Part shown: positions 1-64,000 of the stretch, one piece after another
Numbering within the stretch: the stretch's first letter is position 1
How the letters are laid out: each line of letters begins with the position of its first letter
Source of the DNA: a virus
Taxonomy: Duplodnaviria; Caudoviricetes
Length of the DNA: 64,000 bases
Reading direction: 5' to 3' (one strand)
Virus record (IMG/VR): IMGVR_UViG_3300037067_018912
Coordinates: 224,001 to 288,000 of that record
Notes under the pieces: generated by a model
The model's database searches: none
What the model saw: only the letters and a program-made list of their open reading frames with translations
What the model was told of the DNA's origin: nothing
Made by a program: the position numbers and the translations under genes

Positions 1-1423
1 GCGTGCCGATTTTTTCGATACCCATGTTGTATTTGTCCTGTTCGGGAGCGGCATTGCTGACGTGGAAATATTCCAAGTCATCGAATACTGCACTTACTTC
101 AGGGGATACAACTACCCAAGATGCGCCACCACGGAGGGTTGCTTTATGAATTTGTGCTGAAATCTGGTTGATCTTGGTGATCAGGGTCTGATTCCAGTCC
201 TTTTGCGTACCGTAGTACGTGTTGCTCTGCCTGCGGAGTCCGTTGTAGTCCCAACGAGCCGTCCAAGCAGCACCACGCCTCAAGTCACGGAGGATTTCAC
301 GGTCGATTTCAGCAGCCATCTGTTCTGACAGCAAAGCGGTCAGTTCGGCTTCTGCATCGATGTTATGGAATGCACTGACGTCCTGTGCAAGTTCGGGAGT
401 CCACATAGCACGCATTTTACGTGTTTCAACAGACACAGTCACCTGGTCGAGAACGAAAGTAACTTCAGCCATACGGCTGTCTTCTTCAAGGTCGCTGTAA
501 ACCCTGTAGGTCACAACAAAGGTCGGAGTGGTTGATGCGCTCAATGCTTGATAACCGTTTGTTCCGGCGTATTGAACGTCAGCGATCAAAACGATTTGTC
601 CGGCAGCATTAACGATAGCCTGTCCGTATTTTTGAACCTTTATGTTGAAAGGAATAGCGTCACCAGCAACGATGTTCTGTTCGGTGAAACCAGCGGGAGC
701 AACAAGGTCAACACTGGCAACAACTTTCAAACCTGCGAGGAAAGTTTCAGTGTCCATAGGAACACCTGCAGGACCGATAAGTTTGCCCTGTGAATCGGTA
801 GCGAAGCCACCAACAGTCAGGGTAATGAACTTGTCAGTTCCAATTACAAACGTTGCAGCAGTTGTCGAACCAGTCACAACAGTGATTTGGCCTCTTGAAC
901 GGTCGAACAGTGATTCACCTTCTTCATTGTATTTGGTTGCGTAAAACGCATCGTACAACGAACGGGTTTCAAACTGTGTTGGAGTTGCGTTAGTCGCAGC
1001 ATTTTCATACGCACCGTTAGGCGATGTATGCATACCCCATGAGCCGTCGGTTGCAGTTTCAGGAGCGGTCGAAACCTGGTCTACCCTGTAACTTGCCTTC
1101 GGATTGATGTAATATAACTTACCGATGGGTAAGTTCAGTGCCTGCACAGACACGATGTCATTCGCCAGTAATTTAGCGAAGACCCTGCGGATTACAGGAA
1201 ATGCAACGGTTTCAAATTGTCCACTTGCCGCCGAATCGGTTGATTCGTTGATCATATAGGACAACTGATTTTCGAAAAGTTGTGCACAGTTCTCTTTCAC
1301 GTTGCCTTCCAAACCTTCCAACAGGCCGATTTTCTGCCATCTGTTGGTAGTGATTTCCCTTTGTTCACGGAGTTGTTTTAATCCAATATTGCCAACTTCC
1401 GCACTTTCTGTTAAAAATCCCAT
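1..1423 (-). CDS. Major capsid protein (T4 gp23-like), 3' end runs off the window
   Basis: Manual translation from ATG at 1423: MGFLTESAEVGNIGLKQLREQREITTNRWQKIGLLEGL...AQLFENQ...AFPVIRRVFAKLLANDIVSVQALNLPIG; later TRKMRAMWTPELAQDVSAFHNIDAEAELTALLSEQMAAEIDREIL, typical of gp23. Confidence 0.95.
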   Translation of the reverse strand, partial: MGFLTESAEVGNIGLKQLREQREITTNRWQKIGLLEGLEGNVKENCAQLFENQLSYMINESTDSAASGQFETVAFPVIRRVFAKLLANDIVSVQALNLPIGKLYYINPKASYRVDQVSTAPETATDGSWGMHTSPNGAYENAATNATPTQFETRSLYDAFYATKYNEEGESLFDRSRGQITVVTGSTTAATFVIGTDKFITLTVGGFATDSQGKLIGPAGVPMDTETFLAGLKVVASVDLVAPAGFTEQNIVAGDAIPFNIKVQKYGQAIVNAAGQIVLIADVQYAGTNGYQALSASTTPTFVVTYRVYSDLEEDSRMAEVTFVLDQVTVSVETRKMRAMWTPELAQDVSAFHNIDAEAELTALLSEQMAAEIDREILRDLRRGAAWTARWDYNGLRRQSNTYYGTQKDWNQTLITKINQISAQIHKATLRGGASWVVVSPEVSAVFDDLEYFHVSNAAPEQDKYNMGIEKIGT

Positions 1424-1442
1424 TGTATGAGTGTTTTAAGAT

Positions 1443-3089
1443 TTACAAATTATTTTTTTTGTCCCCACGTTCCACGTATTCCATGAGCCTCTTGATTCTC
1501 TTGATGTGCTCATCGTTTTCGTAAACGGTTTTCTCCACCACTTCGTCGAGTTTCTGTTTGGAGGACGGTTGGATTGAAGTCGCAGCCTTCCTTTCGACAG
1601 TCTCAGTGATCGTCTTTTTGCCTTTCTTCATTTCTGTCAGAACGGCCTTGTACTTGTTCTGCGATTCGACGATGGTGCTGATTTTCTTGAACTCGTTGAT
1701 TATCTTGACTTTATCGTCCTGAGTCAATGCCAATTCTTCATTCACCAAAAGGTTGTTCACGTGAGCAAGATTGGTGTTGAATATTGCCATCTCTTTCAAT
1801 TGGTTACGATACTTGCCAAGTGCAGTTTTGTACCCTTCAACCAGTGTTGCCACCGATTCCTTGTACTTCCTGATCTCGTTCAATTTTTTTGTGAGTTTTT
1901 TATTCTCCTCGATCAATCCGTTGAGTTTCTTACTTTCTTCGACGCCATAGGGTCTCCTTCTGCTTAACTGCTGCGGACTGACATAATCGTTTCCTGGGAT
2001 CGTGGCTAATTTGCCCTTATTTGCCGAATGCGATATGCCCAATTGTTCATCAACTGGTTTCTCTGCACCCAACACTGCCCTGACATCGTCATCAGTAATG
2101 CCTTCATCACCAACTTCATCAATCATGGACTGCGTAGGACCACCATTTTCCCTGCCGGGAATACTTTGCTTGCCACCTTGGTTCTTCTGTTCGCTGAAAT
2201 TCGTGACATCATCACGGGTATTCATGCCTTCAGGAGGTGTTCCGTCGGGTTCGCCAGCCTTTCCCATATTTTGTATTAATTCATCAATTCTGTTTCTTGT
2301 GTCGAGAAGTGCCTTTTTAAAAGGATCGCCTTCCTGACCTGTGGGTTCGCCTTGTGTGTCAGTGCCCGGAATTTTCGGACCTGGTAAGCCACCCATATCA
2401 CTGAGTTCTTCACCCAGGTTTTCCATTGAAGCAATTTCTCCTTCGATTTGTTCCATTGTGAGGATTTCATCATCCTCATCTGCATTTTCCAATGCAGTTC
2501 CGACACTACCCGTGTCGAGTCCAGTTATGTCAAATTCTTCTTTCAAGTTCGAGATTGGTTTGCCGGATTCCGGTTTCACCTTTTCAGTAAACACTTTGCC
2601 TTTTTCAGGATCACCCGATTTTCCCAAATTTGGGGTATCGGATTCGACGTCACCAACGAAGTCTTTTTCACGTTCCTCTTCAATTTTCTGCGCTTTCTTT
2701 GCTTTTTCTTTGAAGGGATCGCCATCACCAACGGTATCGGTAATTTTTACGTCTTCTTCCACCTGTGCAACCGCTTTCGGCTTTTTATCGAAAGGTTTGC
2801 CAACCATGTTTTCTTTTACGGCTTGTTTAGCCTCTTTTCCTTGAGTTTTCATAACTGTCTCTTTGTTTTGTTCAGTGTTATCCTTATCGGATTCTTTTGC
2901 CTCGTCCAATTTCCTGTAGGACTCTTTCGCTGATTTGTTTTTATTTTGTAATTCTTCTTTCAGAAGGTTATTGAAATTGTCGGGGAATTCCTCCGCCAAC
3001 TTGTTTTTAGCATTAGCCTTTGCAGCCTCCATGATTTCGTTATAATCAGTCAAGGCTTCCTTCAGTATCGATTTTTTGTCGTTTGCCAT
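1443..3089 (-). CDS. Prohead core/scaffold protein (gp22-like position)
   Basis: 548-aa acidic, coiled-coil-like ORF between the protease and major capsid genes. Confidence 0.7.
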   Translation of the reverse strand: MANDKKSILKEALTDYNEIMEAAKANAKNKLAEEFPDNFNNLLKEELQNKNKSAKESYRKLDEAKESDKDNTEQNKETVMKTQGKEAKQAVKENMVGKPFDKKPKAVAQVEEDVKITDTVGDGDPFKEKAKKAQKIEEEREKDFVGDVESDTPNLGKSGDPEKGKVFTEKVKPESGKPISNLKEEFDITGLDTGSVGTALENADEDDEILTMEQIEGEIASMENLGEELSDMGGLPGPKIPGTDTQGEPTGQEGDPFKKALLDTRNRIDELIQNMGKAGEPDGTPPEGMNTRDDVTNFSEQKNQGGKQSIPGRENGGPTQSMIDEVGDEGITDDDVRAVLGAEKPVDEQLGISHSANKGKLATIPGNDYVSPQQLSRRRPYGVEESKKLNGLIEENKKLTKKLNEIRKYKESVATLVEGYKTALGKYRNQLKEMAIFNTNLAHVNNLLVNEELALTQDDKVKIINEFKKISTIVESQNKYKAVLTEMKKGKKTITETVERKAATSIQPSSKQKLDEVVEKTVYENDEHIKRIKRLMEYVERGDKKNNL

Positions 3090-3211
3090 ATCCTTAAATC
3101 TCGTATCTAATGCGATAATTTTTATATAAATACATAGTCATTATGAAAAAGTATTATTTTACTTAAAATTCTTGTTCATAAGGATCATCTAATGTACATT
3201 TACTACACGTT

Positions 3212-3913
3212 TTATAAGAGAAATCTGTCAATAGCGTTCACGATCTTCTTCTCGTCTTCATTGAGATACAGACCGTTCTTCTTCACATAATTCTCGCCAA
3301 ATCCAACGCTGTTTTGTTTTTCAGGGAAAAGATATGCGCCTGGTGTACTTGGTGTTGCCACAAGGTCGAAACCGATCAATTCAAAATCGCCTTGAACAAG
3401 GTTTTCACCGTTGATCTCTTTCAACGTTCCAACACCACGGGATGAAATCCCCAATTTGATCTTGTTTTGTAGATAGAGGACAATTTTGTCGCCAATAACC
3501 GAGCAGACACCAAATTTGATATATCCCGGCGATACGATTATCTTCAATTGGCCATATAGGACGTTCTCCTGCTCACCCTTTCCCCACCACATCTTTGTGA
3601 TCATATGAGAAAGATTTGCAAGGGAAATTATTGATGAATCAGGATGGTCAGCCTCTGACACAGCACTGTTATTTTCAATCTGCTCACGGTATGCCTCGAC
3701 TTGGGGAATGAGGACATCCCTTGGATAAATCCTGCCGTTCTTGTTTTTAACTCCCCATTTTTGCAGTATGCAGTTGATTAAAACGGGTTCGTTCGGTTTC
3801 AATTCGAAATTTTCGTTGAGTATGTCCTTGGTAATATTATCATTGACATATCCGGCATCATGCTCGATCAATATTCCGAACCCGGTATCACCCGGTTGTA
3901 GTATCTTACTCAT
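3212..3913 (-). CDS. Prohead protease (T4 gp21-like)
   Basis: Motifs KNKNGRIYP, EADHP, LGISSRGVG, FDLVATPSTPGAY. Confidence 0.93.
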   Translation of the reverse strand: MSKILQPGDTGFGILIEHDAGYVNDNITKDILNENFELKPNEPVLINCILQKWGVKNKNGRIYPRDVLIPQVEAYREQIENNSAVSEADHPDSSIISLANLSHMITKMWWGKGEQENVLYGQLKIIVSPGYIKFGVCSVIGDKIVLYLQNKIKLGISSRGVGTLKEINGENLVQGDFELIGFDLVATPSTPGAYLFPEKQNSVGFGENYVKKNGLYLNEDEKKIVNAIDRFLL

Positions 3914-4030
3914 AATAAACCATCTTTTATATAAATAGTTGGGATAATCGTTTTTCGTTTATTATAAATAGTCTGAAACTCTCATTTTTCATTTTTCACA
4001 CCAGGGTATTTATAGGTATAATTCAAATCA

Positions 4031-7000
4031 ATGGCGAGTAACGTAATAATGATCGACCCCAACAGTGCGAACATTAACAACAATATGGTTAATGCGATTC
4101 CACAATACCAAGACATGTTTATATATGCTGAATTGCTTGCAACAAGCAGAGGCAGAACGGTTATTGTGAATGGGACTGAGGAGAAGACAGGACTTGAAGA
4201 GACAATAAAAGTTAATTTCATGGGTGTCGATCAAAACAAAGGTGTTATAGACCCGACGACAAATGAATTCATGGGTAATCCTAACTATTTGAATTTCACC
4301 ACGAATTACTATGACGGCAGCACAGGTGAAAATCAGAACTTTGAAAGTTTTGGAATAAGTAGCATCAAGATAACCATCAATTCATCTTTCGTACCGCAAG
4401 TCAATATACAATTTGTCGACATCAGAGGTTTGTCTTTCTTCAATCAGGAGAAATCGCCATACAGGATATTATTTAACTTTCCTCCTCCTATATTTGATTT
4501 AACCGTTAAGGGTTATTATGGCAAGGCATTGAGATACAAACTACACTTAGTAAAATACACTTCTGAATTTCAGGCTAATTCTGGAAATTTCGTGATCGAT
4601 GCGAATTTTATTGCGATAACATACGCACCGTTGACGGACATACCTTTCAGATATGCAATCAATGTGCCGCTGATCGACAACAACGAATCCTTGAGTTCAC
4701 TCAAAACCAACCCGCCGGGAAACACGTTCGAACTCATATTGAAATTACAGGATTTATACACCACTACGCAGGATCAGGTTAATAACAGCAACGAGGTAAA
4801 GGAATACGAACTCAACAAGGTGAAGATTGAAAAAATCGAAGATGCTATTGTTGCATTGAGGGATTATAAGGATGTGTTCACGGAATTCAAAAATCTTGTC
4901 ATGCAAAAGGTAACTCCGGACGAAACCACAAAGAAACCATTTTTCACCAATACAAATCTGACAGAATACAATGAAATAATAAGAAGCCTCCATGCGGACG
5001 GGTATCCATCCGAAATGGAAACAAAGTTGGTGCTTCTCATCTACCCATCGAATAATCCCGATAACTTAGAAATTGCCAAAACCACGTTCGGCAAAATAAA
5101 ATCACGCTTGGTTAACACTTTCACAAGCGGCGACATTGGGTTGACCGAATCAATTGGAGAGGGTGACGTTACCGATCCAGCCATCAAGAATTTGGATGAT
5201 GATAAAGTATCTATGTATATTGATGTTACCAAGTATTACCTGAAGTTAAACAAGAACCTCTCAGCACTCAAACAAAACATGGATGTGTTGTCTCAAACAA
5301 TAACTTCTGAAATTAACAACACTGTTTTTGAAAAATTGGGAATGCAGCCGACCATTTATAATGTATTCAAAATCATCTGCGATGATGTCGACACGTTTTT
5401 TAATAAAATGTATAGTGTGGCGAAGGATGCGGAAGATCATCACAACAGTGCCGACGTTAAAAAGATGATTGTGAACCACGGGAATTACAGCGACGTAGGA
5501 AAGGGAAAAACGGACAGTCACTTGTTTTCATTTCCCCTTGTGATCAATAGGATAGAGAGTTGCGGAGCGAAACGGGAGGAAAGGGTTGCACCCATCGAGA
5601 TAAGTAAGAAATGCACAAAACCATTTCCGGAGATAACATTCGTGGAGGGTTTTGTTAAAAGTTTCTTCACCCAGGCTCAACTTGAATATCAAAACATGTT
5701 GCGAGGCGAGAAGAATGCAGACGGCAGTAATATTTGGCTTCCGATATCACCAATAGATGCTGAGATCATCAGCGATTCGGCAAGTCCATACATGTACAAG
5801 AACAACATGAACGAGATTCTTCAAGTCGTCATGCAAAGATTTTACATGATATCACAATATGTGATCCCAACTCTTTTCTATAGTAACAACGCCGACGGTA
5901 AATTATACCTCGACCTTTATGCGGAATCAGAAGCAGTCAATCTCGTATCATCGTTGGGTACGATGAAAGAGGTGAATCTTGGTGAGAATCTGAAAGGCAA
6001 GACGGTGAAGAATCTGTCAAATTCATATTTTACTAATGTTCAGAATTTCTATAACGACTTAGCAAACCTTCCGGAATATAATTTTTCAGAGCAATTTATC
6101 CCGGTCGATACGAGACATTCCGCATACACCGACAAATACAATCCCAATTTTGAGGGTGTCATGATTCTCGATGAAGACACATCCATTGAAAAACAAGTCA
6201 TAAAAGAAGACAGTGTTGGTCCGGTGGGAAAGTTCTTGAAAGAAGCCAAAGACAGGCAATATAAAAAAGATTCAACAAAATATTATGATTTTACCCAAGA
6301 CAATCTTGAATATCTTATTGACCGTAAAACAAGCAGAAGAAGGGGTGATTTAACTGGAATTGAAGAAGAAACCACGGGAACGGATGTGGATACCAGATTT
6401 TTACAACAGAACTTTAGTGATATTTATTTTAGGAATGCGGAAACCGACCTATCAAAAATTACGAGCAACACAGACCTTTCAAAATATCTGTGGGTTGGAG
6501 ATTATCCGGTTGCTACCGAAGTAAGGGTAAACGCACTTAAATGGTTTACAGATATTGTCGAATTATGGAAATATTATATCAGGAACTATGGTAAATCTAT
6601 TGAAGATACGCTTTTTAGTTTACAAAATGATGCGGAGAAAATAATAACTGCTGTGGTTTTATTGTCCAATTTTGGCAATGCGATGAGTCCATTTAATATA
6701 CATCAAAAAAATCTCAACGGATTTGTGTTCTCGAAACCGGGAATTATTGAAATACCTAATTTCATGGCATTGTATATGGGAGCGGTAATTTATGCTAAAA
6801 TAAATGAATTCGATACAGATATTCTCAATTATTTTCAAACCGGAGAAGGAAAAATCATTTCGAACAGAGGTGCACTAATAATTGCAGATATGGCAGATTG
6901 TGACAAGTACCTTTCAGAAAATGATAAAACTGAATTCAGACAGTATTTCGAAATGTTCTACAACGAATTTGATGGTTATGTGGCAAAAGTCAATGAAATG

Positions 7001-9118
7001 TATTCCATATATGTCAAAGATAAAAAAGAAAAAACGTTAAATAAACTCTTAGATAAATCGGAAAGGGGTAATGAAGGAAATTATTTTATTGATATCATTG
7101 AACCATTAATCAAAAGAATCAATCTTGCTGTCCACAGTCAACTCACTTTCAAGATGAGTACGGAATACCTTCCGCATTATTCGTCAATTAAAGCATTGAA
7201 CGAATCCACGATGAAAACAGCAAACGACAGTTTTTTCAGACAGTTCTTCAAAAAAGTGTATAATGAAATAGGTGATGTCGAAGAAAAAACGAAAAAGGAG
7301 GAGGCCGAAAACGAAAAGAAAAGGGGTGATAAGGATATTGTAACCCAAACATATTATTCATTCAAGAACATCAACGATAAATGGGTTAACATCCCAACGA
7401 AAACAACGTCAAACGGTGGCACATACGGATACCCTTTCAACCGGGAAGGAAAAAGCCTGATCGATTCATTCGTCTTCGTTGATAGAGCAATGAACCCGAT
7501 CGGCGACACTATGATCAATGCGGAGATACTCATGGAGATGTTTGACGATCCGAATATCAGTGTGTTCAGTGTCCTTTCACAACTGCTCTCGTTAAACGGA
7601 TTCGAGTTCTTTCCGCTACAGAATTTCATGATAAACCAATACACTCCCACCGGAAATGATTCAAATACAAAAAAAGATTCCGGCTATAATGAATGGGAGG
7701 AGTCTTTCAAGATTGACACGAGCGGCATTGTCAGCGACCGGGCAACTTTTGTCTGTATGTATATCGGCGGGACTTCGAGTTATCCGACACATAACGGTAA
7801 CGATTTCGAGGACGATGGCATTGAAAGCCTTGAATCGACGGATGCGGGGGATTTTCATTCCTCCGATTGTTCAGAGCCTAAAACTGATTACGACAATCAG
7901 GAAAGTAATAACAAGGATTTTCCTTACAGACAAGTCAAGGCATTTAAAGTCCGATTCGGGGAACAAAATCAGTCCATGTTCACTAACATAAAAATTGATA
8001 GTAAGGAATATCCGGAAACCAACGAATCAATTCAAATCCTGTCAAGACTTGCAGGCGATAACAAGCAACAAGCACCAATCCCGAAAGGGCAAAACCTTTA
8101 TAACCTTTATGAGAACAGGTCTTACAAGGCAACCATAGAAGGTTTGGGAAATGTTATGATACAACCGACACAATATTTCCAATTGGAGAATGTTCCAATG
8201 TTCAATGGGGCATATGTAATTCTTAGTGTTGAGCACAACATCGTCCCCAATAAAATGACAACTTCCTTTTCAGGAACAAAAATATTGAAATTTCCCGTCC
8301 CAAGGGTTTTGGAATCATCGGCTTTGATGGGTTACGATTTCGGATACTCGAACGCAACCGGACGTGGTGCTATGAGTGCGGGTGACGTTGTCGCTACGGC
8401 ACAGGCGATAACAATGTCGCAAGCAAGGTTGAACGATCTGAATTCTGTTTATGGAATCGACATCTCTCATTGGCAGGGAAACATTAATTGGAATAAATTA
8501 ATAGTGGCCGATAATCCAGAGGATTTCCCAGTACCCAAGTTTGTTGTAATAAAAGCCACTCAAGGAACGGAAGGTTTGGATGAAATGAGGATGAAACACG
8601 CCAAGGGTGCGAAAAGCGTCGGACTTAAAATCAGTTATTACCATTTTGCAAGACCATACACGGGCACGGAAGTGGAAACTGATGCGAAAAACCAAGCAGC
8701 GCATTTCTTAAAGGAAGTAAAAAAATTGGCGGATGCTGGATACAAACCATCGCTCCCGCTTGGATTGGACTTCGAGGACAATCCCGCCTATAATCAAGAA
8801 TGGGGAGCAAACAAAACTAACAACGACTTGTGGATTAACACTTTCATTAGTGAGTTGAAAAAAGCGAAATATGAGGCATTTCTTTACGGGGGTAGTGTTA
8901 TCAGGGAAAGAACAAGTGGTAATTTTTCCGTTCCATTGTGGTATTCACGTTATCTATCCAATCCTGAAATAAGCAAACCCACCGTTCCAATTAAAGGATG
9001 GAAGGATTGGACGGTATGGCAGTTCAGTGCAGGTGGTAGATTCAATGGAAACACAGGCAATTTTGATTTGAATGCAATGAAAAAGAATTTCTTCGACTCG
9101 CACCCGCTCATTACATAA
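4031..9118 (+). CDS. Large virion (tail/baseplate hub-like) protein with C-terminal GH25 muramidase
   Basis: 1695 aa; C-terminal GIDISHWQG...IKATQG...YYHFA...LDFED...WQFS GH25 motifs; preceded by hub-like GNVMIQPTQYFQLENVPMFNGAYVILSVEHNI. Confidence 0.8.
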   Translation: MASNVIMIDPNSANINNNMVNAIPQYQDMFIYAELLATSRGRTVIVNGTEEKTGLEETIKVNFMGVDQNKGVIDPTTNEFMGNPNYLNFTTNYYDGSTGENQNFESFGISSIKITINSSFVPQVNIQFVDIRGLSFFNQEKSPYRILFNFPPPIFDLTVKGYYGKALRYKLHLVKYTSEFQANSGNFVIDANFIAITYAPLTDIPFRYAINVPLIDNNESLSSLKTNPPGNTFELILKLQDLYTTTQDQVNNSNEVKEYELNKVKIEKIEDAIVALRDYKDVFTEFKNLVMQKVTPDETTKKPFFTNTNLTEYNEIIRSLHADGYPSEMETKLVLLIYPSNNPDNLEIAKTTFGKIKSRLVNTFTSGDIGLTESIGEGDVTDPAIKNLDDDKVSMYIDVTKYYLKLNKNLSALKQNMDVLSQTITSEINNTVFEKLGMQPTIYNVFKIICDDVDTFFNKMYSVAKDAEDHHNSADVKKMIVNHGNYSDVGKGKTDSHLFSFPLVINRIESCGAKREERVAPIEISKKCTKPFPEITFVEGFVKSFFTQAQLEYQNMLRGEKNADGSNIWLPISPIDAEIISDSASPYMYKNNMNEILQVVMQRFYMISQYVIPTLFYSNNADGKLYLDLYAESEAVNLVSSLGTMKEVNLGENLKGKTVKNLSNSYFTNVQNFYNDLANLPEYNFSEQFIPVDTRHSAYTDKYNPNFEGVMILDEDTSIEKQVIKEDSVGPVGKFLKEAKDRQYKKDSTKYYDFTQDNLEYLIDRKTSRRRGDLTGIEEETTGTDVDTRFLQQNFSDIYFRNAETDLSKITSNTDLSKYLWVGDYPVATEVRVNALKWFTDIVELWKYYIRNYGKSIEDTLFSLQNDAEKIITAVVLLSNFGNAMSPFNIHQKNLNGFVFSKPGIIEIPNFMALYMGAVIYAKINEFDTDILNYFQTGEGKIISNRGALIIADMADCDKYLSENDKTEFRQYFEMFYNEFDGYVAKVNEMYSIYVKDKKEKTLNKLLDKSERGNEGNYFIDIIEPLIKRINLAVHSQLTFKMSTEYLPHYSSIKALNESTMKTANDSFFRQFFKKVYNEIGDVEEKTKKEEAENEKKRGDKDIVTQTYYSFKNINDKWVNIPTKTTSNGGTYGYPFNREGKSLIDSFVFVDRAMNPIGDTMINAEILMEMFDDPNISVFSVLSQLLSLNGFEFFPLQNFMINQYTPTGNDSNTKKDSGYNEWEESFKIDTSGIVSDRATFVCMYIGGTSSYPTHNGNDFEDDGIESLESTDAGDFHSSDCSEPKTDYDNQESNNKDFPYRQVKAFKVRFGEQNQSMFTNIKIDSKEYPETNESIQILSRLAGDNKQQAPIPKGQNLYNLYENRSYKATIEGLGNVMIQPTQYFQLENVPMFNGAYVILSVEHNIVPNKMTTSFSGTKILKFPVPRVLESSALMGYDFGYSNATGRGAMSAGDVVATAQAITMSQARLNDLNSVYGIDISHWQGNINWNKLIVADNPEDFPVPKFVVIKATQGTEGLDEMRMKHAKGAKSVGLKISYYHFARPYTGTEVETDAKNQAAHFLKEVKKLADAGYKPSLPLGLDFEDNPAYNQEWGANKTNNDLWINTFISELKKAKYEAFLYGGSVIRERTSGNFSVPLWYSRYLSNPEISKPTVPIKGWKDWTVWQFSAGGRFNGNTGNFDLNAMKKNFFDSHPLIT

Positions 9119-9150
9119 AAAAACGCCCCGTCTCCGGGGCGTTTCTGTTT
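9119..9150. terminator. Bidirectional intrinsic terminator
   Basis: AAACGCCCCG-TCTC-CGGGGCGTTT between convergent genes. Confidence 0.8.
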
Positions 9151-9941
9151 TATAACAATTCCTTTTTGAATTCGTGTAAACCGATGATGTCATCATCGAT
9201 CTTTTCTTTGTTGTAAACCATTTCCTTGATTTTTTGGATCGCTTTTGAAATGTTGTCTTTAATGTTATCTTTATTTAACCCTTCCAAAATTTGAAGAGTC
9301 TCATCCCTGTAAGATTCGAATAATTCTTGTTTCTCCTTGTCGTTTGATTTGATTAGTCTTTGAAGCAGGTTTTTATCATTCTCATTCAGGGATTCATATT
9401 TTTCGTTGAACTTGTTAACTGCAATTTCGATCACCTCTTCATTTATGGGTTTTACGTCGTTATCTTCAATGAGACCCTTTTTAGGTTGTTTAATGTGGTT
9501 TAAAACGATGTTGAATGATTCGTGAATTGCATCAACATCAATCTTGTCGTAATCATTCAACGATTCCCGGATCAGACAATCAATAGCATTGTATAAATTG
9601 ATCTTGGAAGCGGTGTTAACATCGCCATCGGGAATTACACCTTCGCCAATGAATCCATCCAATTTCTCACGCTCTTTCTCCACTTCATCCAAAGTATATA
9701 CTTCGAACAATTTTATGTTGTTATCAATATACCGTGTAGCGGCAATATCGTTTTCGATATGTTTGGCCTCAAGATTATTGAAAACCTTAAACTCCAACTG
9801 TAGAATCGGAGATTTCTTCACGACACCAAAAAACTCTGTCGTAAATCTTTTCGATTCTTCAATTAAAGTTTTACTAAAATAGGCGTCCTTTAACTGATTC
9901 GAAACTATCAAATTAACAACTCCAATGTTGGCGTGTTTCAT
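9150..9941 (-). CDS. Hypothetical protein in head module
   Basis: 263-aa ORF directly downstream of portal, GTATTTAT motif upstream. Confidence 0.8.
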   Translation of the reverse strand: MKHANIGVVNLIVSNQLKDAYFSKTLIEESKRFTTEFFGVVKKSPILQLEFKVFNNLEAKHIENDIAATRYIDNNIKLFEVYTLDEVEKEREKLDGFIGEGVIPDGDVNTASKINLYNAIDCLIRESLNDYDKIDVDAIHESFNIVLNHIKQPKKGLIEDNDVKPINEEVIEIAVNKFNEKYESLNENDKNLLQRLIKSNDKEKQELFESYRDETLQILEGLNKDNIKDNISKAIQKIKEMVYNKEKIDDDIIGLHEFKKELL

Positions 9942-10022
9942 ATGGTTTAATTCGATTTATTATAAATACTGTAATTAACTATAAATGTTCTACTGACGCA
10001 ACATATTAATTACGTGTATGAA

Positions 10023-12047
10023 TTATTCCTCAAGATTAATGTTCTCAATGTCTTTGAAATCAATGTCTTCACCTTCATTAATTTTCTGCTTCTCATGAAT
10101 GCCGTTACTGTTTTCGAGCAGCGTGTCTATCTCGTTGATCATCATTTGTGCTTTCCCAACCATCTCGTCATTGATCTCATTATTTTCGTTGATGACTTTT
10201 TTATATTCTTCGGCATTTTTATGTTCCGGTTCAGAACTACTACCATAAACAAGTTTCTCAACTAATTTACTGTAATCTTCCATATTCATTTTTCCTTCAG
10301 CCATTGGAGGGAGTTCGCCCCCACCTCCGGCAGGTGGTGCTCCACCACCCAACGGTGCTCCACCAACATTCTCAGGACCACCCATCGGAGGTGCTCCTGC
10401 AGGTCCGCCCGCCGGAGGTGCTCCTGCGGGTCCGCCTGCAGGTGGTGCTCCGGGAAGTTCACCGGGTGCTCCACCCATTTCGGTTGAACCCGACATAATG
10501 CCTGCCGTTTCACCGAATCTTTTATCAATATCAGCGAACAAACCAGATTTCTTGATTGACACGGGTGCGTCAGCGAGTTCCTGCATTACAACCTTCTCCA
10601 TCTTCTGTTGTTTCAAGTCTTCGACAATTTCCCTGTCGGTCATATTAAACAACATCCTCTTTGCATTGGTGTGAGACATTGCACCGAGACCTGCTTCTGC
10701 ACGGGTGAGTTCGGTGTAAGTCTGTGCTTTTTCACGCAGGAGTTCAGCCTTCATCTGTTCTTGTTGAATTGACGGATTCGTCAATGTCAACGTGAAATTA
10801 TTCAAATCTTCACCCGTATAACCCATCAGGTATAAGTGAATCATGGCCATTTTATTGAGTTCTTGAATCATGGCCTGTTGAATACGATTTATCTTTTTTG
10901 CAAAACGGATATCATATTGTGCCATGTTCTTGCCCGCACCCGCAGCATCTTGAAAACTGAGGAACGGTTTCGGAATTCCGAGTCCGGAGAAAAGATTGTC
11001 CCTTAAATATTCAATATCGTGTATTTGATCAAGATTGGTTGCACCGGGAAGTGTCTCAACACCTGTTTGTGTGTTTGCATTCCTGACAGGTAAGAAATAA
11101 TCCTCGTCGTTGCCTAAGATATTGAAACGGTAGTCGATTTGGCCGTCGTTCGGAGAAACTTGTGCAACCTTTTTGAATTTGGTTGCAACCTTGTATATGT
11201 ATTCCTCGATATCCTCTTCATCAATGTTTCCAACATCGATTTTGAAGACTTTCTTTTCACCTGCACGAATGATACGATATGTTAACATAGCATCTTCGGC
11301 CATAACTAACTGTCTGAACACCCTACGGACTTTATTCAAGATCGATGATCCATAAGGAAGATATTTGTCATCACCAAGAAGCCTGAAATGTGCAATTTCA
11401 AACACGTTGAACTCGTCCCCCGTCATCCTCTCTTTAAACCTGATGATCGGTTTGCCGTTTTGAATCCTCTCGAACCTTTCAATCTCATAATTAACAAGTT
11501 GTTTTACGTGGGTGATGCCTTTCTTACGTTCACCATAAAGAAGAACGAAATTATCCCCATATTTTGCTACGTTTCTTACCCAAAAAGGCAAGTTTACGTT
11601 GACATTTACAATATCGTTGAATAATTCTTCAAGAAAGGTTTTGATCCTCTCCTTGTTGGAATATATGTTCAACATTTTGCCGTTCATTCCAATGGTTGTG
11701 GCCTCTTCCATAATTAAATCCAATGCACTTGATATTATGGGATAGTATTCCATTCCCTCATAGTCGATATATGCTGGAAGTCTTGCAGCCTCGTATTGGA
11801 GTGCCTTTTGAAAACCCCTGTCAGACGTGCGGAAGAACTTGTTTTGAAGTTCCTTTTTCTGTTGCAACTCCAATCCTTTCCGGTGTATCTCTTCCGGGGT
11901 CGTCCCTTTAATGATGATCTTCGTGGCATTCGATGCAGGTGTCGATTGGGATATTGCAGGTTGTGCGTCCTGAAAAGCCATCCCATCGAGATTGAGCATC
12001 TTGTTGAGTTGCTGGTATATAGTGCCTTTTTTTTGTTCTTCAGCCAT
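10023..12047 (-). CDS. Portal protein (T4 gp20-like) with Gly/Pro-rich C-terminal extension
   Basis: EDAMLTYRIIRAGEKKVFKIDVGN, EDYFLPVR, VETLPGA motifs of gp20. Confidence 0.95.
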   Translation of the reverse strand: MAEEQKKGTIYQQLNKMLNLDGMAFQDAQPAISQSTPASNATKIIIKGTTPEEIHRKGLELQQKKELQNKFFRTSDRGFQKALQYEAARLPAYIDYEGMEYYPIISSALDLIMEEATTIGMNGKMLNIYSNKERIKTFLEELFNDIVNVNVNLPFWVRNVAKYGDNFVLLYGERKKGITHVKQLVNYEIERFERIQNGKPIIRFKERMTGDEFNVFEIAHFRLLGDDKYLPYGSSILNKVRRVFRQLVMAEDAMLTYRIIRAGEKKVFKIDVGNIDEEDIEEYIYKVATKFKKVAQVSPNDGQIDYRFNILGNDEDYFLPVRNANTQTGVETLPGATNLDQIHDIEYLRDNLFSGLGIPKPFLSFQDAAGAGKNMAQYDIRFAKKINRIQQAMIQELNKMAMIHLYLMGYTGEDLNNFTLTLTNPSIQQEQMKAELLREKAQTYTELTRAEAGLGAMSHTNAKRMLFNMTDREIVEDLKQQKMEKVVMQELADAPVSIKKSGLFADIDKRFGETAGIMSGSTEMGGAPGELPGAPPAGGPAGAPPAGGPAGAPPMGGPENVGGAPLGGGAPPAGGGGELPPMAEGKMNMEDYSKLVEKLVYGSSSEPEHKNAEEYKKVINENNEINDEMVGKAQMMINEIDTLLENSNGIHEKQKINEGEDIDFKDIENINLEE

Positions 12048-12118
12048 TTTTATAAAATTTTATACTTTTTTATAAATACTTTAATTTTCGTGAAAAGTCT
12101 TTCACGTATAAATACATT

Positions 12119-14173
12119 CTAACTTTTCTTTTTCTCTCCGATGCCCTTGAACAACCACGAATGTGAAATATATGGATTCAGCAACGACACACTGTTCGGA
12201 GAGATCATCGGTTTGTTTTTATATCCCTTGCTTTTTTCAATGTTCTGTATATCGTTATTGTTGATAATTGCATTGAGCATGTGTTCAGTTACTCCTTTAC
12301 TTTGTTTGAAGCGAGCCATATCGAAATTCAACACATACAAGGCCGTGGCCAAACCCATGATGGAATCGTCATGAAACGATCGTTTGTGATCGGCAACACG
12401 ATTTCCGGGAACTGTGACGAAGGTTTTCAATTCTTCAAGCAGCCTAACTGATCGAATTATCACATCCTCCATATGTATTGCCCTTTGCATTTCAAGAAGT
12501 ACGGATGCCCGGTTGTTGCCGATGAAGAATCCGGGAATCAGATCGACATTAATGACAGTACCATCAGACATCACTTTCTGACCTTTCTTTATATATCCTT
12601 GCAACCTGTCACGACTCGGCTTGTGTGTGACCTCGGCATAATGAACATTGTCGTATCCGAATTCCAAAAGTTTCTCAACTGTTTGTACTCCATAACCTCC
12701 GGTGATATCAACAACACAATATGCATTGTTGTACCGCTTCCCAAATTGGTAGGCTATCTCTGAGAGCATTTGAGGTGTAATCTTCCCATAGTATTCTGCA
12801 ACTTGTTCAACCTTATGCCTTTTTATCCTGACTTTCTTCGTCTTCCCGCCTTTGGTGATAATCTTCTCCTCGATTGTTTCCATCGTCTTTAAGATGTTGC
12901 AAGTAGAATTGTCTTCACCGTGTCCCGGTGAAGCGTCCAATGTCATAATATAATCCTCTCCGGGTTCGGCATCCTCCCAAATCCACATATTATTGTCAAT
13001 GTATTCCTGACGGAGTATTGGCAAAACTTCCTTTTCTTGTATACGCTTTAAAAACTCTTCAGCAATGAAGTTGTCGCCTGAACCAAGGAATGAACATAAA
13101 AGTTCTTGTGCAATTTTCCGCATGTCACCGTTAGCACCACGAATCTGCTCGTCGAACCAAGGAGAGTTGGCTTCCCAACCATCGTCCATCATTTGAATCC
13201 TCTTCTCCTTGTCCCAATTCTCGTCGATTAGACTAATTTCGTTTTGCTTGCCCTTGTTCTTCTTCCAACATAAATTCTTGTTATAACGGGGATCGTTGAA
13301 CCACCACAATTCCACGGGAGTGAAATTATTCTTGTCTTTCCTTGCTTCAGTGAATGTTTTGTAAAATACGGCGTCGAGACCGGAAGGAGTGCTGACCATA
13401 ATTGCACCACCACCTGTTTGAAGTGTCGGTAAAGCAGAAGTCCAAAACTTGTCACCTTTTTCTGTCCATGCGGTTTCATCCCAAAATATCAATGTAGGAG
13501 TCATACCACGGAGTCCGCCTTTCGATGAGAATGCACCAAGTTTTGAACCGTTGTCATATATTTTCAATTTTTGGGTGTCCTTGAGGAATTTTTCCTGCGT
13601 CCTGCCTGTCTTCGGCCTCAACCATACGGGGCAGCACTCTATGAAATCGACAACATCGCTCATAAGTTCGTCACGTGCGGTTTCCAATCTGTCAGCAACA
13701 ATAGCAACCTGTCTATTCTTATTAAACATTACATACCATGCAATGAATGCGCATGTGGTTGTCGAAACCCCCGCCTGACGGTACTTGTTGGCAACAACAA
13801 ATTGTTCCCTCACGTATGTTTCAATTAAATCCTTTTGGAATTCAAACAATTTAAACGGTACGATCATACCGCCCTTGCCCTGTGTTTGATCGAAGATTGT
13901 TAAATATGTTTCAATGAAATAGATTGGATTTGAGGCGCATCGAACAATTTCGTCCTCTTGTTCATTATATGTTAATTCACCCACTTTTTTTAACGCACCA
14001 CTTTTTGTGATGATAATGGGTTCTATATTCCCGAACTTTTTTCTTAATTCGGCGGCCAGTTTCCTCGTTTCTTCTTTCTCTTTCTCCTTTTGTGCGTCAA
14101 AAGGAATCACAGGTACGTGCTCCGGGGCATCGTCCTTATCATCGAAACTACCGTCTTTCGGCTTAGTACTCAT
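12119..14173 (-). CDS. Terminase large subunit (T4 gp17-like)
   Basis: KYRQAGVST Walker A, FWDETAW Walker B, VSTPSG, nuclease LDASPG and HDDSIM; ends in TAG. Confidence 0.95.
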   Translation of the reverse strand: MSTKPKDGSFDDKDDAPEHVPVIPFDAQKEKEKEETRKLAAELRKKFGNIEPIIITKSGALKKVGELTYNEQEDEIVRCASNPIYFIETYLTIFDQTQGKGGMIVPFKLFEFQKDLIETYVREQFVVANKYRQAGVSTTTCAFIAWYVMFNKNRQVAIVADRLETARDELMSDVVDFIECCPVWLRPKTGRTQEKFLKDTQKLKIYDNGSKLGAFSSKGGLRGMTPTLIFWDETAWTEKGDKFWTSALPTLQTGGGAIMVSTPSGLDAVFYKTFTEARKDKNNFTPVELWWFNDPRYNKNLCWKKNKGKQNEISLIDENWDKEKRIQMMDDGWEANSPWFDEQIRGANGDMRKIAQELLCSFLGSGDNFIAEEFLKRIQEKEVLPILRQEYIDNNMWIWEDAEPGEDYIMTLDASPGHGEDNSTCNILKTMETIEEKIITKGGKTKKVRIKRHKVEQVAEYYGKITPQMLSEIAYQFGKRYNNAYCVVDITGGYGVQTVEKLLEFGYDNVHYAEVTHKPSRDRLQGYIKKGQKVMSDGTVINVDLIPGFFIGNNRASVLLEMQRAIHMEDVIIRSVRLLEELKTFVTVPGNRVADHKRSFHDDSIMGLATALYVLNFDMARFKQSKGVTEHMLNAIINNNDIQNIEKSKGYKNKPMISPNSVSLLNPYISHSWLFKGIGEKKKS

Positions 14174-14294
14174 TTATAGGAATTTATAATAAATACTTCC
14201 TATATATAAAAACCGCAAAGCACGGTATACATCCAGGTATATCGTGCTTCGAAACCCCTTCACCCTAATTTGGTGTGATGGGCAGTTATAAATA

Positions 14295-14783
14295 CTACAG
14301 TTTTATCGAAGAGATTTCAACAAACTCATTGTTTTTCATTATTATTTTTCTTGCCTTCAACAAGTCTTTAACTTTCGCCAATGTAGTTCCGTAATGAAAC
14401 ACGAGTAATGGTAATTCCTCGTTGTCTTGTTCGAACATCTTCGAATAATCGCTTGATTGACCATCAGTATTGTCGTCAGTATCAACCATTTCATATGCAA
14501 GTGCATGTATTGTATGATATCCATGCATGTATGGTCGATCTACCGCCTCATGAAGACAGAATAGATCGAAAGAATCTGTTTTCAAGTTGATGATGAGATT
14601 AATGTAATTCTCCGTCGGCGGGACTGCATTGTCACATGCGGGTATCAAATCCCAACACCAATCTTCGACCAATATGTTGGTCTCATCGAATGAAAATATG
14701 AACTCGTACAACCCCTCGTCTTTGGAATTATAGCCGATTTTGTGTACGAAAATCAATTTCAATCTGCTGTCATCATTGTCCAT
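14295..14783 (-). CDS. Hypothetical protein
   Basis: 162-aa ORF upstream of terminase. Confidence 0.75.
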   Translation of the reverse strand: MDNDDSRLKLIFVHKIGYNSKDEGLYEFIFSFDETNILVEDWCWDLIPACDNAVPPTENYINLIINLKTDSFDLFCLHEAVDRPYMHGYHTIHALAYEMVDTDDNTDGQSSDYSKMFEQDNEELPLLVFHYGTTLAKVKDLLKARKIIMKNNEFVEISSIKL

Positions 14784-14814
14784 AACATGAAATTTTCACA
14801 TAAATACATGAAAT

Positions 14815-14846
14815 AAAAAAACCCGGAGGGAATCCTTCCGGGTCTT
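14815..14846 (-). terminator. Intrinsic terminator
   Basis: ACCCGGAGG-GAAT-CCTTCCGGGT with A run on + strand. Confidence 0.7.
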
Positions 14847-14868
14847 GTATTGTTATGTAGGGTTGTTT

Positions 14869-15324
14869 TTACATGAAATGCCTGCCGAGTTCTTCATTGG
14901 TGACACGTTTATTCATCTTGTATTTCTCGTTCAAACAAAAGTAAAGTCCTTGTATTTCGAAATAATACCTGTTACGCATCAATTTATACTTTCTCCTTAC
15001 ATAATAAGTCGCACAGAACGAGACCGGGGTAAGTACAATCAAAGTCAGCAGCATTGTACTGTGGTGATGGAAAATCATGGCAAGAAAGAGGAAAAGTATC
15101 GGCACAACCAATTTGAAGATGTAATGGTAGGTTAAGAGGATATCGAGGGATTCCACGAAATAAGAACTTGCAATCCCTTTTAACTTGTCACATTTTTTGA
15201 TGGTGGCGTTATTGGCATAATCGACACATAATTTATTGTACTTTTCTTCGTCGTGTTTCGTTTTATACCAAAATTTGAAGGAATTCATAAAACTCCTGAA
15301 AATCAAAACCAGATCAGTATCCAT
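14869..15324 (-). CDS. Membrane protein (two hydrophobic segments)
   Basis: 151 aa with LVVPILFLFLAMIF and MLLTLIVLTPVSFCATYY. Confidence 0.7.
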   Translation of the reverse strand: MDTDLVLIFRSFMNSFKFWYKTKHDEEKYNKLCVDYANNATIKKCDKLKGIASSYFVESLDILLTYHYIFKLVVPILFLFLAMIFHHHSTMLLTLIVLTPVSFCATYYVRRKYKLMRNRYYFEIQGLYFCLNEKYKMNKRVTNEELGRHFM

Positions 15325-15374
15325 ATTTGTTTTATTATTTACAGGATGTTACGAAGTTCCAAAAATTTTGTTAC

Positions 15375-15413
15375 AAAAAAAAGACCCGAAATTTTGTTTC
15401 CGGGTCTTTTTTT
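15375..15413. terminator. Intrinsic terminator
   Basis: AAAAAAGACCCG...CGGGTCTTTTTT. Confidence 0.75.
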
Positions 15414-15424
15414 AAATTCTTATA

Positions 15425-18319
15425 TTAATTAGGTCCACCACCAAGTGTAAAGTTTCCACCACCAGTTCCACCACCACCAAACGGATTTTCAAGGTTTAAT
15501 GGTTTGTATTGGAATCCCATTGAACCTCCTTCAATAAAATCGGGCATGCGCAATCTGTCGGTTTCATATCCCTGTTTCATTACAGCATATTTGACTTCCG
15601 GCGACATCCTGCTCATCATATTCTGCCTGGCGGCTTTAAATCTGCCATTGAGAGCATCTTTGAATATGTCGGTAAATACCGCATCAATTGATTGGGGATC
15701 GTTTTGATCAAGATTTTCGAACTTCTGTGCACTCGATTGAAAAGCACTTTTCATTTTTGCCCAAAATTCCTCAGTCACAACACCCTTTTCTTTCATTGAG
15801 GACTCAAACAGATTGAATTGTTTATCGATCAGGCCGTCAAGTTTCTTCAACGTTTCAGATTTTTTCGATTCAGTAAGCATTGGTTTCCTCAAACCGACTC
15901 TTTCTTCAATGCGAGCACGAACATATTTACGAAATTTTTGTTCAGATTCAGACATTTCAGATTTTTCCTCGGTTTTTTTCTTTCCAAAGAACTTTTCCTG
16001 TGCAGGTGTTAATTTTTTCTTGCCGGGTGCTGATTTCTTTTCTTCGGGTTTCTCTTCCGTTTCTTCTTCTTCGGGTTTTTCTGTTTCATTTACCTTTTTC
16101 AATCCTTTGGGTGCAGTTGTGAAAGGCTTACCTTTTCCAACCACGCCGCCTTTTGTTTCTGCGAGGTATGTATTGACACCGTCGGCTATCTGCCTGATCA
16201 ATTTATGCTTCGCTTCATTCATCGAGATGTTGACCGTCTTGTCGGGACTGATGTTAATATCGACGCCCGTTGTCGGAGCACCGTCCGGTTTCGCCGTTAC
16301 AACGCCGAGGGATTGTGCTTCGGGTGCGAATTTTATTCCGTCATCGCTTGCACTGCCCATATCTTCGCCTCCCATCATGTCTTCTGCCTTTTCTTCTGCC
16401 GGGGATTCCCCTGCTTCATGTTCGGGGGATTCGAGTTCCTCGTCATCCTCTTTCAACATGTTGGGTTGAACTTCTACATTGCCGGGATCGACAACACCTT
16501 CCGCCGCCATTTTAACCTGACCTGCAGTAGTCTTCGCAGTCTGACCTTGCTTCCATGCATTTTGTGCTGCAGCATTCATGGGTTTACCACTTTTGCCAAC
16601 AGCAGGTGCTGCCGGAGCACTGATTTGAGCCACTATCTGATTCAACAATTGTTGAACTTCCGGCGGAGTCTGTCCTGCTTTTTTCGTTGTACTGACAAGA
16701 TTGTTGATTTGTTTCGCCAATTCATTGGCAGAATCTTGGAGTTTCTTGTATGCGGGATTTACTTCTCCTTTATAATATTGTTGTTTGACTGCTTGACCTG
16801 CTTGTCCAACTGCCTGTGCTCCTTGTTTAAGCGCACCACCAACTGCCTGTGCTCCTTGTTTGACTGCACCACCGACCGCTTGGCCTGCAGATTTAAGTCC
16901 TCCACCAATTGCACTACCAGCAGCCTTACCCAGGCTTTTCAGACCACCCCAAAGTTCGTCAATTTTCTGTTGTTTGTTTTCATCTCCGCTTTCGTTCATC
17001 GTATTGACAAAAGGTGCTAATTCATTAACATACTCCTCATGTCCGTATTCCTCTTTCAAACATTCCATAATGGAATCGTTCGCATATAATGCAACATTAC
17101 CGAAATCACCATCGTTTTGGCCTTCTCCGTGTGCAGTCGCATATCCTCCAATCAGGCTACCCAATTCTTCATTGCCACATTCGGCGATTGATTCTTTGGT
17201 GTATCCTCTTGATTCAGCATACTGTGCGAAATTACCGCATTCAGCGCACATTCCTTCTTCAACACCTGCTTCATCATCCTGTGGAACAGTTGCACTAACG
17301 TCCTCAATTTCATCATCAGGAACGACTTTGAGTATCAAGTCGGCAATTTCCTTCCTGTCTTCGATTTCGATGTTCCTGATTTTGTTTTTGAATGAAGTGA
17401 TGAATGATTTAAGGTATGACTTGATTTGAGGTGGTTCTAAGTCTGTTTTCCTTATTTTTTCCGTCAACTTGCCAAGGCTTTTTTCAATTTCCTGCATGGT
17501 GAGACTTTTTTCATCTTCCGGTGCAGCAACTGCATCATCTGCCATTGCTTCAGCATCAGCATCTTCACCACCTTCGGGAGCAGGTTCACCTTCACCGCCT
17601 TCAGGAGACATTCCTTCTCCACCTTCCGGGGCAGGTTCACCTTCACCACCTTCCGGGGCAGGCATATCTCCACCTTCAGCAGGAGGTAATCCTTCACCAC
17701 CTTCAGCAGGAGGTAATCCTTCACCACCTTCCGGGGCAGGCATTCCTTCGCCACCTTCAGCAGGAGGTAATCCTTCACCACCTTCCGGGGCAGGCATATC
17801 TCCACCTTCGGGAGCGGATGGTTCTGCTTCCAATCCGGCATCCATTTCTGCTTCGGGAGCGACAGGTCCGGCGGGAACTTCTGCTGCCGCTGCAGCATCA
17901 AGGTCACCCAATTTTTCTTCTGCTTGGTCAATCTCTTCACCAGCCTTATCTTCGTTTAATCTTTTCTTTCCACCATTCGGATTCGGCCTTAACCGGGAAG
18001 ATTCTGAAATTACGTTGAGCAGCATGCTTCTCTGCTTATCGGCTTCCGAAAGTTTCTGAAACTGATATTCAGTGATATTACCCAATCCGCCAATATATGC
18101 AAAATCGGAAACATCAGGGTCTTGTTTCAAACCAGCCTTTTTTATGTAATAATGATGCTGTTCTTTGATGATACCGTAAGCAATACCGTCTGCTGCCCGC
18201 TTGTAATCGATCAGTGTGCCCAGGTTGCGAATTTGAGATTCTTTTACTGAAACCTTGTTCACTTCCGCCAAGTTTCTCAGTCTTGAGTAAAAAGCCTCTT
18301 CTGAACTATGTTTTTTCAT
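15425..18319 (-). CDS. Large low-complexity acidic protein, probable internal head protein
   Basis: 964 aa, PAPEGGEG/LPPAEGGEG repeats, many (L/I/M)xE sites. Confidence 0.75.
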   Translation of the reverse strand: MKKHSSEEAFYSRLRNLAEVNKVSVKESQIRNLGTLIDYKRAADGIAYGIIKEQHHYYIKKAGLKQDPDVSDFAYIGGLGNITEYQFQKLSEADKQRSMLLNVISESSRLRPNPNGGKKRLNEDKAGEEIDQAEEKLGDLDAAAAAEVPAGPVAPEAEMDAGLEAEPSAPEGGDMPAPEGGEGLPPAEGGEGMPAPEGGEGLPPAEGGEGLPPAEGGDMPAPEGGEGEPAPEGGEGMSPEGGEGEPAPEGGEDADAEAMADDAVAAPEDEKSLTMQEIEKSLGKLTEKIRKTDLEPPQIKSYLKSFITSFKNKIRNIEIEDRKEIADLILKVVPDDEIEDVSATVPQDDEAGVEEGMCAECGNFAQYAESRGYTKESIAECGNEELGSLIGGYATAHGEGQNDGDFGNVALYANDSIMECLKEEYGHEEYVNELAPFVNTMNESGDENKQQKIDELWGGLKSLGKAAGSAIGGGLKSAGQAVGGAVKQGAQAVGGALKQGAQAVGQAGQAVKQQYYKGEVNPAYKKLQDSANELAKQINNLVSTTKKAGQTPPEVQQLLNQIVAQISAPAAPAVGKSGKPMNAAAQNAWKQGQTAKTTAGQVKMAAEGVVDPGNVEVQPNMLKEDDEELESPEHEAGESPAEEKAEDMMGGEDMGSASDDGIKFAPEAQSLGVVTAKPDGAPTTGVDINISPDKTVNISMNEAKHKLIRQIADGVNTYLAETKGGVVGKGKPFTTAPKGLKKVNETEKPEEEETEEKPEEKKSAPGKKKLTPAQEKFFGKKKTEEKSEMSESEQKFRKYVRARIEERVGLRKPMLTESKKSETLKKLDGLIDKQFNLFESSMKEKGVVTEEFWAKMKSAFQSSAQKFENLDQNDPQSIDAVFTDIFKDALNGRFKAARQNMMSRMSPEVKYAVMKQGYETDRLRMPDFIEGGSMGFQYKPLNLENPFGGGGTGGGNFTLGGGPN
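17560..17815 (-). repeat. Coding tandem repeats (about 27-nt units, PAPEGGEG-like)
   Basis: Repeated ccttcaccaccttc(cggg/agca) units inside the 964-aa ORF. Confidence 0.85.
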
Positions 18320-18394
18320 TTGAATGAATTTATTAGTCTTATTATTTATATACTTTTTTATAAATACTTATCAGAGAACAAAAAAATGCCCATC

Positions 18395-18643
18395 TTACAT
18401 TATTTCGTAATTTTCGGACATTATCCGATTCTTGACCAGCATCTCCTGAACCATTGGTGTTACCAATCCTCTCCTCCGGTAATTATCAATCACAGCCTGA
18501 TTCGCTTTTACATGCGAAACATTCTCGTTTAACATTTTCGCATTTCTATGCAAATCGCCAATGATCTCGTAAAAGACCTTTTCGGCCTTTTTCCTTTCAA
18601 CATACTCGATCAAATGCTCTTTTTTTACTATGATTCTTTTCAT
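18395..18643 (-). CDS. Hypothetical protein
   Basis: 82-aa ORF overlapping the stop of the upstream NTase gene. Confidence 0.7.
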   Translation of the reverse strand: MKRIIVKKEHLIEYVERKKAEKVFYEIIGDLHRNAKMLNENVSHVKANQAVIDNYRRRGLVTPMVQEMLVKNRIMSENYEIM

Positions 18644-19452
18644 CTTTCAAACTCGTTGAGACTCAATTCCTGAGTCAAATAGTCATTTTTCAGTTCAACC
18701 ATCCTTTCAAGGTATCCGGTATTTCTCAAAACTTTAAACACGAGGTTTTCCACAGAATATTCACCACCGCTCTCAAGTCCAGTCTGTCTGTATTTCTTTA
18801 TTTTGTCTTTCAACTGCCCATGTTTTTTCAGAAAGTCTTTCTCGTTCTGATTCGTTTCCAAATCTTCGATGGAATTCATCAGGTCAGCCGCTTTCAGTTG
18901 AACATCTGAACTGTCAATATTGATGATCTTGTTTGTCGGTTTTCTGATCCAATCATTCCTTACAAGTGAATAAACACCTGAAGAATGGTGTGGTTCTCCG
19001 GCATCCTCAAGATACATTTCGACATCATGTCCCTTGACTTGTATCGGAAGTTTCTCCGCCCACAACTGTTTCTTCAAACGGAAAAAATCGCCAACAAATT
19101 CCTTATTTAACGAAATCTGATTGAAATCCATAATAACGTGAACGTCCAAGTCGGAATCTTCGTTATAATTATAATTGGCCATACTTCCCGTTAGGACTAT
19201 ATCGTTGTATTTCAAATCCTCCACGCCCGCAAACTCGATGAATCTTTTGGCATTCATTAACAACGCCTTTCTCACTTCCGATTTCAACACATCACCATCC
19301 CAAATAAGCGGTGATAATGTGTCATTCATCTTGAGCGATGTCACGTCAACTTCATCGGGTTCGACAACCTCCTTTAAAACATCAGAGATGTTGTTTCTTT
19401 TCCAAAATCTACCCGACCAAGCACGAGGATTTTTATTTACTTCAACCATCAT
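18640..19452 (-). CDS. Pol-beta superfamily nucleotidyltransferase
   Basis: LTGSMANYNYNEDSDLDVHV (GS...DxD) motif and third acidic residue in DVEMY. Confidence 0.8.
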   Translation of the reverse strand: MMVEVNKNPRAWSGRFWKRNNISDVLKEVVEPDEVDVTSLKMNDTLSPLIWDGDVLKSEVRKALLMNAKRFIEFAGVEDLKYNDIVLTGSMANYNYNEDSDLDVHVIMDFNQISLNKEFVGDFFRLKKQLWAEKLPIQVKGHDVEMYLEDAGEPHHSSGVYSLVRNDWIRKPTNKIINIDSSDVQLKAADLMNSIEDLETNQNEKDFLKKHGQLKDKIKKYRQTGLESGGEYSVENLVFKVLRNTGYLERMVELKNDYLTQELSLNEFER

Positions 19453-19838
19453 TATTGCATTTTTAATATATCCAATCTGTAGTTACCATCATGACGCAAT
19501 TGACCCCTTTGTCCCAATTTCATGAGATTAATTGTAACTGATTTGCCTGTGACCCGACCATCCTTTAATAAAGGAATGTCAACTTCTGATATGTCTTGTT
19601 GGGTTGAGGTATATTTAAACAATGCCCTATCGTCCAATTCGTACCCTTTTTTCGCCACAAGTTCTCTTAATCCTTTTACTGCATCATCGTAAGAATTAAA
19701 AACATTTGGTTTCGTTAAATCATTGGTTACGTCAGTAAAAACTCCACCCATGAAGGCTTCATTCAACTTAAAATCTGGGTTTAATTTAACCATGTTTTCA
19801 AATAACATGGCCTTGGTATCTTTTTGCTGCTTTTTCAT
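19452..19838 (-). CDS. Hypothetical protein, MKK..LFE N-terminal family
   Basis: Starts MKKQQKDTKAMLFENMVKLNPDFKLNE. Confidence 0.75.
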   Translation of the reverse strand: MKKQQKDTKAMLFENMVKLNPDFKLNEAFMGGVFTDVTNDLTKPNVFNSYDDAVKGLRELVAKKGYELDDRALFKYTSTQQDISEVDIPLLKDGRVTGKSVTINLMKLGQRGQLRHDGNYRLDILKMQ

Positions 19839-19842
19839 GTTG

Positions 19843-20448
19843 TTACCTCCTGTAATTCTGATAAATGACATCGTTCTCCAAATCAACAGGTTGTCTTGTT
19901 GGTGTTGAAACCGGGACTACTCGTCCCATATCGTAACCAAACCAACGGCCTGACAAATCATCCAACCATTTCTGCGCTTCTTGTTCGGTGTTAAATTCCA
20001 TATCGTTTGTCGACCACACATTCTCACCCTTCCCGGCAACTTCTGCACGAAATTTGGTTTGAAGATCAACTTCTTCTGCAAGTTCCATATCATGATCGGA
20101 TTGTGGAAACATCCTGTCAATAAGATTATCAAGTTTTTCGATAATATCGAAATGATTGGTGCTCATAAGAAAATCAATTTTACCTTTGAGCAGTTCGGCT
20201 TTTTTCTTATTATCCATTTCACCTGGAACATATGCCTCATCCTCAATACCTTTCTTGAATCGTTTCGCCAACGCCTTGCGTTTTGGAGTGCAGGTTGGTT
20301 TTGACATGGGTGTACAATAACCTTTATGTTCGGGATCAACAGCCTTTTGAATCCATTTCTCATCCTCATTCAAGGATATTTTGACGCCGTTTAATTTAGC
20401 CATGTTCTCAAATAACATGGTCTTGGCATCTTTTTGCTGCTTTTTCAT
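19843..20448 (-). CDS. Hypothetical protein, MKK..LFE N-terminal family
   Basis: Starts MKKQQKDAKTMLFENMAKLN. Confidence 0.8.
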   Translation of the reverse strand: MKKQQKDAKTMLFENMAKLNGVKISLNEDEKWIQKAVDPEHKGYCTPMSKPTCTPKRKALAKRFKKGIEDEAYVPGEMDNKKKAELLKGKIDFLMSTNHFDIIEKLDNLIDRMFPQSDHDMELAEEVDLQTKFRAEVAGKGENVWSTNDMEFNTEQEAQKWLDDLSGRWFGYDMGRVVPVSTPTRQPVDLENDVIYQNYRR

Positions 20449-20485
20449 ATTGTTGCGTTTATTATAAATACTTTACTGTTATTCA

Positions 20486-21706
20486 TTAATGCACTAAAAA
20501 GAACGTTCTTAAAACATCAGGTCTTTGTGTTGAAATATCTGTCTCGCCTTTTGATTGGACGATAACGTTATATGTCGGTTTATCGGCCACAGGTGCTTTC
20601 ATCATTTCATCGTGCGACAGTAATGTGCCATCGTTTGGAACATTAAACCCTTTTGAAACCCTTTGTTTCAAGACATTCATGCCGTTTTCTTTGTCCTTAA
20701 AGATTAATCTGTCATTTGCATCGACATCAAAATGATGTGGATCGCTTTTTACGAATAAATCGTTGAAATATTCGCTGCCGACGATTTCGGAAGTTTTTGC
20801 ACCCGCCAAATCAACCTTCTTCAATTGTTTTTTGTTTGCATCGACAGAAAAACTGACGACAAAATCCGGTGCATCCGTTTTCAATGACATGTTGCTGAAA
20901 TCGGACGGGAGGCGGTTCAAATTGTAAATATCTGCTACCTTGGTGTGCGCATACGGTTTGACAACGAATCCCTCGTCCTTTAATTCTTTCATTATCTCCC
21001 TACCTACTTGGTAATAGGATTTACTGAAAAAATCGCCAGAATCATTCCATCTAAAGCGCATTTCCTTGTTCACAAGACCGGGATTGTTTTTAAGTTCCAT
21101 TATTTCATTTTTCAACTTCTCTTTAAAACGTTGGGGATCGTTTAGTAAAAGGTTTAATATCCTTGTCTGTTTAAGGAAGTTGAATGGAAGCCTGACATAA
21201 TTACCCTTCCGGGCATAACAAGGTGCAACGCATTTTCCCGCACCTGGACAGGTATGGACGACAATGAAATTCTTACGGTCTTTATCATACACAATGCCTC
21301 TGAATGCTGGCAACCCGATTGTTACTGTATAAAAATCTTCGGTGGAAGATTTCAACATCTTTGCGTTACCTGTTGATATGATTTGATCCGGTTCTGCCGT
21401 GATATCGTTTATGAATGTTTGAACGTCGATTTCACCCTCTTCGGTTTTCTTAATTACTTTGTTGTGTACGATCAAGTCAGGTTTAACCCTTTTATGGGAT
21501 GGTAATGCATAATTTGCAAGTATCTTATTCAGATAATCCCTTAATTGATCTATATTCATACAAGTATGCGTCACACCTTCAAGGTCTACCTCATCCAATG
21601 GCTGTCCAGCGTTCTCGTCCGGAAGATATGTGTCGCTTACATCCACAGGCATGTCGGCAACCCTGTTCATCATTTCGAACAAACGATGCTTGTCGTTTTT
21701 AATCAT
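20486..21706 (-). CDS. GP88-like Cys-motif protein with LFE-type N-terminus
   Basis: CPGAGKCVAPCYARKG and FRWNDSGDF motifs. Confidence 0.65.
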   Translation of the reverse strand: MIKNDKHRLFEMMNRVADMPVDVSDTYLPDENAGQPLDEVDLEGVTHTCMNIDQLRDYLNKILANYALPSHKRVKPDLIVHNKVIKKTEEGEIDVQTFINDITAEPDQIISTGNAKMLKSSTEDFYTVTIGLPAFRGIVYDKDRKNFIVVHTCPGAGKCVAPCYARKGNYVRLPFNFLKQTRILNLLLNDPQRFKEKLKNEIMELKNNPGLVNKEMRFRWNDSGDFFSKSYYQVGREIMKELKDEGFVVKPYAHTKVADIYNLNRLPSDFSNMSLKTDAPDFVVSFSVDANKKQLKKVDLAGAKTSEIVGSEYFNDLFVKSDPHHFDVDANDRLIFKDKENGMNVLKQRVSKGFNVPNDGTLLSHDEMMKAPVADKPTYNVIVQSKGETDISTQRPDVLRTFFLVH

Positions 21707-21783
21707 GGCCTGATTATATTTTTCTATAAATACAGAATTATTAATTAAAGTGCGGTAGTATTTATGATAAAATCTTGTGTGAA

Positions 21784-23625
21784 ATGAATTTGGACTGTTT
21801 GAACGACATAATCACCGACAACCTCGCCATACACATCGACATTTCCGATCTCCGGTCATGGGATTTGAACACCGGGTTCACATCGGTCAGTCTGACCAAA
21901 TGGACGGGTGCGATATCAGACGATCTGAATCTTCTTGATTTCGGCCTCACCGGATTCGACAACGGCAGGACAAATGAAATGTGGGGTGGACTTCAACTGA
22001 CATCCGATGACACGTTATTCCAAATGTACAGGATTGGTTATAATCAAGTCCAAAACCCAACCACGGGACAAACAAGCGGAATTACAACAACAACTCTGTT
22101 CGATCTGTATCCGATGAGTGCAATAACCGGAACGTCCGGTGGAAGTTACTTTATGCTCGACGGTGGATATTTGCAAGGTTTTTTCAAATTAAAGGATTAC
22201 AACTACGAACTCTTTCCTGCACGCTGCAACAACGGTATTACAATTGAAACCTTATTGTATTTGCTTCCAGAATCTTTTGGCATCTTTTTCATGATGGGCA
22301 AACGGGCGGAGGATAAATACAATCCGTATTTTTCCGGTGAAACATTAACGGGCATCACCGTTACCGGAGTGACAACAAGTTTGGATAACTATCTCGACTC
22401 CTTTACCGAAACAACTGTAATAAAAAGCGGATTCAGCAATGTCGAAGATAACAAGACTATCGTTTATTCAGCCACATCAACAGTTAATAATATAAAGGAT
22501 AATGTTATCGCATTCTTATTGACGGGAGATGGGCATCTCGGCTATAAATATATTAATAATAAAGGTTTGGTCGTGACAAACGTGTCATCAGCAATCATCA
22601 CTAACACGGGTTTCACATGGATCACCATCACATTCACCCCGGACGAGATTTTTGAAGACCTTGATTTGTTGGAATGTGACAATCAAAGAAAAGGAAAACT
22701 CGTTATTTATGTGAACGGTCGGGCGAGATGGATCATTAAAGACTTTCCGGAATTCTACTGCAAACCCCTTGCAAATGACAAGGAGAAACAATTGGGTGTC
22801 CCTTATTCAATTAGTTGGGGCGGCGGAAGTTTCGGATTAAAACATTCATGGCATTACGATTTTCAAACATATGGACTTTACACCGGACAAGACACCTCTT
22901 ATATTAATACAGACTTTTTTGTGCAAGGTGATCCTATACCAACGCATTGTAACCCGATTCCGGATGACAGTTACTTACCGGGGTTGTCGTTAAGTGCCGA
23001 CAGCACCACATTTATAAACATCGACGAATGTACGGATGATGAAATTCCTGTTACTGTGATGAGAATTGAACACACCGGGAACACAGCCACAACATATTTC
23101 ATCAAATTCAACCGTCCGGTCATAGCATTATCAAATAGAGATTACACGGTTAACCTATCATTATATAACGACGGATTCTTCAACTTATTGTTTAAAAACA
23201 AGGCATATGTGGAAGTATACAGCGACACCGTGGATGTCAACATTGTCGATGTCACCGAATATACGAACGGGTCTGGATGGAAAGACTTGAAATGCGTTTT
23301 CAGGACGGCAGATGATTCCGGTAAGCAATCTGTCAACATCGGTCTATTGATCGAGACCAATGGTTCGTTCAATCTCGACACCCCGTTGTTTGTGAAGAAC
23401 TTCACCTACACGGCGGCGGATATTCTTGTGCAAGATGAAAGAAAGAATGACTTGATTATCGAACAAAATTTTAATCAAAGTTTTATTGGAGGAATTCAGA
23501 AGTTGAGAATTTATGACAAATCCTTGAACGGTTCAGAAGTTCTTCACAATATGATAATTGAAGCAAGAAACAACCCCGATGCGAATTTTGTCGTATCCAA
23601 AGGCGGCAGAATAATATATCGTTAA
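21784..23625 (+). CDS. Probable virion protein with LamG/ConA-like beta-sandwich features
   Basis: Thr/Gly-rich, LVIYVNG and FIGGIQKLRIYDKSL motifs. Confidence 0.6.
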   Translation: MNLDCLNDIITDNLAIHIDISDLRSWDLNTGFTSVSLTKWTGAISDDLNLLDFGLTGFDNGRTNEMWGGLQLTSDDTLFQMYRIGYNQVQNPTTGQTSGITTTTLFDLYPMSAITGTSGGSYFMLDGGYLQGFFKLKDYNYELFPARCNNGITIETLLYLLPESFGIFFMMGKRAEDKYNPYFSGETLTGITVTGVTTSLDNYLDSFTETTVIKSGFSNVEDNKTIVYSATSTVNNIKDNVIAFLLTGDGHLGYKYINNKGLVVTNVSSAIITNTGFTWITITFTPDEIFEDLDLLECDNQRKGKLVIYVNGRARWIIKDFPEFYCKPLANDKEKQLGVPYSISWGGGSFGLKHSWHYDFQTYGLYTGQDTSYINTDFFVQGDPIPTHCNPIPDDSYLPGLSLSADSTTFINIDECTDDEIPVTVMRIEHTGNTATTYFIKFNRPVIALSNRDYTVNLSLYNDGFFNLLFKNKAYVEVYSDTVDVNIVDVTEYTNGSGWKDLKCVFRTADDSGKQSVNIGLLIETNGSFNLDTPLFVKNFTYTAADILVQDERKNDLIIEQNFNQSFIGGIQKLRIYDKSLNGSEVLHNMIIEARNNPDANFVVSKGGRIIYR

Positions 23626-23633
23626 TATTGATT

Positions 23634-23843
23634 ATGAGTAAGTTATCGGAAATCTACGACGGATGGAAGAATTATATCTTCCCCAACCCGGAGGTCGAGG
23701 AGATTGCAAAAAAAAGAATAGCAATCTGTGTCGAAAACAAATGTGGAAAATACAAATCAAACGACACTTGCAAATTATGTGGCTGCTACATGCCCGCAAA
23801 AGTCAGGAGTCCAAAATCGTATTGTCAGTTGAAGAAGTGGTAA
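23634..23843 (+). CDS. Small Cys-rich protein
   Basis: RIAICVENKC...CKLCGCYMPAKVRS...CQLKKW. Confidence 0.7.
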   Translation: MSKLSEIYDGWKNYIFPNPEVEEIAKKRIAICVENKCGKYKSNDTCKLCGCYMPAKVRSPKSYCQLKKW

Positions 23844-23844
23844 A

Positions 23845-24456
23845 TTAACAATACGAATTTATTATAGCAGGCTTGTTGACCTTCTCACGTGTTTTATTGT
23901 CGTGTGTGCTGGTGGTGATGTAACTCTCCACATATTCCCTGACGAACAGGTTTTGTATGTCCGCAGGTGCTCGCTTAAACGCCGTAAACTCAATCTCATC
24001 ACCGTCCATAGTAAACAAGGTAACGTTGATATCCATCCAATCAATCGAATCATACCACGTATCGCCTTCGGGTGGTTCATACCTTCCCCAATTCCCAGGA
24101 TTGTAATAACCTCCCGCACTCACTGAAATTCTGTCGCTATCGAAATTCAGAGTGAATTTGACAGCCTCCTTGGCAGGATCGTACTTATACTCGATCTCAG
24201 TGAAATATTCCAAAGTCAAGAAAGAGATATCTTCGGGATTATTAGTCTCCCAATTGCCCCCAACCCCCGAATCGGTAATCCTGACTTTCAATTTATCCCT
24301 CCTTTCAAGAAGGGAATCGCATATGAATTGTTTTTGAAAATCTTCGTTGGACAGTAAGTCGAAACCTTTTTTCTCTTCGTTGTATTCGTCATTTCCAAGG
24401 AAATCGAAGTTCTTCAATTCCTCGTTAATAATTGTTATGATGTCGTCTTTTTTCAC
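23845..24456 (-). CDS. Hypothetical protein, IINEE N-terminal family
   Basis: Probable GTG start, KKDDIITIINEEL; GTATTTAT motif just upstream. Confidence 0.7.
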   Translation of the reverse strand: MKKDDIITIINEELKNFDFLGNDEYNEEKKGFDLLSNEDFQKQFICDSLLERRDKLKVRITDSGVGGNWETNNPEDISFLTLEYFTEIEYKYDPAKEAVKFTLNFDSDRISVSAGGYYNPGNWGRYEPPEGDTWYDSIDWMDINVTLFTMDGDEIEFTAFKRAPADIQNLFVREYVESYITTSTHDNKTREKVNKPAIINSYC

Positions 24457-24736
24457 GTGATGAATTTTACAATAAATACTTGTTTTCTGATATAAAAACC
24501 TGACAAATCTCAACGTTAAAGTATTTATAGGATGAAAAGTCATTGCTTAATTTATGAATTAAGTTAGGTCTGGTAAAAATCAGGAATGATTTTTTAAAAA
24601 TTTTATCAACGCCAGGCAGTGGTTATGTAAAATTTTAAAGACTTGACTGTTTGTTTTGTGAGATTGGCTGCACCACCTTTAATGTGGTGCAGTTTTTTTT
24701 CGTCCATATGAAGTATTTATCGTAAAGCGCATGGGA

Positions 24737-25048
24737 ATGAAAAAAGACACAAAAACCCTTTTGTTCGAAATGATGGAGAAGACCGTACCCGGTTTCAAGA
24801 GTACTAACGAACAACAAGCAGTATCGGGTGTACAACAACCAATAGCGGGTGACGTAAAGAATGTTCAAAATACGGTAACCACATCACAACAAACAGCAAA
24901 TTCAAGGATCGATACCCCGGATGAATTTTCACAGGCTTTTAGGGTATGGTTTTCGTCATTGGGTTTCAATCCTCAAAACAGACCGATAGCAATCGGGAGA
25001 GTTACCATTGAAGTAACAAAAATTATGAAAGAATTAGGGTACAGATAA
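24737..25048 (+). CDS. Hypothetical protein, MKK..LFE N-terminal family
   Basis: MKKDTKTLLFEMMEKTVPGFKSTNE. Confidence 0.75.
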   Translation: MKKDTKTLLFEMMEKTVPGFKSTNEQQAVSGVQQPIAGDVKNVQNTVTTSQQTANSRIDTPDEFSQAFRVWFSSLGFNPQNRPIAIGRVTIEVTKIMKELGYR

Positions 25049-25066
25049 AAATTTTTTCGATTTTTC

Positions 25067-25097
25067 TTTGTATTTATAATTCCAAGTATTATATTTG
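25067..25097 (+). promoter_or_regulatory. Bacteroidota sigma-A-type promoter of tRNA operon 1
   Basis: TTTG(25067-70)-N19-TATATTTG(25090-97). Confidence 0.8.
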
Positions 25098-25119
25098 CAA
25101 CAAATTATTTGATATTGTC

Positions 25120-25188
25120 ATGAGAAATTTAGTTCATATCCAGCCCCAACATCAACCACCGCAAGTGGAACGGGGTTACTATGTCTAA
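25120..25188 (+). CDS. Attenuator leader peptide 1 (His/Gln/Pro), MRNLVHIQPQHQPPQVERGYYV
   Basis: 22-aa ORF between promoter and terminator; 9 of 10 consecutive codons are His/Gln/Pro. Confidence 0.85.
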   Translation: MRNLVHIQPQHQPPQVERGYYV

Positions 25189-25221
25189 ATTTTCGTAAAA
25201 AAATTTTTAGTTAAACTAAGG

Positions 25222-25255
25222 AAACCCCGTTCGCAAGAGCGGGGTTTTTTTGTTT
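25222..25255 (+). terminator. Attenuator terminator 1
   Basis: AAACCCCGTTC-GCAA-GAGCGGGGTTT plus T run; 5' arm complementary to GAACGGGGTT at 25168-25177. Confidence 0.9.
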
Positions 25256-25331
25256 CAGGGAGTGGGAAAGTCGGTAATCCGCTTGCTTCGGGAGCAAGAG
25301 ACCGCCAGTTCGAATCTGGCCTTCCTGACCA
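25256..25331 (+). tRNA. tRNA-Pro(CGG)
   Basis: Cloverleaf, CTTGC-TT-CGG-GA-GCAAG, CCA encoded. Confidence 0.9.
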
Positions 25332-25334
25332 TAT

Positions 25335-25410
25335 GGTGATTGTAGTTCAATTGGTAGAACGTCAGATTGTGGTTCTGATAGTTGTGGGTTCGAGTCCCAT
25401 CTTTCACCCA
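25335..25410 (+). tRNA. tRNA-His(GTG)
   Basis: TCAGA-TT-GTG-GT-TCTGA. Confidence 0.9.
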
Positions 25411-25435
25411 AATATCACGTAAAGACGTGATAAAT

Positions 25436-25522
25436 GAAAATATCGCCTAAAAAGGCGATAAATATAATTTATCGGCTAAAAAGGCTATAAATATAATTTA
25501 TCGGCTAAAATACCGATATTTT
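25436..25522. repeat. Tandem/inverted short repeats in tRNA spacer
   Basis: About 31-nt unit ctaaaaaggc(g/t)ataaatataatttatcgg repeated. Confidence 0.7.
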
Positions 25523-25566
25523 TGTAACAGAGTTCAGTTCTTTGACGTATAATAAAATTCTTTAAT

Positions 25567-25639
25567 CGGGACGTGGCGCAGTTGGTAGCGCACTTGCATG
25601 GGGTGCAAGGGGTCGGAAGTTCGAGTCTTCTTGTCCCGA
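25567..25639 (+). tRNA. tRNA-Pro(GGG)
   Basis: CTTGC-AT-GGG-GT-GCAAG. Confidence 0.9.
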
Positions 25640-25782
25640 CAGGTTTGTGTGAATAGAGATGGTTATCTGAGTGGCATACAGTGGGTTGCAAACTGCTGTG
25701 TGTTGAAAGGATGTACTGGGTTGCCTGCATGCAGTATCAATCTGACTCCCGTGAGGGGGTAGTATCGAAAGCACAACCACAA

Positions 25783-25855
25783 CGGATAGTAGCGAAGTTG
25801 GTATCGCACCTGCTTTGGGAGCAGGGGATCGTGGGTTCGAGTCCCGCCTATCCGA
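25783..25855 (+). tRNA. tRNA-Pro(TGG)
   Basis: CCTGC-TT-TGG-GA-GCAGG. Confidence 0.9.
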
Positions 25856-25864
25856 CTTTTATTA

Positions 25865-25937
25865 CGGGTAGTGGGAAAGTTGGTAATCCGCCTGATTTGG
25901 GATCAGGAGACCGCAGATTCGAGTTCTGCTTACCCGA
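25865..25937 (+). tRNA. tRNA-Pro(TGG)
   Basis: CCTGA-TT-TGG-GA-TCAGG. Confidence 0.85.
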
Positions 25938-25939
25938 CT

Positions 25940-26015
25940 GTGCTTGAAGTAGGCGTTGGTGTCCTACGCCAGATTGTGGCTCTGGTTTTCGGGGGTTCGA
26001 TTCCCCTCAAGCACC
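25940..26015 (+). tRNA. tRNA-His(GTG)
   Basis: CCAGA-TT-GTG-GC-TCTGG, atypical D arm. Confidence 0.8.
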
Positions 26016-26030
26016 TAAATTATTTTGAAA

Positions 26031-26321
26031 ATGAATACGAGAATTGTCATATTCCTGCTTAAAAGGATTAATCGCATAATGACCGAGTTAATGAATTATG
26101 CTGATTTACCAAAAGAAAGGTTTGATAAGTTGATATACGATTACAATTACACATATGGTGTTTTTGACAGGGTCGTCGAGAAGCACAGGCGTAATATTGA
26201 ACACATTCCCCTGATCAGGGAGTTGTCCGATTTCGAATATCACTTATACACACAGAGAGAAATGGAATTGATAAACGATGAAACTTATGATCGTCGTCAT
26301 CGTAATATTTTTCATAGATAA
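26031..26321 (+). CDS. Hypothetical protein inside tRNA operon 1
   Basis: 96-aa ORF filling the gap between tRNAs. Confidence 0.6.
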   Translation: MNTRIVIFLLKRINRIMTELMNYADLPKERFDKLIYDYNYTYGVFDRVVEKHRRNIEHIPLIRELSDFEYHLYTQREMELINDETYDRRHRNIFHR

Positions 26322-26323
26322 AT

Positions 26324-26396
26324 TGTCCCGTGGTGTAATTGGCAACACGTCTGACTCTGGATCAGTAGAGTGCAGGTTCGATTCCTGCCGGGACAG
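26324..26396 (+). tRNA. tRNA-Gln(CTG)
   Basis: CTGA-CT-CTG-GA-TCAG, T1-A72. Confidence 0.88.
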
Positions 26397-26496
26397 CGAA
26401 GTTCGGTATGAAATAGAAGGTTTTCAGAGATTTGTTCATATCGAGGTTTAGTAATTCCAAGGTCGCCAAAAGAATTAGACCAAAAAATCTCGCCAT

Positions 26497-26582
26497 TGTC
26501 CTCTGGTGGAATTGGATAAACACGTCAGTCTTTGGAACTGATGCCCACATTGGGTTTGCAGGTTCAAATCCTGCGGGGACAG
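26497..26582 (+). tRNA. tRNA-Gln(TTG) with long variable arm
   Basis: TCAGT-CT-TTG-GA-ACTGA then GCCCA-CAT-TGGGT arm. Confidence 0.8.
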
Positions 26583-26647
26583 CAAAATGCATAAAATTAA
26601 ATATACTTGCATAAAATCATGTATATTTTAATACGCTTGCATAAAAT

Positions 26648-26719
26648 TGCCTTATAGTGTAATGGCCAGCACACAACACTTTGGATGTTGGAGTTCAAGT
26701 TCGAATCTTGGTAAGGCAA
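26648..26719 (+). tRNA. tRNA-Gln(TTG)
   Basis: CAACA-CT-TTG-GA-TGTTG. Confidence 0.88.
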
Positions 26720-27676
26720 CTACCTCCTCCCACCGGAACTGTGACTTGATCCGCCGCTACTTGAACTGCGTGATCCACCACCACTGTAACTCCCGGAACT
26801 CCTGTTTGAAGAACCCGAATATGAAGGACTTGAACTCCTGTATGTCGATCCTGAATTCGATGGTCGTGAATAACTTGAACTGCTTGAACCTCGATAAGAT
26901 GAACCGGAATTCGATGATGGTCGTGAATAACTTGAACTTCTCGTAGTTGCCGGACGTGAATACGATGGCCTTGACTGAGTTCCTGTTGATGACGGTCTTG
27001 AATATATCGGTCTGTCTGTATTTGCCGGACGATTGTAAGTACGTGTTTGAGTACTTGTCGATGGTCGAGTGTAAGTATTACGAGATTGTGTCGTCGGCTT
27101 CACATATGTGTTACGAGTTTGTGTGGCAGTTCTGTTCGATTCGATAGTCCTTCTTGGTCCATAATACTCTGTGCGCCTGTTTGGAGAATGATTCGGATAC
27201 TGATAATAAGTGTGATGTGGCTGCCAATACCAATAATTGTGATTGTACCACGAATAACTGTAGAACGGCCTGTTATACCAACGGTAATGGGGCATGTACC
27301 AATCAAAACTATACCAAGAACCATACGGATAATACCAATCGTAATAGAATGGATCATACCAACCATAATAAGGTGAATGCCAATAAAAATCAAAATAGAA
27401 TGTTGGCCTCATCCTGACATCATAATCATCTTCCTCTTCATAATAGTTATTAACCACGGTAATGTTTTGGACAACCGTGTCCTTTTCCTGTTTTTGCTCA
27501 CCGGGGATGTAATAGACATCATCGTATTCTTCAACCTGTGTGGTTTGATATTTTTTTGCAGAGTCATTCTCCGCTTTTTCCTTGGCTTCACGATACTTCT
27601 CATAATCGGATTTCTCCTGTGCAAGGATTGGTATGGAAAATAGGAGTGCTATTAGTAATAACGCCAGTTTTTTCAT
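26720..27676 (-). CDS. Exported protein with signal peptide, Tyr/Trp-rich core and Ser/Arg/Gly-rich tail
   Basis: MKKLALLLIALLFSIPILAQE signal; YDDVYY; SSSYSRPS repeats. Confidence 0.8.
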   Translation of the reverse strand: MKKLALLLIALLFSIPILAQEKSDYEKYREAKEKAENDSAKKYQTTQVEEYDDVYYIPGEQKQEKDTVVQNITVVNNYYEEEDDYDVRMRPTFYFDFYWHSPYYGWYDPFYYDWYYPYGSWYSFDWYMPHYRWYNRPFYSYSWYNHNYWYWQPHHTYYQYPNHSPNRRTEYYGPRRTIESNRTATQTRNTYVKPTTQSRNTYTRPSTSTQTRTYNRPANTDRPIYSRPSSTGTQSRPSYSRPATTRSSSYSRPSSNSGSSYRGSSSSSYSRPSNSGSTYRSSSPSYSGSSNRSSGSYSGGGSRSSSSGGSSHSSGGRR

Positions 27677-27760
27677 AGTTTTGGGGTTTTAATATGTAAT
27701 TGCAAGTTATGTGCCAACATTTTACTTAAATAAATAGTATTTATAAAAAACTTTACCTCC

Positions 27761-28477
27761 ATGAAAAAACAAATCACCAAGGAAAGGATATTTGAAGTCG
27801 TTGCAAGACTCGATAAAACATTCAAATCAAAAATAAACGAAGGACTACTGCCGGGAGAAGATTCCATGTCACAAAACCTCAATGAGGTACAGACAAGGTC
27901 GTTGTCCGAGATCGCACAAGAGATATACCAAGATTGGCGACCAGTCAGTCCGTATGCAAAACCGTACCTTGAAGCAATGTCGTCGTTAAACTCAATTAAC
28001 GACAAATACATGTTTGATAGCGGGGACATGATTGTCAGATACTTCCTTTCGAATGCATCGACTTGGCGTGGCGAAACTGCAAAACGCATTAAATCAGAAC
28101 TAAAGGCGATGTTGGGTATGAAAGAAAACGTCAACTTCAGTGATAATCCTGGTGCACCTCCGGGGGATATTCCTCCACTTCCTGCCGCAGAACCCCAACT
28201 TCCTACCACAGAACCTACTCCTCCTATTGTAAATGAAGGTTCGGGATTGGGCACTCCGGTGAACAAATGGGTTTATTTCTCGTTCAATTATCCTCCCGGC
28301 TTTATCGAAAAGGTTTGGGCAGATGATCCAAATATAGTTCAACATCTAAATGAAAAATTCGGTGCATATTACGACAAAGTCGGTGCGGTAGGTGTAATGA
28401 ACAAATTCTATGTTGAATTGGACTCTGGGAATCAAAAGAAACTTGAAGATTGGGTCTTGGCAAATTACAAGGGGTAA
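27761..28477 (+). CDS. Hypothetical protein, MKK..FE N-terminal family
   Basis: MKKQITKERIFEVVARLDKTFKSKINE. Confidence 0.8.
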   Translation: MKKQITKERIFEVVARLDKTFKSKINEGLLPGEDSMSQNLNEVQTRSLSEIAQEIYQDWRPVSPYAKPYLEAMSSLNSINDKYMFDSGDMIVRYFLSNASTWRGETAKRIKSELKAMLGMKENVNFSDNPGAPPGDIPPLPAAEPQLPTTEPTPPIVNEGSGLGTPVNKWVYFSFNYPPGFIEKVWADDPNIVQHLNEKFGAYYDKVGAVGVMNKFYVELDSGNQKKLEDWVLANYKG

Positions 28478-28491
28478 AAACAACATTAATC

Positions 28492-29268
28492 ATGAAAAAA
28501 ACAACAAGACGGAGACTTTTCGAAGTGGTACAAAGGCTCGACAAGACGTTCAAACCCACATCAAGGTTTAAATTAAATGAAACCGGGGAATGGGCGAACG
28601 ATGAAGACGATCTTGCATGGATTGAAATGTTAAAAAGTGAGGTTCAAAAAATCGAATCCGCAACCAATGGCAAATTGGAACTTATTGATGTCAGAGGATT
28701 CGATAAATACCAAGGACCATACGCCCAAGTTAAGATTAACGGTAGGAATTACAGGATTTGGACAGCAGGTGAAGGGGATTATCCTCTTCTTTGGATTGAT
28801 AATTATCCTGTTGACAATACTTCGGCGGAAGGAATGAACCCCGGATATGCGGGAACGCCGGAAATGATTATAGAACTCCTTAACTCACAAACTCCGGTGA
28901 CCGAGAATCTCTCAAGCAATCGCTTGAATGTTAACGATATATTGGACAATTACCTTGAAGCCGCTTTTTGGACAGAAGAACAACAAAATCCTGAACTGCA
29001 AAATAAGATGGTTAGCGATATTGATTCGGCTTCGCTCCAAAAAACGAAAAATGATATTATGCAGTTTCTTCGGACGGCATTGCAACAAGCCGGAGAGGAA
29101 TTAAAAACTTATGATTCCAAAAGTATCGGCCACAATCTTTGGCTGTCAAGAAATGGACACGGGGCGGGTTTTTTCGATGACAACAACGATAAATTGCAGG
29201 ACATTGCCAGAAACATGAAATCCAGTGACTTATACATCGGCGACGATGGAAAAGTCTATCTCACATAA
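28492..29268 (+). CDS. Hypothetical protein, MKK..LFE N-terminal family
   Basis: MKKTTRRRLFEVVQRLDKTFK; C-terminal GHNLWLSRNGHGAGFFD motif. Confidence 0.8.
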   Translation: MKKTTRRRLFEVVQRLDKTFKPTSRFKLNETGEWANDEDDLAWIEMLKSEVQKIESATNGKLELIDVRGFDKYQGPYAQVKINGRNYRIWTAGEGDYPLLWIDNYPVDNTSAEGMNPGYAGTPEMIIELLNSQTPVTENLSSNRLNVNDILDNYLEAAFWTEEQQNPELQNKMVSDIDSASLQKTKNDIMQFLRTALQQAGEELKTYDSKSIGHNLWLSRNGHGAGFFDDNNDKLQDIARNMKSSDLYIGDDGKVYLT

Positions 29269-29295
29269 AAATTTTTTAAAAAATATTCAAAATAA

Positions 29296-29326
29296 TTTGT
29301 TTGTATTGTAACATTTTTTACCTTTG
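29296..29326 (+). promoter_or_regulatory. Bacteroidota-type promoter of tRNA operon 2
   Basis: TTTG(29296-99)-N19-TACCTTTG(29319-26). Confidence 0.8.
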
Positions 29327-29372
29327 CCTCGTATTTAGACTTGAACGATTATAAACAACAAGAATTTTTAAA

Positions 29373-29465
29373 ATGAAAAAGATGCTCGACATATTAGTAG
29401 TCCTATCAGTGGCCGTCCTGTTGTGGGATGATGCTGCAGAGGAAAAACTACATGAAGTCGGGTAA
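29373..29465 (+). CDS. Attenuator leader peptide 2 (Leu/Val/Ala/Asp/Glu/Trp), MKKMLDILVVLSVAVLLWDDAAEEKLHEVG
   Basis: 30-aa ORF; 21 residues are L/V/A/D/E/W. Confidence 0.85.
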   Translation: MKKMLDILVVLSVAVLLWDDAAEEKLHEVG

Positions 29466-29500
29466 TATTGGATACTTATTACATCTCCTTTCCTAACACG

Positions 29501-29540
29501 AAAAGACCCGGCTTCAAAAAAGACCGGGTTTTTTTGTTTT
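29501..29540 (+). terminator. Attenuator terminator 2
   Basis: AAAAGACCCGG...CCGGGTTTTTTT; 5' arm ACCCGGCTTCA pairs with TGAAGTCGGGT (29453-63). Confidence 0.88.
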
Positions 29541-29551
29541 CGGGGAGATGA

Positions 29552-29564
29552 AGTTCTTTGACAT
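29552..29564 (+). promoter_or_regulatory. boxA-like antitermination element
   Basis: AGTTCTTTGACAT; 23 nt identical to 48794-48816. Confidence 0.65.
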
Positions 29565-29574
29565 GCTGGAATTT

Positions 29575-29649
29575 GGTGCGTTAGTTCAGATTGGTTAGAA
29601 TATCGGCCTGTCACGCCGAGGGTCATGGGTTCAAGTCCCATACGCACCG
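29575..29649 (+). tRNA. tRNA-Asp(GTC)
   Basis: TCGGC-CT-GTC-AC-GCCGA. Confidence 0.92.
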
Positions 29650-29713
29650 CAAAACGCTTATCGGAAGGTAGGCGAAGCAAGGTCGTTTGAATACGTAATA
29701 GAACGATCTTGAA

Positions 29714-29787
29714 AGTCCTGTAGTTTATACGGGTGTGAATGCCCCTGCGCACGGGGGTGGTTGCTGGTTCAAATCCAGTCAGGACTG
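29714..29787 (+). ncRNA. tRNA-like element with aberrant anticodon loop
   Basis: Acceptor AGTCCTG/CAGGACT, T arm GGTTCAAATCC, anticodon region CCCCT-GCGCAC-GGGGG. Confidence 0.65.
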
Positions 29788-29793
29788 CAAATC

Positions 29794-29868
29794 GTTTCGT
29801 CGGCCTCTTCGGAGAGGAACTGGCCTGTCACGTCAGTAAAATAGAGGGTTCGAATCCCTCCGGGACGG
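29794..29868 (+). tRNA. tRNA-Asp(GTC), atypical D arm
   Basis: CTGGC-CT-GTC-AC-GTCAG. Confidence 0.75.
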
Positions 29869-29997
29869 CAAAATATCAGAACAATGAAAGTATTGGTTCG
29901 AGTCCAAGGTGGGATAATTCAGATGGCGCAGTAATGCTAAAAGTATTCCTGAACATCCTACCGCAAGGTAAAACGGATGCCTTCTGATATTTTATAT

Positions 29998-30073
29998 GCT
30001 GCGTTCGGCAAGTCCGGTTCAAGCCACCAGACCTTCAATCTGGTCATCATGGGTTCAAATCCCATACGCAGTA
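29998..30073 (+). tRNA. tRNA-Glu(TTC), C33
   Basis: CCAGA-CC-TTC-AA-TCTGG. Confidence 0.82.
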
Positions 30074-30271
30074 CAATCCTCGAAAATCAGTGGTTATCAT
30101 TTGTCCGCTGAAGACAAACAGTAAAGCAAAAAAATCGGGGCATACCCCCGCATCAGAGAGTCACTGAAACTTTACAACCCTTCCAAGAGGGTGTCGTTTG
30201 TTGAAAGATGCATAGTTTCCTCATAATTAAGGAGGTATTGCATTCCAACTTGGTAGTGGACGGACAATCAT

Positions 30272-30343
30272 GCTCGGTTCTTCTAACGGTCAGGAATTCG
30301 GGTTTTCATCCCGGCAATGGGGGTTCGATTCCCCCACCGAGTA
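30272..30343 (+). tRNA. tRNA-Glu(TTC)
   Basis: TCGGG-TT-TTC-AT-CCCGG. Confidence 0.88.
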
Positions 30344-30347
30344 CTAA

Positions 30348-30412
30348 TAATGTTGGTTATATCATACATTAAGTGGTAAAATTAAGGTTAATGTTGGTTA
30401 TATCATACATTA
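30348..30412. repeat. 24-nt direct repeat in tRNA spacer
   Basis: taatgttggttatatcatacatta occurs twice. Confidence 0.8.
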
Positions 30413-30448
30413 TGGAGTGTTTTTGTTAAACATATTTTACATTATCAT

Positions 30449-30521
30449 GTTCGGTTCTTCTAACTGGCCAGGAAAATAGGTTCTCAGCCTAAGAATAAGG
30501 GTTCGACCCCCTTACCGAATA
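30449..30521 (+). tRNA. tRNA-Glu(CTC)
   Basis: TAGG-TT-CTC-AG-CCTA. Confidence 0.85.
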
Positions 30522-30527
30522 CTTGAA

Positions 30528-30605
30528 GTCCTTTTAGTTCAGTTGGTTCAGAATGCCGCTTTCACAGAGCGGAGGTCGTTGGTTCGAATCCAACAAAGGA
30601 CACCA
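30528..30605 (+). tRNA. tRNA-Val(CAC)
   Basis: CCGCT-TT-CAC-AG-AGCGG, CCA encoded. Confidence 0.92.
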
Positions 30606-30695
30606 AATCAAACAAAAGCCAGTAAATGGCATTTAGTGTCTTTTGTTTGAAATTGGCAACGAACGATATTTAGTGCCAAAATTGTGATAATTTTC

Positions 30696-30769
30696 GCTCC
30701 TTTAACTCAGTCCGGGAGAGTGTCTGCCTTACATGCAGAAAGTCGGGGGTTCAAACCCCTCAAGGAGCA
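30696..30769 (+). tRNA. tRNA-Val(TAC)
   Basis: TCTGC-CT-TAC-AT-GCAGA. Confidence 0.92.
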
Positions 30770-30822
30770 CAAAACTATAAATCGGCAGCAAACGGCATTT
30801 AGTGCCGATTTATAGTTTACAA

Positions 30823-30897
30823 GTCCCTTTAGTTCAGTTGGTTCAGAACATCACCTTGACAGGGTGGGGGTCGTTGGTTCGAATCCAACAGGGGACA
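30823..30897 (+). tRNA. tRNA-Val(GAC)
   Basis: TCACC-TT-GAC-AG-GGTGG. Confidence 0.92.
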
Positions 30898-30995
30898 CAT
30901 GGGTTTGCAGACTTGGACAACAAATATGTCGGCAATTGCCAATATATCTTCCAACAAGATATAATACGCTGATATTGGTCTGTGAACCTATACCT

Positions 30996-31079
30996 CTCAT
31001 TGTGGTGGAATTGGTAGACACGTGCGTTCGAGGGGCGCATGCACGAAAGTGTTTGCGGGTTCAACTCCCGCCGATGAGA
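30996..31079 (+). tRNA. tRNA-Leu(GAG)
   Basis: TGCGT-TC-GAG-GG-GCGCA, long V arm GCAC-GAAA-GTGT. Confidence 0.88.
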
Positions 31080-31087
31080 CAATAAAT

Positions 31088-31161
31088 GCGGACGTAGCCG
31101 AATTGGCATAGGCGTCAGTCTTAGGAACTGATTTTTGTGGGTTCAAGTCCCACCGTCCGTA
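31088..31161 (+). tRNA. tRNA-Leu(TAG), short variable loop
   Basis: TCAGT-CT-TAG-GA-ACTGA followed by only a short T-rich loop. Confidence 0.85.
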
Positions 31162-31303
31162 CAAAAGGTGCATGACAGCAATAAGCAGTTTGGACTGCAT
31201 CACCTGTGCCGAGTTATCCTTAAATGTGAAGGAGTAATACCTTCTGAGTCTTTACATGACACTGCTTTATGTGTATTGGTTGGATAACTAAAAAGGCACA
31301 CAT

Positions 31304-31377
31304 GCAGATGTAGCCGAACTGGTATAGGCAATCGTTTCAGGGGCGATAATCTGCGGGTTCGACTCCCGCCATCTGTA
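31304..31377 (+). tRNA. tRNA-Leu(CAG), short variable loop
   Basis: ATCGT-TT-CAG-GG-GCGAT. Confidence 0.85.
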
Positions 31378-31458
31378 CGACCTTATTTTGGGTAACGAAG
31401 CCAATAGTCCCAAACACTCAGGTAGAAAATAATGGTTTCTGCATAAGGACAACTATAT

Positions 31459-31532
31459 GGGGTCGTAGCATAACTGGCTAATGCACCTGCCTTGCAAGCA
31501 GGGGACTGAGGGTTCAAGTCCCTTCGATTCCA
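31459..31532 (+). tRNA. tRNA-Ala(TGC)
   Basis: CCTGC-CT-TGC-AA-GCAGG, G3.U70. Confidence 0.92.
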
Positions 31533-31601
31533 CGCTGTCGGGTTTTTCGCACTTTTAGATTTCCGTGAGGTCAATTGACTGAGAAAGAAAAAGTGCAATT
31601 T

Positions 31602-31676
31602 GGGTCATTAGTTTAGACGGCTAAAACACTTGGTTTGCACCCAGGAGATCACGAGTTCGAGGCTCGTATGTATCCA
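31602..31676 (+). tRNA. tRNA-Ala(TGC), bulged acceptor stem
   Basis: CTTGG-TT-TGC-AC-CCAGG. Confidence 0.75.
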
Positions 31677-31741
31677 CCTGACGGGACTGTTTAGGATTTT
31701 CATAGGACTCCCAATGCAGTGCGCATAGAAAATCCAATTCC

Positions 31742-31815
31742 GGGGTCGTAGTTCAAATGGATAGAGCACCTGCCTGGCAGGCAGGGGGTTGAGGGTTCAA
31801 GTCCCTTCGATTCCA
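31742..31815 (+). tRNA. tRNA-Ala(GGC)
   Basis: CCTGC-CT-GGC-AG-GCAGG. Confidence 0.92.
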
Positions 31816-31881
31816 CTGAGACAGACTGTTAGGATTTCATAGTACCTGCTGCGTGTGGGTAGAAGCGTAGAAATTCAAATT

Positions 31882-31955
31882 GGGGTATTGGTTCAGATGG
31901 CTACAACGTCTGCTCCGCAAGCAGAAGACCGGGGGTTCGAGTCCCCCATACTCCA
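31882..31955 (+). tRNA. tRNA-Ala(CGC), C33
   Basis: TCTGC-TC-CGC-AA-GCAGA. Confidence 0.85.
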
Positions 31956-31963
31956 CAACAAAT

Positions 31964-32042
31964 GTAGTAGCATCCATTGGTGAGGTAAGCGGTCTCCAAA
32001 ACCGTGCCGAAAGGTGTGTGGGTTCGAATCCTACCTACTGCG
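31964..32042 (+). tRNA. tRNA-Trp(CCA) with variable arm
   Basis: GCGGT-CT-CCA-AA-ACCGT then GCC-GAAA-GGT. Confidence 0.8.
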
Positions 32043-32358
32043 CAACATTAATTAAATAAGAAAGCGAGGCGTGTTTTCAAACTGCGAATCAAGAATAGAA
32101 ATAAGATTTGGTGGTGGCGATTCGTTCACTACAATTATTTCCACAGAAGATTATTCCGTGAATTCTATGTGCAAAGGAAAAGATTCACAGAACGACAGAT
32201 TAGGAAATACCATTTGTACCAAAAACTCGATGATCTGATTACCTTCCGATGGTGCAAATTGTATCACAGGTTGTTATTTTGGCTCGAAGAATAAATTCCT
32301 GTATTTATTGATAACAACATTTGCTTTTATGCGTATAATGTTATAATTTTGATTTATC

Positions 32359-33102
32359 ATGTACATCATTGCAAAAAAGAAAGACTATTACGACGGGGTC
32401 GCCGGAACGGTAGGAATTGACAAGACTATTGTCTATGACCGCCAAATCGTTGAACTCGAAATCGACAAGATGCCGAAACTCTTTGGAGTTAAAAAGGGTT
32501 TTTGGGGTCTTTCGTACAAGGAAACGCCATTCAGGAAACTATCGTACCACAGCCTGAAAAGGGAATGTAAAAATGTGTGCGATGAGCATGCGTTCTTTAT
32601 TATAGGGTTCTGCGGTAAGTTCTACATTGGTTGGAAATTGTATAAGGAAGTTCGGTTCGGATGGAATGGGGTGCACGACCGGATTACAACTACGATCACA
32701 TACGACATGGATTACATCAAAACAATCCTTGAACCAAAAAGTTGGCATGGCAATCTTGCAGATAGTATTGATTACATCAAATCATACAACCCCTTGCAGA
32801 TTTTCAGGGATTTGAAAACACCCGTGTTCGTTTTCGATAGCGATTATAACAGAACGTGGATCAGTAAGAACGTATATAACGACCATAGTCCGAAGTTCTT
32901 TGTCAATCCCCTTTTGAAGGATTACGAATTCCCCAAAGTTTTCGATGCTTTTCAAACATTCCAAGAGATACAAATGTTTATCAGTGGAGTATTGGGTACA
33001 GGTGAAAAAGACATGGTCGAGATCGCCGACAAATATAAGATAATGGAGCATGGGTTCGACTATAAATGGTCTTTCAGAAAAGAACCGGAGGCGAAGAAAT
33101 GA
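32359..33102 (+). CDS. Hypothetical phage protein
   Basis: 247-aa ORF, MYIIAKKKDYYDG...HGFDYKWSFRK. Confidence 0.8.
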   Translation: MYIIAKKKDYYDGVAGTVGIDKTIVYDRQIVELEIDKMPKLFGVKKGFWGLSYKETPFRKLSYHSLKRECKNVCDEHAFFIIGFCGKFYIGWKLYKEVRFGWNGVHDRITTTITYDMDYIKTILEPKSWHGNLADSIDYIKSYNPLQIFRDLKTPVFVFDSDYNRTWISKNVYNDHSPKFFVNPLLKDYEFPKVFDAFQTFQEIQMFISGVLGTGEKDMVEIADKYKIMEHGFDYKWSFRKEPEAKK

Positions 33103-33258
33103 ACGGGTTAAGCAGGGAGGAATTAAGAGAGGTGTTAAGCAAACCTCCCCATAAACCAAACACAGACACAATAATCTGTTCAGAAAAATTCGCAGAGGCA
33201 TTGAAAAAAGCATTGGATGATTACGAAAATAACCGGAAGTCTACAATAAAAAAGGATT

Positions 33259-33462
33259 ATGGAAGAAAGAAGATTTTTTGAAATACACAGATCAGATGCC
33301 ATCAAGGTGTTGCTTTCAAAGGAAAAGACCCCAAGCCTCCACACCAATCTCAGGTTGGCGGAACTGCTTGAGGAACGTTTCCCGAAGAAAGACAGGCATT
33401 ACATTGTCAAGGAAGATGATATTGAATTGAACGATAATGCGTTGACTTCATCAACTTTTTAA
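33259..33462 (+). CDS. Hypothetical protein
   Basis: 67-aa ORF in a tightly packed run. Confidence 0.55.
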   Translation: MEERRFFEIHRSDAIKVLLSKEKTPSLHTNLRLAELLEERFPKKDRHYIVKEDDIELNDNALTSSTF

Positions 33463-33672
33463 ATGGGTGCTTTCGATAACATCAAAGGTGATATCAAGGC
33501 TCAACTTGATAAAATTGATTATCAAGGCGATTTGAGTGATATTGGTAACGAAATCGGTATTGCAATCGGAAAATACGTCCGTGAGAAAGATGATGATTCG
33601 GGTTGGGATTTAACGGATTTCATCCACGGTGTGAAACACGGGATTTCTTTGGTAAACGGTACACATTCATGA
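33463..33672 (+). CDS. Hypothetical protein
   Basis: 69-aa ORF abutting the previous ORF. Confidence 0.6.
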   Translation: MGAFDNIKGDIKAQLDKIDYQGDLSDIGNEIGIAIGKYVREKDDDSGWDLTDFIHGVKHGISLVNGTHS

Positions 33673-33754
33673 AAAACGTTTATTTTTCATGAAAAACGTT
33701 TATCTTTCATGTGATTTTATGAAAAACATTTATTATTAACGTTCTTTAACATCA

Positions 33755-34117
33755 GGGGGTGCTTTGGCTTTGACAGCGTGAACGGGATATGACGCAAGCA
33801 AGTGGTAGTTGAATCGGACTACCTTAAAAAGGTTCAAAACAATAGAAGCAGAGGATATAATGTCCATTCCAACTTCCCTCACAAGGGGAAGAAGCGTTTT
33901 CGTTGAGAGTGCTGAACTCATCGCAGCGTAAGGAAGCAACAAACGGCAAAAAACTTCCCAAATCATTCAGGTCTTTTGAAATCTGGTTTTTGGAAGATAC
34001 AGGAAGTAAAATAAAAGAATTGAATCAGATATGTTGACTGTTCTGAAAAACAGTATAAACTTGTAGAAAACGCATTGATCGCATGTTTGGACCGGGGTTC
34101 GACTCCCCGCACCTCCA
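33755..34117 (+). ncRNA. ssrA: tmRNA
   Basis: 5' GGGGGTG...TTTGAC, 3' GGGGTTCGACTCCCCGCACCTCCA with G3.U70; internal tag ORF 33848-33931 ending ELIAA-stop. Confidence 0.93.
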
Positions 34118-34143
34118 CTTAAACAATTGTAAATTAATTATTT

Positions 34144-34578
34144 ATGAGTCTCGACATTAAAAAAATGATAAAACAAATGAGGGAATGGAGTCAGTCTGAT
34201 GAAGGCAGGGCATTTTTCGAACAGCGAAAAGTTGAGCATGAAATCAGATTACAACGTTTCAAAAGATTTGAAAAATACCTTGAGACTCACGACTTTGATG
34301 AATTGATGTATCGATTGATACTCGAACACGACGACGAGTATCGTGAAAAATGCCGAGAAAAGGGATTCGAGGACTATCCGAACAACAAATTGCAGTTCGT
34401 CTTCGACTATGTTGTATACAACACAGAAAGACTTGATCCGACACCCAATGAAATTATTTCAGACTTCCCGGAGGAAGCATATGAGTTCAAAGGGTATTAT
34501 TTCCAAATCATATTCGGGCAAGGGAGTTTCATCCGCATATTCAATAAAGAGGACAAAAAACTGCTATTGGCCGTTTAA
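34144..34578 (+). CDS. Hypothetical protein
   Basis: 144-aa ORF. Confidence 0.75.
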   Translation: MSLDIKKMIKQMREWSQSDEGRAFFEQRKVEHEIRLQRFKRFEKYLETHDFDELMYRLILEHDDEYREKCREKGFEDYPNNKLQFVFDYVVYNTERLDPTPNEIISDFPEEAYEFKGYYFQIIFGQGSFIRIFNKEDKKLLLAV

Positions 34579-34581
34579 TCC

Positions 34582-34668
34582 GGCTCTGTGATGAAATTGG
34601 TAGTACATGCTGGTCTTAAAAACCAGTGGTCCGCAAGGATCGTGTCGGTTCAACTCCGATCAGAGCCA
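34582..34668 (+). tRNA. tRNA-Leu(TAA)
   Basis: CTGGT-CT-TAA-AA-ACCAG, long V arm. Confidence 0.88.
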
Positions 34669-34683
34669 CAAAAACAAAATCAA

Positions 34684-34959
34684 ATGGAACTATCGTCTGA
34701 ATTAAAAAAAGTGGTTCAAATCGAAATCCGGAAGGACTGTCGTGAGGAAGCAATAAGAATCCTTGAACTCGCCGATGAAAAAGACCGGGAGGATTTCCTC
34801 AAGTACCACCGACAGGATTTGGGAAACCTCTGTTGTTCAGTTCTTGACTATGCAAAGAAAAAATTGGTTGAAGAGGGTAAGATAGAACAAAAAGAAGGTG
34901 ATTGTTTCGAAGACCCATATAAATGGTTGGAAGAAAATGGCGATAAGAAAGGGAAATAA
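34684..34959 (+). CDS. Hypothetical protein
   Basis: Start MELSSELKK after the tRNA. Confidence 0.65.
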   Translation: MELSSELKKVVQIEIRKDCREEAIRILELADEKDREDFLKYHRQDLGNLCCSVLDYAKKKLVEEGKIEQKEGDCFEDPYKWLEENGDKKGK

Positions 34960-35059
34960 TGATTGTGGTTGCGGTAAACCTGTCAGGAATTCTGATAAAA
35001 AGAACGGCAAAGGAAAACCTCCGGTGAAAAAGACTGTGACTAAAAGAAAATAAGCATAT

Positions 35060-35133
35060 GCCCATGTGATGGAACTGGTATACGTGTTCGTCTCAAAAGC
35101 GAAATTTTGTGGGTTCGAATCCCACCTTGGGCA
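35060..35133 (+). tRNA. tRNA-Leu(CAA), short variable loop
   Basis: TTCGT-CT-CAA-AA-GCGAA. Confidence 0.85.
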
Positions 35134-35398
35134 CAATTTGAAAACTTTCTCGTTATTGTAACGAATTACAATTTCCATCGTATTATCTTTGTATATGGCC
35201 ATTATGATGGAAAAGGACAAGAAGGACTACAAATTCGAATATTACAAGCCTCCAAAGAACGAATTGACTTGGAGGGAAGCCTTGTTGATATACGGAATTA
35301 TCATTGGCGGGAATGTTCTTATTATTATCATAATCATATTATCAGTAAAAAAATGGTGATTTCATTCTGTTCAGCGTATTTATGACAAACGGTTCACC

Positions 35399-35659
35399 AT
35401 GAAAAAGATTACCGATATCATTAATGAAGAACTTGTCAAGTTGAATGAACTTGCAGGAGAAAAATATTATCAATGGACGGATAAATCCGGAAGGGGCGAA
35501 AAACCACTAAAACTCGCCAAATCAAATATTGCAAAAACCTGGGATTTGGACGAAGAAGATTGGTTTGGCAAGACATTGGGTGAATTTCTTGAGGAAAGTT
35601 ACATCGGTGATGTTTGGGAGACCCGAACTGAAAAACTTGAATGCATTGGAATATATTAA
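35399..35659 (+). CDS. Hypothetical protein, IINEE N-terminal family
   Basis: MKKITDIINEELVKLNE; GTATTTAT upstream. Confidence 0.75.
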   Translation: MKKITDIINEELVKLNELAGEKYYQWTDKSGRGEKPLKLAKSNIAKTWDLDEEDWFGKTLGEFLEESYIGDVWETRTEKLECIGIY

Positions 35660-35730
35660 TCACATAAACACAACAAAATGAAGAAAATTACTGATGCCTT
35701 GTAGGTTGCTCACATGCTGCCACAAGGAAA

Positions 35731-36024
35731 ATGTACAAAAATTTAGTTAAATCGACCACCAATCGTGGTGAGTTTAATCGTGCTTATAAAGCATATCTTG
35801 AATCAACAAAAGCAGAAATTCATTGCTCCCGCTGCCCATATCATCGTAATGAAAACGATGACAGAAAATATTACGGCGGATATCGCAGGATGAACGGTCA
35901 TTTATCAATAAGTTTCCCTAATTGGAAACTCGTTTCGAAAAACCGCAAGCAATGGATGAAAAAACCAATGAAAATTATTACAGAGGTCAAACACGACCGT
36001 GAATACACTGAAATTAAATTTTAG
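35731..36024 (+). CDS. Small basic hypothetical protein
   Basis: 97 aa, CSRCPYH, NWKLVSKNRKQW. Confidence 0.65.
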   Translation: MYKNLVKSTTNRGEFNRAYKAYLESTKAEIHCSRCPYHRNENDDRKYYGGYRRMNGHLSISFPNWKLVSKNRKQWMKKPMKIITEVKHDREYTEIKF

Positions 36025-36038
36025 TGTATTCCTTTTAT

Positions 36039-36111
36039 GCCGCTATCGCTCCAAAGGTTAGGACGATTCTCTCATAAGGAATAGATCATGGTTCGACTCC
36101 ATGTAGCGGTA
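36039..36111 (+). tRNA. tRNA-Met/Ile2(CAT)
   Basis: ATTCT-CT-CAT-AA-GGAAT. Confidence 0.8.
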
Positions 36112-36114
36112 CAA

Positions 36115-36474
36115 TTATTCCAGCATGTCTTTCTTCTTCTTGCCTTCCTTAATGTAATATTTGTCTTGTACATTTTGAACGGCCTGCGTTTGCATAGGGT
36201 TCAACTTGTTCAAGAACGGTTTGAAAAAGGAAATGAGTAGGGGATATCTCACCAAAATGTTTGCAATATCCTCACCCTCGAAATTATCTAAATGAAACCT
36301 GTATCTGTCGATCAACATTGGGTTGTTTAACAATTCATCGGCCATTTTCTTGCTTCTTTTCTTTGGATCGGCAGCAAAAAACTGAAATTTTTCATCCATA
36401 TCGCTTGGTATGTTGAATGTCGGGTCGACCCTTTCCATGACTTCGAAAAGCCGTTGCCTGTTGTCTTTTTTCAT
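36115..36474 (-). CDS. Hypothetical protein, MKK..LFE N-terminal family
   Basis: MKKDNRQRLFEVMERVDPTF. Confidence 0.75.
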   Translation of the reverse strand: MKKDNRQRLFEVMERVDPTFNIPSDMDEKFQFFAADPKKRSKKMADELLNNPMLIDRYRFHLDNFEGEDIANILVRYPLLISFFKPFLNKLNPMQTQAVQNVQDKYYIKEGKKKKDMLE

Positions 36475-36478
36475 GCTA

Positions 36479-37321
36479 TTATACGATTATTCCTTCCACC
36501 CAATCACTATCGCCAGATTCTGCCACTTGTTTTACTCCTCCCTGACCAAATTGTAAGGTTTTAATCACTTTATCGTCAAGAAGTTTCCCAAGCAATTCAT
36601 CGGAAAGCGGTATATAGGATATTCCACGGGCGAAACTTCTTTTAAGAGGTGCTTGAAGTACTTCAGCATTTTGCGTTTCAACGAACGTCACTTCGGCATT
36701 TCTATATCTTCCACGTTTTATCATATAGTCGAAGAATTTGTTCAGATATTCCATTTCCACGCTATTGGCAAACATACTCGGAGTTATTGTCATTATGTAA
36801 TATTTCCCATCAAGATTAAGTATTATGGCGATCAAAATCCTTGCATTATTTTGTTTAGTCACATCCGACACCTCCATTTGATCTGTGTTTACTGGAGTTA
36901 TTTTAAATCCAAGACCCATTGAATTGATCCTGTCTGCCTCCCATAAAAAATAACGTCCGTGTGGATTACCTTGACGTAATTGATCCTTATTAGAGAACAA
37001 TTTGACATGTATCATTTCATGTGCCATCACATCCTTGAATATGCGATACGACATTCTGTAAAAATTAGACATGGCCAAGTGCTCAACTAATATCTCCTCG
37101 CTCACCCTGTTCCTTTTATATTTGACGTGACCCAATGCACGTTTCCTGGTGCTCCACACCATCGGTACTCTCGGCAACTTATTCTCAAAAAGTTGCACGT
37201 TTAATCTGTCGTATTCATGTTGTAAATCGATCTGTTTTGGATCGATGAATTCATCGTCACGATATTCAACATATTCATTAATGAACTTGCCGATTTCCTC
37301 ATTTATTATTGTTTTCAACAT
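36479..37321 (-). CDS. SprT-like zinc metalloprotease, IINEE N-terminus
   Basis: YDRLNVQLFENKLP...MAHEMIHV...PHGRYF. Confidence 0.8.
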   Translation of the reverse strand: MLKTIINEEIGKFINEYVEYRDDEFIDPKQIDLQHEYDRLNVQLFENKLPRVPMVWSTRKRALGHVKYKRNRVSEEILVEHLAMSNFYRMSYRIFKDVMAHEMIHVKLFSNKDQLRQGNPHGRYFLWEADRINSMGLGFKITPVNTDQMEVSDVTKQNNARILIAIILNLDGKYYIMTITPSMFANSVEMEYLNKFFDYMIKRGRYRNAEVTFVETQNAEVLQAPLKRSFARGISYIPLSDELLGKLLDDKVIKTLQFGQGGVKQVAESGDSDWVEGIIV

Positions 37322-37332
37322 GCCGCACAATG

Positions 37333-38064
37333 TTAAAAGTAAATTCTGCAGGTTTGAGTGTTGAAATCGAAATCAAGTCCCATGACGTACAACGATTTGT
37401 TGAGTGCAAGGACGACATTATCTTCCGTTTCAAATTTCCAATCAACCTCGGCGATGTTCTTAACAGTTTCTTGGACGACTTCATCGGATTGCCTGTCAAG
37501 GAATTGAAGTTTATATTGACCCTCGACTTTTTCACCGTGGACTGCGAAATTCTCGATGCCGTATCCGTTTACCCAAAAAACCACCTGCCATGTGACGGCG
37601 ATGTTGCTCTCCGATATATCGGTGTCGTATTCGCTTGAAAATGATGCATAATTATAAAAACCGACCTTGGCACTGTTCACAGGTTGAATGAAATTGAAAT
37701 TTTCGCCGCCAACAACAACAGTCCCGCTATTATAACTTCTTTGAATTTCCTCTTTTATGATATTTTTCAGATCATTGGCAACATTTCTCATGTGTTTATT
37801 GTCTTTATAAACAAATCTTTTGTTATGGTTGTCATAAAGTGCTTTGCCAGTTGCATCAATAATTTGAATAACTTCAAACGGTGAAGATATTTGTGTCGTT
37901 TGAACAACTTTTAGTGCGTCCTCCAATTCAAATTTTTGTACGTTTGGGTCTGAAAAGGGTTTATTTGTGTAATATACCGAATATGGATAACCAGGACCCC
38001 TGTATTCACCAACATACCCTTTCTCACCGTGTGAAACTTTTCTAATGACAACAGGATTTTCCAT
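37333..38064 (-). CDS. Hypothetical protein
   Basis: 243-aa ORF, internal LKNIIKEEI. Confidence 0.75.
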   Translation of the reverse strand: MENPVVIRKVSHGEKGYVGEYRGPGYPYSVYYTNKPFSDPNVQKFELEDALKVVQTTQISSPFEVIQIIDATGKALYDNHNKRFVYKDNKHMRNVANDLKNIIKEEIQRSYNSGTVVVGGENFNFIQPVNSAKVGFYNYASFSSEYDTDISESNIAVTWQVVFWVNGYGIENFAVHGEKVEGQYKLQFLDRQSDEVVQETVKNIAEVDWKFETEDNVVLALNKSLYVMGLDFDFNTQTCRIYF

Positions 38065-38141
38065 TAATCAACTATTTTTTTATAAATACTTGACAATCGT
38101 TTAAAATTGTAGTTGTTTTGTTATAATAATATCGTGTTGTT

Positions 38142-38678
38142 ATGGGTAAACCAATTGTTGTCAATCTTTTTGCCGGTCCGGGAACAGGTAAAAGCACGTC
38201 ATGTGCACAGATATTTGCAGAATTAAAGCACCAAGGTATTAATTGTGAAATGGTGCGTGAATTTGCCAAAGACAAAGTATGGGAGAATTCTCTTGACGTC
38301 CTCAATGATCAGATTTATATTTTCGGCAAACAACAGCACAGAATGAAAATATTGATTGGACAAGTTGATGTAATTATCACAGATTCCCCGCTTTTATTAT
38401 CAATCATTTATGATAAATCAGACAATCAAAATTTTAAAAATTTGGTTGTTGATACACATAATGAATTCAAAAACATTAATATCTTTCTCGTGAGAGAAAA
38501 ACCATATAATCCGAAAGGTAGGGTTCAAAACGAAGAAAAGGCTAAACTTTTAGATGTTAAAATTAAATCATTACTGACTGAATTAAACATTCCATACCTC
38601 TGTATAAAAAGCAACCGGGAGAGCATTTTTGATTTAAGCAAAACGATGCTAACGTCTTTAAAAAAAAATGTGGTATGA
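38142..38678 (+). CDS. P-loop kinase/ATPase (NadR/AAA_28-like)
   Basis: NLFAGPGTGKST, IITDSPL, PYNPKGRVQ. Confidence 0.8.
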   Translation: MGKPIVVNLFAGPGTGKSTSCAQIFAELKHQGINCEMVREFAKDKVWENSLDVLNDQIYIFGKQQHRMKILIGQVDVIITDSPLLLSIIYDKSDNQNFKNLVVDTHNEFKNINIFLVREKPYNPKGRVQNEEKAKLLDVKIKSLLTELNIPYLCIKSNRESIFDLSKTMLTSLKKNVV

Positions 38679-39193
38679 ACGTCGTCAAACAAGAATATTG
38701 TAGTGCAAAATCTTGTATAAAACAAATCCCGGCAGGATTCGGGATTGTTAGTAAGTATTTCGGATGGAAACCAAACACGGTTAATTTCGACATTGGCGGT
38801 GGAAAGTATGACTTAATGACCGAGAAATTGAAAGAGAAGGGTGTGACAAATTTGGTCTACGATCCATACAACAGAAGCCAAATTCACAATATTGTTGTCA
38901 CAAATAATGTTATTTTCAATAACGGTGTTAATACTGTGACAATATTCAACGTTCTTAATGTAATCATGGAAAAGGAAATCCAATTGAAAGTGATTAAAAT
39001 GGCATATAACGCACTCAAAACCGGGGGAATGCTCTTTGTCAGGTCAACCTATATGAACCCCGCTAAAGCCTCCGGATTAACAAAATCGGGCACTTTTCAG
39101 CACTATCTAACACAAATTGATTATTTGAAAATTGTTCGGCAGATTTTTCCACATGCAGAACTGAAACACGGAATCATATTTGCAACAAAATGA
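38675..39193 (+). CDS. SAM-dependent methyltransferase-like protein
   Basis: FDIGGGKYD, YDPYN, NVLNVI motifs. Confidence 0.7.
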   Translation: MNVVKQEYCSAKSCIKQIPAGFGIVSKYFGWKPNTVNFDIGGGKYDLMTEKLKEKGVTNLVYDPYNRSQIHNIVVTNNVIFNNGVNTVTIFNVLNVIMEKEIQLKVIKMAYNALKTGGMLFVRSTYMNPAKASGLTKSGTFQHYLTQIDYLKIVRQIFPHAELKHGIIFATK

Positions 39194-40122
39194 ACGTTTT
39201 ATCCCTTTTTGATGGCATATCTTGTGGACGTTTGGCGTTGGAACGGGCGGGGGTAAAGTATGATAACTACTATTCCTCTGAAATTGACTATTATGCCATT
39301 AAAATTGCACAAAAGAACTACCCAAACACAATCCAATTGGGAGATGTTTGTAACATAAGACTCGTTGATTTACCCGAAATTGATCTTCTTATCGGTGGTA
39401 GTCCGTGTCAAGGATTCAGTATAGCCGGAAGCAAATTGAATTTTACCGATCATCGAAGTGTACTTTTCTTTGAATTCGTTCGGTTGATGAAAGTGAAACC
39501 CAAGCATTTTCTTCTTGAAAACGTGAAAATGAAGAAAGAATGGAGAGACATTATCAGCGAATATCTTGAAGTCGAACCGATTGAAATTAATTCGAATCTT
39601 GCATCGGCTCAAAACAGGAAAAGACTTTATTGGACAAATATACCGGGTATCACACAACCCGTGGACAAAAAGATATTTTTAAAGGATGTTTTGGAAAAAA
39701 ATATCGGAGACGTTGAATTCGAGATACCCACCGAAATTGTGAATAAATGTGATATTGAAAGATTCCGCAATACAGGCGTCTCCCAAGTTATGTTCACCGA
39801 AAGACGGACGGAAGAAGCCAAAAGGATAAGACGAGAGTATCAACAATTATATAAAAGGGATTTCTGCCCCCGAAGGGCGAAAGAACTCATTCCACGGACT
39901 GATAATAAAAGTAACTGTTTGACGACTTCATTGACTAAAGAACACATTTTACTCGATGAATCACAAAATTTCAGATATCTTACCCCACTTGAGTGTGAGC
40001 GTCTTCAAACACTACCCGACAATTACACAGAACTTGAAGGAATCTCAAACAACCAACGATACAAAATGATCGGCAACGGTTGGACTGTGGATGTAATCGC
40101 ACACATCTTATCGTTTATATAA
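39190..40122 (+). CDS. DNA cytosine-5 methyltransferase
   Basis: LSLFDG, GGSPCQGFS, LLENV, QNRKRLYW, ECERLQ, GNGW motifs. Confidence 0.93.
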   Translation: MNVLSLFDGISCGRLALERAGVKYDNYYSSEIDYYAIKIAQKNYPNTIQLGDVCNIRLVDLPEIDLLIGGSPCQGFSIAGSKLNFTDHRSVLFFEFVRLMKVKPKHFLLENVKMKKEWRDIISEYLEVEPIEINSNLASAQNRKRLYWTNIPGITQPVDKKIFLKDVLEKNIGDVEFEIPTEIVNKCDIERFRNTGVSQVMFTERRTEEAKRIRREYQQLYKRDFCPRRAKELIPRTDNKSNCLTTSLTKEHILLDESQNFRYLTPLECERLQTLPDNYTELEGISNNQRYKMIGNGWTVDVIAHILSFI

Positions 40123-40127
40123 CAATA

Positions 40128-40496
40128 TCATCCACCGAAGATCAATTTAACCTTCTCCTCAATTTCTTCGGGAGTGAAATTGGAAATCGATTCTGCTTTT
40201 GTGGTTATAATGTGCTCGTTCTTCAATAAGACACGAATTTCACCTTCTTTGACATCACCTTCAATAAAGACTCCAGATTCCGTTCCCTTGAATCTTTTTA
40301 AATCACCACCGTCGGGAATATTGGTAAAATCAAGATAATAGCAACCCTTTTTGAATTCCAGCACGGTTGATTTCTCTTTTTCAACGAAAAGCCTTTGTTT
40401 TATCAATTTCTTTTCTTTCTCCTTGTTCCAAAAACCAGGATCGACCCTTTGTATCGCTTTCAGCAATAATACTGAACCATGTGTGAAATTGGTCAT
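40128..40496 (-). CDS. Hypothetical protein
   Basis: 122-aa ORF, GTATTTAT upstream. Confidence 0.65.
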   Translation of the reverse strand: MTNFTHGSVLLLKAIQRVDPGFWNKEKEKKLIKQRLFVEKEKSTVLEFKKGCYYLDFTNIPDGGDLKRFKGTESGVFIEGDVKEGEIRVLLKNEHIITTKAESISNFTPEEIEEKVKLIFGG

Positions 40497-40551
40497 AATT
40501 TAAAGATTTTAACATAAATACAAAATTATTTAGATTTTTTTGTAACTTTTA

Positions 40552-40582
40552 TTTGTTAGTCTCGTATTTATTCGTACATTTG
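40552..40582 (+). promoter_or_regulatory. Bacteroidota-type promoter of tRNA operon 3
   Basis: TTTG(40552-55)-N19-TACATTTG(40575-82). Confidence 0.8.
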
Positions 40583-40619
40583 CATCACGATTTTTGATAA
40601 ACTAAGTAAAAACAATATA

Positions 40620-40712
40620 ATGTTTGCATTCGGAACATATTATTACACCAAGAAATCTTATAAAAAGCAATTTATAGGAATCGGGAATAATATGTCCACA
40701 TGCGAAAGATAA
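40620..40712 (+). CDS. Attenuator leader peptide 3 (Tyr/Lys), MFAFGTYYYTKKSYKKQFIGIGNNMSTCER
   Basis: 30-aa ORF; 8 of 10 consecutive codons are Tyr/Lys. Confidence 0.85.
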   Translation: MFAFGTYYYTKKSYKKQFIGIGNNMSTCER

Positions 40713-40737
40713 GCAATGATCTTTGCATTATGCACTG

Positions 40738-40772
40738 AAAACCCGGTTCGAAAGACCGGGTTTTTTTGTTTT
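40738..40772 (+). terminator. Attenuator terminator 3
   Basis: AAAACCCGGTT-CGAAA-GACCGGGTTTT; CCCGGTTC pairs with GAATCGGG (40678-85). Confidence 0.88.
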
Positions 40773-40777
40773 ATGTT

Positions 40778-40849
40778 GATCTCGTAGCAAAGTTGGTTTA
40801 GCCTCGGACTTTTAATCCGAAGACGTGGGTTCGAGTCCCACCGGGATCA
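40778..40849 (+). tRNA. tRNA-Lys(TTT)
   Basis: TCGGA-CT-TTT-AA-TCCGA. Confidence 0.88.
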
Positions 40850-40919
40850 CAGCGATGGAGACATTTGGAACTTTTGTAGAACAGCCGCACAAATGCGTGG
40901 AAGCGTAAAAGTTCAATAA

Positions 40920-40998
40920 GGAAGTGTTGGGTGCTGGAATACCCAAGAGTCTGTAAAACTCCCGCTTCGGCATGTAGGTTCGAGTCCTACCACTTCCA
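40920..40998 (+). tRNA. tRNA-Tyr(GTA)
   Basis: GAGT-CT-GTA-AA-ACTC, V arm GC-TTCG-GC. Confidence 0.8.
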
Positions 40999-41073
40999 CT
41001 AACTGAAACCGTGTGAACCGGAGTTTCTGTTAACCCGTTCAATTAGAACGGGAAGAGTTTAAAAGGTTCATTT

Positions 41074-41157
41074 GTATCCGTAGCAAAGAGGCTATGCACC
41101 AGACTTTTAATCTGGGGACAGTATTGTCCTACGTGGGTTCGAATCCCACCGGGTACA
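41074..41157 (+). tRNA. tRNA-Lys(TTT) with long variable arm
   Basis: CCAGA-CT-TTT-AA-TCTGG then GGACA-GTAT-TGTCC. Confidence 0.82.
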
Positions 41158-41222
41158 CTGATAAAACTTAACGTGGTCGGAAGTTTATTATTCCGAAAGG
41201 CAACTGTTTCAAGATCACAAAT

Positions 41223-41304
41223 GCAGTCGTGGCAGAATGGCCATGCTCCTGACTCTTAATCAGGGTACGAAAGTACGATGGGGGTTCGAATCCCTTCGGC
41301 TGCA
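41223..41304 (+). tRNA. tRNA-Lys(CTT) with long variable arm
   Basis: CCTGA-CT-CTT-AA-TCAGG then GTAC-GAAA-GTAC. Confidence 0.82.
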
Positions 41305-41310
41305 CAAAAT

Positions 41311-41382
41311 GTCTTCGTGGCTCAACGGTAGAGTAACTGACTCTTAATCAGTGGGTTGTGGGTTCGAATCCCACCGGGGACA
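41311..41382 (+). tRNA. tRNA-Lys(CTT)
   Basis: ACTGA-CT-CTT-AA-TCAGT. Confidence 0.9.
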
Positions 41383-41388
41383 CAAAAT

Positions 41389-41502
41389 GGGAGTGTGGTC
41401 GAGCGGTAGACGCAGGCTGAATTGGTACACTGTTTGGGTTTACAACCTTAACAAACAGAGGAAGCCTGATAAGTACGCAGGTTCGAATCCTGCCACCCTC
41501 CA
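41389..41502 (+). ncRNA. tRNA-like RNA with a structured insertion of about 45 nt in place of the anticodon loop
   Basis: D arm GGTCGAGCGGTAGAC, T arm GCAGGTTCGAATCCTGC, CAGGCT...AGCCTG enclosing CTGTTTG...CAAACAG. Confidence 0.7.
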
Positions 41503-41507
41503 CAAAA

Positions 41508-41753
41508 ATGATGAGTATGGAAACTTTAAAACAAATCGTAAGCGGAACATTGGCCAAAATGAGCCATATGTGTAACGGAAAAGTGTATTACACGATCGAT
41601 ACACAGGAACATTCGTATCAACTTGAAATTGATTGCCTGGACAAGGAATGGAAGGATGTTTATATCCTCCCGAAGTATAAGGCGATCACTCTGATGCGTT
41701 GGATCAGAAAAGGCATTGAGAAGGACAACGGCACGTTCATAATGTTGAAATAA
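41508..41753 (+). CDS. Hypothetical protein
   Basis: 81 aa, KAITLMRWIRK motif. Confidence 0.7.
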   Translation: MMSMETLKQIVSGTLAKMSHMCNGKVYYTIDTQEHSYQLEIDCLDKEWKDVYILPKYKAITLMRWIRKGIEKDNGTFIMLK

Positions 41754-41759
41754 TGTGTT

Positions 41760-41848
41760 GGGAGTGCGGTAACGGTGGTGGTGTTGCAATTGACTGTAAA
41801 TCAATTCCCATAGGGTAAACATTGGGGGTTCGAATCCCTCCACTCTCA
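41760..41848 (+). tRNA. tRNA-Tyr(GTA)
   Basis: ATTGA-CT-GTA-AA-TCAAT, long V region. Confidence 0.82.
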
Positions 41849-41851
41849 CAC

Positions 41852-41882
41852 AAAACCCGGTTCGAAAGACCGGGTTTTTTTA
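41852..41882 (+). terminator. Terminator closing tRNA operon 3
   Basis: AAAACCCGGTTCGAAAGACCGGGTTTTT, same sequence as 40738. Confidence 0.9.
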
Positions 41883-41998
41883 TTTTAAGTATTTATATTC
41901 CCAATTATATTTATTCAGACTAAATAAAAATAACCTTGCATTTCTGTTCTGAATTAGTTATATTTGGTAAAATAACTTTATTTAATGCTTACGTATAC

Positions 41999-42871
41999 AT
42001 GGCAAAAAAAGTAAAAAAGGTGACGACTACAACCACCGTTACCGAAGAAATCATCGAAGGATCATCAAACGAAAAAACACAAATTGTTTGTATCCTTGAC
42101 CGTTCAGGCTCAATGAGTGAAGGCGGAATAATCTATGAAGCAATCAACGGCTTCAACCGTTTCTTGAAAGAACAAAAAGAATTGAAAGACCAGGCTACAA
42201 TTACTGTTGCCTTGTTCGACGATCGTTATGAACTCCTTTATGATGACATCGACATCAAAAAAGTTCCAGAAATAACTTATGCCACTTGGACTCCAAGGGG
42301 AACTACCGCCTTATTGGATGCTATTGGCAAAACTGTTAACACTGTCAAGTCAAACCACATCCGTTTAGGGAGTGAGAAACCTGCGAAAGTTCTCGTTTGC
42401 ATCGTAACGGACGGTAAAGAGAATGCCAGTCATGAGTACACCCGTGAAGGCATCAGAAGTCTCATTCGGGAACGTGAAAGGGATAATTGGAACTTCATCT
42501 ACCTGGCAGCAAACCAAGATGCGTTTGCCGTTGGACAATCGTTCGGTATCAGTCATCATAACAACTACACCTATGCTGCATCAGGTGCGGGTATGATGGA
42601 TATGAGTAGTGTATTGGGAAATGCCACGACTTCATACAGAAGTATGGTCTCCAGTTCTGCAGATTTTCAAACAAGATCGAAATCCCTTCTCAAAGACGAG
42701 GGCGATGCAAAGGACAATCTCACAGACAACATTAATGTTGTTGGTACAATCAAAGGTAATGACACGTATTTCAGCACCGGAACTGTGGTTTACAGCGGAG
42801 GAACAACTACAAATAGCACGGGTGTTCCGGGTGATGTCAATTTCACCGCTCAAAACGTCACAGTGACATAA
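41999..42871 (+). CDS. vWA-domain protein
   Basis: MIDAS ILDRSGSM, GTTALLDAIG, IVTDGKEN. Confidence 0.88.
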   Translation: MAKKVKKVTTTTTVTEEIIEGSSNEKTQIVCILDRSGSMSEGGIIYEAINGFNRFLKEQKELKDQATITVALFDDRYELLYDDIDIKKVPEITYATWTPRGTTALLDAIGKTVNTVKSNHIRLGSEKPAKVLVCIVTDGKENASHEYTREGIRSLIRERERDNWNFIYLAANQDAFAVGQSFGISHHNNYTYAASGAGMMDMSSVLGNATTSYRSMVSSSADFQTRSKSLLKDEGDAKDNLTDNINVVGTIKGNDTYFSTGTVVYSGGTTTNSTGVPGDVNFTAQNVTVT

Positions 42872-43064
42872 TAATTTCCGTTTTTTGTAATTGTTTATTG
42901 GTTTTTTGGGGGTGCTTTCAGCACCCTCTTTTTTTGTTAAAATTTTGTAAATTAAATACATAAATTTTTAATAAAATCTTCAAGTATATTTTTAAAAACC
43001 CTTGTATTTATGGTTGCCTTTGGGTAAATTCGTTTACATAATTTTATAAAAAATTATTATTTCT

Positions 43065-45689
43065 ATGTTAGAGAAATCCCAACAAAAATTCCAAGAATCG
43101 GAAATTCTTAAATCAACCTTAAAATACTTCAATGGTGACGAACTCGCAGCAGATGTTTGGATGAAGAAGTATTGTCTGAAAGACGAAAAAGATTACTATG
43201 AACTCAATCCTGACCATATGCATTGGAGGATTGCAAAAGAACTTGCAAGGATTGAAGCAAAATATCCGAATCCTTTAACTGTGGAGGAGATATATGAGAC
43301 ATTAAAAGGGTTCAAGAAACTCGTCCCACAAGGCTCGCCAATGAGTGGCATTGGAAACGACTTCCAAGTCGTCTCCTTGTCCAACTGTTTTGTAATTGGT
43401 AATCAAAAGGATAGTGATTCCTACGGGGGAATCATGAAACTTGATCAAGAAGTCGTTCAATTGGAAAAAAGACGTGGAGGGGTCGGCATGGACTTGTCGT
43501 TCGTGCGTCCGGCTGGAACTCCAGTAAAGAACTCTGCAATAACATCGACAGGAGTTGTGCCATTCATGGAAAGATACTCCAATTCAACAAAAGAAGTCGC
43601 ACAGGATGGCCGTAGAGGTGCTCTCATGGAAAGCATCTCAATCAAGCATCCTGATGCAGAGAAATTCATTGATGCCAAACTCACCCAAGGTAAGGTCACG
43701 GGGGCGAACATCTCAGTAAAAATCACAGATGATTTCATGGAGGCAGTCATCAAAGACGATGAATTTTGGCAAACATATCCGATTGATATGAAAATCCCGT
43801 TAGGTGCAAATTACGACGAGTTGATTACCAATGCCAAAGAAAATGAACTTGTGAAACTATCCGGTGTAGGTTATCTAAAAAAAATAAATGCCCGAAAACT
43901 TTGGAACAAAATTATATTCAATGCATGGAAATCCGCTGAACCCGGAATATTGTTTTGGGATGTCATATTAAGAGAAAGCATTCCCGATTGTTATGCTGAT
44001 TTGGGTTATAGGACTACATCCACGAACCCTTGCGGCGAAATCCCGCTTTGCCCGGATGACAGTTGCCGTTTATTGTGTATAAATCTTTATGGTTATGTTT
44101 CTGCACCATTTACCGAGTTCCCGATATTCGAATGGGAGAAGTTTGAACATGACGTCCAAATTGCACAACGCCTGATGGACGATATCATCGATCTTGAAGC
44201 GGAAAAGATAGATGCAATCCTTAACAAGATCAAGGCAGACCCGGAGGATGAGTTTATCAAACTCTACGAAACAAAGATGTGGGAAAGGATTAAGAAAAAA
44301 ACCCTTGAAGGTCGTAGGACTGGTCTCGGCGTTACCGCCGAAGGTGATATGATAGCCGCAATGGGATTGAGATATGGTACTGAGGAAGCCACCGCATTTA
44401 GTGAAAGGGTTCATAAGATACTGAAACTGAACGCATATCAGTCATCGGTTCAAATGGCAAAAGAACGTGGGGCATTTCCTATATGGGATGCTGAACGTGA
44501 AAAACATAATCCATTTATTGAAAGAATCGCCAAAGAAGACTTCGATCTTTGGGACGAAATGATGAAATACGGTCGCAGGAACATCGCCCTTCTGACAGTA
44601 GCACCAACCGGAACAGCCAGTCTAATGACACAGACAACTTCCGGTATCGAACCCGTATTTCTCCCCGTGTACAAGCGCAGGCGCAAAGTTAACCCCCAAG
44701 AGAAAGACGCAAGGATCGATTTCGTTGATGAAGAAGGTCTTGCGTGGCAAGAATACCTTGTCTTTCATCACAAATTCGAAACGTGGCTTGAAGTCAATGG
44801 TTATAACGTAACTGTTGTAAAGACTATGACTTCCGAACAAGTGGAAGAGATTGTAAAGAAGTCACCGTATTACAAAGCGACGAGCAATGATGTCGATTGG
44901 GTGAAAAAGGTCGAAATGCAAGGCCGTGTCCAAAAGCATGTTGATCATAGCATTTCTGTGACGGTCAACCTGCCAAAAGATGTTACCGAGGAAATCGTCG
45001 CCAAGGTTTATGAAACCGGATGGAAAAGCGGATGCAAGGGAATAACCGTCTACCGTGACGGTTCAAGAAGTGGGGTACTTCTTTCTGAAACTGAAAAGAA
45101 AGAAGAGAAATTACATGACACCCACGCTCCCAAGCGTCCAAAACGTTTGAAAGCCGAAATCCATCGTTTCCAAAACAGCCTTGAGAAATGGATTGCCGTC
45201 GTTGGTATCAAAGACGGAAGACCGTATGAAATCTTTACCGGAAAATTCGAGAATGGTTTAAGTAACTTGCCAAGTAATGTGGTAGAATGCGAGGTGGTGA
45301 AGAACATTATTGAATCAGAATCCGCCGAGGGCGATAAAACAAGAGTGAAACGTTACGATATTGAATACATCGATAACGACGGTGAGAAACACACCCATCC
45401 CGGATTGAACCATGCATTCAACCCCGAATTTTGGAACTACGCCAAACTCATCTCCGGTGTTATGAGGCATGGAATGCCTGTGGTAAAATTATACGAATTA
45501 ATCGTGTCGTTGAATTTCAAAGAAGATTATATCAACACATGGAAGAACGGCGTTGCCCGTGTCGTAAAAAGATACATCAAGGATGGTGAAAGGATTAGGG
45601 GGAGATGCCCCGAATGTGGTGGTGAAAACCTTGAATTCGTGGAAGGATGTTTGACATGTAAGAGTTGTGGAAATTCAAAATGTGGATAA
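43065..45689 (+). CDS. nrdJ: Class II (adenosylcobalamin-dependent) ribonucleotide reductase
   Basis: SLSNCFV, TNPCGEIPL, VAPTGT, SISVTVN, VYRDGSR, C-terminal CxxC...CxxC. Confidence 0.93.
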   Translation: MLEKSQQKFQESEILKSTLKYFNGDELAADVWMKKYCLKDEKDYYELNPDHMHWRIAKELARIEAKYPNPLTVEEIYETLKGFKKLVPQGSPMSGIGNDFQVVSLSNCFVIGNQKDSDSYGGIMKLDQEVVQLEKRRGGVGMDLSFVRPAGTPVKNSAITSTGVVPFMERYSNSTKEVAQDGRRGALMESISIKHPDAEKFIDAKLTQGKVTGANISVKITDDFMEAVIKDDEFWQTYPIDMKIPLGANYDELITNAKENELVKLSGVGYLKKINARKLWNKIIFNAWKSAEPGILFWDVILRESIPDCYADLGYRTTSTNPCGEIPLCPDDSCRLLCINLYGYVSAPFTEFPIFEWEKFEHDVQIAQRLMDDIIDLEAEKIDAILNKIKADPEDEFIKLYETKMWERIKKKTLEGRRTGLGVTAEGDMIAAMGLRYGTEEATAFSERVHKILKLNAYQSSVQMAKERGAFPIWDAEREKHNPFIERIAKEDFDLWDEMMKYGRRNIALLTVAPTGTASLMTQTTSGIEPVFLPVYKRRRKVNPQEKDARIDFVDEEGLAWQEYLVFHHKFETWLEVNGYNVTVVKTMTSEQVEEIVKKSPYYKATSNDVDWVKKVEMQGRVQKHVDHSISVTVNLPKDVTEEIVAKVYETGWKSGCKGITVYRDGSRSGVLLSETEKKEEKLHDTHAPKRPKRLKAEIHRFQNSLEKWIAVVGIKDGRPYEIFTGKFENGLSNLPSNVVECEVVKNIIESESAEGDKTRVKRYDIEYIDNDGEKHTHPGLNHAFNPEFWNYAKLISGVMRHGMPVVKLYELIVSLNFKEDYINTWKNGVARVVKRYIKDGERIRGRCPECGGENLEFVEGCLTCKSCGNSKCG

Positions 45690-45690
45690 C

Positions 45691-45879
45691 ATGGAAAATC
45701 CAAGAAGAAGCCTAAAAGGATTATTGAAAAACGGCGATAATTTTAAAGCCAGAAAAATCAATCTCGACGATCCTGAAGTCAAAATAATGCTTGAAGCAGT
45801 GAAAGAAGAGAAAAAGAAATGCCTTGAAAGAAAGAAAGTTAATTGGGCAAAACTGAATAATACTTACGTTAACATTTAA
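45691..45879 (+). CDS. Hypothetical protein
   Basis: Short ORF from MENPRR right after nrdJ. Confidence 0.5.
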   Translation: MENPRRSLKGLLKNGDNFKARKINLDDPEVKIMLEAVKEEKKKCLERKKVNWAKLNNTYVNI

Positions 45880-46016
45880 AAATCCGAGTATTTATCAAAA
45901 AGTTCTTTGATATCTTAATTGGAATTTCTATATTTGTTTGGAATATTGTAACTATTTCATCTCACATGCGTAATAGAATTGAAACACAAAAATAACTGTA
46001 TATAAAACTTAACTGT

Positions 46017-48278
46017 ATGAACAAACATTTTGTGAAACTTGATGAAAACTATTTTCTTACAACCCAGGAAGTCAATAGTAATGTGACCGTAGAAGTCACA
46101 AAAAAAACGAACCACATTTTTGTGGTCGATGTTAGCGGATCAATGTCCTGGGAACTCCCCAAAATCAGAACTCAACTCAAGAACAAACTTTCTAACCTAA
46201 TGAAAGAAGGCGATACGATTTCGATCGTGTGGTTCTCCGGCAGGGATCAAAGCGGCATCTTGAAAGAAGAGGTTGAGGTCAAATCCCTCACAACTCTTAG
46301 CAGCCTAAACGATGCCATTGACAAATGGCTTCACCCGGTCGGCATGACCGCATTTCTCAAACCCTTACAACTTGTCAAGGAATTAACTGGAAGGATCAGC
46401 AAGAACAGACCGGACAGCGTGTTCAGCATGATCTTTCTTACCGACGGCTATAATAACGACTGTCCTTGGACGGAAGTAATTAAAGCCGTTAAGGATTTGG
46501 AAGTGGACATCGCTTCCTCAACATTTGTTGAATACGGCTATTACGCCGATACTCAAAAAATCACCCAAATGGCTGCCATATTGGGTGGTGAAAAAATCTC
46601 CTGCGATGGTTTCGATGATTTCGAACCCCTTTTCGACCGCAAGATTTCCCAATCCGCAAAAGGTGGGAAGAAAACCTTGGTCGATGTCGTTGACAAATAC
46701 CTGTATGATTTCGCATTCTCCGTTTCAGACGGTGGCGTAATCCTGTACAGTATCGTTGACAACAAAATCATGGTTGGTTCGGATGTAAAGGAAATCCATT
46801 TTTTCTCACCGAAAGAAGTTGGTGTCGATGCAGGAACTAATGCAACCGATACTGCACTTTATGCAGGTATCTACGTGCTTGCAGACAAACTTCTCAATGA
46901 TGATGCTGAGAAATTGTTCTATGCATTGGGTGATAACCATTATTACAGAATGTTATCCAACGCTTTCGGCAAACAGAAATTGAATGCATTTAAAACTGCA
47001 ATCAAGGAATGTATCGCCGATGTATCGAAAAGATTTCCTGATGGTGGAAAAGCAAAAATTCAAAAAGTGGATGAAAACGCTTACTGCCTGATGAATTTGA
47101 TTAGTGACTTGGGAGAAACAGAAAATTGCCTGTTCTATCCCAATCATTCAGACTTCAAATACAACCGCATTGGTAGGAAGATGGTAGCCTCTGCAAGCGT
47201 CCTGACGGAAACCGAAAAGAAACAACTCTCCGAAGCCAAGAACGTTGACGAAGCAGCCAAACTTCTGAAAGAATTTGAGGAAAAGAAAGTTGAAGTAAAA
47301 TTTGTTGCCCTCGATAAGAATAAGGGATATGCTCTTACTGATCTTGTATGGAATGAAGAACGTGCAAACCTGTCTGTCCGCATCTGTATTACCGGGGAAG
47401 CAATCTTGCCGGAAAACAAGTTCAAAATCGACAAGGTTGCCACTTACAAATACAATACTTTCACCTTAATAAAGGACGGTATTGTAAACGTTGAAAAACT
47501 CCCGGTAAGTTATTCCAGAGAATTGGCAGAATTGTTGACCAACAAAGGTGTTGAATATGATGATTTGGAAGCAACTTCCGATTCAAACAGAACAATCGTC
47601 ATTTACCTCAACAGTCTGCCCATTGTCAACAAACGTATGGTGAAGGAGTTATCTGCCAACGAACTTGCAAAACAGGAATGGGCATTGATCAGACTGCAGG
47701 GTGACAAGAAAGTATACGATTACTACCGCAAGGCTTTATTCCCCAAGGAAAGCAAGTCGTTCATCGAATTGTACAGCCAAGAAGCCGCCGATTGGTTGAA
47801 GGAGGTTGGCGTCACTGATTATAACGGTTTTGCGCCGAAAGTGACAGCCGAGGAATCCACGGACTTCTACATGTCTGTCAATCTGATAACCAAGATCAAA
47901 GGTCTCTCGTCCTTACCGAAAGTTGAGGATGTGGTAGCCAAGATCAAGTCAGGCAAAGAATTGAAATTGAGTGAATGGGTGATGGCCGATGCAATAACCA
48001 AATATACTGCGCAACTCGACAGTGACATCTACAAAACACTTGGCGAGGAGCAGCAGAAGGAAATGTTGAAAACCTACCTGATCACCAAATCGACCATCCT
48101 GAATAAACAAAGAAGGAAAGCGTTGCAGGAGATCGCAGAGATCAAGTTCGCTCTGATCCTTTCGAAGAAATGGTTCACAGAATTCAAGAGTTTCGATGAA
48201 AACAAACTCAACCTGAAACTCGATGACCAGGATTTGGAATTCACCTTTGATTTATGTGAAAAGGAAGTGAAAATATAA
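46017..48278 (+). CDS. vWA-domain protein (753 aa)
   Basis: VVDVSGSM and IFLTDGY MIDAS motifs. Confidence 0.85.
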   Translation: MNKHFVKLDENYFLTTQEVNSNVTVEVTKKTNHIFVVDVSGSMSWELPKIRTQLKNKLSNLMKEGDTISIVWFSGRDQSGILKEEVEVKSLTTLSSLNDAIDKWLHPVGMTAFLKPLQLVKELTGRISKNRPDSVFSMIFLTDGYNNDCPWTEVIKAVKDLEVDIASSTFVEYGYYADTQKITQMAAILGGEKISCDGFDDFEPLFDRKISQSAKGGKKTLVDVVDKYLYDFAFSVSDGGVILYSIVDNKIMVGSDVKEIHFFSPKEVGVDAGTNATDTALYAGIYVLADKLLNDDAEKLFYALGDNHYYRMLSNAFGKQKLNAFKTAIKECIADVSKRFPDGGKAKIQKVDENAYCLMNLISDLGETENCLFYPNHSDFKYNRIGRKMVASASVLTETEKKQLSEAKNVDEAAKLLKEFEEKKVEVKFVALDKNKGYALTDLVWNEERANLSVRICITGEAILPENKFKIDKVATYKYNTFTLIKDGIVNVEKLPVSYSRELAELLTNKGVEYDDLEATSDSNRTIVIYLNSLPIVNKRMVKELSANELAKQEWALIRLQGDKKVYDYYRKALFPKESKSFIELYSQEAADWLKEVGVTDYNGFAPKVTAEESTDFYMSVNLITKIKGLSSLPKVEDVVAKIKSGKELKLSEWVMADAITKYTAQLDSDIYKTLGEEQQKEMLKTYLITKSTILNKQRRKALQEIAEIKFALILSKKWFTEFKSFDENKLNLKLDDQDLEFTFDLCEKEVKI

Positions 48279-48299
48279 TTCACTGACGTTCAATATACT

Positions 48300-48332
48300 A
48301 AAACCCCGAATAAAAAAATTCGGGGTTTTTTT
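48300..48332 (+). terminator. Intrinsic terminator
   Basis: AAACCCCGAAT...ATTCGGGGTTTTT. Confidence 0.85.
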
Positions 48333-48351
48333 AAAAATATATTGAAAAATT

Positions 48352-48382
48352 TTTGCAAATTAGTGTAACTGTTTTATCTTTG
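48352..48382 (+). promoter_or_regulatory. Bacteroidota-type promoter of tRNA operon 4
   Basis: TTTG(48352-55)-N19-TATCTTTG(48375-82). Confidence 0.8.
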
Positions 48383-48436
48383 CAACGTATTTAAGAGAAA
48401 CGATATTTTTCGTAAAATAATAACTTTAAATTTTCA

Positions 48437-48562
48437 ATGAAAACTTTAGCCACATATAGGCCAACGTCCGGATCGACAGAAAGTCGCAACGGGAATGCTA
48501 TATCCTGCTCATTTATTAATGACGGCAGAGGCATATACGGCATCGGGTTATTGTTTTCGTGA
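48437..48562 (+). CDS. Attenuator leader peptide 4 (Thr/Ser/Arg/Asn/Gly/Ile/Cys/Phe), MKTLATYRPTSGSTESRNGNAISCSFINDGRGIYGIGLLFS
   Basis: 41-aa ORF; 29 residues are T/S/R/N/G/I/C/F. Confidence 0.85.
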   Translation: MKTLATYRPTSGSTESRNGNAISCSFINDGRGIYGIGLLFS

Positions 48563-48589
48563 GAAAAAAAGGACAGTTAAAACTTAACG

Positions 48590-48624
48590 AAACCCGGTGT
48601 CAAAAGCACCGGGTTTTTTGTTTT
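48590..48624 (+). terminator. Attenuator terminator 4
   Basis: AAACCCGGTGT-CAAAA-GCACCGGGTTT plus T run; 5' arm pairs with GGCATCGGGTT (48539-49). Confidence 0.9.
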
Positions 48625-48662
48625 AGGGTTGTTGTGTATAGTTTTTTGGGTTCTTTTCATAC

Positions 48663-48733
48663 GTCGGGATAGTATAGTGGTAGTACGCTTGTGTGGTATT
48701 CAAGTGACACCAGTTCGAGTCTGGTTCTCGGCT
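48663..48733 (+). tRNA. tRNA-Thr(GGT)
   Basis: CTTGT-GT-GGT-AT-TCAAG. Confidence 0.75.
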
Positions 48734-48793
48734 CAACGAATATCAGTTGTGAAACTCATATTCATCGATTATAAGGTCACAACCTTATGATTG

Positions 48794-48806
48794 AGTTCTT
48801 TGACAT
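48794..48806 (+). promoter_or_regulatory. boxA-like antitermination element
   Basis: AGTTCTTTGACAT. Confidence 0.65.
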
Positions 48807-48817
48807 GCTGGAATTTT

Positions 48818-48898
48818 GAAGGGTTGCCTGAGTGGTTGAAAGGGACAGTCTGCAAAACTGTTAGGAAACTCACGTGGGTTCAAATCCCACACCCTTCT
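48818..48898 (+). tRNA. tRNA-Cys(GCA) with extended variable region
   Basis: ACAGT-CT-GCA-AA-ACTGT, U73. Confidence 0.85.
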
Positions 48899-48960
48899 CA
48901 AAAGCGATATTTTGCGAAAAGCATTGTTTTTCGGTACTTATTGCAAAATATCGCTCTTAT

Positions 48961-49032
48961 GGACTGGTGGCTCAGTGGTAGAGCGTCTGGCTGTTAACCA
49001 GAGGGTCGGGGGTTCAAATCCCTCTCAGTCCG
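48961..49032 (+). tRNA. tRNA-Asn(GTT)
   Basis: TCTGG-CT-GTT-AA-CCAGA. Confidence 0.92.
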
Positions 49033-49037
49033 CAAAT

Positions 49038-49111
49038 TGTCTCGTAGTTCAGTTGGTTAGAGCACATCCCTGATAAGGATGAAGTCGTGAGTTCAACTCT
49101 CACCGAGACAA
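49038..49111 (+). tRNA. tRNA-Ile(GAT)
   Basis: CATCC-CT-GAT-AA-GGATG. Confidence 0.92.
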
Positions 49112-49187
49112 CAAACCGCCCCCAGCGGTATATAAAATTATGAATAAGCAATGCGCATTTAGTGCTGTTCATATACTGGGGACGCAT

Positions 49188-49262
49188 TGGGTGGTAGTTC
49201 AGTCCGGTTAGAACGCATCTCTGATAAGGATGAAGTCGAGGGTTCAAATCCCCCCCTCCCAA
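49188..49262 (+). tRNA. tRNA-Ile(GAT)
   Basis: CATCT-CT-GAT-AA-GGATG. Confidence 0.85.
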
Positions 49263-49383
49263 CAAAAGGTTCGTAGTCCGAAAGCCTAACCAGCCGACGG
49301 GTGAAGTTTCCTTGGCGAAATTGATGTAAACAAGCACCTGTGGTGGGATTGCGATGTGCTGATAAAGTGACCGAAAACTTAAT

Positions 49384-49470
49384 GGAAGGTTGGCAGAGCG
49401 GTCGATTGCGCCTGTCTTGAAAACAGGTGTACATGCCAATGTACCGGGGGTTCGAATCCCTCACCTTCCG
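49384..49470 (+). tRNA. tRNA-Ser(TGA)
   Basis: CCTGT-CT-TGA-AA-ACAGG, long V arm. Confidence 0.92.
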
Positions 49471-49553
49471 CACTTGGCGTAACCACGGCACGAACCGTGA
49501 CTTCGGATTTGATCACCGATGAAGCATTTAATGTTGATGCAGTCATGATATTT

Positions 49554-49638
49554 GGAGAGTTGGCAGAATGGTCATTGCAACAGTCCCGAAAACTGTCGTC
49601 GTGAAAGCGGCGTGTAGGTTCGAATCCTATGCTCTCCG
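49554..49638 (+). tRNA. tRNA-Ser(CGA), C33
   Basis: ACAGT-CC-CGA-AA-ACTGT, long V arm. Confidence 0.88.
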
Positions 49639-49645
49639 CAAAATC

Positions 49646-49717
49646 GAGGAAGTAGCATTACATGGGTAGCGCAGGGGCGAAAACCCTGAGAGGTGGGTTC
49701 GATTCCTGCATTCCTCA
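49646..49717 (+). tRNA. tRNA-Phe(GAA), atypical
   Basis: CAGGG-GC-GAA-AA-CCCTG. Confidence 0.65.
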
Positions 49718-49726
49718 CTCAAACAT

Positions 49727-49815
49727 GGAAGGTTGACAGAGCGGTCTATTGTAACAGCCTGGAAAGTTGTCGTCGTGAAAGCGACGCAGGGGTTCGAATC
49801 CCTTACCTTCCGCCA
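49727..49815 (+). tRNA. tRNA-Ser(GGA)
   Basis: ACAGC-CT-GGA-AA-GTTGT, long V arm, CCA encoded. Confidence 0.9.
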
Positions 49816-50148
49816 AAATTGACTTTAATATTGGAACAAAAAGGATGTAGTGTCATGACACATTCTTCGGGGAGGTTCAAATCCTTCAGAGTCAGCAAAC
49901 GGGTTGGACTGCAATCCGACCTGTTCTCACAGGATGCTGTTACAATCGTATCATTGCAGTGATGTGGTTGATGCAAAATGTGCGAGTCCCTGTATGCATA
50001 AGATGCTGTCCTAATGTTCAGTAGCAATTCCTCTTTCGCACACATGGTTGGCAACATGAAATGTGTGAGTACGGTGTTGTTCAGAGACGTTTATGTTGGT
50101 TGCAATGCCTCCGGGTTCGTGGTATAAGGCCACAACAGGGACAAATAT

Positions 50149-50220
50149 GGAGTGGTAACTCAGCGGTAGAGTGCCTCCCTGAAGAGGAGGTGGTCGGGGG
50201 TTCAAATCCCTCTCACTCCA
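50149..50220 (+). tRNA. tRNA-Phe(GAA)
   Basis: CCTCC-CT-GAA-GA-GGAGG. Confidence 0.9.
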
Positions 50221-50556
50221 CAAAAAAGGCAGGTGGACGGATCAAATCCTGTTCCCGCAGGACAAGATTGCCGCCTTGGTGCGGACGTTCACAACGGGAC
50301 TGCCTTATACAGGTCGGGCAACCAGCGGGGTTGTTCGGGTAACTTCCTCACAAGGAATCCTGTAAAAACATTGATAAACGGGGATACCCCGCTGCGAAAG
50401 CAGTGCCCCGCCCATAAAACAGGCTTCACGAAGACCTCCAACTTTAGGTTGGTGGGCGGTCAAACGCCCGGTGAAAGGTTCGTATATCAACAGGCTCACG
50501 GAGTCCTCCAACTTAAAATTGGTGAATCTCAATAATTCAGTAAAAAGTCCGTAAAT

Positions 50557-50628
50557 GCGAGTATAGCACAACGGCCAGTGCGTCAGATTTCCAATCTGAG
50601 GATGTCAGTTCGATCCTGATTACTCGCT
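50557..50628 (+). tRNA. tRNA-Gly(TCC)
   Basis: TCAGA-TT-TCC-AA-TCTGA. Confidence 0.9.
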
Positions 50629-50635
50629 CAAACAT

Positions 50636-50715
50636 TCACGAATAACTCAGCGGTTAGAGTGCCTCGGCGGGCTTCGGCTACGAGGGAGTCGGGGGTTCAA
50701 ATCCCTCTTCGTGTA
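50636..50715 (+). ncRNA. tRNA-like RNA whose anticodon loop is replaced by a UUCG hairpin
   Basis: Canonical D and T arms; CCTCG-gcgggcttcggcta-CGAGG. Confidence 0.75.
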
Positions 50716-50767
50716 CAAAAGGTCTGAGGGAGTCCTTTGAAGGTATAAACAACCTGTCCCTCTCCAC

Positions 50768-50840
50768 GGTGGTGTGGCGCAATGGTCAGCGCAGGACTCT
50801 TATAAGGTCAAGGTTGGGGGTTCAAGTCCCTTCACCACTA
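50768..50840 (+). tRNA. tRNA-Ile(TAT)
   Basis: GACT-CT-TAT-AA-GGTC. Confidence 0.85.
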
Positions 50841-50847
50841 CAAAAAT

Positions 50848-50932
50848 GTTTGGTTAGTCAAGTGGCCGACGACAGCAGGCTGTTAACCTGCCGAGAGAAA
50901 TCCCATCGTAGGTTCGAATCCTACATCAAACG
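50848..50932 (+). tRNA. tRNA-Asn(GTT) with long variable region
   Basis: GCAGG-CT-GTT-AA-CCTGC then 16-nt V region. Confidence 0.8.
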
Positions 50933-50978
50933 CAAATCATTTCCAAACCCTTATAGTATTTATGTGAAAATTAATGAT

Positions 50979-51230
50979 ATGAAGAAGGTTTGGGAAAGTC
51001 TCAAGTGGTTTTTCAGCAGATGGATGCTCGTGTTGGTTGTGCTTATTGTATTGGGGATAATCGCAACGTTCATAATAAAATTCACAACACATACAGAAGA
51101 ACCATACAAAATTCCATTGTTCATCATCGGTGGTTGGGGGGTATTTGTCGTTCTCTTCACTTGGGTGAGAGAGATTTATTGGAAAATTGCAGGTAAAGGT
51201 GATTATGCTAAAAAGGACGAAAAGAAATGA
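50979..51230 (+). CDS. Small membrane protein (2 TM)
   Basis: MKKVWESLKW..., two hydrophobic segments. Confidence 0.7.
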   Translation: MKKVWESLKWFFSRWMLVLVVLIVLGIIATFIIKFTTHTEEPYKIPLFIIGGWGVFVVLFTWVREIYWKIAGKGDYAKKDEKK

Positions 51231-51604
51231 ATATAATTTCGATTCTATTATTCTTTTTCGCCGGGGTTTGCAATGCCTGCATGGATGTATTAAGAACGAG
51301 ATATAACACTTCTACATTTCGTTTTTGGCGGAATCAGAATTGGGTGAACCCGGCATTATCATGGCCGAATAAATGGAAGCCAAAGTCGAAATTCGGTGAT
51401 CTTATTATGTCGACAGTCCTTGTATGGGTAACTGATTTTTGGCATATGTGTAAAATGTTGATGATTCTTTGTTTTACAATGGGAGCGATTTTTTATCAAC
51501 CAATTTTTGACTTTTCAAAATTTTGGTTGGATTTGTTGATTTTATATTTTATATTCACAGGAACATTTGAACTGTTTTTCAGCAAAGTGCTAATAAAGAA
51601 ATGA
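51227..51604 (+). CDS. Membrane protein
   Basis: 125 aa, SWPNKWK...VWVTDFWHMCK. Confidence 0.75.
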   Translation: MNIISILLFFFAGVCNACMDVLRTRYNTSTFRFWRNQNWVNPALSWPNKWKPKSKFGDLIMSTVLVWVTDFWHMCKMLMILCFTMGAIFYQPIFDFSKFWLDLLILYFIFTGTFELFFSKVLIKK

Positions 51605-51635
51605 CAATCATGTAAAATAATAAAGGGACATATTG

Positions 51636-52544
51636 ATGATCAAGATTTTCAAAACTTTCGGCGGGTGCGAAAGCGCAACCAAATTGGAAAAGGGATGTTG
51701 GATAGATGTGATTCAACCTACACAAGACGAGATTGAAGAAATAATAAACGGTTTTAACCTGCCCCCCGATAGTATACAAGACATTCTTGACGCCGATGAA
51801 ATGCCCCGTCTTGAAATCGACGACACTTACACCTTGATCATCATGCGTATTCCGGTGGAGAATTCACAAAACGGAATACCTTATTACACAATACCTCTTG
51901 GAATTTTTGTGACGGAAGATTTCACAATCACGATTTGTAATCAGGACAATGAAATCATTCAACCGAAACAATTGAGTAGCACGGCGGACACATACAATTT
52001 TATTTTGAAATTTTTTGTCAGATCAGCGAGTGTTTTTTTGAAATACCTTAAACAAATCAATCAACAGACAAGTCAAATCGAAAAGGATTTGGAAGAATCA
52101 ATTAAGAACAGTGAATTGAAAAAACTGTTGAAGATGGAAAAATGCCTTGTGTACTTCATTACTGCAATAAAATCGAATGAAATCGTCCTTCACCGTTTAA
52201 AAAACTCGAAAAGGATCACGGGTGAAATCAATGAAGACCTTTATGAGGACGCATTGATTGAAAACAGGCAGGCACTTGAAATGGCGCAGATATATTCAGA
52301 CATCTTGAGCGGGATGATGGACGCATTTGCCTCGATCATTTCGAACAACCTAAATGTGATAATGAAGAAATTGACGCTCATTTCAATAATACTCATGATC
52401 CCGACCCTTATCGCAAGTATATTCGGAATGAACATTCCGAATTTCATGGAAGGTTCAAATTGGGCGTTGCCTTCAATAATAATATTATCCCTATCACTGT
52501 CTTTGATCAGTGTGAAACTGATGAGAAACAAGCAGTGGTTTTAA
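51636..52544 (+). CDS. corA: CorA-family Mg2+ transporter
   Basis: ISNNLNVIMKKLT...PTLIASIFGMN signature. Confidence 0.92.
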   Translation: MIKIFKTFGGCESATKLEKGCWIDVIQPTQDEIEEIINGFNLPPDSIQDILDADEMPRLEIDDTYTLIIMRIPVENSQNGIPYYTIPLGIFVTEDFTITICNQDNEIIQPKQLSSTADTYNFILKFFVRSASVFLKYLKQINQQTSQIEKDLEESIKNSELKKLLKMEKCLVYFITAIKSNEIVLHRLKNSKRITGEINEDLYEDALIENRQALEMAQIYSDILSGMMDAFASIISNNLNVIMKKLTLISIILMIPTLIASIFGMNIPNFMEGSNWALPSIIILSLSLSLISVKLMRNKQWF

Positions 52545-52548
52545 AAAT

Positions 52549-52632
52549 GCCGATATCGCATAGTTGGTCAATTGCGCCGCACTTGTAATGCGGAGAAGAA
52601 ATTCTTCGTGGGTTCGAATCCCGCTATCGGCT
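52549..52632 (+). tRNA. tRNA-Thr(TGT) with long variable arm
   Basis: CCGCA-CT-TGT-AA-TGCGG then AGAA-GAAA-TTCT. Confidence 0.85.
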
Positions 52633-52734
52633 CAAAAGTAGGTGAAAAAGCGAAAGGATAACCTTCGGTATCAGGAAAACCTTTCACGGGTGCGGGAATA
52701 GACCGACTTGAACCGCACCCCGCTTATTTAAGTT

Positions 52735-52806
52735 GCCGATATAGCACAGCGGTAGTGCACCTGTTTCGTAAACAGGGGGTCGCAGGTTCAAATCCCGCTA
52801 TCGGCT
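52735..52806 (+). tRNA. tRNA-Thr(CGT)
   Basis: CCTGT-TT-CGT-AA-ACAGG. Confidence 0.9.
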
Positions 52807-52846
52807 CAAATCCTTGCTATTCTCCCTAATTTTTCCTAATTTTAAT

Positions 52847-52918
52847 GCCTCTATAGTTCAAGGGACAGAACAGAAGTTTTCTAAACTTCCGATCATGGTT
52901 CGAGTCCATGTGGGGGTA
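52847..52918 (+). tRNA. tRNA-Arg(TCT)
   Basis: GAAGT-TT-TCT-AA-ACTTC. Confidence 0.9.
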
Positions 52919-52932
52919 CTAAATAAATTAAA

Positions 52933-53166
52933 ATGTATACAGTTATCTGCCCGAAATGCAAGAAGTCCTTCACTGTGTCGGGTGACACCGAATACGTTCT
53001 TTGTTGCGATGAGGTGATATTCATCCCATCTAATGGTCCTGAAATGAAAGGCATCACTTTCCAATGCATACAGGAGGGGTTAATGAGGGATGGACGCAAC
53101 GTCGACCGGATATTTCTTGGTGATCCAAATGAAAGTATTGCACCCGATCCATACGAAGGATTGTGA
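52933..53166 (+). CDS. Small Cys-containing protein
   Basis: CPKC...CC. Confidence 0.55.
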   Translation: MYTVICPKCKKSFTVSGDTEYVLCCDEVIFIPSNGPEMKGITFQCIQEGLMRDGRNVDRIFLGDPNESIAPDPYEGL

Positions 53167-53329
53167 TGCGTTTTACGGTAAAGAAAATGAACGGCAAGGT
53201 CGCCTTTATGAATGAAAACAAAAGGTGGGTCAAACTCAATGGTTACGCTTTCCTTGATGAATACGGCCATTGCATCATAATTGTTTATGGTGAAGCGAGA
53301 ATGAAAGATGTTGAAAAGTATTTAAGTAT

Positions 53330-53401
53330 GCCCCTGTAGTTCAATGGACAGAACGGAAGTTTCCTAAACTTTAAATTCGAGTTCGATTCTCGGTGGGGGT
53401 A
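53330..53401 (+). tRNA. tRNA-Arg(CCT)
   Basis: GAAGT-TT-CCT-AA-ACTTT. Confidence 0.88.
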
Positions 53402-53493
53402 CAAAAACAGACAAATATTATCCGTCAATATGCAAAAACGTATAATAACCGGATAATAAATATCCTTATATGTAAAAGCATATAATAACATTC

Positions 53494-53565
53494 GCTCCCG
53501 TAGTTCAACGGATAGAACGCAAGTTTCCGGAACTTGTGATGCAAGTTCGATTCTTGTCGGGAGTA
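53494..53565 (+). tRNA. tRNA-Arg(CCG)
   Basis: CAAGT-TT-CCG-GA-ACTTG. Confidence 0.9.
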
Positions 53566-53592
53566 CAAGGTATTTATGTGAAAAGTAAATCA

Positions 53593-54069
53593 ATGAACAA
53601 CACCAAATTGAATGAAGAGATTCTGACCGCATACCGGGGTGGTGGGGAAATGCCGAGTCAAAGAAGGCTTTGGTACTTTACAACAAACGTCAAATATGCA
53701 AATTGGTTCAAGAGATACGCTTCCCTTGGAAAAGGCAAATTGTTTAAAGCGGATATAAGCACGGACAACCTTCTCGATTTGAGGTTTGTGACAAAACAGT
53801 TGAATTATCTTGATCTTCATTACATTTTAAAAAACAATGGAATAAGACCACCAAAATTCGTAATTGAAAACATTGAAGCGGGTTATGGTGGATACAAAGG
53901 TAATCTTTGGGAGTTCTTGAAAGAAGACAATGAATTGTGGGACAACATCTCAGAGAAATACGACGGAGTTATTTTCACCGAGACGAATCCGGAAGCGAGA
54001 CATACGGGCAAGGCGGAGACTATAATAATTGATATGATCAAGCACCCGGTCGAATATGAAGAAGTATAA
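53593..54069 (+). CDS. ADP-ribosyltransferase-like protein (tentative)
   Basis: AYRG...WYFTT..KYA...YDGVIF pattern. Confidence 0.5.
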   Translation: MNNTKLNEEILTAYRGGGEMPSQRRLWYFTTNVKYANWFKRYASLGKGKLFKADISTDNLLDLRFVTKQLNYLDLHYILKNNGIRPPKFVIENIEAGYGGYKGNLWEFLKEDNELWDNISEKYDGVIFTETNPEARHTGKAETIIIDMIKHPVEYEEV

Positions 54070-54072
54070 TAT

Positions 54073-54146
54073 GCACCTGTAGTGTAACTGGACAACACGT
54101 CTGACTACGGATCAGGAGATTGAGGGTTCGAATCCTTTCAGGTGTA
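54073..54146 (+). tRNA. tRNA-Arg(ACG)
   Basis: TCTGA-CT-ACG-GA-TCAGG. Confidence 0.92.
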
Positions 54147-54256
54147 CTAAAACCATAAGCCTATAGTCCAATATTCGAGAGTAACTTCTCAGAAGGGCAC
54201 GGTGTACAACGGAATTCAGGTATGAAATCCTGATGGGAACAACTTATGGTTTAATT

Positions 54257-54329
54257 GCAGAAATGGCGCAATCGGTAGCGCATGGCCTTCCCAAGGCCAG
54301 GGTTGCGGGTTCGAGACCCGTTTTCTGCT
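54257..54329 (+). tRNA. tRNA-Gly(CCC)
   Basis: TGGCC-TT-CCC-AA-GGCCA. Confidence 0.92.
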
Positions 54330-54337
54330 CAAATTTT

Positions 54338-54412
54338 GCGGGAATAGCACAGTGGTAGTGCGTTTGCTTGCCAAGCAAAAGGTCGTGAGTTCAAGCCTCA
54401 TTTCCCGCTCCA
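54338..54412 (+). tRNA. tRNA-Gly(GCC)
   Basis: TTTGC-TT-GCC-AA-GCAAA, CCA encoded. Confidence 0.92.
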
Positions 54413-54413
54413 T

Positions 54414-54486
54414 GCGAGATTAGCACAGTTGGTTAGTGTATCGGCTTGCCATGCCGGGAACGTGGGTTCGAATCCCATATCTTGCT
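54414..54486 (+). tRNA. tRNA-Gly(GCC)
   Basis: TCGGC-TT-GCC-AT-GCCGG. Confidence 0.88.
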
Positions 54487-54501
54487 CAAAATTATGTTGT
54501 T

Positions 54502-55215
54502 ATGTCATTTACTTTTACACTTAAATCAACAGGAGAAGAGATAACACTCCCAACACCAAGCGGTGGTCCGGTTGAAATTGACTCTTTACCTTCCGAACCA
54601 TTGGAAATGAAGTACAGGACGATCGTGGTATCTGACCTGCACATTTTCAGAGATGATTCGAAATACAAAGAGTGTTTTAAATTTTTGATATACAATCCCT
54701 CGGAGAAGATCATCCTGAACGGTGATATCTTCGATTTCCTGCACCTGCTCAAGCATTGGTCGAATTATAAAAAGTACAAATACGTCATGCGAGGGTTCAG
54801 GATATTCATGAAGGAGAGGGGGACAAAGGTGATCTTCCTCGTCGGCAATCACGACTATCATTATTACCTGTTGAAGATCATACAACCCTTCCTGGGGATC
54901 AAAATTAGAAAATTTTATACTTTCGAATCAATTGCCGGGAGGATTCATGCCACACACGGAGATTGGATACCCTACGTGTTAAAGATCAAAAGGTTCTTCA
55001 ATAAAACAATCAAGATATCCGGCAACGAGGATGATGATTACGTCCTCTACGGATTATTAAAGAAATACAATGTCCTCATTTGCGGACACACACATGAACC
55101 GCTGTACAGGATTTACAACAACCTCCTCTACATCAACACAGGCGATTGGGTGAGCGATAACATGGCCGCCGTGGAAGAATTCGACGGGAGTTGGCATTTG
55201 ATACAAACACAATAA
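54502..55215 (+). CDS. Calcineurin-like metallophosphoesterase (LpxH-like)
   Basis: SDLH, NGDIFD, GNHD, HGD, CGHTH, YINTGDWV. Confidence 0.88.
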   Translation: MSFTFTLKSTGEEITLPTPSGGPVEIDSLPSEPLEMKYRTIVVSDLHIFRDDSKYKECFKFLIYNPSEKIILNGDIFDFLHLLKHWSNYKKYKYVMRGFRIFMKERGTKVIFLVGNHDYHYYLLKIIQPFLGIKIRKFYTFESIAGRIHATHGDWIPYVLKIKRFFNKTIKISGNEDDDYVLYGLLKKYNVLICGHTHEPLYRIYNNLLYINTGDWVSDNMAAVEEFDGSWHLIQTQ

Positions 55216-55222
55216 GAACGGT

Positions 55223-55537
55223 ATGAAAGGGATCATAAAATACAATACCAGGTTTTACAAAAAATCTGATAAACCCCTCAAAGAGGGTGATTTAGTTAAA
55301 CTTGAATGTAAAAGAGGTAGCGATTATTTCAAATACAATGGAATATATACCGTCAACAAATGGAACGAAATATTAGTTCCACTTAAAGAAGAAAACGGTA
55401 AAAAATATAATCTTTGTATTAAACTTGGATACAACGTTTTTAAACACGAGGAATACTCCAAATTGGTTGAGGTTCAAAGAAGGAAGTCCCTTCCAAAACC
55501 AGTGAAAGAAGAACAAATGTGTGGTTATACAATATGA
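55223..55537 (+). CDS. Hypothetical protein
   Basis: 104-aa ORF. Confidence 0.6.
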   Translation: MKGIIKYNTRFYKKSDKPLKEGDLVKLECKRGSDYFKYNGIYTVNKWNEILVPLKEENGKKYNLCIKLGYNVFKHEEYSKLVEVQRRKSLPKPVKEEQMCGYTI

Positions 55538-55554
55538 TCTACCCCACCACACAA

Positions 55555-55813
55555 AAAACATAGCACAGAGGATTCATCGCTTGTTCAATAAAATCGTCTG
55601 TTCACTGTACGTGAACATTCAAAAATATTGAACAAGAGGAAGTTCGGGACACCACTGCTGAAGGCGGGAGATTCAACGCTAATCGGGATCGCCAATACCG
55701 CCGAGGGTGCAAGCCAAACAGTTTGAGACGGTGAGCAGGTCTTTGAGAACGGGTTGGTGCGTAGATAAATGATGATTAACAACAGAATCCCGGCTACGCT
55801 CATGCTATGTTTT
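55555..55813 (+). ncRNA. rnpB: RNase P RNA with strongly reduced specificity domain
   Basis: P1 AAAACATAGCA/TGCTATGTTTT; P2 TCATC/GATGA; P3 CTTGTTCAATA/TATTGAACAAG; P4 strands GAGGAAGTTCGGGAC and AGATAAATGA...ACAGAATCCCGGCTA. Confidence 0.85.
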
Positions 55814-55969
55814 AAAATTTTTGACGAATGAATCGAAATCAGTGACGAATGGATGAGAATCATTAATGAAATTAATGTGTTTTAGTCATAATTTAGTCTT
55901 GAAACTCTTATCATTGTAACAAGTCCGGTTTTTTTTCGTATCTTTGTCAGGTAATCAAAACAATCTTGC

Positions 55970-56281
55970 ATGACAACATTATTGAAAAAGGATATCAAAC
56001 GGGAGACGTTCTCCGTAACAGACTTCAAAGGCAACGTAATGATCGTTACCCTAAAAGCGGGTGACATGATCGAGTTCAGAGCGAAAGGTAAGAGGATCAA
56101 GTACGAAGTACCGCTTGCCGCCTGTTTCAACTTGGCAATGATCTATTCCGCACACGAGCGATATAAGGAAAGGATTAAACGCTACGAGGATGGTCGCAAG
56201 GAAGGCCGGAAAATGAAAAGGCCAAGATTGATGCCAAGGATTTTCAATGAAAGATTGTATCAGGCATTGAAATTAATTTAA
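55970..56281 (+). CDS. Hypothetical protein
   Basis: 103-aa ORF with TATCTTTG promoter-like site upstream. Confidence 0.7.
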   Translation: MTTLLKKDIKRETFSVTDFKGNVMIVTLKAGDMIEFRAKGKRIKYEVPLAACFNLAMIYSAHERYKERIKRYEDGRKEGRKMKRPRLMPRIFNERLYQALKLI

Positions 56282-56439
56282 TATATTTGTGTTATGACAT
56301 CGGAGAGTAAGAGAAAGAAGGAGAAAAACAACACGCATAGTGCCAACGGGTTTGCGTTGAAAGAGCATGAATGTAAAATGAAAAGAGCATTGTATTTCAA
56401 TTCATCAAAAAGACAAAAACTCAAAAAAATCGACACCGA

Positions 56440-56808
56440 ATGAACCAAGAATTATGGGAAATATTAGTCCCCTCTTTCAGTAACGGTGGTGAAAAATTTC
56501 CGCTCGAACACCATAAGAAATGGGATGCCTTTGTCAAGAAGATCGCAAAAGGCGTGACGATCATGAAAACTGCCAAAGGTGAATGGGTTAGTCCGACCGG
56601 ACAGGTCTATATGGACAGAATGATCCCATGCCGAATCATTTGTAATGAAAGTCAAATGGATAAAATTATTGATTTCACTATTGAGCATTACGACCAAGAG
56701 GCTGTTCTTGCGTACAAGATTTCGGACAACGTGATCCTGCGCCACAGGAATGACAAGAGCATTAACGAGGACGTCCAAAGACTTTGGAATCAAAGAAACT
56801 ACAGATGA
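56440..56808 (+). CDS. Hypothetical phage protein
   Basis: 122 aa, LWEILVP...KGEWVSP...HYDQEAVLAY. Confidence 0.75.
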   Translation: MNQELWEILVPSFSNGGEKFPLEHHKKWDAFVKKIAKGVTIMKTAKGEWVSPTGQVYMDRMIPCRIICNESQMDKIIDFTIEHYDQEAVLAYKISDNVILRHRNDKSINEDVQRLWNQRNYR

Positions 56809-57002
56809 TACCAATTAAGGATATATTACCTTGTCCGTTTTGCGGAGCACAGGTGAAAGATCATCCGAATCCGATAACCAGTAAGGAATTTTTTATGGTA
56901 AGGCACATGAATGGTTGTTATTTCTTAAAAAATAATTCATCGGATTTCACCTTATTATTGAAAAACGATTATTATATAAAAAGTTGGAATAAAAGAATAT
57001 AA
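56805..57002 (+). CDS. Small CxxC protein (PCPFCG...WNKR)
   Basis: Lar-like zinc-ribbon pattern. Confidence 0.55.
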   Translation: MIPIKDILPCPFCGAQVKDHPNPITSKEFFMVRHMNGCYFLKNNSSDFTLLLKNDYYIKSWNKRI

Positions 57003-57004
57003 TC

Positions 57005-57196
57005 ATGGGAATGTTCGGTGAAATACATGCAGGAATGAATGCTGAACAATTGGAAAAAATCCTTTTGGAGGCAATAAAGGAAAATGACACCATCAAAGCA
57101 TTTGCAAAAAAACATCTGTATCAGTGGTATCTGTCCGAATGCAGTGAAGCGTTCCGTGAATCGAACCATGAAATAAAAGATGAATTTGAAGATTAA
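57005..57196 (+). CDS. Hypothetical protein
   Basis: 63-aa ORF in a packed run. Confidence 0.55.
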   Translation: MGMFGEIHAGMNAEQLEKILLEAIKENDTIKAFAKKHLYQWYLSECSEAFRESNHEIKDEFED

Positions 57197-57200
57197 AAAC

Positions 57201-57413
57201 ATGGAAATTGAAACAGTAAACGATTTGGCAGAACAGATAGCCGACTGGATTGGCATCTATGGCGGCTGTAAATCAGATGGGGAAAGTGGTTGCACATACG
57301 ATAAATTCAAAAATCCTTGTTGCTGCCGCACAGGTTTTATCACCGCTATGGAGGAAAGGATAAGAGAAGCGGTGGAGAATGAAAAAAAACTCGAACAAGC
57401 GGGTTTGAAATAA
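57201..57413 (+). CDS. Hypothetical Cys-rich protein
   Basis: MEIETVNDLAE...PCCCR. Confidence 0.6.
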   Translation: MEIETVNDLAEQIADWIGIYGGCKSDGESGCTYDKFKNPCCCRTGFITAMEERIREAVENEKKLEQAGLK

Positions 57414-57418
57414 AATAA

Positions 57419-57507
57419 GGAAGGGTGGGTGAGTGGCTGAAACCACCTGTTTGCTAAACAGACGTGCGGGGCAACCTGCACCGGGGGTTCAAATCCCCCT
57501 CCTTCCG
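57419..57507 (+). tRNA. tRNA-Ser(GCT)
   Basis: CTGT-TT-GCT-AA-ACAG, long V arm. Confidence 0.9.
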
Positions 57508-57547
57508 CAAAAAATACTCCCACATTTTGTTGAGTATTTATACGTAA

Positions 57548-57748
57548 ATGGATTTCATGTGGGAGTATGAAAGAAAGGACTTCAAATTCAGATGGTATGC
57601 TGATCTTGTTATGTTTTTGAATGAGAAAGGCAAGGAGGGTTGGCAAGTGATTTGGTACGAAGAGGAAAGACCCGGAAAATTTGATGTCGAGATTACGGCG
57701 AAGATATTATTTAAACGGTTAAAGGATGAAACTACTCGAACAGGTTAA
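57548..57748 (+). CDS. DUF4177-like small protein
   Basis: WEY...LNEKGKEGWQVI...FKR. Confidence 0.6.
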   Translation: MDFMWEYERKDFKFRWYADLVMFLNEKGKEGWQVIWYEEERPGKFDVEITAKILFKRLKDETTRTG

Positions 57749-58142
57749 AATGGTGTTCGTCAAGCATGAATGGAGACCCCTCGAAATTCCAGCAGGTCAC
57801 AAGAACCTTTACAGGTATCTTGACGAATTCCCCGAAGAACGAAAAAGCGATAAATACTCCTCTCCCAAGGACGACAGGTATTTCATAAACAAATACAGAA
57901 AGCACATCCCGCCAGGATGGTACGGATTCTCCCTCGGCAACCCAATAATTCCAGTATGGTGCGACATCATTGAAGAAGTGATTGAACTTTGCATTACAAA
58001 CGACCCGGACTTTGAAATTCATCAAATCAAAGTTAAGATGGGTCGGATATGTTTTTACACCGACAGTAACATTATTGAAGACACGGACGAGATCGACATG
58101 TTCTTTGAAAGAACTTTGTCCGATCCGGCATTGGTTTATTGA
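57726..58142 (+). CDS. Hypothetical protein
   Basis: 138 aa, IHQIKVKMGRICFY. Confidence 0.7.
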   Translation: MKLLEQVKMVFVKHEWRPLEIPAGHKNLYRYLDEFPEERKSDKYSSPKDDRYFINKYRKHIPPGWYGFSLGNPIIPVWCDIIEEVIELCITNDPDFEIHQIKVKMGRICFYTDSNIIEDTDEIDMFFERTLSDPALVY

Positions 58143-58170
58143 AACTTTTTTCATCCATACACGTATTATA

Positions 58171-58443
58171 ATGCCGAAGGACTTTGAATTATTGAAACGG
58201 ACGTACCCGGTGTCGGAGTTTGACAGATTTTGTGATGGTTATGATTACATCATGGCCAACAGTACGCCGGAGGAACGGAAGGAGTGGGGTATTAAGGAAG
58301 ACGAATTGGAACGGGTGATCAAAGAAGGAGAGAAGTACATCTACCAAGTGGCCACGGAAGGTGAGGAATTCAAGACGATGTGCCTGTGTTTTAAGAATTA
58401 TGAGATCATCCGGAAGAAGATATTTAAACTCGAAGACGACTGA
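58171..58443 (+). CDS. Hypothetical protein
   Basis: Start MPKDFELLK. Confidence 0.6.
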   Translation: MPKDFELLKRTYPVSEFDRFCDGYDYIMANSTPEERKEWGIKEDELERVIKEGEKYIYQVATEGEEFKTMCLCFKNYEIIRKKIFKLEDD

Positions 58444-58458
58444 TAACACTATAATACT

Positions 58459-58719
58459 ATGAAAGATTTTCCAAGATTTTGGTTCGAAGGTAATTTATAC
58501 TTTGGTTGGGTAAATAACCTTGATGAATTAAATGTTGTGTTCGAATACTATAAAGAAGGTCATATGACCAAAGACGAAGTTCTCGACAAAGCGGTAAGTC
58601 TTGAAGATGAGGACAAGAGTGGAAAACACACGGAGTTTGGTTTAAGAATCGAACATCGGGGCAGCATGACCTTACGCCAATTCTTGGAAGAGAAAGGGGT
58701 TGACTATGGAAAAGAATAA
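58459..58719 (+). CDS. Hypothetical protein
   Basis: 86-aa ORF. Confidence 0.6.
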   Translation: MKDFPRFWFEGNLYFGWVNNLDELNVVFEYYKEGHMTKDEVLDKAVSLEDEDKSGKHTEFGLRIEHRGSMTLRQFLEEKGVDYGKE

Positions 58720-58903
58720 ACGGATGACGACAAGACAACTGTTTAAGGAATTCCTTGATTTTGCTTGCGAAATCGGCGGTGTCGTTTTGTACATTGGGGT
58801 GATCTTATGTGCCATTTCCTACAAGGCGTATGGGATTATCCCGGTTTGCGTGGCAGGTATTGCCTGCACGCTGTACACAACGCTTCGTAAGGGGTGTAAC
58901 TAA
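58706..58903 (+). CDS. Small membrane protein
   Basis: Two hydrophobic segments. Confidence 0.55.
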   Translation: MEKNKRMTTRQLFKEFLDFACEIGGVVLYIGVILCAISYKAYGIIPVCVAGIACTLYTTLRKGCN

Positions 58904-58906
58904 GAC

Positions 58907-58979
58907 GGTTCTGTAACTTAATCGGCTAAAGTAGCAGTCTCTAAAACTGTGTTTGCGGGTTCGAACCCCGCCAGGATCA
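58907..58979 (+). tRNA. Amber suppressor tRNA (CTA anticodon)
   Basis: Acceptor GGTTCTG/CAGGATC, GCAGT-CT-CTA-AA-ACTGT, T arm GCGGGTTCGAACCCCGC. Confidence 0.88.
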
Positions 58980-58995
58980 CCTATATATTTTTACA

Positions 58996-59310
58996 ATGAG
59001 TAGAACGAATAAAGACCTAAAAAGTCATAAAACAGGGATTGGCAGATATGGAAGAAAACCTCAAAGAAAACTCACTCCCTTTATTCATGATGCAAATAAA
59101 ATCGTAGGCAAAAATGAAGTTTTATCGTGCTTGCCTGACAACGATATTAAACAAGATGATTTCGAAAAGGGATATCATTGGCACAATGCAAAAGCAGTAC
59201 GTGCGATAAGAAAGAAAATCCGTGCCGAAAGGGGTTATGAAAAATCCAAAGCAAGGGGAAGAATTAAACAATTTGACAAAAAAATTTGTGAAACTCAAAA
59301 ATTTGATTAA
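58996..59310 (+). CDS. Basic hypothetical protein
   Basis: 104 aa, Lys/Arg-rich. Confidence 0.6.
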   Translation: MSRTNKDLKSHKTGIGRYGRKPQRKLTPFIHDANKIVGKNEVLSCLPDNDIKQDDFEKGYHWHNAKAVRAIRKKIRAERGYEKSKARGRIKQFDKKICETQKFD

Positions 59311-59365
59311 TTTTGTTCGCTCAAGTATTTATGTTTTTAAACATTAACAACTAAAATTTTTAATC

Positions 59366-59695
59366 ATGAGGTAGGTAAAATTAATAACAGTAACCCGTAA
59401 GGATTTAAAAGACGGTCAACAACTTGTGCAGACCGGGCATTCCATTGCCGAATTCGCACACAAGCATCCCGATCAATTCTCCGATTGGATGCAAAACTCA
59501 CAATATCTTGTTTCGTTATCGACCGATAACGAAGAGAATCTCACAGAAATGTACAATAAATTAAAGTACTATGGTGCTCATGTCGTTGCGTTCCATGAAC
59601 CCGACATTGGTAATCAAATGACTGCGATCTGTTATTTCGGTACGCCGGAGATGCGTAAATTCACACAGAAACTTGATTTGGCACTTAACTATTAA
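59366..59695 (+). CDS. Pth2-like (peptidyl-tRNA hydrolase II fold) protein with in-frame TAG at codon 3
   Basis: ATG AGG TAG GTA...: MR*VKLITVTRKDLKDGQQLVQTGHSIAEF...FHEPDIGNQMTAICYF. Confidence 0.7.
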
Positions 59696-59888
59696 ATTTT
59701 ATGGCCATGAAAGACACATAGTTCTCAAACAGACCACCATAATGATGAAATTCGCAATTTGCGAATCACGAATTGCGAAAAACTTCGTTACGCAAAATTG
59801 CGTAACGCTGTAATGCGTAATCTACGTAACGCAAAATACGTAACAAACAAAATGTAAATTACAAAATGTAACATTAATAAACATCATT

Positions 59889-60209
59889 ATGGAAACAATA
59901 GTTGAAATCAATATCAGCAAGATGAAGGCGGACATCAAGGAAAACGCCGAGAAGCAGAAATTCTACAGAAATCAAAGAAAAACCGAGAAATTGGTTGGCG
60001 AAAGGCAAATGCCTGCATGGGAAGCGACATATTCCCATCAAAAAAACAGAAGGAATTTGCGCATCATGTATGCCGCATACGGATTAGCCAAAGGAAAGAA
60101 TTTCTCTCAAATTGAAAATCATTATCCCGAAGAGAACCACCCGTTGAATGAATTACGGTATGAGATCGACAAGATGATGAATGAATACAAGGCCAAAGAC
60201 GGCGAATAA
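59889..60209 (+). CDS. Hypothetical phage protein
   Basis: 106 aa, RIMYAAYGLAKGKNFSQIE. Confidence 0.75.
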   Translation: METIVEINISKMKADIKENAEKQKFYRNQRKTEKLVGERQMPAWEATYSHQKNRRNLRIMYAAYGLAKGKNFSQIENHYPEENHPLNELRYEIDKMMNEYKAKDGE

Positions 60210-60210
60210 A

Positions 60211-60236
60211 AAAAGAGGGGGCATCTGCCCCCTTTT
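60211..60236 (+). terminator. Intrinsic terminator
   Basis: AGGGGGCA-TC-TGCCCCCTTTT. Confidence 0.75.
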
Positions 60237-60300
60237 CCTTGCATCTTATTTTAATATGGATTATATTTGAGTAAAATAACTTTATTTTAAACAACGTTAT

Positions 60301-60618
60301 ATGTCATCAGATGTCGATCCCAATGTTAGTTCAATACTGACCCCCGAAGAAATCGAAAAATTCAGTTCAAAGTATCCTGATTTGGCTGAAGCCGCAGAAT
60401 CGGAAGAGAAATCCACAGAAGAGGGTGCTGAAAAAGAACTCACCGAGGAAGAGAAACGTGAGTTGTACGTCAAACAATTGAAAGAGTCCAAAATAAAATT
60501 CAGAAACGTTACGCAGAAAGGCAATAAGACTACAGTCAAGTTCAATGCCGCCTACAAACAGGAGCGGAAACGCAAAAATAAGCAGCAGCGGAAATCCCGC
60601 AAGAAAAACAAAAAATAA
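60301..60618 (+). CDS. Hypothetical protein (acidic N-terminus, basic C-terminus)
   Basis: 105-aa ORF. Confidence 0.7.
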   Translation: MSSDVDPNVSSILTPEEIEKFSSKYPDLAEAAESEEKSTEEGAEKELTEEEKRELYVKQLKESKIKFRNVTQKGNKTTVKFNAAYKQERKRKNKQQRKSRKKNKK

Positions 60619-60619
60619 T

Positions 60620-61531
60620 ATGTCAATCACGGGCACAACAGACCTGCCCGGTTTCACTGGAGACACCAATCCATCCCTGTTAAGTAATCATTACAAAAGG
60701 GTTTTCAAAATCCCCGTTGGTGATATACCGAAGGAAGAGATTGAAGATTACGTCCGTGAAATCGCCAAAAAATTCAAGAATCCATCGGATATCATGCCAG
60801 ATTTGGATTGTGGCATCTATCCAATACCGGATTATGATATTTTCTTACCAACAAGAAACGATATGAGCAATAATTTTTATATGCAGTCTGTCCCCAATAG
60901 TCATTGGTGGCCTAAATTAGGGGGATTAATTGTTTCAATTGAACAACATCTCACCATCTTAGATCGATTGGAAAAGGCTGTGAAAGACAACCAAACATAT
61001 TATGGCGAACTCCTGACCAAGGAACACATCATTATCGGCCTTGAAAATTCAATCAAACACGGATACAAATTAAAACCTGCATCCAAAGACTTAAACGAAA
61101 TTATACAGATCAATGATCCGGTATTCATTTCGATAGAACAAATGATTGAATTTGTGAAAGATGAGGATTTTGATTTCAAAGACTTTCTCATTTTCCTGCA
61201 AAACACCGTTGAAAACAAACTCGACTTGGACAATGGATTGAAGATGTTCAGGCAGGACGTGTATAAGCGGATTGACAAGGAAAGGGATTATCAGGACCTT
61301 CGTTGGAATACAAATCTGCGTGAAGACGAAGTCCCTGACGAAGAAAAACCTGTCTCTGAATGGCTAAATTATATTGAGTTCCACCTGTCCAAGGCCAAGA
61401 ATTGGAATTATCATTTAGACAAGGAAAAATCATTGGCCGAATTACGCAAAGTTGCAGCACTTGCTGTGCGTGCAATGGAAATCCACGGATGTCCGGAAAG
61501 AATCATGAGAGTCCCAAATATTGAAGAATAA
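60620..61531 (+). CDS. Protein with portal-like N-terminal segment and MazG-like C-terminal helical domain
   Basis: KRVFKIPVGDIPKEEIEDYV; ERDYQDLRW...ELRKVAALAVRAME. Confidence 0.65.
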   Translation: MSITGTTDLPGFTGDTNPSLLSNHYKRVFKIPVGDIPKEEIEDYVREIAKKFKNPSDIMPDLDCGIYPIPDYDIFLPTRNDMSNNFYMQSVPNSHWWPKLGGLIVSIEQHLTILDRLEKAVKDNQTYYGELLTKEHIIIGLENSIKHGYKLKPASKDLNEIIQINDPVFISIEQMIEFVKDEDFDFKDFLIFLQNTVENKLDLDNGLKMFRQDVYKRIDKERDYQDLRWNTNLREDEVPDEEKPVSEWLNYIEFHLSKAKNWNYHLDKEKSLAELRKVAALAVRAMEIHGCPERIMRVPNIEE

Positions 61532-61533
61532 AA

Positions 61534-61893
61534 ATGGACAATATTGATCTTAACAACACACATTGGGATCGTCTTAAAGGATATGTAACCGAACTTCGTG
61601 TGGATGCCCGGTGGTTACTCCGACAGGATAACACGGACAAACCCCTTGGATCGCTGCGCATTGTGTCGCATCCGGATTTGCAACCAGGATACCTGCGTGC
61701 GTTCTTCACCTATGTCACATCTATACGAAAAAAGACCAGGGAGGAGAAAATTAGGACAATCGAGGACTACCAAATGGAAATCGGTGAACTTGAAGTTTAT
61801 TCAATCGGCGAGGATATTAAGACCGAAAACCTGAAACACGAGGCGTCGCTCAAAGACCTTGAAGAAATGTTTAATGTGAAAATATTCGAATGA
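61534..61893 (+). CDS. Hypothetical protein
   Basis: 119-aa ORF. Confidence 0.7.
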   Translation: MDNIDLNNTHWDRLKGYVTELRVDARWLLRQDNTDKPLGSLRIVSHPDLQPGYLRAFFTYVTSIRKKTREEKIRTIEDYQMEIGELEVYSIGEDIKTENLKHEASLKDLEEMFNVKIFE

Positions 61894-61910
61894 TTAAACC
61901 AACGTGAAAA

Positions 61911-62855
61911 ATGAAAAACAAAGACACAGATTACGACAGTAGGAGCAAGAACATTACTGAACAATTGGTTAAAGAAGCAATAATGGAAAACAACGAAGAA
62001 AAAAAGAAGGAAAAGGATGCTACGGCAACAACAGGCAAAGGCGGCGGCCTTCGTTTTAATAAAGGAAAATTAAGATACGACCTTGTTGAACCAAGAGCAT
62101 TCCGGGACTTTGTTCAAGTTCTCACCGACGGTGCGAATAAATATTTCGACCGCAATTGGGAGAACGGCCTCACTTGGACATCCGTTATTGCATCACTTAA
62201 AAGACATGTGGCGGCTATTGAAATGGGTGAAGATTATGATTCAGAAAGCGGCAGGCTTCACATTTCCCACGCAGCATGCAACGTACATTTCCTTAATGCT
62301 TTCTATTATATATTCCCACAAGGAGACGACAGGCCAAAACGATTCTTGAAACAACCATACATTGGCTTGGATATCGATGGAGTCTTGGCTGACTTCACCG
62401 GGTCTTGGAACAAAATGTATCCTGAAATACCCAATTCTCCGAATTCATGGTATTTCGACCGAAGGGTTACCGACAGGTTTGAGGAGATGCGTGCCAACGG
62501 CACTCTTGAAGAATTCTACCTTAATATTGAACCTTTAATCAAACCGGAAGAACTACCGTTCGAACCACATTGTTACATCACCTCCCGTCCCGTGCCTACG
62601 GAGATCACAGAAAAATGGCTTGACAAGTTTCACTTTCCCTGTAAGAAGGTGTACAGTGTTGAATTGAAAGGAACGAAAGTGGATGCAGCGAAAGAGGCGG
62701 GAGTTGAAATATTTATTGACGATTCATACGATAATTTTGTTGATCTTAACAACCACGGAGTATTCACCTATCTGTTCACAGCACCGTGGAATGAACGCCA
62801 CAACGTCGGCCACATGCGCCTCAATTCATTGAAAACCATACCCTTACTTCAATAA
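61911..62855 (+). CDS. DUF5664-type dNTP diphosphohydrolase fused to HAD 5'(3')-nucleotidase
   Basis: GKLRYDLV...GANKYFDRNWENG...DSESGRLHISHAACN; then LDIDGVLADF, ITSR, FIDD. Confidence 0.8.
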   Translation: MKNKDTDYDSRSKNITEQLVKEAIMENNEEKKKEKDATATTGKGGGLRFNKGKLRYDLVEPRAFRDFVQVLTDGANKYFDRNWENGLTWTSVIASLKRHVAAIEMGEDYDSESGRLHISHAACNVHFLNAFYYIFPQGDDRPKRFLKQPYIGLDIDGVLADFTGSWNKMYPEIPNSPNSWYFDRRVTDRFEEMRANGTLEEFYLNIEPLIKPEELPFEPHCYITSRPVPTEITEKWLDKFHFPCKKVYSVELKGTKVDAAKEAGVEIFIDDSYDNFVDLNNHGVFTYLFTAPWNERHNVGHMRLNSLKTIPLLQ

Positions 62856-62941
62856 GGTTCGAAATATATTTCATTGGTTTCCACTTTTATTGCCTTGTGT
62901 TCAGTATTTATATGTGAACACAGATTTAATAATTGAAACCA

Positions 62942-63418
62942 ATGGACAGCAATCTTGTAAAAGATATTGTCAACGACGTCCACATCAAACCAAGCCGTAC
63001 AAAGGTTGTGTTGAGATGGGTGGTTACCGCATCATTGATGTTGATTGCGGCTGCTTTCATAGTTGGTCAATTCAAGACGTCTTATGTAAATAAGATCAAA
63101 ATCCTTGAAGAACAGATAAGAAAAAATCAAGAAGCCTACGATAAACTGCATCAGGAAATGCATGTTTATATAAACGAAACGAACCAAAAAATTGATAAGA
63201 TTTATGTTGACGCTTATGAGTTTTTCTCTGAATTCAATAGATTTAGGAATGACCAAATTAAATTGATTCTCGATAACTCGACTATACCTAACAAAGAGAT
63301 GCTCAAGAGAATGCTCGATTTGAACACCCGTGAAAACATGAGGAAACTTGAAATGGAATTCAACTCAGAACATCCTGTGGAAGAGTCTCCTGAAAAATCT
63401 GAAAAACATTTGAAATAA
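62942..63418 (+). CDS. Membrane-anchored coiled-coil protein
   Basis: N-terminal TM segment then coiled coil. Confidence 0.65.
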   Translation: MDSNLVKDIVNDVHIKPSRTKVVLRWVVTASLMLIAAAFIVGQFKTSYVNKIKILEEQIRKNQEAYDKLHQEMHVYINETNQKIDKIYVDAYEFFSEFNRFRNDQIKLILDNSTIPNKEMLKRMLDLNTRENMRKLEMEFNSEHPVEESPEKSEKHLK

Positions 63419-63503
63419 ATCGCTTATGGTGGTAGTGTTTTAGAATGATTGCAGTATTTATTTTAAACGCTTTAAGACAACGTTTAACTAAAAATTTGCA
63501 GTT

Positions 63504-63875
63504 ATGCCGGAAATGATAGTATCGGGGACAGAGTTGCGTACCCTTATAGAAGACGCAATGCGCTTTCGTGACGAAAAAACAAACGGACAATTTAAGGTGA
63601 TCGACACTAAATTGGACGGCATTACACTGAGACTTGATAAGATAAACGGCACTGTCGCCAGTCACGAGAAAATAATAAATGAGAGAGCGATCGTAGTGGC
63701 CGATTACATGGATCACGCAAAAGAAGCGGAGGATATAGAAAAACGTCTGCGTGCTGTGGAAGATACACAATTAACACAGAGATCAATCAAAAAGTGGATC
63801 GTTGGTACGATCGGAGTGACAGGCACTATCTTGGCAATAATAATTGCAGCGTTGCAATTTTTCAATGGTAAATAA
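63504..63875 (+). CDS. Coiled-coil protein with C-terminal TM (holin/XhlA-like architecture)
   Basis: IEKRLRAVE...WIVGTIGVTGTILAIIIAAL. Confidence 0.55.
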   Translation: MPEMIVSGTELRTLIEDAMRFRDEKTNGQFKVIDTKLDGITLRLDKINGTVASHEKIINERAIVVADYMDHAKEAEDIEKRLRAVEDTQLTQRSIKKWIVGTIGVTGTILAIIIAALQFFNGK

Positions 63876-63935
63876 CACGAAATTGTATTATATTTGATAC
63901 TTTGAGTATTTAATGTAACACAATTAAACGTTATT

Positions 63936-64000
63936 ATGAAGATTTGTATCATATCTGATACCCACAACAAACATAAGTATCTAAAGAATCTGCCAGAGGC
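63936..64000 (+). CDS. Metallophosphoesterase, partial
   Basis: MKICIISDTHNKH start. Confidence 0.6.
   Translation, partial: MKICIISDTHNKHKYLKNLPE

Follow-up and report, generated by a model that had tools for sequence, protein, structure and literature searches.

Attenuators in which a leader peptide responds to more than one amino acid are well known from enterobacteria, with ilvGMEDA (Ile/Leu/Val) and thrL (Thr/Ile) as multivalent examples next to trpL, hisL and pheL. For pheL the leader attenuator has been described (PMC3082878). In E. coli pheM-pheST a synthetase is placed under leader-peptide attenuation, with one amino acid and on the chromosome. T-box riboswitches bind uncharged tRNA directly, use one specifier codon and need no translation. 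A long regulated tRNA array is the trn operon of Anabaena, in which 26 tRNAs are controlled by the repressor TrcR (PMC8421152, PMC10272220); no mention of attenuation or of a leader was found in PMC8421152. The tRNAs of phage T5 counter the tRNA-targeting defence PARIS/AriB (PMC12409363), and demand-driven control of the T5 tRNA genes was not found in the relevant sections of that paper. In the literature searched, mostly without subscription papers, we found no description of attenuation of tRNA genes, of leaders of phage tRNAs or of attenuators in Bacteroidetes. Here, we analyzed a window of 64,000 nucleotides from a T4-like phage with a complete genome of 357 kb. Its leader cassette 4 is very likely a multivalent, ribosome-mediated transcription attenuator of a phage tRNA operon, a function inferred in the absence of expression data. 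This reading rests on anatomy, enrichment, conservation, covariation and geometry, which are shown below. Translation of the leader, transcription-translation coupling, the switching itself and the one long transcript are inferred, as no transcript, ribosome or reporter data were available.

The phage genome encodes three sigma factors, and an RNA polymerase beta subunit was not found in it. Using ARAGORN, 22 tRNAs with 19 distinct anticodons were found in block 4, exclusively for Thr, Ser, Arg, Gly, Asn, Ile, Cys and Phe (Table 1). This is the largest tRNA block, and the remaining amino acids are covered by three sister cassettes. The ORFs amid the tRNAs include CorA (51633-52544) and a metallophosphoesterase (54436-55215). 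Inside the block, no site fits the full promoter consensus, and the tRNA with the amber anticodon likely marks the end of its transcription unit. No fifth attenuator in front of a glutamyl/glutaminyl-tRNA synthetase was found in this genome. The leader promoter was recognized with the consensus for the Bacteroidota primary sigma factor (PMC6847099), and its -7 box was kept in 29/29 and 68/68 homologues. The full consensus occurs at 25 sites genome-wide, with a terminator within approximately 300 nt only at the four leaders. A sigma-70 scan was uninformative (28 sites versus 25.9 by chance). The terminator of the upstream gene is inferred, from the sequence alone, to shield the leader from read-through.

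Table 1. Features of leader cassette 4, its surroundings and the sister cassettes (positions within the window).
Feature	Position	Strand	Remark
Sister cassette 1	25067-25250	+	Leader 25120-25188, before Pro/His/Gln block
Sister cassette 2	29296-29535	+	Leader 29373-29465, before Asp/Glu/Val/Leu/Ala/Trp block
Sister cassette 3	40552-40766	+	Leader 40620-40712, before Lys/Tyr block
Intrinsic terminator of upstream VWA-domain gene	48300-48329	+	
Promoter, Bacteroidota-type primary-sigma	48352-48382	+	TTTG N19 TAnnTTTG
Segment 1, start-codon region	48431-48451	+	Pairs with 48545-48566 (1:2 helix); competes with antiterminator
Leader ORF, 41 codons + TGA	48437-48562	+	Modelled sensing window up to codon 32
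Small conserved hairpin CGAC/GTCG within ORF	48474-48486	+	Pairs invariant
Second conserved hairpin within ORF	48505-48528	+	Cys codon to Gly-Arg codons
Segment 2, antiterminator arm	48539-48549	+	Codons 35-38
Segments 3:4, intrinsic terminator	48589-48619	+	5' arm 48591-48601 is partner of segment 2
tRNA block 4	48663-57508	+	tRNAs interspersed with ORFs; single transcript inferred
tRNA with CUA (amber) anticodon	58907-58981	+	Next promoter at 59285

The terminator of the cassette consists of a 12-pair stem and a U-tract. Its 5' arm pairs with the antiterminator arm over 11 bp (9 Watson-Crick and 2 G:U, duplex -19.0 kcal/mol), exactly as the first-pass annotation had claimed, and the antiterminator is a plain duplex. 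Within the ORF, the small hairpin lacks covariation support because its pairs are invariant. The loop of the second hairpin differs in length only in multiples of 3; the hairpin is a candidate for a polymerase pause, a role which is inferred.

Block-4 amino acids account for 29 of the 40 leader residues, compared to 17.7 expected from genome usage (P=2.7e-4), and for 24/31 residues versus 14.8 in nucleotide shuffles (P=7.5e-4). All eight amino acids were present in 14.5% of the shuffles; therefore the enrichment is the signal and the coverage is not. At the level of anticodons, 18 of 19 found a matching codon within codons 3-33, with 14.1 expected after synonymous resampling (P=0.002) and Arg(CCG) as the exception. 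Several of these matches depend on wobble. As part of the antiterminator arm, the Ile codon ATC (codon 36) is unable to act as a sensor, but its tRNA also reads ATT (codon 27). In the sensing window, Cys and Phe are each represented by a single codon, and the leader is without runs of Cys, Phe or Arg codons; compared to the runs found in trpL or hisL, single codons are weak sensors. The first-pass annotation had listed the leader codons, mapped them onto the downstream tRNAs and named Arg(CCG) as the only anticodon without a codon. All of this held in this genome, every listed codon being found in the ORF, with the restrictions for wobble and ATC just given. Its statement that the longest leader serves the most tRNA types is correct, with 41 aa and eight amino acids; leader 3, however, has 30 aa for no more than two amino acids. 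The induction profile it had predicted, with a response to the eight amino acids and none to H, Q, V and W, needs refining: ahead of the arm, in the stall window, the leader also has K, L, A, Y, P, E and D codons, and some induction by shortage of these is therefore predicted.

All four leaders of this genome were found enriched for their own block (P of 2e-5, 2e-5, 0.018 and 3e-4), and the same holds across relatives. No NCBIfam match was obtained for any of them at E 0.1, a search of little power with such short queries. For cassette 4, relatives were sought with a DNA pattern, as the leader alignment was too variable. We are aware of the fact that copies found by this pattern are circular evidence for S, R, G and C. 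About 87 distinct copies were identified in related phages, with promoter, ORF, terminator and tRNA set conserved. In the 18 copies located through the adjacent VWA gene, all eight amino acids are present without exception and make up 479 of 537 residues. Among metagenome copies, a terminator was found between leader and first gene in 61/61 with enough sequence and a tRNA within 600 nt in 45/46. Relatives without the array were also without the leader (five loci). The start codon is invariant, indels are multiples of 3 with the frame kept, and the frame always runs through the arm, except in one truncated duplicate (L012). Enrichment extends to the unstructured, variable N-terminal part of the leader (235/303 block residues versus 150 expected), and block residues drop to 61% in the tail past the sensing window. 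Pattern matches in bacterial and archaeal genomes were limited to two, both in Patescibacteria MAGs. These were considered as host versions and rejected as most likely misbinned phage contigs; one of them has 362,763 bp like a phage record and an identical leader. Distant versions in hosts could escape such an exact pattern. In GenBank phages, no DNA resembling the leader was found.

Codons of the leader core are fixed by decoding class, with AGT, CGY, GGR and AGA in 17/17 and ATA in 15/17 copies, and no such fixation was seen for the conserved residues of a control gene. It is partly explained by the two internal hairpins and possibly by a weak third helix. Outside this core, the leader codons were tested and found not to follow the variable isoacceptors across relatives: AGG occurred in 3/11 arrays with Arg(CCU), CGA in the leader of 1/9 arrays with Arg(UCG), and TCG in the leaders of 10 arrays without Ser(CGA). 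Across relatives, the match is strict for amino acids and the fixed codon core and loose for variable isoacceptors, which refines the interpretation given in the first-pass annotation. One alternative is a nascent-peptide arrest leader of the ermC or tnaC type, in which an SRNG..IFC motif stalls the ribosome with a drug or metabolite and the amino-acid match is incidental. The near invariance of this short motif in the family speaks for it. However, codons rather than residues are constrained (AGT and ATA as above, with ACA tolerated), the F of the motif is replaced by S in this genome, and a fit to the respective block is seen in all four leaders, which are unrelated. We consider this explanation very unlikely.

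Covariation was tested by comparing own with swapped duplexes. The own arm:terminator duplex reached -15.3 kcal/mol versus -12.6 +/- 0.4 kcal/mol for permuted ones, a value met in 0/20000 permutations, and in one copy (L038) arm and terminator were both changed (GAGTC/GACTC). The 1:2 helix co-varies as well (own -10.7 versus permuted -8.5 +/- 0.4 kcal/mol, 28 copies). With RNAalifold, nothing beyond the terminator and the two small hairpins was recovered, as the arm region was out of register in the automatic alignment. A constitutive leaky terminator fixing a low tRNA level, with ORF and pairing by chance, could be suggested from terminators with the same core elsewhere in these genomes. It is all but excluded, as the arm-terminator covariation, the enrichment and the joint loss of leader and array would not be expected by chance.

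Ribosome stalls were modelled by minimum-energy scans. When only the RNA ahead of the ribosome was folded, the stall window ended 0-4 codons past the last conserved Arg in 27/28 copies, so that a modelled stall leaves the arm open only to about the last conserved sensing codon. Unconstrained equilibrium folding gave a less clean fit to the control codons. In these folds the antiterminator formed without a ribosome in 26/28 copies, with 2:3 beating 1:2, and in 19/28 it re-formed in the wake of a ribosome placed at the stop codon; in this genome the strong 1:2 helix beat the antiterminator for most stalls after codon 10. In view of these folds, steric and kinetic assumptions are required for the switch. 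An RNA-only or protein-controlled switch (riboswitch, T-box-like element or site of an antiterminator protein), with the ORF as by-product, would agree with the antiterminator forming without a ribosome, the conserved hairpins and the invariance at the nucleotide level. Against it stand the invariant start, the frame kept through indels and the enrichment in the unstructured part; Rfam at gathering score matched only tRNA and tmRNA. Such a switch appears very unlikely. The attenuator interpretation, already proposed in the first pass, is supported by conservation, arm-terminator covariation and stall-window fit, its function remaining inferred.

In the proposed attenuator, host RNA polymerase would initiate at the Bacteroidota-type promoter with a ribosome trailing through the 41-codon leader. 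Prompt decoding would let the ribosome cover the arm during synthesis of the terminator, the terminator would form and the tRNA block would stay off. When charged tRNA for a codon between approximately 2 and 32 is scarce, the ribosome would lag, the arm would pair with the 5' strand of the terminator and the polymerase would continue into the 22 tRNA genes. The newly made tRNAs would decode the slow codons, which would amount to negative feedback. In an untranslated leader, the start region may pair with the arm, favouring termination.

Provided that attenuation takes place, we lean toward a loss of functional tRNA during infection, rather than amino-acid shortage, as the natural trigger; host anticodon nucleases, tRNA decay and excess demand were considered as sources. 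This preference is based on tRNA being the output, on the single Cys and Phe codons, on the RtcB RNA ligase gene in the phage genome and on the fact that tRNAs are commonly targeted by anti-phage systems (PMC12409363). It remains possible that the same attenuator senses amino-acid limitation via uncharged tRNA as a signal of host starvation, a variant in trigger only. The mechanism cannot distinguish uncharged from missing tRNA, and the strict match across relatives is at the amino-acid level with loose isoacceptors. Against this variant, the targets are tRNAs and not biosynthetic enzymes, and extra tRNA would supply no amino acid; runs of Cys, Phe or Arg codons are missing, and synonymous codons are fixed by decoding class. 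The starvation panel proposed in the first pass addresses the mechanism and not the natural signal, because amino-acid starvation should induce any such switch. Returning to tRNA loss as trigger, a bolder reading is that the phage audits the working tRNA pool at isoacceptor resolution. The four leaders would sample the whole code, with 18 decoding classes sampled by this one, and replacement tRNAs would be made only upon depletion, by host defences (anticodon nucleases) or by infection. This reading could equally well prove right or wrong. If true, the phage would possess a counter-defence that is inducible, and a tRNA homeostat that regulates itself without a protein regulator.

For phage tRNA sets, codon-usage compensation, replacement of degraded host tRNAs and escape from anticodon nucleases are competing explanations. 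A demand-driven switch implies that the tRNAs are made upon slow decoding, and it would be a ready-made reporter: the condition opening it in infection is what the tRNAs evolved for. The cassette offers a 270-nt sensor of tRNA availability, and an attenuator of this kind implies transcription-translation coupling in Bacteroidota hosts. It would also add tRNA genes to the targets of attenuation and raise the number of amino acids served by one leader to eight.

Compared to the ilv, thr, trp, his and phe attenuators, the phage cassette shares the promoter, the short ORF with control codons, the alternative 2:3 and 3:4 pairings, a 1:2 helix with a putative terminating role, the intrinsic terminator and an arm placed in the 3'-terminal part of the ORF. 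It differs in being phage-borne, in controlling tRNA genes, with no biosynthetic enzymes or synthetases as targets downstream, in covering eight amino acids where those attenuators cover one to three, in having mostly dispersed single codons in place of runs, and in being one of four cassettes dividing the genetic code. With pheM-pheST it has in common a target in the translation machinery and feedback through charged tRNA; unlike there, tRNA genes are the target and eight amino acids are involved. A terminator/antiterminator switch reporting tRNA status is shared with the T-box, of which neither the Stem I/specifier loop nor the antiterminator bulge was found and no Rfam match was obtained. 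The T5 tRNAs resemble the block in the likely purpose of replacing host tRNAs lost in infection. The Anabaena trn operon is likewise a long tRNA array, mobile, normally off and turned on under translational stress; there, however, a ribbon-helix-helix repressor acts globally at initiation, whereas the phage control would be codon-specific and block-wise.

The virus record holding the window is 357,275 bp long, carries direct terminal repeats and is 100% complete. It encodes a T4-like Gp23 capsid gene and three sigma-70 region-2 proteins, while no match to RNA polymerase beta was found in the phage genome. A Bacteroidota host was inferred, because the promoter consensus fits that of this group (PMC6847099) and the nearest ribonucleotide reductases include those of crAss-like phages of Bacteroides. 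With ARAGORN, the window was found to contain 58 tRNA genes and one tmRNA, every one of them on the + strand. The tRNA genes fall into four blocks, in the order Pro/His/Gln, Asp/Glu/Val/Leu/Ala/Trp, Lys/Tyr and Thr/Cys/Asn/Ile/Ser/Phe/Gly/Arg. Given the separate promoter in front of the tmRNA, control by attenuator 2 may not extend to Leu(UAA), Leu(CAA) and Met(CAU).

For leader 4, the first-pass annotation had proposed the ORF with its codon list, 22 downstream tRNAs with 19 anticodons and an 11-bp pairing; all three held. Among 25 promoters of the leader 4 type in the genome, only four had a terminator within ~300 nt downstream, and these belong to the four tRNA-block leaders. No full promoter consensus was found between 48382 and 59285, so a single block 4 transcript is plausible, but not shown. 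Two protein genes within the block may share its control. The odd tRNA-like RNAs and the weak second Phe(GAA) are possibly decoys or decaying copies. The slot of Ile(UAU) holds a CAU tRNA in several relatives, possibly lysidine Ile2, whose identity is not settled. An amber tRNA was also found in nine relatives, with divergent bodies; TAG is the stop of just 7/131 long ORFs in this genome.

Features of the leader 4 cassette and its surroundings (window coordinates unless a genome or locus handle is given)
Feature	Position	Remark
Promoter TTTG-N19-TAnnTTTG	48352-48382	downstream of the upstream gene's terminator
Leader 4 (41 codons)	48437-48562	
Antiterminator arm (segment 2)	48539-48549	codons 35-38; pairs with 48591-48601
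Intrinsic terminator (segments 3:4)	48589-48619	5' strand is the arm's partner
tRNA block 4	48663-57508	
tRNA-Ile(UAU)	50768-50841	UAU rare in bacteria
CorA-like Mg2+ transporter	51633-52544	within block 4
Metallophosphoesterase	54436-55215	within block 4
ORF	56440-56808	weak, sub-threshold similarity to S-adenosylmethionine lyase (E 0.001)
Amber (CUA) tRNA	58907-58981	end of block 4
tRNA-like RNAs whose anticodon arms are odd or enlarged; weak second Phe(GAA)	50636-50715, 41389-41501, 29714-29788, 49646-49717	
tmRNA	33755-34118	follows block 2 but precedes the final Leu/Met tRNAs of that block; separate promoter at 32320
Block-3 terminator hairpin, second copy	41854-41880	closes Lys/Tyr block
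RtcB RNA ligase	G000:C1:348880-349941	distant from tRNA arrays
Two tRNA-like genes (CAU, UCA), minus strand	G000:C1:159493-159745	distant from tRNA arrays
Second, truncated copy of promoter and leader 4 in a relative	L012:13095-13175	no terminator; ~880 nt upstream of intact copy
Missing promoter and leader 3 in relative G004	before Tyr at 29945 of assembled stretch	

The eight block 4 amino acids account for 29/40 leader residues versus 17.7 expected (P=2.7e-4), and for 24/31 residues in codons 3-33 versus 14.8 in nucleotide shuffles (P=7.5e-4). The observed leader covers 18 anticodons, compared to a mean of 14.1 when the peptide was kept and synonymous codons were resampled (P=0.002). That all eight amino acids occur at all was not significant, as this arose in 14.5% of nucleotide shuffles. 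Own-block amino acids were enriched in each sister leader, most weakly in leader 3 (P=0.018), which also contains many block 4 residues.

Relatives were collected with the VWA-domain protein encoded upstream of leader 4, yielding 27 loci. Loci with an array also had the leader, and five VWA loci of 41-45% GC had neither. All 18 distinct copies obtained through the VWA protein, a set free of leader-pattern bias, contain all eight amino acids, which provide 479/537 residues of the sensing region. A DNA pattern search brought the count up to 29 copies, plus 58 full-length copies from metagenomes. Since S, R, G and C are set by this pattern, the copies thus found inform on architecture, not composition. 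In the metagenome copies the -7 promoter box (68/68), the terminator (61/61) and a tRNA at most 600 nt away (45/46) were retained. The four-cassette layout was seen again in genomes of 320-365 kb with ~27-35% GC. In one relative without Lys tRNAs (G004), promoter and leader 3 were also gone, and the terminator had decayed, with mismatches. Two contigs in Patescibacteria MAGs (L070, L071) carry the phage element; they are probably misbinned, since the length and leader sequence of one are those of a 362,763-bp phage record.

Concerning translation, the start codon is invariant among copies, and the loop flanked by the Cys codon and the Gly-Arg codons measures only 6, 9, 12, 15 or 18 nt, the sole apparent exception (L016) being an anchoring artefact. 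The variable N-terminal part, outside hairpins, holds 235/303 block residues versus 150 expected, and their share falls to 61% in the tail beyond the stall window. This window contains hardly any K, P, Q, H, W or M.

The leader 3' end pairs with its own terminator arm at -15.3 kcal/mol versus -12.6 +/- 0.4 with relatives' arms (28 copies); shuffled leaders gave -6.6 kcal/mol, and 0/20,000 permutations reached the own energy. In one relative (L038) arm and terminator are altered together. The start region pairs with the ORF end and co-varies with it (-10.7 versus -8.5 +/- 0.4), which yields the classical 1:2, 2:3, 3:4 topology. From the arm to the terminator core downstream, the distance is 34-60 nt regardless of stop codon position. 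When only RNA ahead of the ribosome was folded, the antiterminator survived stalls to 0-4 codons past the last conserved Arg codon in 27/28 copies, and through codon 32 in this genome. Thus, the modelled stall window is filled by the sensing codons, which stop where it stops. Without steric restriction the picture was less clean: the antiterminator formed with no ribosome in 26/28 copies and came back in 19 of 28 once a ribosome had reached the stop codon; for most stalls past codon 10, the 1:2 helix prevailed in this genome. From this we infer that switching depends on timing, although kinetics lie outside the models.

An arrest peptide was considered as an alternative. Across 17 genomes with VWA proteins 60-79% identical, the codon classes AGT, CGY, GGR and AGA were fixed in 17/17 leaders and ATA in 15/17. 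In the VWA gene, used as control, 0/23 conserved Gly columns were GGR-fixed and 0/28 Ile columns ATA-fixed, and 0/7 Arg and 1/23 Ser columns kept one class. This difference speaks against arrest by the peptide. AGT, TTC/TGT, GGC-AGA and the initial bases of CGY are accounted for by two small hairpins, and a weak extra helix could underlie GGR, but no such structure explains ATA or the last base of CGY. Leader codons did not follow the variable isoacceptors: AGG occurred in 3/11 arrays with Arg(CCU), and a CGA leader codon in just 1/9 with Arg(UCG). Anticodon coverage exceeded expectation in 13/13 genomes, clearly in four and most of all in this one. Hence the initially proposed match to 18/19 anticodons held here, while across relatives the conserved design comes down to a core set of decoding classes that stays fixed.

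If the leader were decoded slowly, the arm would become free, the freed arm would prevent termination and release the tRNA block, and the block tRNAs would then restore decoding. We consider this inferred chain the most likely one. Starvation would trip the switch, yet more tRNA is no cure for starvation, while tRNA loss would be cured by tRNA. The single Cys and Phe codons would fit severe shortage rather than fine tuning. Anti-phage systems often target tRNAs, and phage tRNAs counter such systems (PMC12409363). Replacement of lost tRNA as the purpose is an inference.

Leader 4 satisfied every structural test of a leader-peptide attenuator but one: the default state without translation was not clear. 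Membership in biosynthetic-operon attenuator families and a T-box were rejected, and no named leader family matched. The arrangement is real and conserved, and its role as an attenuator is inferred from sequence. No description of tRNA gene attenuation was found in the literature searched, which left out most subscription journals, and within that limit the proposed attenuator represents a known mechanism type in a new setting. The nearest functional analogue is the trn operon of Anabaena, which is controlled by a repressor; in its proposed operation leader 4 resembles the multivalent ilv and thr attenuators.

Follow-up and report, generated by a model that had tools for sequence, protein, structure and literature searches.

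A 259-nt gene on the + strand of the phage genome (window 55555-55813, equal to C1:279555-279813) encodes an RNA whose predicted fold is that of the catalytic domain of a bacterial type A RNase P RNA. The window is the whole stretch of 64,000 nucleotides analysed here, corresponding to C1:224001-288000 of the phage record, which is complete, 357,275 bp long, bounded by terminal repeats and of 40% GC; the gene occurs in it as a single copy. From the comparison of sequences we consider it practically beyond doubt that this is a real RNase P homologue under selection, and very probable that the RNA is catalytically active. With less assurance, we favour the maturation of phage pre-tRNAs, together with host RnpA, as its main job.

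Predicted structure of the RNA

The elements of the RNA are the following (window coordinates).

55555-55570, + strand: P1 5' strand, pairing with 55799-55813 (11 bp, 55555-55565/55803-55813, plus 3 bp past a bulge)
55574-55578, + strand: P2, pairing with 55771-55775
55580-55636, + strand: P3, with an 11-bp stem, an internal loop and a 7-bp stem
from 55636, + strand: CR-I/P4 5' strand region; the P4 3' strand region starts at 55782
55641-55649, + strand: P4 5' strand, pairing with 55788-55795, with a bulged U at 55644
55650-55653, + strand: P5 5' strand, pairing with 55706-55709
55655-55659, + strand: 5' strand of the P6 pseudoknot, pairing with 55734-55738 in the P17 loop
55663-55702, + strand: stub, with P7 (55663-67/55698-702), GA (55668-69), a hairpin (55670-90) and a 7-nt strand (55691-97)
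55710-55758, + strand: J5/15, P15 (3 bp), L15, P16 and P17
55752-55754, + strand: GGU of L15, the site for the tRNA 3' NCCA end
55763-55796, + strand: CR-IV (J18/2, at 55763), P2 3' strand, CR-V and P4 3' strand

Every element that an initial annotation had named (P1, P2, P3, the P4 strands and CR-IV) was recovered where it had been placed, within a length of 259 nt, and its proposal that the phage encodes an RNase P RNA whose catalytic domain is intact is supported; a complete fold can be drawn and the helices covary. P5, the P6 pseudoknot, P15-P17, the GGU of L15 and a kink-turn motif are additions to that list. The folding z-score of the RNA is -2.6.

Across the family of relatives described below, the energy of the P1 duplex is -15.0 kcal/mol for cognate strands as compared to -8.7 kcal/mol for non-cognate ones, and P2 forms 6/6 pairs in 91 of 101 relatives (mean 5.8 cognate vs. 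3.8 non-cognate). P3 is unusually long in this RNA, measuring 9-37 nt in most relatives. P4 has eight pairs, which are formed at 100% in 68 sequences, and four of the pairs covary; its bulged U at 55644 is the equivalent of E. coli U69, and a U-G pair replaces the usual G68-C358 (E. coli numbering). The same U-G was found in 82/104 relatives, with helix length and bulge retained. P5 is paired at 99.3%, with three of its four pairs covarying, and the P6 pseudoknot at 81%, with covariation in 5/5 pairs and a Watson-Crick run of 5.3 in cognate as compared to 3.4 in non-cognate pairings. In the short form P15 has three covarying pairs, with respect to four in the full-length RNAs seen. The P16/P17 region of this RNA contains a kink-turn motif (GA at 55725-26, UUU-GA at 55742-46), and the canonical kink-turn sequence is present there in 39 of 100 relatives. 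Both P18 and P19 are missing, and CR-IV directly follows P15; P18 is missing also in 59/104 relatives, while the others carry variable helices in its place. Among the relatives L008, L020, L052, L053 and L123, some have a P5 extension or extra P5-P7 helices, with a P6 of at most 8 bp, and P18- or P19-like inserts occur in other members.

A stereotyped stub in place of the specificity domain

CR-II/CR-III and P8-P12 are missing from the RNA, and with them the full specificity domain of type A. The near absence of this domain had been recognised in the initial annotation, which however estimated the remaining region at about 55 nt; the segment GGCGG...CCGCC corresponds to 55663-55702 and measures 40 nt, of which 30 separate the two strands. 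Similarly, the description of the RNA as catalytic-domain-only is appropriate, but not as a plain deletion of the specificity domain, given that a stereotyped and conserved stub remains. In the family, a P7 of roughly 5 bp encloses GA, a hairpin that varies freely in length and 7 nt of the form G-Y-Y-N-N-N-A, with a median of 21 nt between the P7 strands. A strict parse recovered this layout in 63 of the 104 relatives; in these 63 the 7-nt strand ends with A in 62 and starts with G in 55. Such a stereotyped arrangement is read here as the product of selection and not of decay. When the 7-nt strand was read as a U-N-N-R-A T-loop, position 4 was inconsistently a purine, and no clear T-loop consensus emerged. 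A split RNA, with the specificity domain encoded elsewhere, was rejected on the basis that RF00010 has no match (E<=1) in the phage genome.

Relatives, covariation and scores on Rfam models

Relatives were collected with a pattern of two conserved anchors 38-68 nt apart, a distance that is 112-188 nt in the full-length RNAs seen. Hits came from 62 viral contigs, from at least 119 metagenome records and from 8 genome contigs; those without a matching P4 3' strand were discarded, as were copies with >90% identity, which left 104 distinct relatives with an estimated full length of 193-323 nt (median 239). Since this RNA had served to derive the pattern, the relatives are a biased subset, and the invariance of the anchors is no evidence, because it was imposed by the search. 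Elements that were not imposed are conserved as well: the GGU of L15 is present in 104/104 relatives, and the CR-IV and CR-V cores are near-invariant. In a plain MAFFT alignment of 68 relatives, analysed over 32 pairs, standard pairs occupied 93.7% of the helix cells, as compared to 68.5% after shuffling and 30-44% after sliding. Both-sided changes were observed in 24 of the 32 pairs, both pseudoknots included, and the covarying helices are P4, P5, P6, P7, P15, P16 and P17.

A covariance search with Rfam models had been suggested as a check. The archaeal model RNaseP_arch (RF00373) matched the RNA from end to end at a relaxed threshold, with a score (26.2 bits, E 2e-5) below its gathering cut-off of 84 bits, and the bacterial model RF00010 (gathering score 100 bits) gave zero matches at E<=1 across the phage genome. 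Archaeal type T (RF02357, cut-off 60 bits) gave zero matches at E<=10. The relatives score 40-83 bits on RF00010. On a family model derived from our alignment, this RNA, which is part of the training set, scores 152 bits, the copy of phage DLP6, which is outside it, 135 bits, and full-length viral and cellular RNAs 19-70 bits. Membership of the RNase P RNA superfamily (Rfam clan CL00002) is assigned by predicted structure, because the P4 pseudoknot with its bulged U, P1-P3 and CR-IV are all found. As a side observation, 53 RNase P RNA matches came from the class to which a Roizmanbacteria bin belongs; 37 of these lie under the RF00010 cut-off, and the P15-P17 region of several is degenerate.

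The fact that this RNA scores under every Rfam cut-off tried would agree with a degenerating remnant of an rnpB gene once captured from a host. However, the same reduction is seen in 104 distinct copies with compensated helices, and the layout is retained though the nearest relative of this copy is just 78% identical; covariation largely refutes the relic, to which we assign hardly any chance.

Distribution

A tRNA gene lies within 1 kb of the RNA in 59 of 103 related loci. The cultured phage DLP6 carries an unannotated copy at about 105,780-106,015 of KU682439.2, between a CDS and tRNA-Arg, and one copy is present also in the published 735-kb phage LR756501. Standard Rfam cut-offs miss the family even in these two genomes; DLP6 opens the way to in vivo work on a short RNase P RNA. 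In Lak-A1, despite more than 30 tRNA matches, no copy was detectable by the family model, and for this reason large tRNA sets do not appear to require the short RNA.

A scan of 185,579 species genomes gave 8 cellular hits, five of which are due to chance. The remaining three, which are real, are L069, located within a tRNA array (12 genes in 3 kb), L076, in an array of 30 genes in 8 kb, and L070, a 2.3-kb bin contig. The L076 copy (L076/L200) belongs to a contig of an Achromobacter anxifer isolate, whose genome contains its normal full rnpB in addition to the short RNA. Cellular membership was rejected on these grounds, namely the five chance hits, the dense tRNA arrays around L069 and L076 and the rnpB of Achromobacter itself, and the short form looks viral as judged from the loci collected. 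The Achromobacter copy probably belongs to a prophage or another integrated element; a search of another 100 genomes from the phylum of Achromobacter, in which few candidates per genome were scored, gave no match. This isolate is a second culturable source of the short form. In the class of the L069 bin, the top 20 RNase P RNA matches are 259-414 nt long. The U-G variant of P4 was also sought in Patescibacteria, and its occurrence there was rejected: 13 of 401 genomes matched, a rate equal to that of the controls, and of these matches the L069 copy alone is an RNase P RNA. The RNase P RNAs of 400 Patescibacteria genomes did not show the variant.

Comparison with known RNase P RNAs

With bacterial type A (RF00010; E. 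coli M1 RNA) the phage RNA shares the P1-P7 topology, the length of P4 with its bulged U, the P6 pseudoknot to L17, P15-P17, the GGU of L15 and bacterial-like CR-I, CR-IV and CR-V. It differs in having a 40-nt specificity stub, no CR-II/CR-III, no P18/P19, a 3-bp P15 and a U-G at the G68-C358 position, and in being encoded by a virus.

Archaeal type T has a reduced specificity domain, a P6, no P18 and a P16/P17 kink-turn (PMC13462272, PMC5839562), and Rpp29 and L7Ae have been modelled as replacing the lost elbow-reading domain (PMC13462272). The phage RNA has a similar layout: P6 is present, P18 is not, P16/P17 contains a kink-turn, and of the specificity domain there remains a stem from which a loop is extruded. 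In contrast to type T (Thermoproteaceae; Pop5, Rpp30, Rpp29 and L7Ae), it has bacterial-type conserved regions, does not match RF02357, has a probable bacterial host and resides in a genome lacking Pop5 and L7Ae. Assignment to type T failed, and the likeness is probably a convergence.

The engineered catalytic-domain RNAs (Eco CP RPR and Pfu CP RPR; PMC5839562) likewise contain P6 and P15-17 and do not need P18, whereas the phage RNA is natural, is under purifying selection and retains a conserved stub. Finally, five IMG/VR contigs of 83-360 kb (L002-L006) encode full-length type A RNase P RNAs with scores of 158-189 bits on RF00010. Like the short form, these are encoded by viruses, lie near tRNA genes and show the U-G variant of P4, but their specificity domain is complete, their P15 has 4 bp and their scores exceed the RF00010 cut-off. 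It is possible that such full-length RNAs were the ancestors of the short form.

In the literature we found no report of a virus-encoded RNase P RNA; subscription journals were poorly covered, so an earlier description is possible. RNase P is not mentioned in the phage papers PMC7162821, PMC5349666 and PMC7824862. The only natural RNase P with a reduced specificity domain that we found described is archaeal type T, which needs several proteins. The phage family thus offers a natural bacterial-type catalytic domain in more than 100 variants, with which the efficiency of RNase P without a specificity domain, and its compensation, are now testable. With it the translation toolkit of large phages gains a ribozyme, and such a compact natural RNA could serve as a scaffold for structure studies.

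The probable tRNA operon and the probable host

Upstream of the RNase P RNA gene, on the same strand, lies an array of 21 tRNA genes. The relevant features are listed here.

48352-48382, + strand: likely promoter of Bacteroidota type, heading the tRNA operon
from 48437, + strand: 41-codon leader ORF, with many codons for the amino acids carried by the tRNAs that follow
48589-48617, + strand: strong terminator hairpin with a T run
48663-54487, + strand: array of 21 tRNA genes (ARAGORN) for Thr, Cys, Asn, Ile, Ser, Phe, Gly and Arg; candidate substrates

No other promoter of the host type was found on the + strand from the 48352 site until 55914-55946, and between the leader terminator and the RNA gene there are only weak terminator-like hits. 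Considering the common strand, the lack of an intervening promoter and the weakness of these terminators, we infer a shared operon, in which the RNase P RNA gene probably occupies the last position behind a leader-peptide attenuator and is induced with the other genes. The same tRNA operon contains a gene for a CorA-like Mg2+ transporter (window 51633-52544), with a 38% homologue in Lak phages; RNase P needs Mg2+.

The phage encodes a T4-like portal and terminase and a ribonucleotide reductase. Only 11 of 234 phage genes are preceded by a Shine-Dalgarno-like motif, A is enriched at positions -11 to -14 ahead of the genes, and 23 of 72 TTG-gap-TAnnTTTG sites fall outside ORFs, although non-ORF sequence makes up 7.7% of the genome. 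Scarce Shine-Dalgarno motifs, A at -11 to -14 and the TTG-gap-TAnnTTTG promoter are Bacteroidota traits. For these reasons the host is probably a member of the Bacteroidota.

Likely protein partner and proposed mechanism

The RnpA binding surface is located in the catalytic domain. No family match to RnpA, HARP, Pop5 or L7Ae was found in the complete phage genome, and RnpA is absent also from five other carrier phage records, three of which are incomplete. Since the RnpA gene is missing from the phage genome, host RnpA, probably from a Bacteroidota, is the likely partner.

A different partner could be envisaged, in that a phage protein or another host protein bound to the stub or to the P16/P17 kink-turn would replace the elbow-reading domain. 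The fixed 2-nt/7-nt internal loop of the stub is in line with this idea, as is the presence of the kink-turn here and in 39/100 relatives, at the place where L7Ae binds type T RNA (PMC13462272). Yet the genome contains no L7Ae or Pop5 family member, and B. thetaiotaomicron, used as a control, gave no L7Ae match. Moreover, no protein family recurs beside the RNA in the 104 loci, with the exception of an HNH nuclease in 13 of them, and the two flanking genes (103-104 aa) have no family and no strong look-alike. A dedicated phage protein was rejected on these grounds, though a remote homologue might be encoded elsewhere in the genome, and the reading as a whole appears quite improbable.

In the mechanism that we favour, with host RnpA, the RNA would be transcribed together with the phage tRNAs at the end of their operon, P4 would fold with its metal-binding bulged U, the catalytic domain would bind host RnpA, and the 5' leaders of phage pre-tRNAs and pre-tmRNA would be removed. 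As the T-loop modules that read the elbow are lacking, the substrate might be positioned by leader N-1 against the A of J5/15, by the acceptor stem and by pairing of the 3' N73-C74(-C75) to the GGU of L15, a pairing that P6 and the P16/P17 kink may hold in place. The tRNA 3' end could be completed by the CCA-adding domain of the phage, and the benefit would consist in extra maturation capacity once about 60 tRNA genes switch on together. A CCA-adding nucleotidyltransferase domain is found, with ADP-ribosyltransferase, GNAT and HAD phosphatase domains, in a 1507-aa polyvalent protein (C1:101962-106485, - strand); CCA-adding enzymes are already known from jumbo phages (PMC7824862).

The engineered E. 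coli catalytic domain cleaves at the correct site with or without protein, requires P6 and P15-17, can dispense with P18 and, compared to the full RNA, loses about 100-500-fold in rate (PMC5839562). The elements retained and omitted by the phage RNA are the same. The gain from a short RNA is therefore not obvious, considering that the engineered domain is slow and that the host owns a full enzyme. Against a role in pre-tRNA maturation one may also set the P15 shorter by one pair and the U-G in place of G68-C358, both adjoining the active site. The same deviations of P4 and P15, together with the retention of the protein-binding half and the loss of the half that gives efficiency, would suit a decoy that titrates host RnpA or tRNA 3' ends with scant or zero cutting, so that the maturation of host tRNAs would be damped or the tRNAs of the phage protected. 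But the joint conservation of the GGU of L15, P6 and CR-IV/CR-V exceeds what a protein sponge needs, and the phage itself needs RNase P to obtain its tRNAs; we regard a decoy as very improbable. A bolder form of our preferred reading, which we put forward only tentatively and hold to be less probable than its opposite, is that of a virus-specific third RNase P architecture, in which efficiency would be regained through the fixed stub and the remodelled P4/P15, and a codon-sensing attenuator would induce the RNA when the host tRNA pool fails.

Candidate substrates

The phage genome contains 58 tRNA calls and one tmRNA. Tolerance of atypical tRNA shapes, proposed in the initial annotation as a reason for the short RNA, did not find support, because the elbow motifs are canonical and the oddities are confined to the variable arms: 60 of 60 parsed tRNA genes have the D-loop GG and a TTCRA T-loop, a count that is partly imposed by the tRNA detector. 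It is the D/T-loop elbow of tRNA that the specificity domain reads, and we know of no contact between the variable arm and RNase P. The variable arms are long in Gln, Lys, Cys, Asn and Thr tRNAs and short in some Leu tRNAs, which is the reverse of the bacterial norm, and they perhaps serve the escape from host tRNA nucleases or alter synthetase identity.

Window 26497-26583, 41074-41158, 41223-41305, 48818-48899, 50848-50933 and 52549-52633: Gln, Lys, Cys, Asn and Thr tRNAs with long variable arms
Window 31088-31162, 31304-31378 and 35060-35134: Leu tRNAs with short variable arms

With regard to the leaders, U is found at -1 in 44/60 and A at -2 in 38/60; the U at -1 of most leaders fits an RNA-based RNase P. 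C74 is encoded in 54 of 56 tRNA genes and CCA in 4 of 56 (window 25256-58981), and in related loci 691 of 695 tRNA genes have either C or U at position 74. The tRNAs of Lak-A1 show the U-1 and C74 patterns too, so these are not diagnostic of the short enzyme. C74 without CCA was considered as a co-adaptation to the short ribozyme and rejected, Lak-A1 having C74 in 25/25 and no detectable copy of the RNA; the C74 habit fits a custom of Bacteroidota phages.

Normal elbows imply that the host enzyme could process the phage tRNAs, and engineered catalytic domains correctly cut short model hairpins (PMC5839562). Both points would agree with a shifted specificity, in which the main targets would be NCCA-ending hairpins other than normal pre-tRNAs, such as phage tRNA-like or Y-like RNAs, damaged or repaired tRNAs, or host RNAs. 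We consider this rather unlikely, given that the family resides in ordinary tRNA arrays of many phages, DLP6 included, and that no common neighbouring substrate gene was seen, in an analysis in which proteins alone were clustered.

Some other genes of the phage deserve mention. A tmRNA (window 33755-34120), with an unusually long predicted tag peptide of 27 residues, is a candidate substrate. A tRNA with a CUA anticodon (window 58907-58981) resembles an amber suppressor and was called Pyl by ARAGORN; TAG stops terminate 13 of 233 long ORFs, and the coding density is normal under table 11. A tRNA-like gene at window 29714-29788, between two Asp tRNAs, was called with a four-base anticodon (gcgc), and two tRNA-like genes, one of them with a UCA anticodon call, lie outside the arrays at C1:159493-159745 (- strand).

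What the first reader, a model, noticed from the sequence alone, without database searches (positions are those of the whole stretch)
58907..59695. Amber suppressor tRNA next to a Pth2-like gene with TAG at codon 3
The CUA-anticodon tRNA lies about 390 nt upstream of ATG AGG TAG GTA AAA TTA..., in frame with the track ORF 59426-59695. The part before 59426 (KLITVTRKDL...QQLVQTGH) is the conserved N-terminal strand and helix of Pth2-like proteins, so the full enzyme appears to need readthrough. Long genes in the window have no internal TAG and several end in TAG, so the code is not globally reassigned. Inference: an amber-gated switch that makes a peptidyl-tRNA recycling enzyme only when the suppressor is expressed or RF1 activity is low.
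Basis: partly seen in the sequence, partly recalled or inferred. Interest (0 to 1): 0.82.

Follow-up and report, generated by a model that had tools for sequence, protein, structure and literature searches.

The report
Stop-codon-locked phage Pth2 gene with key tRNA
A 357-kb phage that otherwise uses the normal genetic code keeps a UAG stop as the third codon of a small peptidyl-tRNA-hydrolase-like gene and carries a UAG-reading tRNA 384 bases upstream; over 100 diverged phage relatives keep this pairing, which gives the 'orphan' stop-reading tRNAs of standard-code phages a concrete target.

Summary
A well-formed elongator tRNA with anticodon CUA lies at 58907-58981. At 59366 the frame reads ATG AGG TAG and runs on into a Pth2-fold ORF that ends at 59695. 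No ATG, GTG or TTG lies between the TAG and the invariant N-terminal strand.

The genome uses the standard code, and I found no other TAG-interrupted gene in it. Contigs from three studies, one a variant strain, carry the TAG.

Among 129 unique homologous loci, 109 have TAG as the first in-frame stop upstream. In 106 of these an ATG lies 10 or fewer codons before the TAG (codon 3 in 63). The base after TAG is a purine in 104 of 106. A tRNA-CUA lies within about 3 kb in 54 of 65 well-flanked gated loci.

A relative 92% identical in protein has TAA plus a tRNA-UUA instead, so stop and anticodon change together. Some relatives carry extra internal TAGs in this gene only.

I read it as a lock-and-key translational gate: the enzyme is made only when the phage suppressor tRNA works. 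Nothing here is experimental, and the inserted amino acid and the enzyme's substrate are unknown.

I found no published description. This scan has flagged the same module on many other genomes.

The parts
58907..58981 (+). Suppressor tRNA with anticodon CUA (the 'key'). It is an elongator-type cloverleaf of 75 nt, with a G1-C72 pair, discriminator A73 and anticodon loop CUCUAAA. The anticodon stem has no run of three G-C pairs.
   Evidence: ARAGORN; Rfam RF00005 at 61.2 bits, full length; fold
58996..59310 (+). Intervening 104-aa ORF of unknown function, basic, with no in-frame TAG. A homologue was found only in locus L030, so it is not a conserved part of the module.
59366..59695 (+). Full reading frame of the Pth2-like gene: ATG, AGG, TAG, then 106 sense codons and TAA. 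It gives a 109-residue product if the TAG is decoded.
59372..59374 (+). The 'lock': an in-frame TAG at codon 3, followed by G (GTA).
59375..59425 (+). The 17 codons (VKLITVTRKDLKDGQQL) that only read-through can deliver. They hold strand 1, the start of helix 1 and the invariant R8 and D10. None of them is ATG, GTG or TTG.
59889..60209 (+). Conserved downstream neighbour, a 106-aa helical protein starting MET(I/T), of unknown function. It follows the Pth2-like gene in 16 related loci. Those listed in full start at an ordinary ATG with no gate.

Best explanation
This is a two-part translational lock and key. Ribosomes start at ATG 59366, in the A-rich leader without a Shine-Dalgarno motif that is typical of this phage. 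After two codons they meet UAG. If release factor 1 wins, a dipeptide is released and no enzyme is made. If the phage's own tRNA(CUA), encoded 384 nt upstream on the same strand, decodes the UAG, translation continues into a complete 109-residue Pth2-fold hydrolase. The enzyme is therefore made only when, and in proportion as, the phage suppressor tRNA is expressed, processed, charged and able to outcompete RF1. Putting the stop at codon 3 makes a failed attempt cheap. The purine after the stop is the context that favours tRNA over release factor in E. coli.

Shown by sequence comparison: the frame, the fold, the conservation of the lock, its linkage to the key, and the stop and anticodon changing together.

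Inferred: actual read-through, the amino acid inserted (Gln or Lys are the usual fates of CUA tRNAs in E. coli; the internal TAGs align with E/Q/K/D/I residues), and the purpose. My preferred purpose is feed-forward coupling. A peptidyl- or aminoacyl-tRNA hydrolase would be supplied exactly when stop-codon read-through, with the aberrant translation products it causes, is active in the infected cell. This phage also encodes a tmRNA and 58 other tRNAs in the window.
For: (1) Anatomy of the site.
(2) The genome uses the standard code. Reading TAG as sense does not lengthen ORFs. Stops in a crude gene set are TAA 281, TGA 86 and TAG 22. No other gene is split by TAG or has an early TAG.
(3) The product has the Pth2 fold: pLDDT 97, TM about 0.8 to archaeal and human Pth2, profile E 1e-10. 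The part upstream of the first canonical start is structurally indispensable.
(4) Of 129 unique homologous loci from viral, metagenome and genome collections, 109 have TAG as the first in-frame stop upstream of the invariant Arg. In 106 an ATG lies 10 or fewer codons before it (codon 3 in 63, codon 4 in 12, codon 5 in 16). In 94 of 106 no ATG, GTG or TTG would keep the N-terminal strand. The gated loci fall into 51 separate clusters at 70% identity, with locus GC from 0.23 to 0.61.
(5) Control: of 893 other ORFs in the same loci, 1.7% have a TAG gate-like head. The ORF106 neighbour family has none in the loci listed.
(6) Linkage: among well-flanked loci, 54 of 65 TAG-gated ones have a tRNA-CUA against 5 of 14 ungated ones (Fisher p = 0.0007).
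(7) Covariation: L079 has ATG AAG TAA GTA plus a tRNA-UUA. Its relatives L078 (92% protein identity) and L076 (83%) have TAG plus tRNA-CUA; L076's tRNA shares the acceptor and T arms with L079's. L061 also has TAA with UUA. L101 has TAG with UUA, which can wobble-read UAG.
(8) Ungated homologues align a sense codon where the TAG sits: M-A-T-I-K-E-G-D-K-L-Y against M-S-TAG-I-K-E-G-D-K-L-Y.
(9) L043, L049, L059, L033 and L157 have further in-frame TAGs inside this gene with homology on both sides. The flanks of the four loci tested show no more gain from reading TAG as sense than from the TGA control.
(10) The base after the gate TAG is A in 65, G in 39, C in 2 and T in 0 loci. After the 22 TAG terminators of this genome it is a pyrimidine in 14.
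(11) The TAG is present in three independent assemblies.
(12) Only 6% of this phage's genes have a Shine-Dalgarno-like motif, so the GAGG inside ATGAGGTAGG is not a ribosome-binding site for a downstream start.
Against: There is no expression, proteomic or aminoacylation evidence of any kind. The tRNA's amino-acid identity is unresolved: the nearest tRNA in this genome is Lys-CUU at only 71% identity, and across loci the nearest isotype is mixed, with Arg on top.

Eleven well-flanked gated loci show no suppressor within 3 kb (it may lie elsewhere on the contig), and five ungated loci do have one.

In some relatives a canonical start follows the TAG closely. Examples are L007, L008 and L010; XacN1 has an ATG four codons later; Bxz1 has GTG immediately after ATG TAG, with a Shine-Dalgarno motif spaced for the GTG. 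In those phages the lock may be leaky or vestigial.

This genome ends 22 genes in TAG, so a strong suppressor has a cost.

The family lacks the GKGK lysines of canonical Pth2 and has a four-residue deletion in the DAGxT loop, so its substrate may not be ordinary peptidyl-tRNA.
Confidence: 0.75

Rival explanations
1. Start-stop mini-ORF with re-initiation. ATG-AGG-TAG is a two-codon upstream ORF that loads ribosomes. After termination at TAG they restart at the adjacent near-cognate codon (GTA here; ATT, ATA or GTT elsewhere). No read-through occurs, and the tRNA is merely a neighbour.
For: The codon after the TAG is ATT, GTA, GTT or ATA in 85 of 106 loci. These are all third-base variants of ATG or GTG. 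In Bxz1 a GTG with a well-spaced Shine-Dalgarno motif directly follows ATG TAG. A few loci have an ATG 3-5 codons after the TAG.
Against: This does not explain why the stop is TAG in 109 of 129 loci when TAA is the commonest stop. It does not explain why the stop switches to TAA exactly where the neighbouring tRNA reads UAA. It does not explain why internal TAGs with homology on both sides occur in this gene; four of those five are also followed by ATT, GTA or GTT, so that context goes with decoding rather than restarting. L043 and L034 have TAG directly followed by AAA and AGA. Ungated homologues align a sense residue at the TAG position.
Confidence: 0.07
2. Neutral ratchet. Once a phage lineage carried a suppressor tRNA, a TAG at a permissive N-terminal codon of one gene became tolerated and was inherited. 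Read-through is real but constitutive, and it has no regulatory or sensing role.
For: The module could have a single origin and be inherited vertically or moved as a cassette. The residue at the TAG position sits in a variable N-terminal tail. No function can be assigned to the coupling from sequence alone.
Against: The TAG sits at different codons (2 to 11). New TAGs arise repeatedly in this gene, while the flanks tested show no sign of TAG recoding. The 3' context is conserved. The lock survives a change of stop codon together with the key. In this 357-kb genome I found no other gene that has picked up a TAG. All of this points to selection for the stop in this particular gene.
Confidence: 0.12
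3. Truncated or dead gene. The protein starts at GTG 59426, as an automatic gene call gives, or the gene is a pseudogene, and the upstream frame is open by chance.
For: Table-11 ORF finding gives 59426-59695. The pT24 annotation likewise starts downstream, at an internal ATG.
Against: A start at 59426 removes strand 1 and the start of helix 1, including the invariant R8 and D10. The 17 upstream codons are conserved at protein level in every homologue. The ORF is otherwise intact in over 100 lineages.
Confidence: 0.03
4. The phage reassigns TAG genome-wide (code 15, as in Lak and crAss-like phages), and this gene is just one recoded gene.
For: The phage encodes a CUA tRNA, and TAG is its rarest stop at 5.7%.
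Against: Coding density is high under table 11 and is not improved by reading TAG as sense. Long ORFs are unchanged. Twenty-two genes end in TAG, and no other gene is interrupted.
Confidence: 0.01

Closest known systems
Stop-codon-recoded phages with phage-encoded suppressor tRNAs (TAG read as Gln, 'code 15'; Lak, crAss-like and others; Borges et al., bioRxiv 10.1101/2021.08.26.457843)
   Same: A phage tRNA with a stop-reading anticodon lets phage genes containing in-frame stops be translated in a standard-code host. Those authors propose that this times the expression of particular genes.
   Different: In those phages 26-71% of genes carry in-frame stops, mostly late and lysis genes, and coding density collapses under code 11. 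Here the genome uses the standard code and a single small gene carries one stop, at a fixed place (codon 3). The same gene family is locked in over 100 lineages. The preprint does not mention any hydrolase or Pth gene.
prfB (RF2) autoregulation through an in-frame UGA at codon 26 (established knowledge, not tested here)
   Same: An early in-frame stop in a translation-factor gene turns the competition at that stop into a control signal for the gene's own expression.
   Different: prfB escapes by a +1 frameshift, and its product is the factor that reads the stop, which closes a negative feedback loop. Here the escape is in-frame decoding by a dedicated tRNA, and it is unknown whether the product feeds back on stop decoding.
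Orphan suppressor tRNAs of cultured standard-code jumbo phages, e.g. Xanthomonas phage XacN1 (PMC5852040)
   Same: XacN1 uses the standard code, carries many tRNAs and has two tRNA-CUA genes in each terminal repeat. Its authors read through the 18 amber-terminated genes in silico and could not identify targets.
   Different: XacN1 ORF364 carries the Pth2-like domain. It is preceded, in frame and 21 nt upstream of the annotated ATG, by a Shine-Dalgarno motif plus ATG AAG TAG. This gives a candidate target that lies in front of a gene rather than at its end.
Archaeal/eukaryotic peptidyl-tRNA hydrolase 2 (Pfam PF01981; PDB 2zv3, 3erj, 1q7s, 1xty)
   Same: Same fold over the whole length (TM about 0.8). 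The R-x-D-L ... Q-x-x-H-A motif and the acidic residue before the last strands are conserved.
   Different: The consensus here is PGYQ (DGQQ in this phage) where Pth2 has GKGK. The DAGxTxxxxGT loop is shortened by four residues to EPDIGNQxT. No activity has been shown for this phage clade.
Lambda bar minigenes and other two-codon ORFs that cause peptidyl-tRNA drop-off in Pth-limited cells (recalled knowledge, not tested)
   Same: ATG-one codon-stop is exactly the minigene form. When the gate is not suppressed, it should release or drop off a dipeptidyl-tRNA, which is the substrate class of Pth enzymes.
   Different: Here the minigene is in frame with the hydrolase ORF and continuous with it, and it is paired with a suppressor tRNA. 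Whether drop-off plays any role is unknown.

Membership tests
Pth2 (PF01981) peptidyl-tRNA hydrolase family | Sequence match to the family model above the curated threshold | tested here: met
   Pfam PTH2 at 25.6 bits against a cut-off of 23, E 1.5e-5. A profile of 49 homologues against PDB Pth2 chains gives E 1e-10.
Pth2 (PF01981) peptidyl-tRNA hydrolase family | Pth2 alpha/beta fold over the whole domain | tested here: met
   AlphaFold2 model pLDDT 97.1. Foldseek top hits are 2zv3, 3erj, 1q7s, 1wn2 and 1xty, TM 0.77-0.82, probability 1.00.
Pth2 (PF01981) peptidyl-tRNA hydrolase family | Catalytic residues.
   R8, D10, Q19 and H22 are invariant, E75/D77 and T83 nearly so, and they align with conserved Pth2 positions. 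The GKGK lysines are replaced and the DAGxT loop is four residues shorter. The paper I read gave no Pth2 active-site residues.
Pth2 (PF01981) peptidyl-tRNA hydrolase family | Hydrolysis of peptidyl-tRNA | not testable with these tools
   This needs an enzyme assay.
Nonsense (amber) suppressor tRNA | Canonical tRNA cloverleaf with anticodon CUA in a 7-nt loop | tested here: met
   ARAGORN; Rfam 61.2 bits, model positions 1-71 of 71; loop CUCUAAA.
Nonsense (amber) suppressor tRNA | Elongator rather than initiator features | tested here: met
   G1-C72 is paired, and the anticodon stem GCAGU/ACUGU has no three consecutive G-C pairs (sequence). The initiator criteria are from established knowledge (cf. 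PMC6393288 abstract).
Nonsense (amber) suppressor tRNA | It is aminoacylated and decodes UAG on the ribosome | not testable with these tools
   Support is indirect only: the stop and anticodon change together (TAA with UUA in L079 and L061) and the tRNA is linked to the gate.
Genome-wide TAG reassignment (code 15 phages) | Many genes with in-frame TAG; coding density rises when TAG is read as sense | tested here: not met
Pyrrolysine system (ARAGORN's label 'tRNA-Pyl') | Atypical tRNA-Pyl architecture (short D loop, 3-nt variable loop; recalled knowledge) and pyl genes | tested here: not met
   The tRNA matches the general tRNA model end to end and has a 9-nt D loop. I did not search for pyl genes.
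prfB-type autoregulatory in-frame stop | Bypass by programmed frameshift, with the product acting on the same stop | tested here: not met
   The downstream ORF is in the same frame as the ATG. Whether the product feeds back cannot be tested here.

The most novel reading that the evidence does not exclude
The pair is a self-measuring circuit for stop-codon read-through or for the state of the phage tRNA pool. The suppressor tRNA would serve as a reporter that the phage's own tRNA set is expressed, matured and charged. The atypical Pth2-like enzyme would act on a specific tRNA species: the charged suppressor itself (negative feedback, a tRNA analogue of prfB control), the dipeptidyl-tRNA that drops off at the gate, or host tRNAs (an interlock that shifts translation to phage tRNAs only once they are ready).
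Probability: 0.15. Interest if true: 0.9.

Novelty: new variant of a known kind. Interest (0 to 1): 0.8.

Why it matters
Phage suppressor tRNAs are usually discussed in connection with genome-wide stop-codon recoding. Why standard-code phages keep them has been an open question, and the authors of XacN1 looked for targets and found none. A single conserved client gene, locked by the very stop that the tRNA reads, gives those tRNAs a concrete and testable target. It would be a natural one-gene genetic-code switch, and it ties stop-codon read-through to tRNA recycling.

It also has a practical consequence. Gene callers truncate or miss this gene (pT24 and this window are examples), and they label the tRNA 'Pyl' or 'other'.

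The module occurs in cultured phages: Tenacibaculum phage pT24, Xanthomonas phage XacN1, and Bxz1-type mycobacteriophages. The idea can therefore be tested at the bench.

Tried and rejected
- Genome-wide recoding was rejected.
- I searched the genome for other genes with an early or internal TAG. Only chance hits inside other ORFs or tRNA genes turned up. A similar search for early TGA found nothing convincing.
- A Shine-Dalgarno-directed non-canonical start after the TAG was rejected, because only 6% of this phage's genes have such a motif.
- An initiator-tRNA reading of the CUA tRNA was rejected on its stem features.
- The amino-acid identity of the suppressor is ambiguous. By nearest-neighbour comparison Lys-CUU is closest in this genome, but across 98 suppressors Arg-like tRNAs come top, with discriminator A in 59, G in 20 and U in 18.
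- Agrobacterium phage Atu_ph07 has an opal suppressor. Its only hit is a canonical Pth2 with a normal ATG and no in-frame TGA head.
- A search for the pattern CTCTAAA in five phage records was uninformative.
- A blastn search of the region against the phage collection gave no match.
- For the ORF106 neighbour, Pfam gave nothing, PHROGs only a weak hit (E 0.026) and the Atlas nothing. Its model (pLDDT 89) has no significant PDB match.
- No RNA holder was listed among the sequencing runs, so there are no expression data.
A narrower alignment, A3, worked.
- No ribozyme or other Rfam family lies near the tRNA, and there is no plus-strand terminator between the tRNA and the gene.
- Five literature searches found no description of this module.

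Full report
**What is in the window.**
The window lies at 224001-288000 of a single 357,275-bp contig with 40% GC. It holds 58 tRNA genes and a tmRNA in several arrays. After the last array comes a tRNA with anticodon CUA at 58907-58981 on the plus strand. Rfam's tRNA model matches it end to end at 61.2 bits. It folds as a normal cloverleaf with a paired G1-C72, discriminator A73 and anticodon loop CUCUAAA. Its anticodon stem lacks the three G-C pairs of initiator tRNAs. ARAGORN's label 'Pyl' only reflects the anticodon.

Downstream on the same strand lies a 104-aa ORF (58996-59310). Then the sequence reads ATG (59366) AGG TAG (59372-74) GTA AAA TTA ATA ACA GTA ACC CGT and runs open to TAA at 59693-95. 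The first ATG, GTG or TTG after the TAG is GTG 59426, which is where a table-11 ORF finder starts. I found no plus-strand terminator between the tRNA and the gene.

**The protein.**
The 106 residues after the TAG match Pfam PTH2 from residue 2, above the curated cut-off, and match PDB 2zv3. With an alignment of 49 homologues, AlphaFold2 gives pLDDT 97.1. Strand 1 is residues 2-8 (KLITVTR) and helix 1 is residues 13-30. Foldseek's significant hits are almost all archaeal and human Pth2 structures, at TM 0.77-0.82.

A start at GTG 59426 (residue 18) would remove strand 1 and the start of helix 1, including the invariant R8 and D10. The annotated short ORF is therefore not a plausible protein.

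The family is not a textbook Pth2. Where Pth2 has GKGK it has PGYQ (DGQQ in this phage), and the DAGxT...GT loop is four residues shorter, reading EPDIGNQxT. I therefore call it Pth2-like and leave its substrate open.

**Not a recoded genome, not an error.**
Reading TAG as sense does not raise coding density anywhere on the contig and leaves the long ORFs of the window unchanged. In a crude set of 389 ORFs the stops are TAA 281, TGA 86 and TAG 22. Searches for other genes with an early TAG, or for genes split by a TAG, found only chance hits inside other ORFs or tRNA genes.

Contigs from three sequencing runs in three studies carry the stretch. Two are identical (either may be the source of this assembly). 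The third is a variant strain with 14 substitutions at 58810-58888 and none in the tRNA or in ATG AGG TAG.

Only 6% of this phage's genes have a Shine-Dalgarno-like motif, and leaders are A-rich, as in Bacteroidota. The leader of ATG 59366 fits that pattern, so the GAGG inside ATGAGGTAGG is not a ribosome-binding site for some downstream codon.

**Comparative evidence.**
The first four homologues I opened were three 460-636-kb uncultured phages and the cultured Tenacibaculum phage pT24. All showed ATG, one or two codons, TAG, then ATT or ATA, in frame with the Pth2-like ORF. Only one (L001) has a GTG after the stop, and it lies inside the N-terminal strand.

I then collected loci from viral contigs, metagenome contigs and genome contigs. 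Each was anchored on the invariant Arg of the N-terminal strand. The results for 129 unique loci are these:
- The first in-frame stop upstream is TAG in 109, TGA in 11 and TAA in 9.
- In 106 of the 109 an ATG lies 10 or fewer codons before the TAG. The TAG is codon 3 in 63 loci, codon 4 in 12 and codon 5 in 16.
- In 94 of 106 no ATG, GTG or TTG would keep the strand.
- The gated loci form 51 separate clusters at 70% identity, and locus GC spans 0.23 to 0.61.

As a control, 1.7% of 893 other long ORFs in the same loci have such a TAG head, and their boundary stops are 48% TAA. Homologues without the TAG start at an ordinary ATG, and their N-termini align across the TAG position: M-A-T-I-K-E-G-D-K-L-Y against M-S-TAG-I-K-E-G-D-K-L-Y.

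**The key travels with the lock.**
Among loci with at least 1.5 kb of flank, 54 of 65 TAG-gated loci have a tRNA-CUA within about 3 kb, on the same strand in every case. Only 5 of 14 ungated loci do (Fisher p = 0.0007).

The stop and the anticodon also change together. L079 reads ATG AAG TAA GTA and has a tRNA with anticodon UUA 449 nt upstream. Its relatives L078 (92% protein identity) and L076 (83%) read TAG and have a tRNA-CUA; L076's tRNA shares the acceptor and T arms with L079's. L061 also pairs TAA with UUA, although its gene looks damaged downstream. L101 pairs TAG with UUA, which can read UAG by wobble. I saw no TAA gate paired with a CUA tRNA.

**Further signs that the TAG is decoded.**
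L043, L049, L059, L033 and L157 carry an additional in-frame TAG inside the gene, with homology on both sides. These TAGs sit at positions where relatives have E, Q, K, D or I. The flanks of the four loci tested show no more gain from reading TAG as sense than from the TGA control.

The base after the gate TAG is A in 65, G in 39, C in 2 and T in 0 loci, and the next codon is ATT, GTA, GTT or ATA in 85 of 106. Four of the five internal TAGs have the same context. From my own knowledge of E. coli genetics (Bossi 1983; Miller and Albertini 1983), a purine after UAG favours suppression. The 22 TAG terminators of this genome are followed by a pyrimidine in 14 cases, though that number is small.

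**How it most likely works.**
Ribosomes start at ATG 59366 and reach UAG at codon 3. If RF1 acts, a dipeptide is released. If the phage tRNA(CUA) acts, the full enzyme is made. Production therefore depends on the suppressor being made, matured, charged and competitive.

These steps are inferred from sequence comparison, and nothing is experimental. The amino acid inserted is unknown. The closest tRNA in this genome is Lys-CUU at only 71% identity, and across 98 suppressors the nearest isotypes are mixed.

The purpose of the coupling is also inference. I favour feed-forward supply of a tRNA-recycling activity whenever read-through is active. Negative feedback on the suppressor, or an interlock with the phage tRNA pool, remain open.

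**Rivals.**
- A start-stop mini-ORF with re-initiation at the following near-cognate codon fits the ATT/GTA/GTT pattern and the Bxz1 arrangement (ATG TAG GTG with a Shine-Dalgarno motif spaced for the GTG). It cannot explain the choice of TAG, the matched change to TAA and UUA, or the internal TAGs.
- A neutral ratchet, in which the TAG is merely tolerated because a suppressor exists, is hard to square with three things: the TAG moves between codons 2 and 11, new TAGs arise in this gene while tested flanks show no TAG recoding, and the context is conserved.
- The truncated-gene and code-15 readings fail direct tests.

**Cultured carriers and the literature.**
- XacN1's authors reported two tRNA-CUA genes in each terminal repeat and found no targets by reading through amber-terminated genes. 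Its ORF364, which carries the Pth2-like domain, is preceded in frame by a Shine-Dalgarno motif and ATG AAG TAG, 21 nt before the annotated ATG.
- pT24's gene is annotated from an internal ATG.
- Bxz1 gp154 is followed 300 nt later by a 'tRNA-OTHER' that ARAGORN reads as CUA.
- Five full-text searches and a reading of the phage-recoding preprint found no description of this module.

**Earlier notes of this scan.**
After I had formed this reading I looked up the scan's own notes. The same module has been flagged many times on other genomes, and those notes include the stop and anticodon changing together. They are unchecked AI notes.

**Verdict.**
This is a new variant of suppressor-tRNA-mediated recoding: a single-gene lock and key in a standard-code phage. 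It is not experimentally tested.

Noticed in passing
L022:2243, L034:508, L083:1715, L098:2106 (plus strand, 0.8-1.0 kb upstream of the intact Pth2-like gene): An HNH-endonuclease ORF is fused in frame to a duplicated copy of the gate (ATG..TAG) and the first 20 or so codons of the Pth2-like gene (KL.VITR.DL.PGYQAVQ...). In L022 it ends just before the intact gated gene. It looks like a homing endonuclease that copied the gene's locked 5' end.
   Followed up: partly
L009:1483 (plus strand): A different 190-codon ORF, 1.5 kb upstream of the Pth2-like gene, also begins ATG AAG TAG ATT with no start codon after the stop. It may be a second locked gene family. Gate-like TAG heads are also commoner than TAA or TGA ones among control ORFs (15/191, 13/432 and 4/270).
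   Followed up: partly
L043, L049, L059, L033, L157: These loci have second in-frame TAGs inside the Pth2-like gene, at positions where relatives have E, Q, K, D or I. Four of the five are followed by ATT, GTA or GTT.
   Followed up: yes
window 59889-60209 (+): A 106-aa helical protein starting MET(I/T) follows the Pth2-like gene in 16 related loci. It has conserved QRKT and YAAYG..RGK..SQIE motifs. It has no Pfam, Atlas or PDB-fold match.
   Followed up: partly
window 59720-59850: The intergenic stretch after the Pth2-like gene is full of short repeats (TTGCGAA, CGTAACGC). It contains a 22-nt palindrome, CGTTACGCAAAATTGCGTAACG, at 59786-59807, with no T-run on the plus strand.
   Followed up: no
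window 29714-29788 (+): ARAGORN reports a tRNA with a four-base anticodon (gcgc), isotype undetermined, inside the Asp/Glu/Val array.
   Followed up: no
G000:C1:159671-159745 (minus strand, outside the window): This is a tRNA-like gene with anticodon UCA and an A/U-rich acceptor stem, next to a tRNA-Met. I found no TGA-gated ORF in the genome. An earlier scan note (e1-5647685) reads this area as tRNA-mimic RNAs of a Ro60-like system, so it is probably not an opal suppressor.
   Followed up: partly
window 58810-58888: The variant strain in run X3 differs by 14 substitutions, all of them transitions, packed into 80 nt of the small ORF 58700-58903. It shows no differences in the part of the neighbouring 1.2 kb that its contigs cover.
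   Followed up: no
L160/L161 (Mycobacterium phage Bxz1, NC_004687.1 94750-95510): gp154 (Pth2-like) is annotated from a GTG that directly follows ATG TAG. The 'tRNA-OTHER' 300 nt downstream has anticodon CUA. About 200 cultured Bxz1-type phages matched the protein.
   Followed up: partly
G000, whole genome: TAG is the rarest stop (22 of 389 crude ORFs). When it terminates a gene it is followed by a pyrimidine in 14 of 22 cases, the opposite of the context after the gate TAG.
   Followed up: partly
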